Positions 1 to 40,868 of a DNA stretch of 40,868 nucleotides are shown piece after piece. Position 1 is the first letter of the stretch, and each line of letters starts with the position of its first letter. Origin of the DNA: a bacterium (GTDB taxonomy: Bacteria; Sysuimicrobiota; Sysuimicrobiia; Sysuimicrobiales; Humicultoraceae); assembly GCA_041497675.1 (NCBI GenBank), contig JBGQGY010000016.1:1-40868 (forward strand). Reading direction: 5' to 3'. Made by a program: the position numbers and the translations under genes. A model generated the notes under the pieces. It was not told the origin of the DNA. It saw only the letters and a list, made by a program, of their open reading frames with translations, and searched no databases.

Positions 1-544
1 GCTTTCTTGCGCCGATGACGACCGCACCGGCGGATGGATGCGGGTGTGGGTCGCCGATGTCCGGTGCCCACTCTGGCTGGCGCATCTTGGCGGCCAGACC
101 TTCGAACTCCCCCTTGCGGATATCGGGCAGCCGAACCCGGTCGGGGCCGGTCGCCGCTTCGGCGTAAAAGTACACGGGCACGCGCGTCTCGGACCACACC
201 ATCTCACCGACACGCCGCGCGAGGATCTTACACTCGTCCATCGTGGTCTGCCCGAGCGGCACGAAGGGAATCACGTCGACCGCGCCGATCCGGGGATGCT
301 CACCCTGGTGTGTCCGCAGATCGATCATCTCAACAGCCTTGCGCATGAGCGCGACGGCGGCGCCGGCGGCCGCATCGGGCTCGCCGGCGAACGTGATCAC
401 ACTGCGGTTATGGCTCTGGTCCGACTGCACGTTCAGCAGCCGGACGTCGGCGCGGTCGCGCACCGCAGCGGCGACCGCGTCAATCACCTCGGCGCGCCGC
501 CCCTCGCTGATGTTGGGGATACACTCAACGAGCCGACCGGGCAC
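1..544 (-). CDS. ftcD: Glutamate formimidoyltransferase, N-terminal part (runs off window start)
   Basis: Not in ORF track; manual minus-strand translation from GTG 544 gives MPGRLVECIPNISEGRR...SDQSHNRSVITF...IDLRTHQGEHPRIGAVDVIPFVP...LPDIRKGEFEGL...HPSAGAVVIGARK, typical FTCD motifs; GGAGG SD at 552-556. Confidence 0.93.
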   Translation of the reverse strand, partial: MPGRLVECIPNISEGRRAEVIDAVAAAVRDRADVRLLNVQSDQSHNRSVITFAGEPDAAAGAAVALMRKAVEMIDLRTHQGEHPRIGAVDVIPFVPLGQTTMDECKILARRVGEMVWSETRVPVYFYAEAATGPDRVRLPDIRKGEFEGLAAKMRQPEWAPDIGDPHPHPSAGAVVIGARK

Positions 545-575
545 GGGCGCACCTCCCGCAGACATGCGCGGTAAC

Positions 576-600
576 CTTCGTCACGACGGCAGGTTCTCCT
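576..600 (-). promoter_or_regulatory. sigmaH-like promoter motif upstream of ftcD (AGGA...CGAAG; AGG-N18-GAA)
   Basis: Minus strand AGG at 600-598, GAA at 579-577; the same motif recurs upstream of six other genes. Confidence 0.5.
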
Positions 601-631
601 CGACTCAAGGGCCAAACCCATACGTGGACGC

Positions 632-1213
632 ATGACACATCCTTCCGGCCAGAGACGGCTGGGGCGCCTCCTCGCGCTCGTGCTGCGGCATCGCCCCGAT
701 GAGATCGGGCTCGTGCTCGATGGTGGGGGCTTCGCGCCCCTGGATGCAGTGGCGCGCGCGCTGGCCACGCAACCCGGGTGGGAGTCGATCACCGTCGAGG
801 AGATCTTGCAGACGGCGCAGGCCGACACCAGGCGGTACGAAGTCCGGGATGGCTTGATCCGCGCCCGCTACGGGCACACCATTCCGGTCGAGCATCCCGG
901 CGAACCCGCCTTCCCGCCGGAGTGGCTCTATCACGGCACGGCGCCGGCGGCCGTTGAGGATCTGTTGGTAGCGGGGTTGCAACCGACGTCGAGACAGTAC
1001 GTCCATCTCTCGACCACACCCGCGGCCGCCCGTGAGGTGGGCCGCCGCCACGCACCCGATGCCGTGGTGGTCGTGATCCTGGCACGCCGCGCGCACGACG
1101 CAGACGTGCGCTTTCGATGCGTCGCGCCCGACCTCTATCTTACACGCTCAGTCCCTGCGCGGTTCCTCCTGCCGCCGGATGAGCCGCAGGACCGGGCGGG
1201 GACTCCCGCCTAG
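632..1213 (+). CDS. kptA: RNA 2'-phosphotransferase (Tpt1/KptA family)
   Basis: LRHRP, RRYE, IRARYGHT, LYHGT, RQYVHLS, GRRH motifs. Confidence 0.93.
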   Translation: MTHPSGQRRLGRLLALVLRHRPDEIGLVLDGGGFAPLDAVARALATQPGWESITVEEILQTAQADTRRYEVRDGLIRARYGHTIPVEHPGEPAFPPEWLYHGTAPAAVEDLLVAGLQPTSRQYVHLSTTPAAAREVGRRHAPDAVVVVILARRAHDADVRFRCVAPDLYLTRSVPARFLLPPDEPQDRAGTPA

Positions 1214-1665
1214 CGCTTCCGCGGTTTGGGCCGACCTGCAGGACGTTTCCGAGGCTTCGCGGTCTGCGATGGCCCGCGGGTCATCCGCTCAAGACTCTCA
1301 TCCGGCGTTTGGCCGTCGCTCTCTTCGACCCTCGAGAAGTGGATCACCGAGACCTCGTCGTCCAGCGCGACCGGCCGCTGATAGATCTTGGACAGGAACT
1401 CGATCAGATCTTCGTGCCGTCGCAGCTGCGGGTGATCGCGCTCGATCTCGCGCGGAGTGACTTCGGCAAGACGCTTGACCTCGATGCGATCGATGATGGC
1501 GGTGAAGATCTTGTGGCGGGTGCCGAACCGTTGACCGACGGTCACCCACACGACCTGACCTTCATCATACTTGTCCAGCTTGTTCCCGAGTCTGATCGTC
1601 GCGGTCTTACGCCCGGCTCGAAGGGCATCCGCAAACAGGGATGAGTAGAAGTTCAGGGCGAACAT
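1210..1665 (-). CDS. ASCH domain protein with basic C-terminal tail
   Basis: F..ALRAGRKTATIR (GxKxxTxR ASCH signature); GGAGG SD; tail KPRKRPAGRPKPRKR. Confidence 0.85.
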   Translation of the reverse strand: MFALNFYSSLFADALRAGRKTATIRLGNKLDKYDEGQVVWVTVGQRFGTRHKIFTAIIDRIEVKRLAEVTPREIERDHPQLRRHEDLIEFLSKIYQRPVALDDEVSVIHFSRVEESDGQTPDESLERMTRGPSQTAKPRKRPAGRPKPRKR

Positions 1666-1701
1666 ACGGACCTCCCGCTCCGGTCGAGATCGACCTGATG
1701 T

Positions 1702-3219
1702 TTACTGAAGGGCTCCAATCTCGGATTCCACAACATCGAGCACACCTCCGCCGCGCACGAGTGAGGCCGCGGCGGCCAGATCAGGCGCCAACACCCGGTC
1801 GTCCACCAGGGCCGGAATGACGTCCCGCACAGCCCGATACGCAGCGGCCGTCCCCCGACCCACGCGCTCTCCCGCGTGGAACTCGAGTGCCTGTGCGGCG
1901 CACAGCGTCTCGATGGCCACGAGCTGCTCGAGGTTTTCGACCACCTGGGCCGCCTTTCGCGCGGCCGAGGCGCCCATGCTGACGTGATCCTCCTGATTGG
2001 CGGATGTCGGAATGCTGTCCACGCTGGCCGGATGGGCCAGGATTTTGTTCTCGGACGCCAGGGCCGCCGCCGTGTACTGCGCCAGCATCAGACCGGCGTG
2101 CAGACCGCCGTCGCGGGCGAGAAACGCCGGCAGCCCGCTCAGCGAGGGATTCAGCAGGCGCTCGACCCGGCGTTCGACCATGACACCCAACCCGGCCATC
2201 GCGACCGCCAGGTAGTCCAATGCGAGGGCCACCGGCTGACCGTGGAAGTTGCCGCCCGACAGCACCAGATCGTCGTCGGGGAACAACAGCGGATTGTCGG
2301 TGGCGGCGTTGATCTCCACCTGAATCACGGCCATAGCCTGCGCGACCGCGTCTTTGACCGCGCCGTGCACCTGGGGCAGGCACCGCAGGGAGTAGGCATC
2401 CTGGACACGGTCGGGCGCGCTGTCGATCAACGTGCTGCCCTCCGTCATTCGCAGAATGTTGGACGCCGCCGCCTGCTGCCCCGGGTGCGGCCGCGCCTGG
2501 TGAAGACGCGGATGAAAGGCGGCCGATCGCCCGCGCAGGGTCTCCAGCGTCATCGCGCCCGCCACATCGGCGGCCAGGCAGCAGCGGGCCGCGCGGTGGA
2601 ACGACAGCGCGCCGATCCCGGTCATCAACTGCGTGCCGTTGACGAGCGCCACGCCCTCCTTGGCTCCCAGACGCAGCGGCGTCAGCCCCGCCGCGGTGAG
2701 GGCGCCGGAGGCCGGCTGCCGGCGACCGTCCACCATCACGTCACCCTCGCCGATAAGCGCCAGGGCGAGATGCGCCAGCGGCGCCAGATCTCCGCTGGCA
2801 CCCACCGACCCCTGCTCGGGCACGAGGGGATGAATACCACGGTTGAGACACGCCACCAGGAGGTCGATGACCTCCTGGCGTACCCCCGAGCACCCCAGCG
2901 CCAGCCCATGCGCGCGCAACAGCATCATCGCACGAACGACGTCGATCGGCAGCGGGGCGCCAACGCCCGCGGCGTGGCTACGGACGATATTCACCTGCAG
3001 GGTCGCGGTGTCGGCCGGCGAGATCCTCACTGAGGCGAACCGTCCCACACCCGTCGTGATCCCATACACGGGCGTGCCGGCGGCCACCAACCGGTCGACG
3101 AGCGCCCGCGACGCCTCCACGGCCACGCGGGAGCGCGCGGCCACCGTCACACGCGCGGCCTGCGTGGCCACGGCGACGACGTCGGCAATGGTCAGCGTCG
3201 CGCCGATTTCGACGATCAT
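1702..3219 (-). CDS. hutH: Histidine ammonia-lyase
   Basis: VYGITTGVG, SHAAGVG, GSVGASGDLAPLAH (MIO-forming ASG), VQDAYSLRC, GGNFHG, QEDHVSMG. Confidence 0.95.
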   Translation of the reverse strand: MIVEIGATLTIADVVAVATQAARVTVAARSRVAVEASRALVDRLVAAGTPVYGITTGVGRFASVRISPADTATLQVNIVRSHAAGVGAPLPIDVVRAMMLLRAHGLALGCSGVRQEVIDLLVACLNRGIHPLVPEQGSVGASGDLAPLAHLALALIGEGDVMVDGRRQPASGALTAAGLTPLRLGAKEGVALVNGTQLMTGIGALSFHRAARCCLAADVAGAMTLETLRGRSAAFHPRLHQARPHPGQQAAASNILRMTEGSTLIDSAPDRVQDAYSLRCLPQVHGAVKDAVAQAMAVIQVEINAATDNPLLFPDDDLVLSGGNFHGQPVALALDYLAVAMAGLGVMVERRVERLLNPSLSGLPAFLARDGGLHAGLMLAQYTAAALASENKILAHPASVDSIPTSANQEDHVSMGASAARKAAQVVENLEQLVAIETLCAAQALEFHAGERVGRGTAAAYRAVRDVIPALVDDRVLAPDLAAAASLVRGGGVLDVVESEIGALQ

Positions 3220-3231
3220 GAGCCCGGCCCG

Positions 3232-3723
3232 CTAGTCTTTCAACCGATCATCGACCCAGGTCATCGCGGGCTTGGCCTGGCCGCGGCTCAACTCGGCGAC
3301 CGCCAGGGTCTTGCCGTCTTTGACCAACGTCGCCATGACCTTGTCGAAGTCGCGCAGAGGAGACGGCGGAACCAGAATCGTGCTCGTGGCGATGACGGCT
3401 TCGGCCTCCATGAGTTCCCGGATCTCCGCTTTGGGCTTCTTGGGATTAAACTGCGTGGACTCGAGCGTGAAGGCAATCGATTTCTTCTCGCGGTCGACTT
3501 TGACATCTCGAACGGTGTTGGCCCCGGTGGCGTTCTCGACCAGGTTGCGGGCAATCATCTCCGGCGCGGGTGGCTTGCGTCGGTCCTCCTCCGCCCGGCG
3601 ATACCGGACGTCCCACGCAAACATGCCCGCGGTGACCACGAGCGCCACCACGATGTAGATGACGATCGGCAGCACGTTGATCCCGGTCTTACGGGTCACA
3701 CCCTTGGGACGCGTGCTGGCCAC
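3232..3723 (-). CDS. Hypothetical single-pass membrane protein
   Basis: One hydrophobic segment (VLPIVIYIVVALVVTAGMFAW); GGAGG at 3732-3736 favours GTG 3723 over the track start 3738. Confidence 0.7.
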   Translation of the reverse strand: MASTRPKGVTRKTGINVLPIVIYIVVALVVTAGMFAWDVRYRRAEEDRRKPPAPEMIARNLVENATGANTVRDVKVDREKKSIAFTLESTQFNPKKPKAEIRELMEAEAVIATSTILVPPSPLRDFDKVMATLVKDGKTLAVAELSRGQAKPAMTWVDDRLKD

Positions 3724-3753
3724 CAATGCCACCTCCACGGGGAATCGAAAGGG

Positions 3754-3779
3754 TATTCCACTCCACGTAGGGACTCCCT
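3754..3779 (-). promoter_or_regulatory. sigmaH-like promoter motif (AGGGA...GGAATA; AGG-N18-GAA)
   Basis: AGG 3779-3777, GAATA 3758-3754. Confidence 0.55.
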
Positions 3780-3836
3780 GCCGGGTGCGGCGCGCCGCAG
3801 TTGGCGACCGTTCGAGGGCGACCGCTCGAGAGCGGG

Positions 3837-4439
3837 TCAGCGGGTGAACGTGATGGCCGTGCTGGTGGTCAGCGTGCCCCGGTACAGGAACGCGATCTGC
3901 CGCCGCGCCGCCTCCATGTCAAACGGGGCCAGGGCCGAGATGGCGTCGACGGGGACGACCACACGGTACCCTCGGAGCGCGGCGCTCCCCGCGGTGTGCA
4001 GCACGCAGATGTTGGCGACCGTTCCACACACAATCACATGTTGAACCTGAGCCAGCCGAAGTTCGTGATCGAGAGACGTCCCGAAGAAACCATCATATCG
4101 CAGCTTTCTGATGATCCGGTCGCCCGGCGCCGGTGTCAGCGCGTCAACGATCTGCCACCCCCAGGTGCCTTCGAGCACGTGCTCGCCCCAGATGGGGAAT
4201 TCCGGATCGCCGGGGCCGTGGGTGTCCTGCGTGAAGAACACCCGCGCCCCCGCGCTGTGGACCTGTGCCAGGAGTCGCTGGATGACCGGCACCGTCGCCG
4301 CCGCGTCGGCCACCACCAGGGTTCCCCCCGGCGTCACAAAATCGTTCTGCATGTCCACGACGATCAGCGCGGCGGCGTGCGCCGGCAGGCTCACGGCCTG
4401 CTCGATCGCATACTCCGGGATCTCGACGGTTCTCGCCAT
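3837..4439 (-). CDS. Isochorismatase-family cysteine hydrolase (nicotinamidase-like)
   Basis: VVDMQNDF, KLRYDGFFGT, GTVANICV (Asp-Lys-Cys triad); start trimmed to MARTVE. Confidence 0.9.
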   Translation of the reverse strand: MARTVEIPEYAIEQAVSLPAHAAALIVVDMQNDFVTPGGTLVVADAAATVPVIQRLLAQVHSAGARVFFTQDTHGPGDPEFPIWGEHVLEGTWGWQIVDALTPAPGDRIIRKLRYDGFFGTSLDHELRLAQVQHVIVCGTVANICVLHTAGSAALRGYRVVVPVDAISALAPFDMEAARRQIAFLYRGTLTTSTAITFTR

Positions 4440-4448
4440 ACGAAATGG

Positions 4449-4474
4449 ATTCGCGCCAGGGACTGGAGGCCCCT
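4449..4474 (-). promoter_or_regulatory. sigmaH-like promoter motif (AGG-N19-GAAT), near-leaderless
   Basis: AGG 4474-4472, GAAT 4452-4449, ATG at 4439, no SD. Confidence 0.5.
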
Positions 4475-4508
4475 GGCGCGAGGAGTGCAACAGGAACGGC
4501 GGCGCCGT

Positions 4509-6422
4509 CTACCCAGAGGCCTCCGGCTTGGCCCGCAGCGGCGGCACCGCGGTCTCTGGACGGACGCGCGGTTCGCCGTCGACCGCCGGCTCGACCTGCC
4601 CCAACGGCGGGGCTTGCGGCTCGGGCAAGAGCGGCTCGCCGCGATAGAGCTTCTCGATTTGCTCGGCCTCCAGGCTCTCACGCTCGAGCAGCGCTTTCGC
4701 GGTGCGCTCCAGCGCGTCGCGATTCGAGAGAATCCCCCGGCGGGCCTGCTCGTAGCACTCGTCGATGATCCGGCGAATCTCCTTGTCGATCTCGTAGGCA
4801 ATCTCTTCGCTATAGTTGCGGGTTTCGACCAGATCGCGTCCCAAAAAGACGGGGCCGTGCCGCCTGCCCAGCGAGAGCGGCCCCAGTTTGTCGCTCATAC
4901 CGAACTCGGTCACCATCTTCCGGGCCAGTTCGGTCGACTGTTCGAAGTCGTTCTGAGCGCCCGTGGTGACTTCGCCAAAGACGATCTCTTCGGCCACGCG
5001 CCCACCAAGCCCGACGGCGATCCTGGCCATGATCTCTTGCCGCGTGTACGTGTACTTGTCATCGGCCGGCGCGTACATGACGTAGCCCAGCGCCATCCCG
5101 CGCGGCAGGATCGTCACCTTGTGCGGTGGGTCGGCTCCCGGCAAGACCTTCGCGAGCAGCGCGTGACCCGCCTCGTGATACGCCGTCAGCGTGCGCTCCT
5201 TGGGCGTCAGGATCTTGCTGCGGCGCTGCGGCCCGGCGATGACCCGGTCGATCGCCTCGTCGAACTCCGGACCGGTGATCTTCTTCTTGTTCCGGCGCGC
5301 GGCGAGCAGCGCGGCCTCGTTGACCGTGTTGGCCAGATCGGCGCCGGAGAATCCGGGCGTGCGCTTGGCGATCGCGTCGAGGTTGACGTCCTCACCGACC
5401 GGCTTGCCGCGCGCGTGTACTTCGAGGATCGCCCGCCGCCCCTTCGTATCGGGGTTGTCGACGACGATCCGGCGGTCAAACCGTCCCGGCCGCAGCAACG
5501 CGGGGTCCAGGATGTCCGGCCGGTTCGTCGCGGCGATCACGATGATGCCGTTGTTCGGATCGAACCCATCCATCTCCACGAGCAGCTGGTTGAGGGTCTG
5601 CTCGCGCTCGTCGTGGCCGCCACCGAGTCCGGCGCCGCGCTGTCGGCCGACCGCGTCGATCTCATCGATGAACACCAGACACGGCGCGCTCTTCTTCGCC
5701 TGATCGAACAGGTCGCGCACGCGCGACGCCCCGACGCCCACGAACATCTCGACAAACTCCGATCCCGAGATCGAGAAGAACGGCACAGCCGCCTCGCCGG
5801 CGATGGCTTTGGCCAGCAGCGTCTTCCCGCACCCCGGCGGGCCGACAAGCAGCACGCCTCGCGGAATCTTCGCGCCGAGCGCCTGAAACTTCTTCGGGTA
5901 CTTCAGAAACTCGATAACTTCCTGGAGTTCCTCCTTGGGCTCATCCACGCCCGCCACGTCGGCAAACGTCACCTTTGGCTTGTTGTCAGTATGCAGCCGT
6001 GCGCGACTCTTGCCAAAGGACATCGCCTGGTTGCTGCCGGACTGCGCCTGGCGCAGCATCAACATCCACAAACCGACGAGCAGCAAGATGGGAAGCAGCG
6101 TCGACAAGAGACTGGGCCACAGGCTCGACCGCGACCGCGCCTCGACACTGATGCGGACGCCCTTCGATTTCAGCAATTCAATGTAGGACGTATCGCCCTG
6201 CGGAATATAGACCGTGAATTGCTGGCCGTCTTTGAGATGACCGATCACCACGCCGTCTCCGATCTCGACGCTGGTCACCTGTCCGGCCTGCACCTGCTCG
6301 ATGAACGTGCTATACGCGAACTCCGCGCGCGGCGTCCGGCGCCACAACTGGAAGGCGACGGGGAATGCCACGAGCAGGATCACGGCCCACACGATGAGGT
6401 TGCGTACGTATTTGTTCGCCAC
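4509..6422 (-). CDS. ftsH: ATP-dependent zinc metalloprotease FtsH
   Basis: Two TM segments, Walker A GPPGCGKT, Walker [39 protein letters not shown] 6422 follows GGAGAGG. Confidence 0.97.
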
Positions 6423-6490
6423 TGACAGACGATCCTCTCCGGCGCGATCACACGTAGGCGCCATGCGCCCGGCGCCCGATCGCGCCCCGA

Positions 6491-7513
6491 TTATATCATC
6501 CGGCTGGATGCGCGAGCGATGGCCACCCCGGTGGACGTCCCATGCGCGCGAAGACCGGGCAGATCCGCGCGCTCTCCGGGCCGGTGTCGTTCGGCCATCA
6601 AACGAATCCGTTCAATATGGACGAAGGCCAGGTCTCGAATGTTCCCGCCGGCGGCCTGCAGCGCACGGTGTGCAACTCTGCGCTGCAGCGCCGGCGCAAG
6701 GGCGCGAAACCCGGCCGCATCGATCACCACGCCGGCTCCCGACCGTCTGACGACGTTCGCTTCCGCGTCCGCCGCCAGGCCATCGAGCAGCGCCGCATCG
6801 GCGGCGGCCTGTTGGGCCAGCCGTCGCAGCGCAGCCTTCACACCAGCATTATACCCCGTCAGGTGTGGGAGCAAGTCCTGCCTGATGCGGTTGCGCAGCA
6901 TGCGCCGGGCGCGATTGGTCGGATCGGTTCGCCAGCGCAAGCGTTCGGCGGTGAGATAGGCCACGATCTCTTCGTGCCAGACATCCAGCAACGGTCGGAT
7001 CACCAACAACCCCTCGTGCCGTCGCACCGGGGGCATCCCGGCCAGACCGTCGGCGCTCGCCCCCCGCACGAGCCACAACAGCACCGTCTCAACCTGGTCA
7101 TCGGCGGTATGCCCCGTCGCAATATGGGTGGCGCCGATCCGCCGGGCCACCTGCGCGAGCGCCGCGTAGCGCCGCGCCCGTGCCGCCTCCTCGAGGGTGA
7201 GCCGCCGCCGTCCCGCAAACCCGCGGACGTCGACGCGGCGCACCGTCAGGGGCAGGCCCCACCCCTTTGCAATCGACCGGACGAAGCGCGCGTGCGCCGC
7301 CGCGGATCGGTGCAGACCGTGGTCGATGTGCACCACGTGGAGGCGCAGCCGCAACTCTGGCTGCAACCGACGCAACACGTGGAGCAGCGCGATCGAGTCG
7401 GGTCCGCCCGAGGTCGCGACGACGACGGTCTCGTCGCCGCCGAGCATCCGCTCGCGCGCCATAGTCTCGCGCACCCTGGGGAGCACTTGCGATGGTGGAA
7501 GACGCGCCGGCAT
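6491..7513 (-). CDS. tilS: tRNA(Ile)-lysidine synthetase, short form
   Basis: SGGPDS PP-loop, HIDHGL, EEAARARRY, TGHTADDQVET, IRPLL, DPTN, RNRIR; upstream part of the track ORF crosses the tRNA and is spurious; alternative starts at 7486 and 7462. Confidence 0.93.
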   Translation of the reverse strand: MPARLPPSQVLPRVRETMARERMLGGDETVVVATSGGPDSIALLHVLRRLQPELRLRLHVVHIDHGLHRSAAAHARFVRSIAKGWGLPLTVRRVDVRGFAGRRRLTLEEAARARRYAALAQVARRIGATHIATGHTADDQVETVLLWLVRGASADGLAGMPPVRRHEGLLVIRPLLDVWHEEIVAYLTAERLRWRTDPTNRARRMLRNRIRQDLLPHLTGYNAGVKAALRRLAQQAAADAALLDGLAADAEANVVRRSGAGVVIDAAGFRALAPALQRRVAHRALQAAGGNIRDLAFVHIERIRLMAERHRPGERADLPGLRAHGTSTGVAIARASSRMI

Positions 7514-7519
7514 GAAGAT

Positions 7520-7596
7520 TGGTGGCGGCGGGCAGACTCGAACTGCCGACTCCGCGGGTATGAGCCGCGTGCTCTGACCAACTGAGCTACGCCGCC
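7520..7596 (-). tRNA. tRNA with CAT anticodon, most likely elongator tRNA-Met
   Basis: GGCGGCG TA GCTC AGTTGGTCA GAGC A CGCGG CT-CAT-AC CCGCG GAGTC GGCAG TTCGAGT CTGCC CGCCGCC A CCA; 77 nt cloverleaf with encoded CCA; G1-C72 paired, so not initiator. Confidence 0.95.
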
Positions 7597-7607
7597 ACGA
7601 CTGTCCC

Positions 7608-7636
7608 ATTATAGCGCGGGGCCCGATGGCCGTCCA
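7608..7636 (-). promoter_or_regulatory. sigma70-type promoter of tRNA-tilS-ftsH
   Basis: TGGACG (7636-7631), 17 bp, TATAAT (7613-7608), just upstream of the tRNA 5' end. Confidence 0.75.
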
Positions 7637-7666
7637 CGGATGCGTGCCGACGGGTACTATCTTAGA

Positions 7667-9028
7667 ATGGGTGACAACGTGACGCGTCGGTTCGCCATCA
7701 TCTGGCTGGTCATCCTCGCGGGGCTCGCGACCGGGTGTGGATCGCTCGGCGGCATGGCGGGCCCTTCCGCCGGAGTGCCGGAGAACGCGCCGCCCCTGGT
7801 CACGACCGTCAGTCCGCCCGCGGACGCGGCGGCGCCGGCTGACAGCCCCATCACCGTCACGTTCAGCAAACCGATGAGCCCTGCAACCCTGGAGATCAGC
7901 GCGGAGCCCGCCGTGGTCTTCAAACCGCCCGCATGGTCGGAGGACGGGCGCACCGCGAGCGTGCGCGCCGATCCTCCGCTCACCGCGGGCATCCGGTACG
8001 CCGTCCGGGTCCGGGCCCGGGACCGGCTGGGAAATGCGCTGGTCTCGGATTACGTCTGGAGCTTTTCCGCCACCGTGGCGTCCGGGGTCAGCGGGGAAGG
8101 CCATCTGCGCATCGCGGAGCGCGTCGAGATCGGCCTGGACGCGCGCGTGTTCACGCTGTATGCCGCGCTGCTGGCTGCCGGGTCCACCACCATCGGAGAG
8201 CCCGGCCCGGCGTACGCCGCGCTGAAGACCAAGATGGGCGGCCTTCCGGCGAGGGTCGTCGACCCGGTCCGCCGCTACTTTGCCGACCACCCCGCGCGGT
8301 TGGAACAGCACGTCGCCGCCGCGCTCGCGCTTTCACCGCCTCCAGAGTTCCGCGAGACCGGCGGGACCCTGGGGCTGGGACCACTCCTCTCCCGCTTCTA
8401 CGCCGACGCCAACGTGGCCGACGTGTGGAAGAGCGACGAGAAGGCCAACGCGGCCGCATTGGAGGCGTATCGTCGGGGTGCGCCCGCCGTGCTTGGCCGC
8501 GCGGCCGATTTCATGAGAGTCACCGCCGTCCCTGGCGGGCGGATCACGATCATCCCCATGTCGGGCGCGGGCCAAGGACAGGGGGTGTTAGTCCGTCAGG
8601 GCGACCGTCTCGTTGTCGTCGTTGCGGCGGGCGAGAGCGTCGATCGGCTCGGGCTGCTGCGTCCGTTCGTGCGGCTGCTGTTGGAACCGGTGCGGGGGAA
8701 AGCGCTGGATCACCTGCAACGGACGGAGCCGATCTTCGCCCAGACCCGCGAGGTGGCCGCCCGCTTTGGCTACCGGACGTGGCACGACGTCGTGATCGAG
8801 AGTCTGGCGGACGCCACCGCGGTCCGCCTGGTCCTCTCGGGCGATGACGCCACCGCGGCCCTGCGCGCCTCGTACGCCCGCGGGCTGGTCCTCGTGGATC
8901 ACTTTACCGAGCAGATGGCCGACTACGAGCGCGGCACGGTCCCGCTCGCCGACGCGTACTCCGGCCTGCTGGCCGCGGTCAAGGTCGAGGCGGAACTGAA
9001 ACGCTGGGCCGAGCGGAAGCCGAACTAA
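7667..9028 (+). CDS. Lipoprotein with Ig-like (Big_5-type) domain and helical DUF4932-like domain
   Basis: Lipobox LATGC; VSPPADA...ITVTFSKPM...PLTAGIRYAVRV...DRLGNAL..DYVWSF is Big_5-like; TACTAT 6 nt before ATG 7667 suggests a leaderless start. Confidence 0.75.
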   Translation: MGDNVTRRFAIIWLVILAGLATGCGSLGGMAGPSAGVPENAPPLVTTVSPPADAAAPADSPITVTFSKPMSPATLEISAEPAVVFKPPAWSEDGRTASVRADPPLTAGIRYAVRVRARDRLGNALVSDYVWSFSATVASGVSGEGHLRIAERVEIGLDARVFTLYAALLAAGSTTIGEPGPAYAALKTKMGGLPARVVDPVRRYFADHPARLEQHVAAALALSPPPEFRETGGTLGLGPLLSRFYADANVADVWKSDEKANAAALEAYRRGAPAVLGRAADFMRVTAVPGGRITIIPMSGAGQGQGVLVRQGDRLVVVVAAGESVDRLGLLRPFVRLLLEPVRGKALDHLQRTEPIFAQTREVAARFGYRTWHDVVIESLADATAVRLVLSGDDATAALRASYARGLVLVDHFTEQMADYERGTVPLADAYSGLLAAVKVEAELKRWAERKPN

Positions 9029-9064
9029 TCGCGTGCCTGGGACGACGCTACAGGGCGCACCCGG

Positions 9065-10795
9065 CTAGAAACAGGGCGCGGTGCCTCCGGGGACCGCGAA
9101 CACCGTCGAGGCCGCGGTTCGAGTCTGCACCGTGACGTTGACTCCCGAGGTCGTCATCCCGGTAAAGATGGCAACCCCGTTGACCTGACCGTAGGCATCG
9201 CCGGATGTCACCGTGCCGCTGTTGTCAAAGTCCTGCCAGAGGAATACGCTGCGAGTCCCGGACTGCGCGTTGGTAATTGTAAAGGCCCCGCTGCTCGAGA
9301 CGATCCGCATCTCGCCCTCGCGTGTGATAGTACTCCCGCTGAGAGTCCCGGCGAAGGCGCACAGCCGGCTCGCGTTTGGCGCCACGCCAACGGCCGCCGC
9401 CGCGTTGATCACGCCGGCTCCGAGCTGCGTATTGGGACAGGTGAATCCCGACGGGCAGGCGGCAGTCGACCGGAGGACCGATTGGATCGTGGCGGGGCTG
9501 GCGATCCCGCGGGACAGCATCAGGGCGGCGACCCCGGCGGCGTGGGGCGTGGCCATGGACGTGCCGGTAAATCCCGCATAGACGAATCCGGCCGCCGGGC
9601 TCCACGACGTGCTCCAGACACCAAATGAGCCGGCCCCGCCGGGGGCCGCAATGCCGCGCGCGGTCAACTCGGCGCCGCACGCGGAGTACGAGGCCGGCGT
9701 GACCGGGCTGGTGTTCCCCGTGGCCGCCACCGGGATCACGTTGGCGTTGCGCGCGGGATACTCGACCGCCCCGCACGAGTTGTTCCCCGCCGCAGCAAAG
9801 ATCACGACGCCCCGGGTATTGCGCGCATAGTCAATGGCGGTATCCATCGTCGTGCTGCCGGCCGTACCTCCCAGGCTCATGTTGATCACCCTGGCGCCGT
9901 GATCGGCCGCGTAGGTGATGCCATCCGCAACGTCGGACAGAAACCCCACCCCGCACTGCACCGAGGGGATGTCCTCACCGAGCACGCGAATCGCCATGAT
10001 CTTCGTGCCCGCGGCGCCGCCCCAGTTGACGCCGGCCACACCGGTCGAGTTGTTCGTCATCGCGGCGACCGTCCCGGCCACGTGCGTGCCGTGGCTCAGC
10101 TGCGAGACCGCGACGGTCGGGCAGCCCGGATCCCGATAGTTGGCATCATCCGCCCCATTGAAGAAGTTGTGACTGTTGGTCCCGGCCGTGATGCCGACAA
10201 GGTCTGGGTGGTCGTCGCGGATCCCCGTATCAAGCACGGCGACAATGATGGCGGCCGACCCGGTCGTCACGTCCCAGGCACTGGGAAGGTTGACCTGATT
10301 GTAGTGCCACGCCTGGCTCGTCGAAAAGAGCGGGTCGTTGGGCGTGGCGCTCGCATACGCGTACGCATCCTGTTCAACGTACTCGACGAGCGCCGAGCCG
10401 CGGTACGCGGCCATCACCGCCGCCGCCGATGCCCCGGGTGCCAGCCTCACGACGTGTACGTCGAGGTGGCGCATGACCCGGATCATCGAGGCGCCGGCCT
10501 GATCGTGGACGCTACTGGCAGAGACCGTGGGGGTGCCGGCCCGGAACTTCACCATCAACTGATTGGGGACGTAGACTGGGCGCGCGACCGCCCGCCGTAC
10601 CGGCTCCACGGGACCGATCGGGGCACGCGCCTGCGCGGCCGTGGCTGCTGCGACGGCCGACCCGGTGACCGTGCCCGTGCCGCCCGGCGCAGGGGTCGCG
10701 GTCGGGCCAGGCATCGAGATGACGCCACCGCTCCCGCCGCCGCAGGCGGCGACGAACAGGGTGAGACAGATCAGAAGGGTGATTCGACGGGTCAT
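9065..10795 (-). CDS. S8 (subtilisin-like) serine peptidase, lipoprotein
   Basis: Lipobox VAAC, prodomain (PNQLMVKFR...YVEQD), AVLDTG, SHGTHVAG, AAAGNN, GTSMATPH; C-terminal beta domain with DFDNSG. Confidence 0.93.
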   Translation of the reverse strand: MTRRITLLICLTLFVAACGGGSGGVISMPGPTATPAPGGTGTVTGSAVAAATAAQARAPIGPVEPVRRAVARPVYVPNQLMVKFRAGTPTVSASSVHDQAGASMIRVMRHLDVHVVRLAPGASAAAVMAAYRGSALVEYVEQDAYAYASATPNDPLFSTSQAWHYNQVNLPSAWDVTTGSAAIIVAVLDTGIRDDHPDLVGITAGTNSHNFFNGADDANYRDPGCPTVAVSQLSHGTHVAGTVAAMTNNSTGVAGVNWGGAAGTKIMAIRVLGEDIPSVQCGVGFLSDVADGITYAADHGARVINMSLGGTAGSTTMDTAIDYARNTRGVVIFAAAGNNSCGAVEYPARNANVIPVAATGNTSPVTPASYSACGAELTARGIAAPGGAGSFGVWSTSWSPAAGFVYAGFTGTSMATPHAAGVAALMLSRGIASPATIQSVLRSTAACPSGFTCPNTQLGAGVINAAAAVGVAPNASRLCAFAGTLSGSTITREGEMRIVSSSGAFTITNAQSGTRSVFLWQDFDNSGTVTSGDAYGQVNGVAIFTGMTTSGVNVTVQTRTAASTVFAVPGGTAPCF

Positions 10796-10824
10796 GATTG
10801 AGGGGTACCCCCGAGGGACCATGT

Positions 10825-11409
10825 CTACGGTGTGCTGATCTGAATCTCCCCACCAAGAATGTCGAAGTTCGGATCGGAGCAATCCCCGCGGGGATCGCGG
10901 ACCGTCTTGAAGAGTTCGCGGCGTGTCTCCATGAGCACAAAACCCAGGCGATCATTGGCCCCGGGCCCCAGGGCGTCGAGGGCCCGATTCTGCTCGTCGA
11001 CGGTCACGAGGTTGATCTTGAGGCGGCCCGACGAGAGAGGGCCGATTCCCAGATCAGCCAGCGGCACCGTGATGCGCAGCGTTTGGCGGTCGGGCAACAC
11101 CTGGCCGTAGATGAATGGTGCCGGCGGCCTGACCGCGACGAATCCAAACGGCTGCGCGGCCGTCACCACCGGCACGGTTCCAAAGAAGAAACGTCCTTCC
11201 CGGTACACCACGTAGTGCGTCCAGTTGCTGCTGTCGGGTTGGGGCCCGGCCAAGAGGGAGTCGCTGACAGTGAACGCGATGTAGTAGGCCCCTCCCTTGT
11301 CCTGGACGGCGCCTGCCAGGCGCAGGGTGACCATGAGTTGCCGACCCGTTTGCGCGGAGGCCGGCACGACAAGCATGGCGACCGCGAGGATGCACACCAG
11401 CGGTTTCAT
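10825..11409 (-). CDS. Secreted hypothetical beta-rich protein
   Basis: Signal peptide MKPLVCILAVAMLVVPASA; GAGGAG SD at 11417-11422; LRITVPLADLG and DPRGD...DI segments. Confidence 0.7.
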   Translation of the reverse strand: MKPLVCILAVAMLVVPASAQTGRQLMVTLRLAGAVQDKGGAYYIAFTVSDSLLAGPQPDSSNWTHYVVYREGRFFFGTVPVVTAAQPFGFVAVRPPAPFIYGQVLPDRQTLRITVPLADLGIGPLSSGRLKINLVTVDEQNRALDALGPGANDRLGFVLMETRRELFKTVRDPRGDCSDPNFDILGGEIQISTP

Positions 11410-11455
11410 AAAGATGCTCCTCATGTCGACTTTGCCCGCAACACCCGCCGGCCAG

Positions 11456-13549
11456 TCACGGGCCCGTGCCCAACCATGGCTGCGTGAATAATACCTGCCC
11501 TTGCGATCCAATCCCTACCTGGCCCCGCGCCCACGGGAGGGCGGTCAGCCAGGTCTCAAACCACAGTTCCTGCGTCAGCCCCCGGTAGGTGACGGCGGTC
11601 ACCAGACAGTCGGCCCAGGTTCGCGCGACGGTCAGCCGGTCGTGAAAGATCCGGCCGGTGATCCCATCGTAGAATCCGTAGTACGCGATCTGCCAGTGCG
11701 GATCCAACGTGATATCGAGGAAGAGCTCCCCGCGCGAAAGCGCGCCGAGGGCCGCGTCGTATTGGAGCGCAGCCGCAATGGCCCACTTCTCGCGTGGCAC
11801 CCACTGCGCGCGCACCACCGCCGGCAGCCATGCTCCCGTGATATTGTCGAAGGCGGTCTGCGCCGTCACCAGCACGTTGGGGCGGCGGTAGGTGAGCGTG
11901 ACGTCCGCCTGCCCCAGCTGGCCGACAAGCAGGTCAAAGGTGAACGGCGTCCTCCCCGCCTGATTCTGCAACGTATAGCCGACCTGTCCCGTGAGCGAGG
12001 CATTGAACATCCGCGTGAAGTCGACGCGACCCGACACGAACCCTCGCACGTCGCCGGTCGTGTAATGCGACCCGCGCACGGTGGCACGCACGATCAGGAC
12101 GTCGCGGTCGGACTCGACCAGGGGGCCGCTCACGGTGGCGGACACGTCGGTGCGCACCGCCTCCACCGAGCCGACCAGGGGAATCTCCCTGAACCGCCCC
12201 ATGCCCCCCTGGAGCTGGTACACCAGCCGCGTGCCGCCAAGGAGTATCGGATCGCTCGCCACCGTGACCTCGGGGAGCCGCTCGGTCACGAAACGGGAGT
12301 CCGCCGTGAAGGCGCTCCCGTCGAGGTCGAGGCGACCCTCCGCGACCAAGGAGGCCACGTACCCGGCGCCGCGGTATCTGAACGTCAATCTGGGAAACAT
12401 CTCATCATCAGTGCCCAGAAACGATGTCGTGCGAGAGACGTCTCCCACCAGTTCTGCCGAGAGCCGATCGCTGAATTGCTGCGTGTGGATCACGCGTGCC
12501 GTATACGCGGCCGTGGTGAACCCCAGAAAGTTGAAGTTGGCGTAGGTCTGGTAGATCGCCGTCGATGACCGGGACGTGCGCCACGACGTATCGAGCGCGC
12601 CGAAGACATCCGCTGAGGGTGCCAGCGGCGAGCTGCGCGTGACCGCGTCGGCGTATAGACGGGCGGTCACGTCGCCGAACCGCTGCTGGTGATTGATCAC
12701 CACCCGCTGATCGGTCCCCCCGATCTGCTTGTTCTGCAACAGGTAGAGGAAGACGACGCCGGCTGTCGCTCCGAACCGGTATGAGTGTTCGATGCCGTAC
12801 CCGGTGCCCAGCCGTTCCATCAGATCGAGCCGGAATGTGCCGTAGTGATTCTCGCTGAGCGCGTAGGCGTAGAACGTTTTGAGGAAATACCCTTCGAGTT
12901 CGGAAAACCCCACGACCGGCAGCAGACGGGTCGCCCGCTGCTCGCGCAGGTGGATGACGAAGTACGGCCAGGTGACGGTGCGCTTCCCGCCGATCCAGAC
13001 GGTGACGCTGCGGCCAACAATCTTGTCGTTGGGGTACACGGTGAATTCTTTGGCGGTCAGGAAGGCGACCGGGTTCGGACCTTCGCAGGTGGTGCAGAAC
13101 GCCTGGCGCGCGATCGTCACCTTGCCCAGCGTGCCCTCGATCGTCTCTGCGCGCAGCGAGACGGTCCCCAAAATGAAGGGCCCGGCGTAGTCGACGGCGG
13201 TCTGCGTCAGCCGCCCGCGCCGCGTCGTCAAGTTGTAGTCGAGGGTCTCACCGCGCACCCGGTACCGGCCGACCTCGATGCGGACGTGTCCTTCGGCGCG
13301 CACGTCGTTCGTGCCCAGATCGGCGTCAAGACGATCGGCGAAAATCGTCACGTCTTGATAGATGACGACGACGTCGCCGGACGCCGTGAGGACCTTCGTG
13401 TTGCGGTCATACCGAAACGTCTTTGCGCGGAGCGTGACCGGGATCTCTTCCTGGGCATCGGCGAGACGTGCCGTGCCCCCGATTCCGAGCGCGATGACTA
13501 GCACCCCGGCCAGCAGCGCGCGGGGACGAGGGCGTGGCAGACCCCTCAC
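11456..13549 (-). CDS. lptD: LPS-assembly protein LptD-like outer-membrane protein
   Basis: Signal peptide, N-terminal OstA repeats, CTTC, WPYF, GFSELEGYF, then amphipathic beta-strands; GTGA overlap with upstream stop gives start 13549. Confidence 0.82.
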   Translation of the reverse strand: MRGLPRPRPRALLAGVLVIALGIGGTARLADAQEEIPVTLRAKTFRYDRNTKVLTASGDVVVIYQDVTIFADRLDADLGTNDVRAEGHVRIEVGRYRVRGETLDYNLTTRRGRLTQTAVDYAGPFILGTVSLRAETIEGTLGKVTIARQAFCTTCEGPNPVAFLTAKEFTVYPNDKIVGRSVTVWIGGKRTVTWPYFVIHLREQRATRLLPVVGFSELEGYFLKTFYAYALSENHYGTFRLDLMERLGTGYGIEHSYRFGATAGVVFLYLLQNKQIGGTDQRVVINHQQRFGDVTARLYADAVTRSSPLAPSADVFGALDTSWRTSRSSTAIYQTYANFNFLGFTTAAYTARVIHTQQFSDRLSAELVGDVSRTTSFLGTDDEMFPRLTFRYRGAGYVASLVAEGRLDLDGSAFTADSRFVTERLPEVTVASDPILLGGTRLVYQLQGGMGRFREIPLVGSVEAVRTDVSATVSGPLVESDRDVLIVRATVRGSHYTTGDVRGFVSGRVDFTRMFNASLTGQVGYTLQNQAGRTPFTFDLLVGQLGQADVTLTYRRPNVLVTAQTAFDNITGAWLPAVVRAQWVPREKWAIAAALQYDAALGALSRGELFLDITLDPHWQIAYYGFYDGITGRIFHDRLTVARTWADCLVTAVTYRGLTQELWFETWLTALPWARGQVGIGSQGQVLFTQPWLGTGP

Positions 13550-14769
13550 GGTCTTCGTGTCGGTGTCGGGCTCGTGCGGATGACGAAGTCGGTCTGGACG
13601 TTCCCCTCGGCCTCGAAGGTCTCGTCGACAAGGGAGATCACCACACGGTCGGCCTGCAACCGGCGGCCGTCGCTCTCCTGCATACGGACGCTGCCTGTCA
13701 CGACCAACAGACGCGTGGCCTCGGTGTACGTGGCACGGTCGCCGGTCGCCCACCGGTCCTTTTGCGTCACCTTGACCGATCCCTCGGCCGCCAGGTCTCG
13801 CTCCTTCAACGTCATCGTCAAGCGGTTGCAGGTCAGCCGGGTGGTCGATCGTAGGGCCTGCTGTTCCTGCGGATCGCGGGGCGGTGTGGCCAGCCCCTCA
13901 CGAACCAGCCATTCGCCGCTGAGTTGCTCGACGATCACGTTGCCGGTGAGGATCAACCTATTCGACACCTCTGAGTAGAGCATGCGGTCGGCCCAGCCGG
14001 TCTTCTCCTGCTGGCGGACGACGACGTGTCCTTCGGCCTCGGCTTCATTGGTGTCCCACCGGAAGACGATGCGGGCGGCGGTGACCGTCGTCTCTTCTCT
14101 GGCCAGGGCGCGCGCCACACGATCCGACCCCGCCGGAGGCGGGCCGGGCGCACGCACGAGCGTCGCGTCGTCTCGAACGTCCGCCCGTTTGGTCGTCAGG
14201 TTCGCCAGCAGCCGCCTGCCCGCCACCGTGCTGCCCTCGCGGACCATCTTGACGCCCCCGTCGGCCGAGACGTCACCGGTGCGCGCCTGATACCGCAGGG
14301 AGGCCGCCGTGAGCGTGCCGCCTCCCTGCACGACCTCGACGCCGCCCGTCGCGGTCGTGACGTCCTCCCGAAGGTCGAAATGCATCTGCGGCGCTTTGAT
14401 GGTGGCGTCCTTTTGCACGACCACCACCCCGCCGCTGGCATCGGCGACCTCGGTCCTGATCTCGTAGCGCACCGAGGCGGCGGTCAGCCGCATCTCCTTT
14501 TGCTGGATCGTCACGCGGCCGTCGGCCGTCGCGATCTGCGGACCCTGTTCGAGCCGCAGGGTATCGGCGCGCATCTGCAGATCGCCCATTACCAGCGACA
14601 CATTACCTGTTGCAATGATGACCTGTTCTTTCGTCTCGTAGCGAATCCGGTCCGCACGCAGCCGTCCCTGCGTCTGTCCCTCCGCCGGCGGCTTGGCGGT
14701 GGGAGTCGTCGCCGCCCACCCGGGGGCCGCGAGTACGGCGATCGTGAGCCCGACGATGACACGTCTCAT
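13546..14769 (-). CDS. lptA: LptA/OstA-family periplasmic protein with about 11 beta-jellyroll repeat units
   Basis: Signal peptide; repeated AD.h.Y......A.G.V.h units; ATGA overlap with the lptC-like gene. Confidence 0.78.
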   Translation of the reverse strand: MRRVIVGLTIAVLAAPGWAATTPTAKPPAEGQTQGRLRADRIRYETKEQVIIATGNVSLVMGDLQMRADTLRLEQGPQIATADGRVTIQQKEMRLTAASVRYEIRTEVADASGGVVVVQKDATIKAPQMHFDLREDVTTATGGVEVVQGGGTLTAASLRYQARTGDVSADGGVKMVREGSTVAGRRLLANLTTKRADVRDDATLVRAPGPPPAGSDRVARALAREETTVTAARIVFRWDTNEAEAEGHVVVRQQEKTGWADRMLYSEVSNRLILTGNVIVEQLSGEWLVREGLATPPRDPQEQQALRSTTRLTCNRLTMTLKERDLAAEGSVKVTQKDRWATGDRATYTEATRLLVVTGSVRMQESDGRRLQADRVVISLVDETFEAEGNVQTDFVIRTSPTPTRRP

Positions 14770-15230
14770 GGCAGGCGGCGGCCGTCGACCGGGAAACGCA
14801 CCTCGACGCCGTCGAGAAGATCCAGGACCCCTGTCTCCTGCTTCCAGGACGCGCGCGGTGCGGTGATGACCTCGCCCCGCGAGGTGGTGATTTGGATCCC
14901 TCCCTCCACGCGCACGTCGGACGTCACCCGATCGAGCTCCACCCGATCCGCGGTCAGGACCAGCGCCGAACGACCGCCGACAAACACCCGCGCCCGGGGC
15001 GAGCCCGCAAACGTGGCCGTCCGCCCGTCCGCGCTGACCTCAACACGGTCGGCCGCGATCTCAGCCTGTTTCTGGCCGCGATGGCGAAGGGTGATCGCGG
15101 CGTGTCGCAGCCCTACCGACGGGGTCGCCGGCGACCTCTTGACCCGTCCCGGCTCCGGGACGAGGAGCAGCCAGCCCGCCGCCCCGGCCATGACCAGCGC
15201 CAGGACGATAAGCAGGACATGGCGTCTCAC
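14766..15230 (-). CDS. lptC: LptC-like membrane-anchored OstA-fold protein
   Basis: N-terminal TM helix, ADRVEV/ADRVELD/APRASW repeats; GTGA overlap with permease stop gives start 15230. Confidence 0.72.
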   Translation of the reverse strand: MRRHVLLIVLALVMAGAAGWLLLVPEPGRVKRSPATPSVGLRHAAITLRHRGQKQAEIAADRVEVSADGRTATFAGSPRARVFVGGRSALVLTADRVELDRVTSDVRVEGGIQITTSRGEVITAPRASWKQETGVLDLLDGVEVRFPVDGRRLP

Positions 15231-16348
15231 GACCCGGCCCCCTCGACCCGGACGCGCCGGACGGCCAGGGGCCTCACGCGCATCCACCCTTCTTCCCGGA
15301 TGACCAGCAACACGCCCGCCGCCACGAACAGCAGGTTTGGCGCCCAGGCCGCAAGGGCGGGCGAGAGCACGCCGGTCGACCCCAGCGCGCGCGCCGTCGA
15401 CATCACGGCATAGTAGACGAAGAGCAGGACGATCGTAAGGCCCACGCCCACCGCCTGCCCGCCTCTGGCCCCAATCAGGCTCAGCGGCGCGGCGATAAAC
15501 GCGAAGATGACCGATGCCACCGGGATCGAAAACTTGCGGTGGTACTCGAGCGGGATTCGAGGCGAGAGCCCTCCACGGAACATCTCAGTCTGATTGCGCA
15601 ACTCTCGTGCCGTCATCTCCTCAGGCGTCTTCTGCCCATCGAAGAACGCGGTTTCGGTCAACCCCACGTTCAGTTCCATGGCCTCGAAACCGGCCTCGAG
15701 GGTCGTGAAGCCATCTGCATCGACCTCGCGGGCCACGCCGTGCCGGAGGATCCACGTCTTGTCCGACCACGTCGCTTCACGCGCGGTAATCAGCCGGGGC
15801 AGCGTGCGGTTGGCCTCGTAGATCATGACGTTGCGCAGGACGCGCGCCCGGTCATCCACCGTGTGAATGTAGAGGAACCGGTTGCCGGGCCCGCGCAGGA
15901 ACACCTGCTCACGGACTTCCGGAAAGGCTTCACCAAAGAGGGCGCGGCGAATCACCAGATTCGCATTGTGATTGGCCCAGGGCGCGACCACTTCGTTGGT
16001 CGTGAAGGTGCCGGCCGTCACGACGAGCCCAAAGACGACCACCGGCAGAAAGACCCGGCTCACCGCCGTCCCGGCCAGCCGCATCGCCTGGATTTCTCGA
16101 TCGCGGGCAAGCCGGCCCATGCCGATCAACGTGCCGAAGAGCGTCGAGACAGGAAACGTGACTACCATGATCGCGGGCATCTTGTAGGCGAGCAGGCGTA
16201 GGACGGTATCGATCGTCACGCGGCCGAGCGCGATGTACTCAGCCAGCGTGTAGAGGATGTCGCCGATGAGAATAACCAGGAAGCCCCCCACGCCCAGGAT
16301 GAAGGGGGGGATCAATTCTCGGGTGACGTACCGATCGGCGATCCGCAT
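15227..16348 (-). CDS. LptF/LptG-family LPS export permease
   Basis: MRIADRYVTRELIPPF, GRLARDREIQAMRLAG, YHRKFSIP, LAAWAPNLLF. Confidence 0.92.
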   Translation of the reverse strand: MRIADRYVTRELIPPFILGVGGFLVILIGDILYTLAEYIALGRVTIDTVLRLLAYKMPAIMVVTFPVSTLFGTLIGMGRLARDREIQAMRLAGTAVSRVFLPVVVFGLVVTAGTFTTNEVVAPWANHNANLVIRRALFGEAFPEVREQVFLRGPGNRFLYIHTVDDRARVLRNVMIYEANRTLPRLITAREATWSDKTWILRHGVAREVDADGFTTLEAGFEAMELNVGLTETAFFDGQKTPEEMTARELRNQTEMFRGGLSPRIPLEYHRKFSIPVASVIFAFIAAPLSLIGARGGQAVGVGLTIVLLFVYYAVMSTARALGSTGVLSPALAAWAPNLLFVAAGVLLVIREEGWMRVRPLAVRRVRVEGAGS

Positions 16349-16357
16349 CGCCCGAGG

Positions 16358-16822
16358 TCAGCGCCCGATCGTGATCCGAACCGGTCCGACCTCGATCGAC
16401 CGCGGCCCGCCGCGTTGGGCGCCAAAGAAGACGGCGGAGACATCGTAGGCCCCCGCCTCCACCTGGCGGCCCTGGAGATCACGCTGGTCCCAGGCGCCGT
16501 TGAACGTCAGGGTCTCACCGGGTGCCATCGTGGTGTCCCGGAGGGCCTGCACGAACGCCTTGTCATGGGACCATTGCCAGATCACCGCGCCGCGCTGGCG
16601 CACCACAAGGTCGTACTGCTGACCCGACGACGCGGACAGAGACAGCGGCCCCCCCCCGGCGTTGGTCACCCGCAGCTGCGCCGTCACCGTCTCGCCGGGA
16701 TGATAGCTGGCTCTCCCGACGGCCAGCGACAGCCTCAAGGCTCCCACGCTGCGGTCGGCCGCCGCCCCTGCGGCTCCCAAAGCGACCGCCAGGATCAGCA
16801 CGCCGGCGACGATCTCGTTCAT
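16358..16822 (-). CDS. Secreted BsuPI-like (proteinase-inhibitor-like) domain protein
   Basis: Signal peptide; SSGQQYDLVV...IWQWSHDKAFVQA...PGETLTF...WD...GAY matches the BsuPI pattern; GGGGGA SD. Confidence 0.78.
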   Translation of the reverse strand: MNEIVAGVLILAVALGAAGAAADRSVGALRLSLAVGRASYHPGETVTAQLRVTNAGGGPLSLSASSGQQYDLVVRQRGAVIWQWSHDKAFVQALRDTTMAPGETLTFNGAWDQRDLQGRQVEAGAYDVSAVFFGAQRGGPRSIEVGPVRITIGR

Positions 16823-16945
16823 AGATGTCCCCCCAGGCACGACGCCCGCTCTCGCCTACGCGGGAAGACGGCCGAAGGTTCCGATTGAAAGACGAAATCC
16901 CGCCCCATCCGGGCGGGATCGAGCGACGCCGCGCCGCTGCGGGCT

Positions 16946-17152
16946 CTACCGTCCGGTGGTTTGCGGCTCTTCATACCGGATCTTTCCGGTGGCAATCTCC
17001 TCCAGCGCGATCGTGACCGGATTGGTGGAATCGATATCCACCAGCGGCAGCATGCCCTCTTTGACCTGCCGGGCCCGCTTGGAGGCAATAATGACGAGGG
17101 CATACTTGTTATCGACCTGGGCCAGGAGTTCTTCAAGCGACGGTTTGATCAT
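16946..17152 (-). CDS. rpoZ: RNA polymerase omega subunit
   Basis: MIKPSLEELL..VDNKYALVIIASKRARQ...NPVTIALEEIATGKI; GGAGG SD. Confidence 0.95.
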   Translation of the reverse strand: MIKPSLEELLAQVDNKYALVIIASKRARQVKEGMLPLVDIDSTNPVTIALEEIATGKIRYEEPQTTGR

Positions 17153-17182
17153 GTTCCAGCACCTCCACGATACACGCCCCGT

Positions 17183-17210
17183 ATTGTACCAGGAGCCCCC
17201 GACCCGTCAA
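17183..17210 (-). promoter_or_regulatory. sigma70-type promoter of rpoZ
   Basis: TTGACG (17210-17205), 16 bp, TG-n-TACAAT (17188-17183) extended -10. Confidence 0.7.
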
Positions 17211-17227
17211 CCTCCCGGACCGACTCC

Positions 17228-18331
17228 TCAGAGCGCCGCCGCGGCCGCGCCCTCTCGGCCGAGCAGTTGCAGGAGTTCGGCGGTATTGCTGGAGTGCGAC
17301 ATGGCGACCTCGAGGGAGATCGTCTGGCTCCTGACCAGTTCTCGGAGGGCCTGGTTGAGACTGTGCATGCCCTCCTTTGCCCCTGCCTGCATTGTTGAAA
17401 AGAGCTGGTGCGTCTTGCCCTCACGGATGAGGTTGCGGACCGCCGGTGTCCCCACCATGACTTCAACCGCCGCAACCCGCCCCGGCGGTGTCTTGAGGGG
17501 CAGCAGCGTTTGCGACAATACGCCCTCAAGCGCCACCGACAGCTGCATCCGCACCTGAGCCTGCTGGTGCGGAGGGAACACGTCGATGATCCGGTCGATC
17601 GTCTGCGGGGCGCTTGTGGTGTGCAGAGTGGCCAGCACCAGGTGGCCCGTCTCAGCGGCGGTGATCGCGGTCCCAATCGTCTCCAGGTCGCGCATCTCAC
17701 CAATCAGGATGACGTCCGGGTCCTGGCGTAGCACGTGGCGCAGCGCATCCGTGAACGAGTGGGTATCCTGACCGACCTCACGCTGGGTGATGATGCATAC
17801 GTCATCGGTGTGCAGGTACTCGATCGGGTCTTCAATCGTGACCACATGGCAAGAGCGTGTGTGGTTGATCACGTCGACAATCGCCGCCAGCGTCGTGGAC
17901 TTGCCGCTCCCGGTTGGCCCCGTCACCAGGACCAGACCACGCGGCAGCATGGCCAGCCGGCGCACGATCTTGGGGAGCTTCAGCTTGTCCAGGTTCGGTG
18001 GGGCCGCCGGAATCGTGCGGATCGCCGCGCCGATGGCACCCCGCTGCTGGTAGATGTTGATGCGGTACCGTGAGACGTTGGGCAGACCATAGGCGCAATC
18101 GAGCTCGAGCTTCTTGCCAAAGGTCTGGATCTGCTCCGGCGTCAGGATCTCGGCAATCAACGACCGCACGTGCTCGTCCGACCACCGGTCCTCAGCGATG
18201 GGCACCAGGGTGCCGTCGATGCGCAGCATGGGTCGCGTGCCGGCCTTGATGTGCAGGTCCGAGGCACCGCGCTCCACGACCATGCGCAAGAGGTCATGCA
18301 TCGTCATGCGGACACGCTCCGGTTTAGACAC
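17228..18331 (-). CDS. pilT: Type IV pilus retraction ATPase PilT
   Basis: ASDLH, GPTGSGKSTT, TIEDPIEY, LRQDPDVILIGEMRD, TGHLVLATLHT, AVRNLIRE. Confidence 0.94.
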   Translation of the reverse strand: MSKPERVRMTMHDLLRMVVERGASDLHIKAGTRPMLRIDGTLVPIAEDRWSDEHVRSLIAEILTPEQIQTFGKKLELDCAYGLPNVSRYRINIYQQRGAIGAAIRTIPAAPPNLDKLKLPKIVRRLAMLPRGLVLVTGPTGSGKSTTLAAIVDVINHTRSCHVVTIEDPIEYLHTDDVCIITQREVGQDTHSFTDALRHVLRQDPDVILIGEMRDLETIGTAITAAETGHLVLATLHTTSAPQTIDRIIDVFPPHQQAQVRMQLSVALEGVLSQTLLPLKTPPGRVAAVEVMVGTPAVRNLIREGKTHQLFSTMQAGAKEGMHSLNQALRELVRSQTISLEVAMSHSSNTAELLQLLGREGAAAAAL

Positions 18332-18383
18332 GTGGAATTCACGCGGGCGATATCGCTGAAATTATGCCCGTGGGCTGGGGGGA

Positions 18384-19319
18384 CTAGACCTCTGCGGCGC
18401 GGGGCGACGACAACCACACACCGAGCAGCACGACGGTGCCGCCGATGATCTGCAGGAGTCCCAGCGGCTCGCCGAGCACGATGCGGGCGGTGATCAGCGC
18501 GACCACCGGAATGAGATTTCCCAGCGCCGAGGTGCGGACTCCGCCGACCACCCGGACGGATCGAGACCAGATCACGTAACTGAGCGCGACCGCAAACACC
18601 GACGAAAATACCACGGCCCCCCACGAGGCCGGGCGCACCGACGCCCAGGACATCCGCGCCAGTTCCGGCGCGCCGGCGAGCAAAAGAAACGGCAGGCCAA
18701 GGAACAGCGTCACGGTCGTGAGCCACAGCGGTGAGGCCCGTTCGAGCATCGGCCGGGAGAGTACCGTATAGGCGGCCCAGCAGGCCGTCGAGATGAGCAC
18801 CAGCAGATCGCCGGTGAGTGTCGCCAGCCCCAACCCCAGCCCGCCTCGTCCCTCGATGAGCGCCAGCAGGCCGGCGAACGCCACGACCAGGCCCAGCCAC
18901 ATGCGCGCCGTCGGTCGTTCGAGCCCGAGGGCGACCGACAGCAGGCCAACGAAGATCGGTGAGATGGCCAGAATGAGCGCCGCGTTACCCGCTGTCGTAC
19001 GCGCGAGCCCGGCGATGAAGAAGATCTGATAGGCCGCGTGCCCTAAGACGCCAAGCATGACGAGGGTCGGGAGATCCCGTTTCGAGATGGTCGGCCCGCC
19101 GACCGGTGCGGGGCGTTCCAGAAACCGCACCGCGATCACCAGCAGGATGGCGGCCGCGCCGTAGCGCACCGCCGCAAAGACAAAAGGAGGAAAATCCCGG
19201 AGGGCGGTTTTGATGACGGTGAAGTTAACGCCCCAGATGAGAATCAGCAGGAACATCGCGGCGTGGACCCGCCGGGATTCCGCGCGCCGCGGAGGCGCGG
19301 CCACTGGTCGAACCGTCAC
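18384..19319 (-). CDS. DMT superfamily (EamA) transporter
   Basis: IWGVNF, about 10 TM segments, two EamA-like repeats, LGEPL...IGG. Confidence 0.9.
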   Translation of the reverse strand: MTVRPVAAPPRRAESRRVHAAMFLLILIWGVNFTVIKTALRDFPPFVFAAVRYGAAAILLVIAVRFLERPAPVGGPTISKRDLPTLVMLGVLGHAAYQIFFIAGLARTTAGNAALILAISPIFVGLLSVALGLERPTARMWLGLVVAFAGLLALIEGRGGLGLGLATLTGDLLVLISTACWAAYTVLSRPMLERASPLWLTTVTLFLGLPFLLLAGAPELARMSWASVRPASWGAVVFSSVFAVALSYVIWSRSVRVVGGVRTSALGNLIPVVALITARIVLGEPLGLLQIIGGTVVLLGVWLSSPRAAEV

Positions 19320-19320
19320 G

Positions 19321-20283
19321 CTACAACCAGCCCTTCAGTCGCTCCAGGTCGACGTTGGCCCCACTGAGCACCGCGACCGTCGGCCCGCTCCCCACGCGGA
19401 CCCGGCCGGCCATCAGGGCCGCCACGGCGGCGGCTCCGGCCGGCTCGACGAGCAGTTTGGCGCGCTCCAGCACCAGCCGGATGGCGGCGACAATCTCCGC
19501 GTCGGACACTTCCACCACCTCGTCGACGAGCCGGCGCACGATGTCGAGCGTGCGGTCGCTGACGGCCGGCGCCCCCAGCCCATCGGCGATCGAGTCGATC
19601 CGTGCCAGCCGCACGGGGTGCCCGGCGGCGAGGGCGGCACGCATGGCATTGGACCCGGTGGGCTCGACCCCGACGATCCGCGTGCGCGGGTTCAGTTCAC
19701 GCAGCGCCGTCGCGATGCCGCTGATCAACCCTCCGCCGCCGATCGGCACCACAACCAGCGCGGCGTCGGGCACATCTTCGTGGATTTCGAGTCCAACGGT
19801 CCCCTGTCCCGCGATGACATCCGGGTGATCAAATGGATGCACGGGAATGAGCCCCTGCTCGACTTGGAGCCGCTCGAACAGGGCCCAGGCTTCGGCGACC
19901 TCACCGTGGAGGACCACCTCGGCGCCGTAGGCGCGGCACGCCGCCACTTTGCTCTGCACCGCGCTCGCCGGCATGACGACCACACACCGGATCTGTTCCG
20001 GGGCGGCGGCGTAGGCCACCGCCTGCGCATGATTGCCGGCGGAGATCGTGACAATGCCCCTGGTACGCGCGTCCGGCCCGAGCCGCCTGATCGCATTGGT
20101 CGCGCCCCTGGGCTTGAACGACCCGGTCTTCTGGAGGCTCTCGGCCTTGAGAAAAACCGGCCCGCCCACCAGGCGGGCGAGTGTCTGCGAGGTGAGCATC
20201 GGCGTGCGGTGCACGCGGTCGGCAATGCGCGCGCGTGCATCGCGAATATCGGCCAGCGTCACGGGGCGATCAGTCTCGGCCAT
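19321..20283 (-). CDS. Threonine/serine dehydratase (PLP fold II, no ACT domain)
   Basis: KAESLQKTGSFKPRGA, SAGNHAQ, HPFD, PIGGGGLISG, EPAGA, LSGAN. Confidence 0.9.
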   Translation of the reverse strand: MAETDRPVTLADIRDARARIADRVHRTPMLTSQTLARLVGGPVFLKAESLQKTGSFKPRGATNAIRRLGPDARTRGIVTISAGNHAQAVAYAAAPEQIRCVVVMPASAVQSKVAACRAYGAEVVLHGEVAEAWALFERLQVEQGLIPVHPFDHPDVIAGQGTVGLEIHEDVPDAALVVVPIGGGGLISGIATALRELNPRTRIVGVEPTGSNAMRAALAAGHPVRLARIDSIADGLGAPAVSDRTLDIVRRLVDEVVEVSDAEIVAAIRLVLERAKLLVEPAGAAAVAALMAGRVRVGSGPTVAVLSGANVDLERLKGWL

Positions 20284-20289
20284 GAAGGG

Positions 20290-21435
20290 TCAGAACCACG
20301 CCGCGAGACGCGTGGCCTCGAACCGACGCTTCTCTTCAAGTGTCTCGGGACTGGGACTCGCGACCTCAATGGTCGGCTGGGGCTCGGTGAAGAAGTGCCC
20401 TCGCACTGCCGTAGCCTTACCTTCACCCACTTCGAAAAAGCAATAACCGTAACCGTCGAAGCCAGCCGCCTCACCCGACCCCGCGAACCGGCCGGCGATC
20501 ACGTCGGCGGCGATCCGGCCCTGCGCCTCAGCGAACATACCCGCCTTCGGGAGCATCATCCCGTTGGCCAAGGGCATCTCCGTCACGTCACCGACGGCAA
20601 ACACGTTGGTTGCGTCTTCGACCTCGCAGGTATCGTTGCGCGGGCGGATCCACTCTGGGCGGGCCAGACCACTCGCCTTCACCACCGCTGGCGCGCGGTG
20701 TGGCGCCACCCCGATGAACACGTCGTACCTTCGACGCTCGGTCTCAAACACAACTTCTGACCCCTCGATGGCAACGACCTTCCGGCCGGGGAAGAAGCGG
20801 ATCCCCCGCGCGGCCATCCGGGTTTCAACTTCCGCGCAGGCGACCGGCCCCGCGACTGGTAGCGATGACGGCTGCGGCGTGAACACTTCCAGTTCGACAC
20901 GGTCACGCACGCCACGCCGCCGCAACGCCTCATCGATGAGGAAGGCGGCTTCGTACGGTGCCGGGGGGCATTTGTAGGGCGCGCCCAGAATGCCGATCCC
21001 GAGGCGCCCGCGATCGATGCGGGCGACGCGCGCGGCGATCGCCTCGGCCTGCTCGGGATCGTACAGGCTCGACCCGGTGGGGTCGAAGCCCGGCACCAGA
21101 TCCGGACGGAGTTCGGCGCCCAGCGCGATGATCAGCGCATCGTAGCCGACGGCACCGGTCGTGATCGTCACGGTCTTGCCGGCCACGTCGATGCCGCGTA
21201 CCTCGTCGCGGACGTAGCGGATGCCTTTGCGCGCCAGGTGTTCGAGGGACCGCGTCCCTGAGGCCCGGTCGGCCAGACCGACGAGCACAGGGATGATCCT
21301 CAAACCCATCATGAACGTCCCGCGGCGATCGATGAGCGTGACGTCCACGTCGTCGCGGAGGCGTTCCTTCAGCCGGTGTGCGGCGGCCACTCCGCCGAAC
21401 CCGCCGCCGAGAATCACACATCGCGTCGTTGCCAT
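20290..21435 (-). CDS. FAD-dependent oxidoreductase, sulfide:quinone oxidoreductase-like
   Basis: GGGFGG, YKCPPAPYE, FAVGD, LPKAG, GYCF (two SQR-type Cys). Confidence 0.8.
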   Translation of the reverse strand: MATTRCVILGGGFGGVAAAHRLKERLRDDVDVTLIDRRGTFMMGLRIIPVLVGLADRASGTRSLEHLARKGIRYVRDEVRGIDVAGKTVTITTGAVGYDALIIALGAELRPDLVPGFDPTGSSLYDPEQAEAIAARVARIDRGRLGIGILGAPYKCPPAPYEAAFLIDEALRRRGVRDRVELEVFTPQPSSLPVAGPVACAEVETRMAARGIRFFPGRKVVAIEGSEVVFETERRRYDVFIGVAPHRAPAVVKASGLARPEWIRPRNDTCEVEDATNVFAVGDVTEMPLANGMMLPKAGMFAEAQGRIAADVIAGRFAGSGEAAGFDGYGYCFFEVGEGKATAVRGHFFTEPQPTIEVASPSPETLEEKRRFEATRLAAWF

Positions 21436-21444
21436 CGTTACCCT

Positions 21445-21471
21445 ATTTCTGTCCACATGCGGCCGCGTCCT
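21445..21471 (-). promoter_or_regulatory. sigmaH-like promoter motif (AGGA...AGAAAT; AGG-N19-GAA)
   Basis: AGG 21471-21469, GAA 21449-21447, ATG at 21435. Confidence 0.5.
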
Positions 21472-21539
21472 GTCCGATAGGTCCCAGTCTGGTGTTCGGC
21501 CGCGAGCCCACGTAACGGGGCATACGTGTAGATGGACCT

Positions 21540-21899
21540 ATGTGGAGGACCCTGCTGATCGTGGCCACCGCGTTCGCGTCCGGCGGATGCCTGATGATCG
21601 CGCCGAGACCCGATCTGCCGCCAAACCGGTTCGTCGAACGCGCCATCGTGATCTCAGTCGAGGGCACACCGGGTCTCGCGTTCGAAGGATCCTACGGCAC
21701 CCCGTCGGGCACGATCTCCGCCCGCGGGACGGTCCCCGCGCAGTACACGGTGAAGACGTCGGTCGCGGTCATTGCGGCGTTCACCAAGAGCACCGAGGAC
21801 GGCGAACTCGTCGTCAGACTCCTTGTGGACGGCAAAGAGCGTCAGACGCGGAGTACGACGGGGCCTTTTGGCACCGTCATCGTCGAGCAGCGGTTCTGA
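21540..21899 (+). CDS. Small putative lipoprotein, beta-sandwich-like
   Basis: Signal with ASGGC; ISVEGTPGLAFEGSYG...LVVRLLVDGKE. Confidence 0.7.
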   Translation: MWRTLLIVATAFASGGCLMIAPRPDLPPNRFVERAIVISVEGTPGLAFEGSYGTPSGTISARGTVPAQYTVKTSVAVIAAFTKSTEDGELVVRLLVDGKERQTRSTTGPFGTVIVEQRF

Positions 21900-23877
21900 G
21901 CGATTCCCTGAACGCCCGCTCGATCTTCCTGAAAGCGTCTGCCCACGTCCGGCGGTGCGTAAACACGTGGGTCTCGTCCGGATAGTAGTGGGTCTCGAAG
22001 CGCCGCCCGTGCTTCACACAGTCCCGCACGATCTGATCGAGCTGCTCGAACGACACCGACTCATCACCCGTGCCGTGCAGGTTGACCAATGGGGCGGCCA
22101 TCTGATGCACCCAGTGCCGGGGCGATGCGCGGCGCCAGACATCCGGGGCCTCCTCCTCCGATCCACCCAGACGCGTCTTAAAGTACCCGGCGGCCGGCCA
22201 CAGCACCCGCTTGGCCCACTGGGCCCAGAGCGATCGATCCCACACGCCCGCGATGTTGACGCCCAGCGCGAAGACGTCCGGATGTTTCGCAAGCGATCCG
22301 AGCGTGAGATGCCCGCCGTAGCTGATGCCCCACACCCCGACGCGGTCGGGATCCACATAAGGGAGGTGTTTGAGGTAGCGCGCCGCGGCGACCACATCGG
22401 CCACGTCGTCGACGCCCATCCCGCAATAGTTCCCCTGCTCAAACCCGACGCCGTATCCGGTTCCACCCCGATAGTTGGGCGCGAGGGTCACGTACCCGCG
22501 GTGCGCCAGGTAGAGGGTGAATGCGTGGAAGATGGATGTGCCATAGGTGGGATGCCATCCGTCTCTCACCTGTGACATCGGACCGCCATGCACCCACACC
22601 AGCGCCGGGTATCGCTTGCCGGGTTCGCGCTCCGGCGGCGCATAGAGATACCCGTGGATCGTCCAATCGCGCGCCGATGGAAAGGTCACGTGCACCGGAG
22701 CGACCATCTTCTCGCGCGTCCATGACGCCGGGAGCGAGCGGGTGAGCCGCCGCGGGTGCTCGCCGCCCGAGCCCATGAGCCACAGATCGGTCGACTCGAT
22801 GGGTCCGCAAAACGAGTAGATGATCTGATCGCCGTCCGGCGACCAGATCCCCTGTGTCGCGTTCCCAGCCTCGAAGGTCAATTGCCGCAGCGCGCCTCCG
22901 GGTACGTCGAGCGTCCACAACTGGCGATGCCCCAGGTCGGTGCGGCTCGACGAAAACAGGATCTGCCGGCCGTCGGGCGACCACTGCGGTGGATCGTCGG
23001 CGTGACCGATGTCCTCACACGCGCCGTCGGTGAGCTGGCGCATCCAGCCGGTAGCCAGGTCGAACGCAAACAGATGATCCCAGCCGGTGTGGCGGAGCAC
23101 GAAGAGCAGCATCGTTCGATCCGGGGAGAGTTGCGGCTCGACCGGAAAGATGAGCCCCTTCGCATCGTGTTCGACGTGCAGCAGCCTCGGTCCGGCCCCG
23201 GCGCCCGGGGTGACCAGATAGTGTTCACGCCTCCGGGCGCCCTCGAGCGTGACCACGTAATACAGCCGGCGCGCGTCCAGCCAGAGCACGTGCCCGGCAG
23301 GATCACCGACGCCCGCCTGCCAGACGAGACGGCCGTCAGCCACCGACACGACGGCCAGCTCCCGCTGGGGAGTGCCGTCATCGCGCCGGAGCACGCAGGC
23401 CAGCGCTGCGCTGTCCGGCGACCACCGCAGCGCCGGGCGGCGGATCTCGCCGTCGAGACGCCCCGGCAGATCGATCGCGCGGGTGGCGCCGGTCTCCGGC
23501 CGCCACAGCCACAGGCGCCCATCGCGGGCAAACGCCAGCACGTTGCCGTCGGGCGACCACACCGGCGTGCTCTCCGGGGCCGACGGCGTTTCGCTCACGC
23601 AGATCGGCTGATCGGCCGCGCGCAGATCCCAGAGCACCCACAGATTCTTGTCACGGATGTACGCGACGGCGCCGCCGCGCGGATGCCAGTCAAACTCCGT
23701 GACGCGCCCCTCGCCGCCGGAGAGCCGCCGCACCTCGCCGGTCGCCATCTCGGCCAGCCACAACTGGTCGTGCCCGTACTCGTACCAGATGAAAGCCACG
23801 CGGCCGCCGGCCGGTGACCATCGATGGTGATCCGGGTGACGCAGATGCAGGACCTCGTCAAAGGTAACGGCGGGCAC
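21877..23877 (-). CDS. S9 family peptidase (acylaminoacyl/dipeptidyl peptidase-like) with beta-propeller
   Basis: Repeated WSPDG blades, VHGGP, NYRGGTGYG, GISYGG nucleophile, HGTGD, ETH; no signal peptide. Confidence 0.93.
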   Translation of the reverse strand: MPAVTFDEVLHLRHPDHHRWSPAGGRVAFIWYEYGHDQLWLAEMATGEVRRLSGGEGRVTEFDWHPRGGAVAYIRDKNLWVLWDLRAADQPICVSETPSAPESTPVWSPDGNVLAFARDGRLWLWRPETGATRAIDLPGRLDGEIRRPALRWSPDSAALACVLRRDDGTPQRELAVVSVADGRLVWQAGVGDPAGHVLWLDARRLYYVVTLEGARRREHYLVTPGAGAGPRLLHVEHDAKGLIFPVEPQLSPDRTMLLFVLRHTGWDHLFAFDLATGWMRQLTDGACEDIGHADDPPQWSPDGRQILFSSSRTDLGHRQLWTLDVPGGALRQLTFEAGNATQGIWSPDGDQIIYSFCGPIESTDLWLMGSGGEHPRRLTRSLPASWTREKMVAPVHVTFPSARDWTIHGYLYAPPEREPGKRYPALVWVHGGPMSQVRDGWHPTYGTSIFHAFTLYLAHRGYVTLAPNYRGGTGYGVGFEQGNYCGMGVDDVADVVAAARYLKHLPYVDPDRVGVWGISYGGHLTLGSLAKHPDVFALGVNIAGVWDRSLWAQWAKRVLWPAAGYFKTRLGGSEEEAPDVWRRASPRHWVHQMAAPLVNLHGTGDESVSFEQLDQIVRDCVKHGRRFETHYYPDETHVFTHRRTWADAFRKIERAFRESLRTAARR

Positions 23878-23887
23878 AGTTGCTGGA

Positions 23888-23952
23888 CTTCTCTCCGCGC
23901 CCGCGGCCGCCCTTCACGGTGGCCGCGAGGGGTTCAGACGCCCTGGGCGAAG
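23888..23952. promoter_or_regulatory. Back-to-back pair of sigmaH-like promoter motifs
   Basis: Minus: AGG 23913-23911, N19, GAAG 23891-23888; plus: AGG 23928-23930, N18, GAAG 23949-23952. Confidence 0.55.
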
Positions 23953-23963
23953 TTCCCACCGCC

Positions 23964-24944
23964 ATGACCTTCAAACGACTGGGACACACCGGGCTGCGCG
24001 TGTCGGCCGTCGGCCTTGGCTGCGGCAACTTCGGCGGTATCGGCAGCGCCTCGGCGTTGTTTGGCAAGGGGGAATCCGAACAGGCCGCGTTCGCCGTGCT
24101 GGACGCGGCCTTGGAGATGGGGATCACCCTCTTCGACACCGCGAACGCGTACGGCGGCGGGCGAAGCGAAACCTATATCGGCAACTGGCTGAGCGCAAAA
24201 GGATCAAGTGTTCGCAACCAGGTGCTGGTGAGTACCAAGGTCCTCAATCCTGTTGGGCCCGATCCCAACGACCGGGGACTCTCCCGGCGTCACGTGATGC
24301 TGCAAATTGAGGCGAGCCTGCGGCGGTTGCAGACGGAGTATGTCGACATGTACTTGATCCACGGGCCGGATCCCGACACGCCGATCGACGAGACTCTGCG
24401 GGCCTTCGACGATATCGTCCGTGCCGGTAAGGCGCGTTATGTGGGCGCCTGCAATATGACGGCGTCGGAAACAGGGGAGGCGCATGCGATCGGCGACCGG
24501 CTTCGACTAACACGCTTCGGCTGGGTGCAGAACAATTATAGCCTGCTCGAACGCGACGACGAACGCGAGATGTTGCCCCTGTGTGCCAGCCTGGGGCTCG
24601 GGTACACACCCTTCAGCCCGCTGGCCGGCGGCTGGCTGACGGGCAAATACCGGACACACGGCGACTACCCCGCCGGTTCACGCATGACGCTCCGTCCCGA
24701 GCCATACGCCGGACTTGAGCACCCCGCCACGTTTGCCGCGCTGGACCGCCTGCGCGCGGAGGCCGCCCGCCGGGGCGTGAGCATGGCGGGACTGGCGCTT
24801 GCCTGGGTGATGTCTCACCCTGTCGTCACCGCTCCGATCATCGGGCCCCGCCGGCCCGACCACCTTGACCCCGTGCGAGAAGCCATGGACATCCGCCTCA
24901 CCGGCGCGGAGCGCGAGCACCTCGCGACCTTCTTCGCGCAATGA
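23964..24944 (+). CDS. Aldo/keto reductase
   Basis: LGHTGLRVSAVGLG, FDTANAYGGGRSE, STK, DMYLIH, PFSPLAGGWLTGKY; start trimmed to MTFKRLG. Confidence 0.93.
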   Translation: MTFKRLGHTGLRVSAVGLGCGNFGGIGSASALFGKGESEQAAFAVLDAALEMGITLFDTANAYGGGRSETYIGNWLSAKGSSVRNQVLVSTKVLNPVGPDPNDRGLSRRHVMLQIEASLRRLQTEYVDMYLIHGPDPDTPIDETLRAFDDIVRAGKARYVGACNMTASETGEAHAIGDRLRLTRFGWVQNNYSLLERDDEREMLPLCASLGLGYTPFSPLAGGWLTGKYRTHGDYPAGSRMTLRPEPYAGLEHPATFAALDRLRAEAARRGVSMAGLALAWVMSHPVVTAPIIGPRRPDHLDPVREAMDIRLTGAEREHLATFFAQ

Positions 24945-24950
24945 CTCGTG

Positions 24951-26615
24951 CTACGGGCGCGGCCGGACGCGCGGCAGGTGGGTGAAGCGTCGCGGCTCAG
25001 GCATCTCGCCGACCGGTACGTCGATCAGCGTTGGGCCGGTCCGCGCAAAGGCCGCGCGAAGGGCCGCGCCAAGTTCCGGCGGGCCACTGGCGCGGGCCGC
25101 CGGGATTCCGAAACTCTCCGCTAGTTTCACAAAATCGGGGTTGAGCAAATCCGTGGCGATCACCCGTCCGCCGTGCAAGACTTTCTGCATGCGTCGCACG
25201 TTGCCGTACGCGTTGTCGTTGAAGACGACGGCCACCACGCCCAGACGATGCTGCGCCGCCGTTGCGAGTTCCGCCGCCGTAAACATGAAGCCCCCATCAC
25301 CCGAGATCGACAGCACGGCGCGGTCGGGATGAGCCACCTTCACACCGAGCGCGGTCGCATACCCGTAGCCCAATGTCCCCTGATAGCCGGGCGTGATAAG
25401 CGTTCGCGAACGGTACACTGGGTGGGCGTACCGCGCCACATAGGCGACCTGTGTCATTTCATCCACGATGATGCCATCGTCGGGTAACGCCGCGCGGATA
25501 GCACGCAGAAAATCGTACTGTGGTTGAAGCTCCGTAAACGCCTGATCGAACTCCGTCTTGAGCGCGAGCAACTCGGCTTCACGCGACCCGCGCACCCGGT
25601 TGTACGCCGGCACCGCATCGCGCAGCGCGGCCAGGGCGACGCGGGCATCGGCGACGATCCCAATGGCCGGGGCGTGGATGCGCTCGATCTCTTCCGGATC
25701 GATGTCGATGCGTATCAGCGTCAGCGCGTCATCGATGCCCCAAGCGGTCAGCGGCCTCTGCAGCCGCGTGCCCACCGCCAAGACGACATCCGCCTCCCCC
25801 CACAACCGGTGACCACCGGGGCCGTGCAGACCGAGATAGTGCCGGTCGCTGACCGCGCCTCGTCCGTGTGTGGCCGACACCACCGGCGCCTGGAGCATTT
25901 CCGCCACGGCGAGCAGTTCTGGCCCGGCATCATCGACGCCGCTCCCGACCATGATGAGCGGCCGCTCGGCCCGCCCGAGGAGCGCCGCGGCCCGTTCGAT
26001 CGCAGCGGGATCAGGCGCGGGCGCGTGATAGATGCCCGGTGGGTCTTGCAGCGTCACATCCGCCTCGGCGGCCAGCACATCGGTGGGGATCTCGAGCGCC
26101 ACCGGGCGGGGCCGTCCAGTATGTAAGTGGTGGAACGCTGCATTGACGAGCGCTGGCGCCTGCGTCGGATGCTCGATGCGGGCCGCCCACTTCGTCAGCC
26201 CCCGCAGGATGGCGAGCTGATCGGGGATTTCGTGCAGCATCCCCCAACCCCGCCCGATCTGATCGCTCGGAATCTGACCGCTGATGCACAACACGCGCGC
26301 GTTGGTCGAATACGCGGTCGCCAGCGCCGCGGTCGTGTTCAGCACGCCGGGGCCTGGGACGACGGCGTACGCGCCGACGCGGCCGGTCGACTTCGCGTAC
26401 CCGTAGGCCATGTACGCCGCGCCCTGTTCGTGGCGGGTGTGGATCACGCGGATCGCGCCGTGGGCGTCGAAGAGCGCGTTGAACAACGCATCGTTCTGCA
26501 CGCCCGGCAGCGCAAACAGCACGTCAACGCCGTGGCGGCGAAGCATCTCCACCAGGGCCTGGCCACCGGTCATCCGCGTCGTCACGGCGCGGCCGGCTAT
26601 CGACTCACGTACCAT
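24951..26615 (-). CDS. Thiamine diphosphate-dependent enzyme (acetolactate synthase large subunit-like)
   Basis: TRHEQGAAYMA, PGPG, GTLGYG, GDGGF...VFNDNAYG; AAGGAG SD before ATG 26615. Confidence 0.9.
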   Translation of the reverse strand: MVRESIAGRAVTTRMTGGQALVEMLRRHGVDVLFALPGVQNDALFNALFDAHGAIRVIHTRHEQGAAYMAYGYAKSTGRVGAYAVVPGPGVLNTTAALATAYSTNARVLCISGQIPSDQIGRGWGMLHEIPDQLAILRGLTKWAARIEHPTQAPALVNAAFHHLHTGRPRPVALEIPTDVLAAEADVTLQDPPGIYHAPAPDPAAIERAAALLGRAERPLIMVGSGVDDAGPELLAVAEMLQAPVVSATHGRGAVSDRHYLGLHGPGGHRLWGEADVVLAVGTRLQRPLTAWGIDDALTLIRIDIDPEEIERIHAPAIGIVADARVALAALRDAVPAYNRVRGSREAELLALKTEFDQAFTELQPQYDFLRAIRAALPDDGIIVDEMTQVAYVARYAHPVYRSRTLITPGYQGTLGYGYATALGVKVAHPDRAVLSISGDGGFMFTAAELATAAQHRLGVVAVVFNDNAYGNVRRMQKVLHGGRVIATDLLNPDFVKLAESFGIPAARASGPPELGAALRAAFARTGPTLIDVPVGEMPEPRRFTHLPRVRPRP

Positions 26616-27454
26616 CGCTCGATCTCCTTGCGCAGCGTCTCGGGATCGGGAAACGCCGCTTCCGTTGCTCGGATCCACTGCCGTACGTCGTCGCCGCTCG
26701 GCAACACGTCACGGCATGGGACATCAAAGGCGTACGCCGAGAAGGATGTCGTTGGCAGGATCTGATCCAGCGCCAGGACTTCCGCGTGGCGTCGGGCGAG
26801 GATGTGCAGGTAGACGCGCTGGTAGACCTGTGGGTCGTACGCTGTTGGACCAGGTGCGGCACCGGGCACCCCAAGCTCGTGTCCAACAGTTAATATCTGC
26901 CGCCACAAGTCGCGCAACACCTGAGGCGGGGCGTCTTCCCTCTCACGCTCATGGAGCGGCCGCTGCGCGCGGCGGTCGCGCTCGGCCTCGAGATGACGCC
27001 GCACGTCACGCGAGGGCACCGGGATGACGAACCGTGTCGAGCGCGCCGTCAAGACGGGTTCGACCGTGTCATCGGCGGGCCGCGCCAGCTCGACGAAGCG
27101 GTGTCCGACAAACGGCGTCTCGCCGATCAATAAGTGTTCAGAGCTGGGATGCTCCTGATCCCACCGGCCGACCGCCTGGCGCGCCCATCGTCCCGCGGCG
27201 ACGCGGATCGTGCCATGCGTGACCCCATCGACCTGTGGATACCGGCCGCCGGCTTCGCTCCGCTCGAAGACCGGACGCGCGGTGTCCCACTGCACCAGGT
27301 GGATCGTTCGACCGCGGGCGTGGGCGAGGTGGGCCAGTTGGTGGATCAGCAGGCTCTTGCCGGTACCCGGCAGACCGGCGAAGAACACCAGCCGGCCCTC
27401 TTCCAACAGCCCCACAAGCGAACGGTAGAGGGGCGAGCCGGGATCAAGAATCAT
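26597..27454 (-). CDS. Uncharacterised P-loop NTP-binding protein
   Basis: VFFAGLPGTGKS Walker A; LLIGE; overlaps both neighbours. Confidence 0.75.
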   Translation of the reverse strand: MILDPGSPLYRSLVGLLEEGRLVFFAGLPGTGKSLLIHQLAHLAHARGRTIHLVQWDTARPVFERSEAGGRYPQVDGVTHGTIRVAAGRWARQAVGRWDQEHPSSEHLLIGETPFVGHRFVELARPADDTVEPVLTARSTRFVIPVPSRDVRRHLEAERDRRAQRPLHEREREDAPPQVLRDLWRQILTVGHELGVPGAAPGPTAYDPQVYQRVYLHILARRHAEVLALDQILPTTSFSAYAFDVPCRDVLPSGDDVRQWIRATEAAFPDPETLRKEIERWYVSR

Positions 27455-28386
27455 TCCAACCGGACTCCTGTCGCCTCCGCGGCCCGCCAGACTCGAAGCG
27501 TCTGCGCGAGCCCCTCGTCCAGCGATACGTATGCGAAGGGGCCAAAATCCGCCTGGAATCGCGTGTCGCTCAGGTCGCCCGCGATTGGCAGAGGGCTCTC
27601 CTCAAAAGTGATCAGACCCGCCGCGCCGGCAGCGGTTTCGATCGCCCGGGCCGCATCGGCGACCGGCGTCACGGTCCCGCGCAGGTTGTAGACGCGGGCG
27701 CCGTCCCCGGGTCTGAGCGCCGCGGCGATAAACGCCCGTGCCACGTCGGAAGCGTGCTGCAGCGCGATCGTCCCACCGAACCGAATCCGAAAGGCGTCGC
27801 CCCGGGCGGCGTGCGCGAGCGCGACGGTGATATCGGAGGTCACGCCGACATCGCGGCCGGGGCCGTAGACGGTGTGGGGCCGAACGCCCACGCTCCGAAC
27901 GCCGTACTCGCGATGATAGACGGCGGCCATCTCCTCGTTCGCGCGTTTGAACGCGCCGTACAGCGTTTGAGGCCCGAGACCCTCGTCTTCACCAAGCGGA
28001 CGCCCACGGTCGGGTCCGTACACGGCCACACTCGAGGCATAGACAACCGGAAATCCCCGCGCGCGCGCCTGTTCCAGCATCCGCATCGTCCCGCCCACGT
28101 TGACTTCCACGCAGCGCGCCGGGTTCGCCCGGCACAGCGGGATCTGCAGCGCGGCCAGGTGAATGACCGCGTCCACCCGCTCGCGCCTCAGCAGGTCGTC
28201 CAACGTCGCACCGTCGCAGATGTCCACCCGGAAGACGGGAAAGGCGCCCTCGACGCCGAGTAGCCGCAACCGGTGTGTCTCGGCGGAGAGATCGGCACCG
28301 ATGGGCTGGTGCCCCTCTCGCAACAGGATGGACGCCACCCAGGCGCCGATGCAGCCGTGCACCCCGGTGATCAGGATCCTGGCCAC
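27451..28386 (-). CDS. NAD-dependent epimerase/dehydratase (extended SDR)
   Basis: TGVHGCIG, HLAA, ASSVAVYG, YGAFK, VYGPG; AGGAGG SD. Confidence 0.92.
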   Translation of the reverse strand: MARILITGVHGCIGAWVASILLREGHQPIGADLSAETHRLRLLGVEGAFPVFRVDICDGATLDDLLRRERVDAVIHLAALQIPLCRANPARCVEVNVGGTMRMLEQARARGFPVVYASSVAVYGPDRGRPLGEDEGLGPQTLYGAFKRANEEMAAVYHREYGVRSVGVRPHTVYGPGRDVGVTSDITVALAHAARGDAFRIRFGGTIALQHASDVARAFIAAALRPGDGARVYNLRGTVTPVADAARAIETAAGAAGLITFEESPLPIAGDLSDTRFQADFGPFAYVSLDEGLAQTLRVWRAAEATGVRLE

Positions 28387-28409
28387 GGGCTCCTCCTAAG
28401 GGTTGGCGC

Positions 28410-28445
28410 AAAAGAGAAGAGGGGAGAAGCGTAGCCTCTCCCCTC
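28410..28445 (-). terminator. Intrinsic terminator of the 23S-5S operon
   Basis: GAGGGGAGAGGC-TAC-GCTTCTCCCCTC followed by TTCTCTTTT, just after 5S. Confidence 0.85.
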
Positions 28446-28452
28446 GACATTA

Positions 28453-28570
28453 CCCCGGCAGCGATCTACTCTCCCACACCGTCGCCAGTGCAGTACCATC
28501 GACCCTGGAGGGCTTAACTGCCGTGTTCGGAATGGGAACGGGTGTAACCCCTCCGGCAGCGCCACCGGGA
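28453..28570 (-). rRNA. rrf: 5S ribosomal RNA
   Basis: Conserved CACCCGTTCCCATTCCGAACACGG and GTGGGAGAGTAG; paired termini CCCGG/CCGGG; ends approximate. Confidence 0.95.
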
Positions 28571-28688
28571 ATTTGCCCCGCGAACAACGCGGGAATTTAG
28601 TCCAGACCGGATCTGAAGGTCGGACTACTGCACCAACATGGGCCTTCGATCAACGGCCCCCAGACCGGCCACACCTTGCGGCTCCATA

Positions 28689-28714
28689 CAGGCTCTATAA
28701 AGCTACTCCCAGAG
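28689..28714. repeat. 3' arm of the 23S processing stem (inverted repeat with 31781-31806)
   Basis: CAGGCTCTATAAAGCTACTCCCAGAG vs CTCTAGGAGCAGCTGTATAGAGCCTG: 26-nt duplex with one mismatch and two G-U pairs in the transcript. Confidence 0.85.
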
Positions 28715-28715
28715 C

Positions 28716-31779
<3,064 letters not shown>

Positions 31780-31780
31780 A

Positions 31781-31806
31781 CTCTAGGAGCAGCTGTATAG
31801 AGCCTG
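31781..31806. repeat. 5' arm of the 23S processing stem
   Basis: Inverted repeat of 28689-28714. Confidence 0.85.
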
Positions 31807-31869
31807 GCAACACATCACCGTCCCGCCGATCGATCAGATCCGCGGGTCGAGATGTCTTCGTCCATCTTC

Positions 31870-31884
31870 AGTTGTCAAGGAACT
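31870..31884 (-). promoter_or_regulatory. rrn boxA antitermination element
   Basis: AGTTCCTTGACAACT resembles boxA; preceded by two hairpins (GATCCC/GGGATC, CGTCGC-GAAG-GTGACG). Confidence 0.75.
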
Positions 31885-31983
31885 CCCCGTCGTCACCTTC
31901 GCGACGGATCCCGCCGGGATCGCCGGCAGGAACATTGAGGAACATGTGTTGCAGGCCTGTGGACAGTTTCGAGATCAGGGCAC

Positions 31984-32013
31984 AAAAAAGAGGGGATGAG
32001 CATTGTCCCCCTC
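31984..32013 (-). terminator. Terminator-like hairpin plus U6 inside the 23S leader
   Basis: GAGGGGG-ACAATGCTCA-TCCCCTC-TTTTTT; mutually exclusive with the GATGAGC/GCTCATC hairpin. Confidence 0.6.
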
Positions 32014-32043
32014 CGGGAAGCTCATCGGGCCTGCGTATGCAGT

Positions 32044-32064
32044 TTACCCGGTGGAATCCTGCAC
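32044..32064 (-). other. Candidate 6-codon uORF (MQDSTG) with perfect SD in the rRNA leader
   Basis: AGGAGG (32076-32071), 6 nt spacer, GTG CAG GAT TCC ACC GGG TAA; translation unproven. Confidence 0.4.
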
Positions 32065-32096
32065 CCAATCCCTCCTCACGTCCAAGCCAAGTTCTT

Positions 32097-32124
32097 ATTA
32101 TAGAAGGCGCCCAATCGTTGTCAA
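32097..32124 (-). promoter_or_regulatory. Consensus sigma70 promoter of the 23S-5S operon
   Basis: TTGACA (32124-32119), 16 bp, TATAAT (32102-32097); a 16-bp spacer is typical of rrn promoters. Confidence 0.9.
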
Positions 32125-32161
32125 CACCCGCTCCGGCGGCCCCCGTGTAGCGGTCCGCCCC

Positions 32162-32389
32162 CTACACGACCAGACAGGTCAGCGTGTCCGCCACCCCCGC
32201 GGTCCGCTGAATCCTTGTGATCACCGTATCGCCGAGGGACGCCATGTCCCCGGCTTCGGTCATGCAGATGATGTCGTAGGGACCCGTCACGACGTGCACC
32301 TCGCGGACCCCCTTGATCTTGCGGATCGCGATGGACGCCTTGCGGGCCTGGCCTGGAGCCGCCTTCAGCAGAACCACGGCAGAAACCAC
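32162..32389 (-). CDS. Stand-alone Lrp/AsnC ligand-binding domain protein
   Basis: IKGVREVHVVTGPYDII...IQRTAGVADTLT; no HTH; GGGAGG SD. Confidence 0.88.
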   Translation of the reverse strand: MVSAVVLLKAAPGQARKASIAIRKIKGVREVHVVTGPYDIICMTEAGDMASLGDTVITRIQRTAGVADTLTCLVV

Positions 32390-32429
32390 CGGACTTCACC
32401 TCCCTGTTGGGACGCAGCACGCGTAGACG

Positions 32430-34265
32430 CTAGGACGGTTTCCCGGACCGTTTGCTCAGCAGGAGATCCAGCCGGTCCACGGTCCGCGCGAGGATCGCAA
32501 ACGCACGCTCCACCGGCTCCGACGTGGAAAGATCCACGCCGGCCGCCTGCAGCGCATCGAGAGGAAACTTGGATCCCCCGGCCTTCAGGAACGCCAGGTA
32601 GCTGTCGGCCGCGCCGGGCGTACCCGCCAGCACGCGCTCGGCCAGCGCGTGGGCCCCGGAGATACCGGTCGAATACTGAAACACGTAGAAGTTCATGTAC
32701 AGGTGCGTGGGGAACTCGGCCCACATGATGCCGATACGGTCGTGATCCACTTCGACCTCGCCGCCATATCCTTCGGTGAGCAGTTGCGCCATCAGGTCGA
32801 TTAGGCTTCCGGCGGTAAGAGCCTCACCCCGCTCGACGCGCTGGTGCGTCTCCAATTCGAATCTCGCCAGCGTCGGCATCACGAAGAAATAGCGATAGAA
32901 GTTGCTCATCGCCTCTTCGAGCACGGCCAATTGTAGATCGGGATCGGTGTTCGTCGCCACGAGGTGCGCGCGGACCATGGCCTGGTTGAAGTTCGACGCG
33001 ACCTCGGCCAGAAAAATCGGATAGCGCGCATAGATGAACGGTTGCGTCTTCCACGAGTAATACGAGTGCATCGAGTGTCCCAGTTCATGGGCCAGCGTGC
33101 TCATGCTGAAAATATCGTCGGTATAACTCATGAGGATAAATGGGTTGGTCCCCTGTGATCCTGCTGAGAAGGCGCCCGAGCGCTTCCCCTTATTGGGATA
33201 GATGTCGACCCACCGCTGTTCCAGCACACCGCGACGCATGAGCGACACGTACTCGTCCCCCAAGGGTCGCATGCCCTGACAGATCCAGTCGACCGATTGC
33301 GCGAAGGGGACCGTTGGCTTGCTCGCTCCAAGCGGCGCGCTGCGATCGTAGGGGAACAGCCGATCGTAGCCGAGCGCGCGGCGCCTGACGCGCCAGTATC
33401 GGTGCCACGTTGGGAGGTTGCGGCGGAACACCTCGATGAGATTGTGAAATACGTCGACCGGGATGTGGTTTGGCAGCAACGCCGCCTCCAGCGCCGACCC
33501 ATAGCGCTTGGCGCGGGCCATGAACACGTCTTGTTTGACGCCGGCGGCGATGCAGTTGGCCATCGCATTCTTGTTGGCCAGGTGCGCATCGGCGTAGCTT
33601 TCCCATGACGTCCTGCGGACTTCGCGATCGAGATCCGTCTGCAGCCTCGAGAGGTTGCCCTGCGCCACTTCCATCGGCTCCGCCGATCCCGTGGCGTGCG
33701 CGGGACCGAAGGTGAGATCGGCGTCCGCGAGGACGCCATGTGTCGCCGCCGCCGTACGGAACGGGTCGAGCACGTACCCTAACAGTTCCTCGACCTCGGC
33801 GGTGCGAACGTGCGGCTGTCGGCGTTCGAGCCGGTCGAAGTAGTGCGCGTACGGGGCGAGGCGCGCATTGTCGCGTGTCCACCGCCGCAGCGTCTCAAAC
33901 CCGATGGCGACAATTTCTGGATCGGCGAACGCCGCGGCGGCGGTGGCCCTGGCCATCAGCCCCCGCGCCCGGTCGAACCTCGCCGCCGATTCTTGATCGG
34001 TCGTGTCGGCCGTGTGCCCCATATTGGCGTAGATCATGACGTGGCCGAGGGACCGGAAGGCCCGCTGGAAGGCCTCAAACCACTCGGTCAGGCGGGGCGG
34101 CCCGTCGGCGAGACTGACTTTGAAGCGCCCGAGTTCGGCCAGTTGGGTCTCGACCTCTTTGAAGGCTGCGTCCCAGGCCTGCGCGGACGGAAACACCGAC
34201 GCCATGTCCCAGGTGTGCTCGATCGCGATGGCACTGCGAGGAAGCACGGCGCGCAGATCTGTCAC
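32430..34265 (-). CDS. pepF: Oligoendopeptidase F (M3B)
   Basis: [42 protein letters not shown]. Confidence 0.95.
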
Positions 34266-34822
34266 GAAGCCGGCCCGCCGACCTTCTTGAGTCTCGAGAG
34301 GTACTGCTTGCGAAACTTCGCGACCTTGGGGGCGACGACCACCCGGCAGTACGTTTGGTCGGGGTTGTGCTCGAAGTAGCGCTGATGGTAGTCCTCAGCC
34401 GGATAGGACGCCTTGAAGGGCGTCACCTCCGTGACGATCGGGTTGCCCCACAGACGGGCCGCCGTGAGCTCGCGGATCAGCTCTTCGGCCGTGGCCTTCT
34501 GCTCAGGCGAGTGATAGAAGATGCCTGATCGGTATTGCGTCCCCATGTCGTTGCCCTGCCGGTTGAGCGTGGTCGGGTCGTGGATCGTGAATAAGACTTC
34601 GAGCATCTGTTTGAACGACACCACGCGCGGGTCGAAGGTAACCTGGACGACCTCGGCGTGGCCGGTCGTGCCGGTGCAGACCTGTTTATAGGAAGGATTG
34701 GGCAGGGCTCCTCCGGAGTACCCGGAGATGGCGCTCTCGACACCCTGGAGGTCGTTAAACACGGTCTCCACGCACCAAAAGCACCCGCCCGCCAGTGTGG
34801 CGACTTCCCGCTCGACGGTCAT
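34262..34822 (-). CDS. msrA: Peptide-methionine (S)-S-oxide reductase
   Basis: [38 protein letters not shown]. Confidence 0.96.
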
Positions 34823-34910
34823 CCGCGCACGCTCCTCTCACGTCCTCTTTCTGCTCATCGAACGTGGAACCCGATAATCCGCCCGGTTGTTCCCTCGCTG
34901 AAGGCCTTCA

Positions 34911-35114
34911 TCACGCAGGGACCGCCAGACGATCGAAGAGTCTCCTTCCGGCGTGCGCGACCTCTCGCACGGCAGTCTCGAACGAGCGCTGGTTGGCCCG
35001 TGACGGGGTGTGGTAGCCGCTGATCTTGCGGACGAATTGCAGCGCGGCGTCGTGCAACTCCTGGTCGGTCGGCAGGCCACCGGGCTGGCGCAGTTTCTTG
35101 ATGTTCCGACACAT
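34911..35114 (-). CDS. DUF2277 family protein
   Basis: MCRNIK...AALQFVRKISG...PSRAN pattern; starts 1 nt after the upstream stop. Confidence 0.85.
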   Translation of the reverse strand: MCRNIKKLRQPGGLPTDQELHDAALQFVRKISGYHTPSRANQRSFETAVREVAHAGRRLFDRLAVPA

Positions 35115-35115
35115 C

Positions 35116-35991
35116 TCAGCGGACCGTCTGCCAGTCGATTAGCGGACCCGCCACCCAGGTGGGTTTCGGCTGGCGATAGAGTTCGGTCGTATCTGTGTAC
35201 GTGAGCTCGAGGATGCGCCCGCGCATGGCACCGCGCAGGTGGCGGTACACCTGCCCGGCGTCCCGGGCATCGTTCTTAGCGCGCACGCAGTGCTCGTCAT
35301 ATCCCAAATAGTCACCACGCGCCAAGAGATCGATTCCTTCCTCGATCGTCCGGCGCGCGAGTTCCAACCCGCCCTGCAGCGGGTGGAACGACTTGTCAGG
35401 CGGGTCGCCGTACCCGATCCCGTGATGGAACGCATCGGCGGTCGAGACGATGACCGCGCCCACGGCGAGCCGGGCGAGTTTGTCGATACCGGGCAGCCGT
35501 TCGGGCTTGCCGCCTGCCAGAAACGGATAGCGCTCGATGACCTCTGGACCCTTGACCCCGCGACGTTTCGTCTCGGCTTCCCAGAAGTGCCGGAACGTCA
35601 CCAGGGAATGATCGTCGCGCCACTCATTCCGACCGGCGATGCCCGGTCCTTGAATCCCCCAGAATGGCCACTTGGAGGGATCCTCCCCGGCCGACACAAG
35701 GCGACGGGCCTCCTGCATCTCATCGGTGAAGGCGTGCAGGACGCTCACCACGATCACGCGCTCGGCCCCACTGTCCAGGCAGGCGCTGATGACCGCCGCG
35801 GTCTGATGACCACAATCGAGCACGCTCGTGTGGGGAAACACCAGCACGCCCCCGGCTTTCAGCGTGGGCGCCAGGTTCCATTGTCGCGCCTGCTCGAAGC
35901 GTTGGCGCGTGCCGTGCTCGCCCAACGCCTCGTGTTCTCGGCGGTACAACGCGTGGATCTCTTGGCGCAGCTTCTGCCGGTCGATACTCAT
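35116..35991 (-). CDS. Divergent Memo-like (MEMO1 / AmmeMemoRadiSAM B fold) protein
   Basis: LVFPHTS..DCG...AA, RVIVVSVLH, DHS and IVSTADAFHHG follow the order of Memo motifs PHAG, GPSH, EHS, SSDFxH; GGGAGG SD. Confidence 0.6.
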   Translation of the reverse strand: MSIDRQKLRQEIHALYRREHEALGEHGTRQRFEQARQWNLAPTLKAGGVLVFPHTSVLDCGHQTAAVISACLDSGAERVIVVSVLHAFTDEMQEARRLVSAGEDPSKWPFWGIQGPGIAGRNEWRDDHSLVTFRHFWEAETKRRGVKGPEVIERYPFLAGGKPERLPGIDKLARLAVGAVIVSTADAFHHGIGYGDPPDKSFHPLQGGLELARRTIEEGIDLLARGDYLGYDEHCVRAKNDARDAGQVYRHLRGAMRGRILELTYTDTTELYRQPKPTWVAGPLIDWQTVR

Positions 35992-36099
35992 CGGACGCCT
36001 CCCGGGATCTTCGGGGAGAGTTGGGCGCCGCGGCGATTGGCACCTGCCTCACCGCCATCGGACGTGGGCATATCGGGACCACGATCAGACGATCACCTT

Positions 36100-36630
36100 C
36101 TAGGCGCCCGCGGACTCGACCATCCGGTCGCGAAATTGCCGCAACTCACGCGGCGACCGTAGATGAACGACACGGTCCCGGATGTGCGGTTCTGCCAGCA
36201 GGGCGATCAGCCGCGGGCGATACTCGTAGTGGACTCGCCGGATCACCTGCAACAGCCGCCACGTGATCGGCAGGACCTTGCACCCCTTGGGCGGCCAGTC
36301 ACGCCGCAGCCCAAGGGTGCACTCGACCTGCCGCTTGATAGCCCACCAATAATGGGTTCTGAGCGGAAAGTCAACGAGGACGATCGCATCCGCCATCGCA
36401 AACCGCTCCGCCAGACTCTCCCAGCTCCCCCATCCGTCGATGATCCAGCCCGGTTCGGCGAGCCAGCGCGCGTGCGTCCTCGCGATGTCGTCGAGGGGCG
36501 TGCGGACCCAACCCGGTTGCCACTGCACGTCGTCGACGGCATGCACGGGCAGCGTGAGCGCCCGCGCCAACTCGCGGGCCAGAATGGATTTGCCCCCTCC
36601 GCCGTTCCCGATGATCGCGACGCGCCGCAT
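36100..36630 (-). CDS. Adenylate kinase-like / FlaR (topology modulation) family P-loop protein
   Basis: MRRVAIIGNGGGGKS, DDVQWQPGW, WIIDG, ADAIVLVDFP; upstream part of the track ORF is a thrC shadow. Confidence 0.85.
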   Translation of the reverse strand: MRRVAIIGNGGGGKSILARELARALTLPVHAVDDVQWQPGWVRTPLDDIARTHARWLAEPGWIIDGWGSWESLAERFAMADAIVLVDFPLRTHYWWAIKRQVECTLGLRRDWPPKGCKVLPITWRLLQVIRRVHYEYRPRLIALLAEPHIRDRVVHLRSPRELRQFRDRMVESAGA

Positions 36631-36641
36631 GTTCTCTCTCT

Positions 36642-36666
36642 TTTCTCTGCGCCGCGGAGAGGGCCT
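36642..36666 (-). promoter_or_regulatory. sigmaH-like promoter motif (AGG-N18-GAAA)
   Basis: AGG 36666-36664, GAA 36645-36643, ATG at 36630. Confidence 0.45.
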
Positions 36667-36738
36667 TGCGGCCGGAGAGGCGACAAAGGGAAAGAGAGTG
36701 GATGAGGCCAAGAGTGCGATTGGCGGAGGTGTGAGGCC

Positions 36739-38088
36739 ATGAACTACCAAGCCTGGTTCCAATGCGTCAATGGCTGTCCCGGCAGATTCCCTTTGACAGA
36801 GATCATCTACCGCTGCCCAACGTGTGACGCGCTGCTCGAGGTACGCCATGACATGGACGCGCTCCGTCATCGCGCGTCGTCCGCATGGATCCAGCTCTTC
36901 GACGATCGCTACCGCCGTAACGTGTATCCCTATGGATCTGGTGTGTGGGGCAAGAAAGAGTGGGTCATGCCGTCGATCGACAACGAGAACGTGGTCTCGG
37001 TCTATGAAGGGAACACAAATCTGTTTTGGGCGGAGCGGTACGGGAAGCAATTGGGAGTGGACGATCTATGGGTCAAGCAGTGCGGCATCTCGCACACCGG
37101 ATCGTTCAAAGACCTCGGCATGACCGTCCTCGTGTCGGTCGTCAAGCAGATGATCAGCGACGGCAAACCCATCCACGCGGTGGCGTGCGCGTCGACCGGC
37201 GACACGTCTGCGGCGCTCGCCGCCTACTGCGCCGCGGCCGGGATTGCCGCCGTCGTGCTGCTGCCCCGCAATCGAGTCACGCCGGCGCAGCTGGTCCAAC
37301 CGCTGGCCAACGGCGCGCTGGTGCTCTCGCTCGACACGGACTTCGACGGGTGCATGGCGATCGTCAAAGAGATCACGAAAGACAATCGGGTCTATCTGGC
37401 CAACTCGCTCAACAGCCTCCGGATCGAGGGGCAAAAGACGGTGTCGATCGAGATCGTGCAGCAGTTCGACTGGGAAGTGCCGGACTGGGTCATCATCCCC
37501 GGTGGCAACCTGGGCAACGTCAGCGCGCTGGGCAGCGGCTTCCTGATGATGCACGAGTTGGGACTCATCCAGAAGCTACCGCGGATCTGTGTAGCCCAGG
37601 CGCACAACGCCAATCCCCTCTACCGTTCGTTCCTCCAGGGTTTTCGGACGTTCGAACCGATCGCCGCCCAGCCCACGCTGGCCAGCGCGATTCAGATCGG
37701 CAACCCGGTATCGAGCCGCCGAGCCATCGCCACGCTCCAGAAGTTCGACGGCCTGGTCGAGGAAGCCACTGAACAAGAATTGGTCGACGAAGCAACCCTG
37801 GCCGACCGGACGGGAATGTTCAACTGCCCGCATACCGGTGTCGCGCTGGCGGCATTGCGGAAACTGGTCGAGGGCAAGATCATCCGGTCGAGCGAGCGCG
37901 TCGTGGTCATCTCGACGGCGCACGGGCTCAAGTTCGCCGACCAGAAGGCCGCGTATCACACCGCGGCGCTGCCCGGGGTCAGGGCGTCGTATGCAAATCG
38001 CCCGGTGCAACTCCAGGCTGATCTTGGAAAGGTGACTGACGCCATCGCCCGGCACGTGGACCGCATTCAAACGCTCGATCGCTCGTAG
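36739..38088 (+). CDS. thrC: Threonine synthase
   Basis: [49 protein letters not shown]-terminal Cys pairs; GGAGG SD. Confidence 0.94.
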
Positions 38089-38092
38089 ATCG

Positions 38093-38449
38093 TCACGCCC
38101 GGATCTTCAGCGACGCCGCGACACGCTCCAGCGTCTTGTCGAGTGTCCACAGGTTGCACCTGGTCACAAGGGCTGACGCGACCAGGTGGACGTCGATCCA
38201 CCCGAGCCCCAGCCCATGCAGTCGTGCGGTCTCGATCAGGAACAGAACTTCCTCGTGGTCGGTGACCCGCGATTGAGGCAATGCACCCAACAGGTTGAGG
38301 ACCTCGGCCCGTCCGTGTAAATGTCCGCAGGCTAATTCGCCGATGATGAACGGGTGGCAGAGTACCTGATCATCCAAGAGCAGCGCGGAGAGCCGCGGAC
38401 TCCCCCGTCGAAGGTGTTCCACCCAGACTGATGTATCGACCAGCGTCAC
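38093..38449 (-). CDS. vapC: PIN-domain toxin VapC
   Basis: LVDTSVW, GEL, GWIDVHL, LWTLDK acidic residues; GTGA overlap with the antitoxin. Confidence 0.92.
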   Translation of the reverse strand: MTLVDTSVWVEHLRRGSPRLSALLLDDQVLCHPFIIGELACGHLHGRAEVLNLLGALPQSRVTDHEEVLFLIETARLHGLGLGWIDVHLVASALVTRCNLWTLDKTLERVAASLKIRA

Positions 38450-38646
38450 GCCGCCGTCCGAGACCGTCGCCGCCGAACAGGCTTCAGCGCTCTTTCGGTC
38501 CCGCCGAGCGCCGCCAGGCGCCGGGCGCTTTCCCGGGCAATCAGGGCCTCGAGTCCCAGACGGACCAGCGCGGTTTTCTCGCTGACACCAGTGAGTCGCG
38601 CCGCCCGTCGCAGCAATTCATCGTTGATGTTTAGAGTGGTCTTCAT
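38446..38646 (-). CDS. vapB: VapB family antitoxin
   Basis: MKTTLNINDELL..A...TG..EKTALVRLGLEAL (RHH-type). Confidence 0.92.
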   Translation of the reverse strand: MKTTLNINDELLRRAARLTGVSEKTALVRLGLEALIARESARRLAALGGTERALKPVRRRRSRTAA

Positions 38647-38682
38647 ATGTATCAGTATGTATCATTCATACATACTCGTCAA
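38647..38682 (-). promoter_or_regulatory. Leaderless vapBC promoter with palindromic operator
   Basis: TTGACG (38682-38677), 17 bp, CATACT (38659-38654), 7 nt, ATG; inverted repeat AGTATGTAT-N5-ATACATACT at 38654-38676. Confidence 0.8.
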
Positions 38683-38703
38683 TCCGCTGAGATTCCGGCC
38701 GTT

Positions 38704-39813
38704 TCACGCCCGGAGATACGCAGAGTCGAGCACCATCGCGTCGGACTTCACGAAGTCCATGATCTGCGAGCGCGAAAACGGCCAGCCAGAGTCTTCCAAC
38801 CCTTCGTCTTGTTCGAAGAACCGGACGACGTCTTCAACGTTCCACGGACCCAAGGAGGCCACGTAGTTGCCATACTCTGCGGCGATGTCTCGCCACTGGG
38901 AGTACTGCCTTTTCGTGAGCAAGACGGCGCCCGATTGCAAGTAGACCAGATGCAGTGGCACGCTTGCGTCACCATCGCGTAGAGCGGCCAACAGATCCCC
39001 GAATGGTGCGCTTCCGTGTCCCATCTTGAACGGAGCCAGACGACGATAGATCTCGGCGGCCACTGCGTGAAACTCTCCCGGCAGCCCGGCGCTGCGGAAT
39101 GTCGCCGAAATCTCATCCATCTCGCCCACGAACCGCCATGCCTTCGCGCCCGCCTGCCGCACCCGTTGCTCGGCCCGCTTCGCAGAGTCGGCGTCATCGC
39201 TATCCCACTGCCGGTAGAGATTGTCGCGGACGCCGAGACGCTCAGCCGTTGCCACGACGGCGGCCAGGAGCGCGGTCGTGCCCTTCGTGTAGGCCGCGTA
39301 GCACATCTTGAGCGCCGACGCCTTGCCGGCCTCCGCGCCGATGACTTCTGTCGCCAACGGACCACCCGCGAAGCAGGCCGCCACCTCGCCGGCCCGCGTG
39401 CCGGACAGGTAGAGCCGGGTCGCGCCCGGCGTCCAGGCCGGGCCGCCGATGACACCGCCGTCGACAAACGCGACGCCGGCAGCCGTCATCTTTTGACCCA
39501 TGTCGATTGCCCGCTGCGGAGAAATCGCGTTCGCATCCAGATACAGACCGGCAAACCCGCACGCCAGGACCTGGCGTGCGACGGCATCCGCGGCGTCCGG
39601 CGGGCACACGCTCACAATGACCGAGCAGGTCGCGCAGAGACTCGCAAGGGTGCCGGCGTCACGCAGCGCGCATTTCGCCGCGCGGTCCCGAGTCTGTGGG
39701 CTGCGTCCCTCGGACGCCCAGTACACCTCATGCCCGGTCTTCTGGGCGCTCGCCGCCACCGATATGCCCATCTCACCTGGATGGATGATCCCGATGCGTT
39801 GACTACCTGTCAC
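38704..39813 (-). CDS. NAD(P)-dependent oxidoreductase (6PGD/3-HIBADH-like plus DUF1932-like) with an extra ~85-aa C-terminal domain
   Basis: IGIIHPGEMG, DANAISP, FVDGGVIGGP, ASALKMCYAAYTKG, KAWRFVGEMDEI. Confidence 0.85.
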   Translation of the reverse strand: MTGSQRIGIIHPGEMGISVAASAQKTGHEVYWASEGRSPQTRDRAAKCALRDAGTLASLCATCSVIVSVCPPDAADAVARQVLACGFAGLYLDANAISPQRAIDMGQKMTAAGVAFVDGGVIGGPAWTPGATRLYLSGTRAGEVAACFAGGPLATEVIGAEAGKASALKMCYAAYTKGTTALLAAVVATAERLGVRDNLYRQWDSDDADSAKRAEQRVRQAGAKAWRFVGEMDEISATFRSAGLPGEFHAVAAEIYRRLAPFKMGHGSAPFGDLLAALRDGDASVPLHLVYLQSGAVLLTKRQYSQWRDIAAEYGNYVASLGPWNVEDVVRFFEQDEGLEDSGWPFSRSQIMDFVKSDAMVLDSAYLRA

Positions 39814-40225
39814 GGCTGCTCTCCTCTACCCTCGCTCGTGCCTGACGCGACTTCTTTGGCCGTACGGCGACCTGGACTTGATCGCGATACACGACGTCGA
39901 CCGACTTCTCTTTGATGCTGATGACCCGGTAGCGCTGCCCGACCGTCAGACACGCCGCGACCGTCTTCCGCCCGTAGCGTCGCCACCCTTCCTCCGTGAA
40001 GTAGAACCTCGTGTTCTTGGACAGCCGGCGGGGCGCGGGCATCTGGATCCAGGCACGAGCGACCGCCTCATGACGAGTCAAGCCCATGAGGCCCTGCTTC
40101 CAATCACGGTCGGTGATCTGCTCGACGATGCGCAACGGAAGATCGGCAACGCCCGAGAGCCGACGAAGCATGCGCAACTGCTCCCTGCGACTCATGTGCT
40201 CAATCAACTCGATACGGCGGAACAT
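39803..40225 (-). CDS. Hypothetical basic protein
   Basis: 140-aa ORF filling the gap between co-oriented genes with protein-like composition (RFYFTEEGW...VVYRDQVQV). Confidence 0.7.
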   Translation of the reverse strand: MFRRIELIEHMSRREQLRMLRRLSGVADLPLRIVEQITDRDWKQGLMGLTRHEAVARAWIQMPAPRRLSKNTRFYFTEEGWRRYGRKTVAACLTVGQRYRVISIKEKSVDVVYRDQVQVAVRPKKSRQARARVEESSRDR

Positions 40226-40295
40226 CTCTCGTCACCAGGGCTCATCGCCACTCTCCACCGTTCATGCCGGGCGCAATATCACGAGAGCAGGCTTC

Positions 40296-40868
40296 TCACG
40301 AAACCTCCAAGCGGCAATAACAGGAGGCGTTGATAGGTACGTCCGCCCGGGCTTTGGCCAGGTCGAGCCGCGCTTCCATCGCCATCGCCTCGGCGTGCTT
40401 GTGCTGCCGGTGCAGACATTCGACGTAGCCGTGAAGGCTCCAGACGTTGTCCGGGTGTTGCGCGGCTCGGCTGAGCGTCGTGTTCAAGCCAAGATCATCG
40501 CGGTATACCTGTTCTGCTTCGGCCACACGGCCTTGCTCCAACAGCAACGCGCCCAGGGCATGCCGGGCGGGCTGCATCCACCCCCACGGTTCGTCGTACG
40601 GCAGGTTGTCGTCGAGAGTCACTGCCTGCCGCAGATGCGCGAAGGCCGGCTCAAAGTGACCCTTGCGGTACTCGAGTTCGCCGTTGAGCATTTCGGCGGC
40701 GATCGCGAGAATATCGGTACACTTGTTGTTGAAAATGTAGCGCGTGTCCGGCACCCTGGCCAACGCGTTCGCAAACTGCTCCGCTTCGGCCTCCGCCGCC
40801 GGAATCTGCCCCGTCGCAGCGAACGCGATGCCCTTCGCGTAGTGCAGCATGGCGGTTGTCACGCAGAA
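40296..40868 (-). CDS. TPR-repeat protein, C-terminal part (5' end beyond the window)
   Basis: Helical repeats, YDEPWGWMQPARHALGALLLEQG, HPDNVWSLHG, terminal ASCYCR. Confidence 0.85.
   Translation of the reverse strand, partial: FCVTTAMLHYAKGIAFAATGQIPAAEAEAEQFANALARVPDTRYIFNNKCTDILAIAAEMLNGELEYRKGHFEPAFAHLRQAVTLDDNLPYDEPWGWMQPARHALGALLLEQGRVAEAEQVYRDDLGLNTTLSRAAQHPDNVWSLHGYVECLHRQHKHAEAMAMEARLDLAKARADVPINASCYCRLEVS

Follow-up and report, generated by a model that had tools for sequence, protein, structure and literature searches.

Attenuators of the trp, his and leu type carry a leader ORF headed by a Shine-Dalgarno (SD) sequence, and their leader RNA pairs either as 1:2 and 3:4, which yields the terminator, or as 2:3, which yields the antiterminator. 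Leaders that respond to antibiotics, identified in resistance genes by Term-seq, sense the state of the ribosome and not an amino acid. For rRNA itself, Kingston and Chamberlin reportedly described in 1981 pausing and attenuation in vitro, a 'turnstile', in the leader of E. coli rrnB. The linkage of 16S, 23S and 5S genes is usually explained as a way of keeping stoichiometry (10.1101/705046, available part), and therefore lineages in which these genes are unlinked raise the question of subunit balance. Among such lineages, Helicobacter pylori has unlinked rRNA genes and an atypical 23S-5S precursor with an RNase III stem (PMC6582327, abstract), and in Fimbriimonas a single 23S-5S operon is accompanied by two 16S genes (PMC4072686, available part).

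The locus analysed here comes from an Armatimonadota-type bacterium in which 23S is unlinked from 16S. The window, i.e. the whole stretch of DNA analysed (40.9 kb, 66% GC), carries a 23S rRNA gene (31777-28715; RF02541, 2746 bits) and a 5S rRNA gene (28569-28453; RF00001, 99.8 bits) on the minus strand, on which all motifs discussed below also lie, and it holds no 16S rRNA gene. The same leader element was found in at least six further genomes of Armatimonadota type whose 23S is unlinked, a lower bound that refers to the matches listed (120 loci, with flanks for 80 of them, the genome of the window itself not being represented), and the window was aligned with six of these homologs (L003, L006, L018, L048, L073 and L074) to give seven sequences from about four lineages. 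Identity of the element to the six homologs is 64-88%, compared with 22-50% over the next 40-50 nt of spacer.

Upstream of the operon stands a sigma-70 promoter that matches the consensus at 12 of 12 positions (TTGACA 32124-32119, a 16-nt spacer and TATAAT 32102-32097). It is the sole promoter-like site between 31000 and 33000 in a consensus scan (mean of 0.4 in shuffles), and perfect hexamers with a 16-nt spacer recur in all six homologs. From this we infer a transcription start near 32091 ± 2. An earlier note on this DNA had named the consensus promoter and had seen no other one downstream, and the homologs bear out both points: none of the seven sequences has a conserved second sigma-70-like promoter in the stretch from the U-tract to 23S. 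The best matches 3' of the U-tract (9 of 12 positions, 19-nt spacer) lie inside the processing stem, occur in the window and L006 only, with none in L003, and were rejected as a second promoter. The U6 end of the terminator-like motif lies about 100 nt upstream of a boxA-like box, as the earlier note had placed it, and 207 nt upstream of 23S. This box, a putative Nus site (GTTCCTTGACAAC, 31883-31871), follows on the 3' side of a putative boxB-like hairpin (CCGUCG 31907-31902 with CGACGG 31892-31887, read from the sequence), and its core, TTGACAAC, is invariant in all seven sequences. GTTCCTTGACA agrees with 9 of the 11 positions of GYTCTTTAANA, the gamma-proteobacterial consensus in the available part of PMC5725501, and the box of L006 and L048 agrees with 10 of the 11 positions of that consensus (PMC5725501). 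Closer to the gene, 31781-31807 supplies the leader side of the (leader-trailer) stem used in 23S processing and pairs with the trailer at 28714-28689 in a duplex with a core of 15 + 11 contiguous pairs, the leader strand of which is invariant in all seven. Between the element and this remaining leader lies a fast-evolving spacer with indels (31933-31977), which contains GGCCTGC (31957-31951).

The segment 32092-31975 is best read as the 5'-most domain of the leader of the 23S-5S pre-rRNA, probably beginning a few bases past the start of transcription, and every motif named in the earlier note could be read from the minus strand where that note had placed it. One feature missing there is an outer clamp across the U-tract, P0o, in which GGACGUGA (32083-32076) pairs with UUGUGCCC (31985-31978), the latter partly 3' of the U-tract. 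Its 7 pairs are paired in 100% of cells across the seven sequences; five of them vary on one side only, and a single compensatory pair (n = 1), G:C to A:U in L003 at 32082:31979, lies downstream of any likely termination point. Inside the clamp, the SD-like segment R1 (GGAGGG, 32070-32075, overlapping AGGAGG) has either Y2 (CCCCUC) or Y1 as its partner: it pairs with CCCUCU in the minimum-energy fold of the window, and with the Y1 region in the minima of L048, L018 and L073. Folding of the window also gives a candidate hairpin, P2 (CUGC-AUAC-GCAG, 32031-32042); as an alternative, CUGCAU (32042-32037) can pair with the GUGCAG that spans the start codon (32064-32059), an interaction that is 73% paired in the seven sequences and has one compensatory pair (A:U to G:C). 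The further pairing that had been proposed between GCAGGCC (32034-32028) and GGCCTGC is indeed complementary in the window, but its second half lies in the non-conserved spacer. Next comes P3, the candidate antiterminator (GAUGAGC with GCUCAUC, 31995-32026; 11 pairs, −15.6 kcal/mol), in the inner stem of which Y1 (UUCCC, 32019-32015) pairs with R2 (GGGGA, 32010-32006).

Intrinsic terminators consist of a G+C-rich hairpin directly 5' of a U-tract of about 7-9 nt. The terminator-like hairpin of the leader (31984-32013 with its U-tract) joins GAGGGGG (32013-32007) to UCCCCUC (31996-31990, Y2) and is followed by U6 (31989-31984) and then GUG; its stem has 7-8 pairs, its loop 10-12 nt and its energy is −9 to −15 kcal/mol (−9 to −10 for this hairpin in the window). 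A terminator scan gave no call on this hairpin because its loop is longer than 8 nt. The terminator at the end of the operon, after 5S, is of the same GAGGGG...CCCCUC plus U-rich design. P3 and the terminator helix (32013-31990) share bases and are mutually exclusive, as the earlier note had recognized, and both are kept in the alignment (97% and 98% of cells paired). More generally, the four segments R1, Y1, R2 and Y2 can pair in two ways, as R1:Y2 with Y1:R2 or as R1:Y1 with R2:Y2. The second of these folds contains the terminator helix, and both keep CCCCUC paired beside U6. The complementarity of the SD strand to the 3' arm of the terminator, also pointed out before, is the R1:Y2 pairing, and it displaces GAGGGGG, the previously named partner of CCCCUC, from the best fold of the window. 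There the terminator fold reaches −33.9 kcal/mol, 8.5 worse than the branched R1:Y2 fold (−42.4). The two are near-equal in L006 (−37.8 vs −37.3) and L074 (−42.5 vs −42.2); in L048, L018 and L073, i.e. in three of the six folded homologs, the terminator fold has the lowest energy. The energies of the window do not support the terminator as first proposed. When the 5' part is masked, P3 becomes the minimum-energy structure and CCCCUC is free in six of the seven sequences; the exception is L073, in which masking does not favour P3 (−11.7 vs −15.6). The RNAalifold consensus structure is the closed, clamped fold. Three invariant U's of U6 are bulged in the clamp, and for this reason pairing alone cannot account for them.

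Six nucleotides after AGGAGG (32076-32071), GTG at 32064-32062 opens a predicted mini-ORF (GTG CAG GAT TCC ACC GGG TAA, 32064-32044; GTG, five sense codons and a stop, encoding M Q D S T G), in a frame that has no stop as far back as a TTG at 32085. That SD, start and stop would be conserved was borne out by the homologs. GGAG is invariant in all seven sequences, and a GTG 6-8 nt past it with an in-frame stop is present in all six that are readable (L003 is masked by N), giving 6, 6, 7, 7, 6 and 6 codons. The frame survives a 3-nt indel and a change of TAA to TGA, and its retention over two independent lineage comparisons would occur by chance roughly 1 time in 9. The encoded peptides are MQDSTG, MQDSSG, MRSQSSG (two sequences) and MVQPSA (two sequences), and neither regulatory codons nor a conserved stalling peptide nor a shared codon pattern was found in the six readable mini-ORFs. 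Of the ribosome-attenuator architecture that had been suggested, the exclusive hairpins and the SD-led ORF are borne out at the level of sequence. A longer candidate, a 66-aa TTG ORF (32068-31868), was rejected, as only 15 aa of it remain in L006, L018 and L073.

Preservation of the stems across relatives is high. In P0 and P3 together, 97.0% of 166 cells are paired, compared with 46-63% when the structure is slid, and the 8 pairs of the terminator helix are 98.2% paired in the seven sequences. The U-tract is U6 in six of the seven and U5 in L073. Covariation in the same stems is weak: P0 and P3 hold one compensatory pair, and 72 of 500 shuffles equal the observed score. We ascribe this to the alignment comprising just seven sequences; the outer 7 pairs of P3 are almost invariant and therefore uninformative for covariation, and most stem columns likewise say nothing. 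As the sole compensatory pair in P0 and P3 lies beyond the U-tract, selection acts on the read-through RNA, a point against the attenuator reading given below. A covariance model built from the seven sequences scores them at 105-136 bits, and searching the window and 88 of the 120 loci (566 kb; 8 of the short loci L081-L120 included, the other 32 lying outside the search) gave no second copy or distant homolog beyond the training set. A survey of leaders covered the 75 of 120 loci with at least 350 nt upstream; among these, a perfect promoter combined with a hairpin and U-run about 215-229 nt 5' of 23S occurs in the six homologs only. Most of the other surveyed loci are probably linked operons. 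In inspected loci of Chloroflexia, Blastocatellia and Chthonomonas, tRNA-like sequence was seen upstream.

Database comparison did not assign the element to a described family. Rfam 15 gave no leader family at gathering thresholds, nor any in 31778-32300 at E ≤ 10, the only matches nearby being the start of 23S itself and Ocean-VII at 13 bits (31782-31766, at the 23S start; gathering score 53.5), and a known RNA family or ribozyme was ruled out on this basis. Mimicry of a ribosomal-protein site in 23S or 5S was likewise rejected; blastn-short against 23S and 5S returned identities of 7-9 nt and one of 12 nt with a mismatch, all at E ≥ 1. We also discarded the idea that the element pairs with other parts of the leader, with the post-5S region or with the spacer between 23S and 5S, the spacer duplex (−82.9) being indistinguishable from shuffles (−77.5 ± 6.0, n = 200).

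Since the CCCCUC helix abuts the U-tract in both folds, we read the element as an attenuator placed before the antitermination site, and on the strength of conserved sequence and predicted folds we consider it possible, if short of probable, that it is a leader transcription attenuator relieved when the SD-bearing strand is occupied. While the 5' part is free, either fold would put CCCCUC in a helix with the geometry of an intrinsic terminator, and polymerase could stop before boxA. Occupation of R1 and the mini-ORF region would allow P3 to form and leave CCCCUC single-stranded, upon which RNA polymerase could continue to boxA and 23S; in the read-through RNA, the outer clamp (GGAC.. with ..GUGCC) would then close the domain. 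The most economical occupant of R1 would be a 30S subunit or a ribosome that initiates on the conserved mini-ORF with its SD and GUG, and this is our leading candidate, albeit a doubtful one. Unlikely too, in our estimate, is the wider proposal that the leader senses free 30S subunits or ribosomes at initiation and gates 23S-5S transcription, and a role in balancing the subunits can be inferred only from that proposal. Against the attenuator reading, an essential rRNA operon with one promoter would pay a high price for a strong terminator ahead of it. Taken as a whole, the interpretation given in the earlier note is partly supported.

Other accounts of the same features deserve consideration. 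The first ~115 nt might be folded by the clamp and the inner hairpins into a closed, non-terminating structural domain, which could protect the leader, itself untranslated, against nucleases or Rho until the boxA complex has assembled, or aid folding or processing; the U-tract would then be a clamp strand, and the SD-like run the purine strand of a helix. We regard this as rather unlikely, even though the clamp is present in all seven sequences and its only compensatory change falls past the U-tract, the closed fold is both the RNAalifold consensus and the minimum of the window, and a single-promoter operon must be read through. Yet the clamp has no need of the three invariant, bulged U's, the leader U6 is the only run of six or more T on either strand of the 40.9 kb, the hairpin and U6 fold is preserved and forms the minimum in half of the folded homologs, and a structural body leaves the in-frame GTG and stop unexplained. 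A further reading is a constitutive, unregulated pause or partial terminator ('dampener', turnstile) that fixes the fraction or speed of polymerases passing from a very strong promoter to 23S-5S and senses nothing. The terminator-like hairpin and U6 fit it equally well, and the perfect promoter in all seven sequences and the lack of a conserved peptide speak for it, but a simple hairpin would suffice for the purpose, leaving the four-segment pairing, the invariant GGAG and the mini-ORF without a role, and we hold it to be unlikely.

Promoter, conserved structured body, U-tract and fast-evolving spacer also make up the layout of an autonomous small RNA gene, about 100-105 nt long, that has a promoter and a terminator to itself, in which case 23S would be transcribed by read-through or from an unrecognized promoter. 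This seems improbable to us, given that the seven sequences lack any conserved sigma-70-like promoter from the U-tract to 23S, that the covariation of the clamp uses bases 3' of the U-tract, that Rfam returned no match even at E ≤ 10, and that neither the window nor the 88 other loci contain a second copy. As to a chance arrangement of motifs in GC-rich intergenic DNA, the motif set is not beyond chance when judged from the window alone: the fold of 31975-32092 has a z of only −1.53 (14 of 200 shuffles fold equally well), and AGGAGG-N5-8-GTG occurs twice against 1.4 expected, although CCCCTCTTTTTT is found just once in the window, where 0.02 would be expected. (In favour of the attenuator reading, the gene of a neighbouring epimerase starts with AGGAGG, 5 nt and GTG; against it, a crude survey saw an SD-like core close to the start in only 7 of 18 long ORFs, a count too rough to use.) We judge the element to be real because it is conserved in other genomes, at least six of them, next to a spacer that has diverged to 22-50% identity, and its covariance model matches its seven sequences and nothing else searched; coincidence is accordingly very hard to credit.

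The leader offers a concrete and testable candidate for the balance question, namely a conserved terminator-like switch with an SD-like site ahead of the antitermination box in an unlinked 23S-5S operon. Should the sensor proposal be true, synthesis of large-subunit rRNA would be tied to the supply of 16S-containing subunits, and this would be, as far as the literature searched shows, the first rRNA operon gated by translation initiation. Even without a role for the ribosome, a conserved module resembling an intrinsic terminator is unusual in the leader of an rRNA operon, and the element would be a new RNA motif for a poorly studied phylum. Such an rRNA-leader element is not described in the open literature searched, and the available parts of PMC2965389, PMC10319736 and PMC4807359 contain nothing on terminators in rRNA leaders.

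Among described systems, the boxB-boxA-boxC antitermination region of rrn operons, where Nus acts, shares with this leader a small hairpin followed by a boxA-like box, the core of which is invariant here (31907-31871), but the element is a distinct module that lies 100 nt further upstream than boxA and has no counterpart in the available parts of PMC5725501 and PMC10250234. The 23S-5S unit of H. pylori is likewise a separate unit with its own leader, and a leader-trailer stem is present in both (PMC6582327, abstract); that work, however, concerns maturation, and its abstract mentions neither a leader terminator nor a uORF (PMC6582327). With the E. coli rrnB turnstile the leader has in common the idea that polymerases are held or lost before the structural genes, whereas the turnstile belongs to a linked operon without an SD or mini-ORF and is related neither in sequence nor in structure. 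The antibiotic-responsive leaders also place a very short uORF without amino-acid logic 5' of an intrinsic terminator (here a terminator-like hairpin), but they need stalling, of which we see no sign here, and control resistance or ABC-F genes in place of 23S-5S. Amino-acid attenuators share a short SD-led ORF at segment 1 of four, the use of 1:2 and 3:4 pairing to build a hairpin with a U-tract, and the principle that an occupied segment 1 favours the antiterminating 2:3 pairing. They differ in that segment 1 is here the SD itself, with no regulatory codons or conserved peptide, in that a 1:4 pairing and an outer clamp over the U-tract are added, and in their target, which is biosynthetic enzymes there and rRNA here.

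The earlier note had described a set of minus-strand leader motifs, all of which were recovered at the positions claimed. They comprise a promoter identical to consensus at 12 of 12 positions (TTGACA 32124-32119, 16 nt, TATAAT 32102-32097); AGGAGG (32076-32071), 6 nt and GTG (32064), followed by five further codons and TAA ending at 32044; a small hairpin, CUGC-AUAC-GCAG; a hairpin GAUGAGC...GCUCAUC at 32026-31995 (-15.6 kcal/mol); a proposed terminator, GAGGGGG/UCCCCUC (10-12-nt loop, -9 to -10 kcal/mol), running into U6 at 31989-31984; and a boxA-like GTTCCTTGACAAC at 31883-31871, 100 nt past the U-tract. The promoter is the only promoter-like site in 31000-33000 (shuffle mean 0.4). By themselves, the leader motifs in the window are not beyond chance. 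AGGAGG-N5-8-GTG was observed twice against 1.4 expected, the 118-nt element that opens the transcript (32092-31975) has a fold z of -1.53, with 14 of 200 shuffles equally stable, and a terminator scan did not call the leader hairpin. In favour of the leader motifs, CCCCTCTTTTTT occurs once against 0.02 expected and holds the sole run of at least six T when both strands of the 40.9-kb window are counted. Runs of at least five T number only six on both strands, and because they are so rare, the genes of this genome seem seldom to end in canonical U-rich intrinsic terminators.

The 23S (31777-28715) and 5S (28569-28453) rRNA genes lie on the minus strand of a window with 65.9% G+C, within which there is no 16S rRNA gene and the sole tRNA, tRNA-Met, is 21 kb from the rRNA genes. 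Upstream of the 23S on the same strand are an M3 oligopeptidase gene (34265-32430) and a 75-codon ORF (32389-32162) for a stand-alone Lrp/AsnC ligand-binding (RAM) domain (PF01037, E = 1.1e-12); the -35 box comes 38 nt past the end of this ORF, with no terminator in between. Its synteny with the rRNA operon seems conserved, since its 3' end could be aligned in five homologous loci, ahead of the 23S promoter in L006, L018, L073 and L003 and farther upstream in L074. Past the 5S, the operon-end terminator (28405-28443, minus strand; GAGGGGAGAGG-CUACG-CUUCUCCCCUC, then the U-rich tail UUCUCUUUUG) has a purine/pyrimidine design in common with the leader module, and the epimerase gene downstream of the 5S and this hairpin starts with AGGAGG, 5 nt and GTG. 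The window 23S is 3063 nt long against 2925 model positions. In L018 (3994-6857), a 23S match of 2864 nt spans model positions 1-2003, some 860 nt in excess of the model, which suggests a large insertion, e.g. an intervening sequence or intron, absent from the window 23S.

Scanning genome contigs with a 30-nt pattern from the 23S 5' end gave at least 120 loci, among which blastn with the window leader picked out at least six homologs: L006 (85% leader identity) and L074 (77%), both labelled only 'bacterium', L048 (77%) and L018 (74%), labelled Armatimonadota, L073 (72%; Candidatus Nitrosymbiomonas, Armatimonadota) and L003 (71%; Caldilineales). In L006, L018, L073 and L003, which include enough 23S for the comparison, the 5' region of that gene shares about 93% identity with the window's. 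Despite its label, L003 groups with the Armatimonadota loci by 23S (93%) and leader (71%), and its contig is probably mis-binned. No 16S or tRNA was found in the 2.7-4 kb upstream of the 23S in any of the six, so that their 23S genes are all unlinked, in agreement with the single 23S-5S operon and the two 16S genes located far away that are reported for Fimbriimonas ginsengisoli (PMC4072686). Of separate note, the Chloroflexia MAGs L011, L039 and L052 carry, after a tRNA-like stretch, a 10-bp G+C-rich hairpin and then CUCUUUUU, about 150-170 nt upstream of the 23S; an TTGACAAC box follows the hairpin in L011 and L039, and a second boxA-like box lies nearer the 23S in all three. Terminator-like hairpins close before the 23S may occur outside Armatimonadota too.

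In the alignment of the window with its six homologs (seven sequences, about four lineages), neither the promoter hexamers nor the 16-nt spacing between them varies. The window is 64-88% identical to the homologs over the element, from start site to GUGCCC, 22-50% in the 40-50-nt spacer after it, 55-82% from CCUCAAUG to boxA and 79-93% from boxA to the 23S. Within the element, UUGGC (near the start site), GGAG, CCCGAUGAG, GCUCA, CCCCUC and UUUUUGUGC are invariant, and the U-tract is U6 except in L073, where it is U5. A covariance model trained on all seven scored 105-136 bits on those same sequences; at E <= 10, with E-values that are rough for such a home-made model, it had no other match in the window or the 88 loci searched, and at the same threshold no Rfam family hit the leader. 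Judged by this comparison, the element is a genuine RNA domain under selection, with which the 23S-5S transcript opens.

RNAalifold on six sequences returned a closed fold, in which the 5' strand GGAC(A/G)(C/U)(A/G)(A/G)GGAGGG pairs with CCCCUC-UUU-UUGUG-CC to form the helix P0, inside which lie a centre of ill-defined structure and the proposed antiterminator hairpin P3 (32026-31995). P0 and P3 together (24 pairs) are paired in 97.0% of 166 cells of the seven-sequence alignment, against 46-63% in slid controls. The outer seven P0 pairs (32083-32076 with 31985-31978) are kept in all seven sequences; five vary on one side only (A/G opposite U, C/U opposite G) and one is compensatory (G:C to A:U in L003, 32082:31979). 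In a shuffle control this covariation was not significant (72 of 500 shuffles match the observed values). The P3 stem is almost invariant and hence uninformative on pairing either way. The terminator helix of the earlier note is preserved as well as P0 and P3 (98.2% of cells, 8 pairs); its proposed GUGCAG:CUGCAU pairing over the start codon is 73% paired and includes one compensatory pair.

Two purine and two pyrimidine segments can be recognized, namely the SD-like run R1 (GGAGGG), Y1 (UCCC, in the P3 5' strand), R2 (GGAGGGG) and Y2 (CCCCUC, directly before U6). Fold A combines R1:Y2 with Y1:R2 (P3), and fold B combines R1:Y1 with R2:Y2 (hairpin plus U6); as modelled, the pairings follow the scheme of a four-segment attenuator, with a 1:4 pairing and an outer clamp in addition. 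CCCCUC is paired as far as the U-tract in A and B alike. Folded to the end of the U-tract, A and B reach -42.4 and -33.9 kcal/mol in the window, -37.8 and -37.3 in L006 and -42.5 and -42.2 in L074, and B is the minimum-energy fold in L048 (-43.3), L018 (-40.1) and L073 (-43.0); L003, with 10 masked N, was not folded whole. Equilibrium snapshots at growing lengths gave, for L074 and L018, R1:Y1 upon Y1 synthesis, a transient P3, and fold B once Y2 was out, and for the window P3 first and fold A next. Folding with the 5' part left out (from CCCGAUGAG on), to mimic a covered 5' part, makes P3 the minimum, by 1.2-5.3 kcal/mol, and leaves Y2 single-stranded in six of seven sequences, the exception being L073, in which the terminator hairpin is favoured (-15.6 vs -11.7).

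The GTG of the mini-ORF lies 6 nt past GGAGG in the window, L006, L074 and L048 and 8 nt past GGAG in L018 and L073, L003 being left out of this comparison for a 10-N masked run in the region. The first in-frame stop comes after seven codons in L074 and L048 and six in the other four, a difference of 3 nt between lineages, and is TGA in L006 and TAA in the other five. The peptides (MQDSTG, MQDSSG, MRSQSSG in two sequences, MVQPSA in two) show no conservation. Upstream, the frame is open to TTG 32085 (13 codons, 32044-32085, minus strand), rejected as a start because no SD precedes it, and in the five remaining sequences the equivalent frame stays open almost to the start site, a few bases short of it. 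Chance would keep the frame about 1 time in 9, given only two independent lineage comparisons; the kept frame is at most suggestive. Folds A and B both tie up the SD and the first G of the start region in pairs, so a ribosome would presumably need to engage the nascent RNA before transcription reaches Y1, some 55-60 nt further on.

The variable spacer gives way to a conserved CCUCAAUGUUCC block, and a putative small hairpin, CCGUCG/CGACGG (31907-31887), follows. Next, the boxA-like box matches 9 of 11 positions of GYTCTTTAANA, a gamma-proteobacterial consensus given in PMC5725501. Beyond it, a long hairpin precedes an invariant strand (31807-31781) that pairs with the 23S trailer (28714-28689; 15 + 11 contiguous pairs) as a processing stem. 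The octamer TTGACAAC is common to the promoter -35 region (32119-32126) and the boxA-like box (31871-31878, both minus strand), which may be coincidental, as the clade's boxA includes the -35 consensus.

Our preferred reading, advanced tentatively from sequence and modelling, is that the element acts as a transcription attenuator ahead of the antitermination site. By default CCCCUC would be placed against U6, and relief would follow occupation of the SD-bearing 5' strand; that a 30S subunit or ribosome would be its most economical occupant is a speculative proposal. In read-through RNA the clamp, whose covarying pair lies past the U-tract, would form and close the domain. Against attenuation stand the weak covariation, a crude count in which only 7 of 18 long ORFs had an SD-like core close to the start, the outcome for L073, where leaving out the 5' part disfavours P3, and the window's preference for the branched fold A, which may fail to terminate, over the canonical fold B.

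The same well-kept, closed architecture could belong to a structural domain that does not terminate, which we consider possible but rather doubtful. A constitutive dampener or pause, indifferent to any occupant, is also unlikely. No conserved second promoter was found between the U-tract and the 23S in the seven sequences, and a separate sRNA gene ending at the U-tract is decidedly improbable. A chance arrangement is very improbable.

Compared with leader-peptide attenuators, the element has a candidate logic that would be alike, and it lacks their defining regulatory codons or conserved peptide. The boxB-boxA-boxC region, which follows farther down the same leader, is a separate entity. Searches of the open literature brought up no account of rRNA leaders with a terminator or uORF module; the E. 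coli rrnB leader, by a classical report, is said to show pausing and attenuation.
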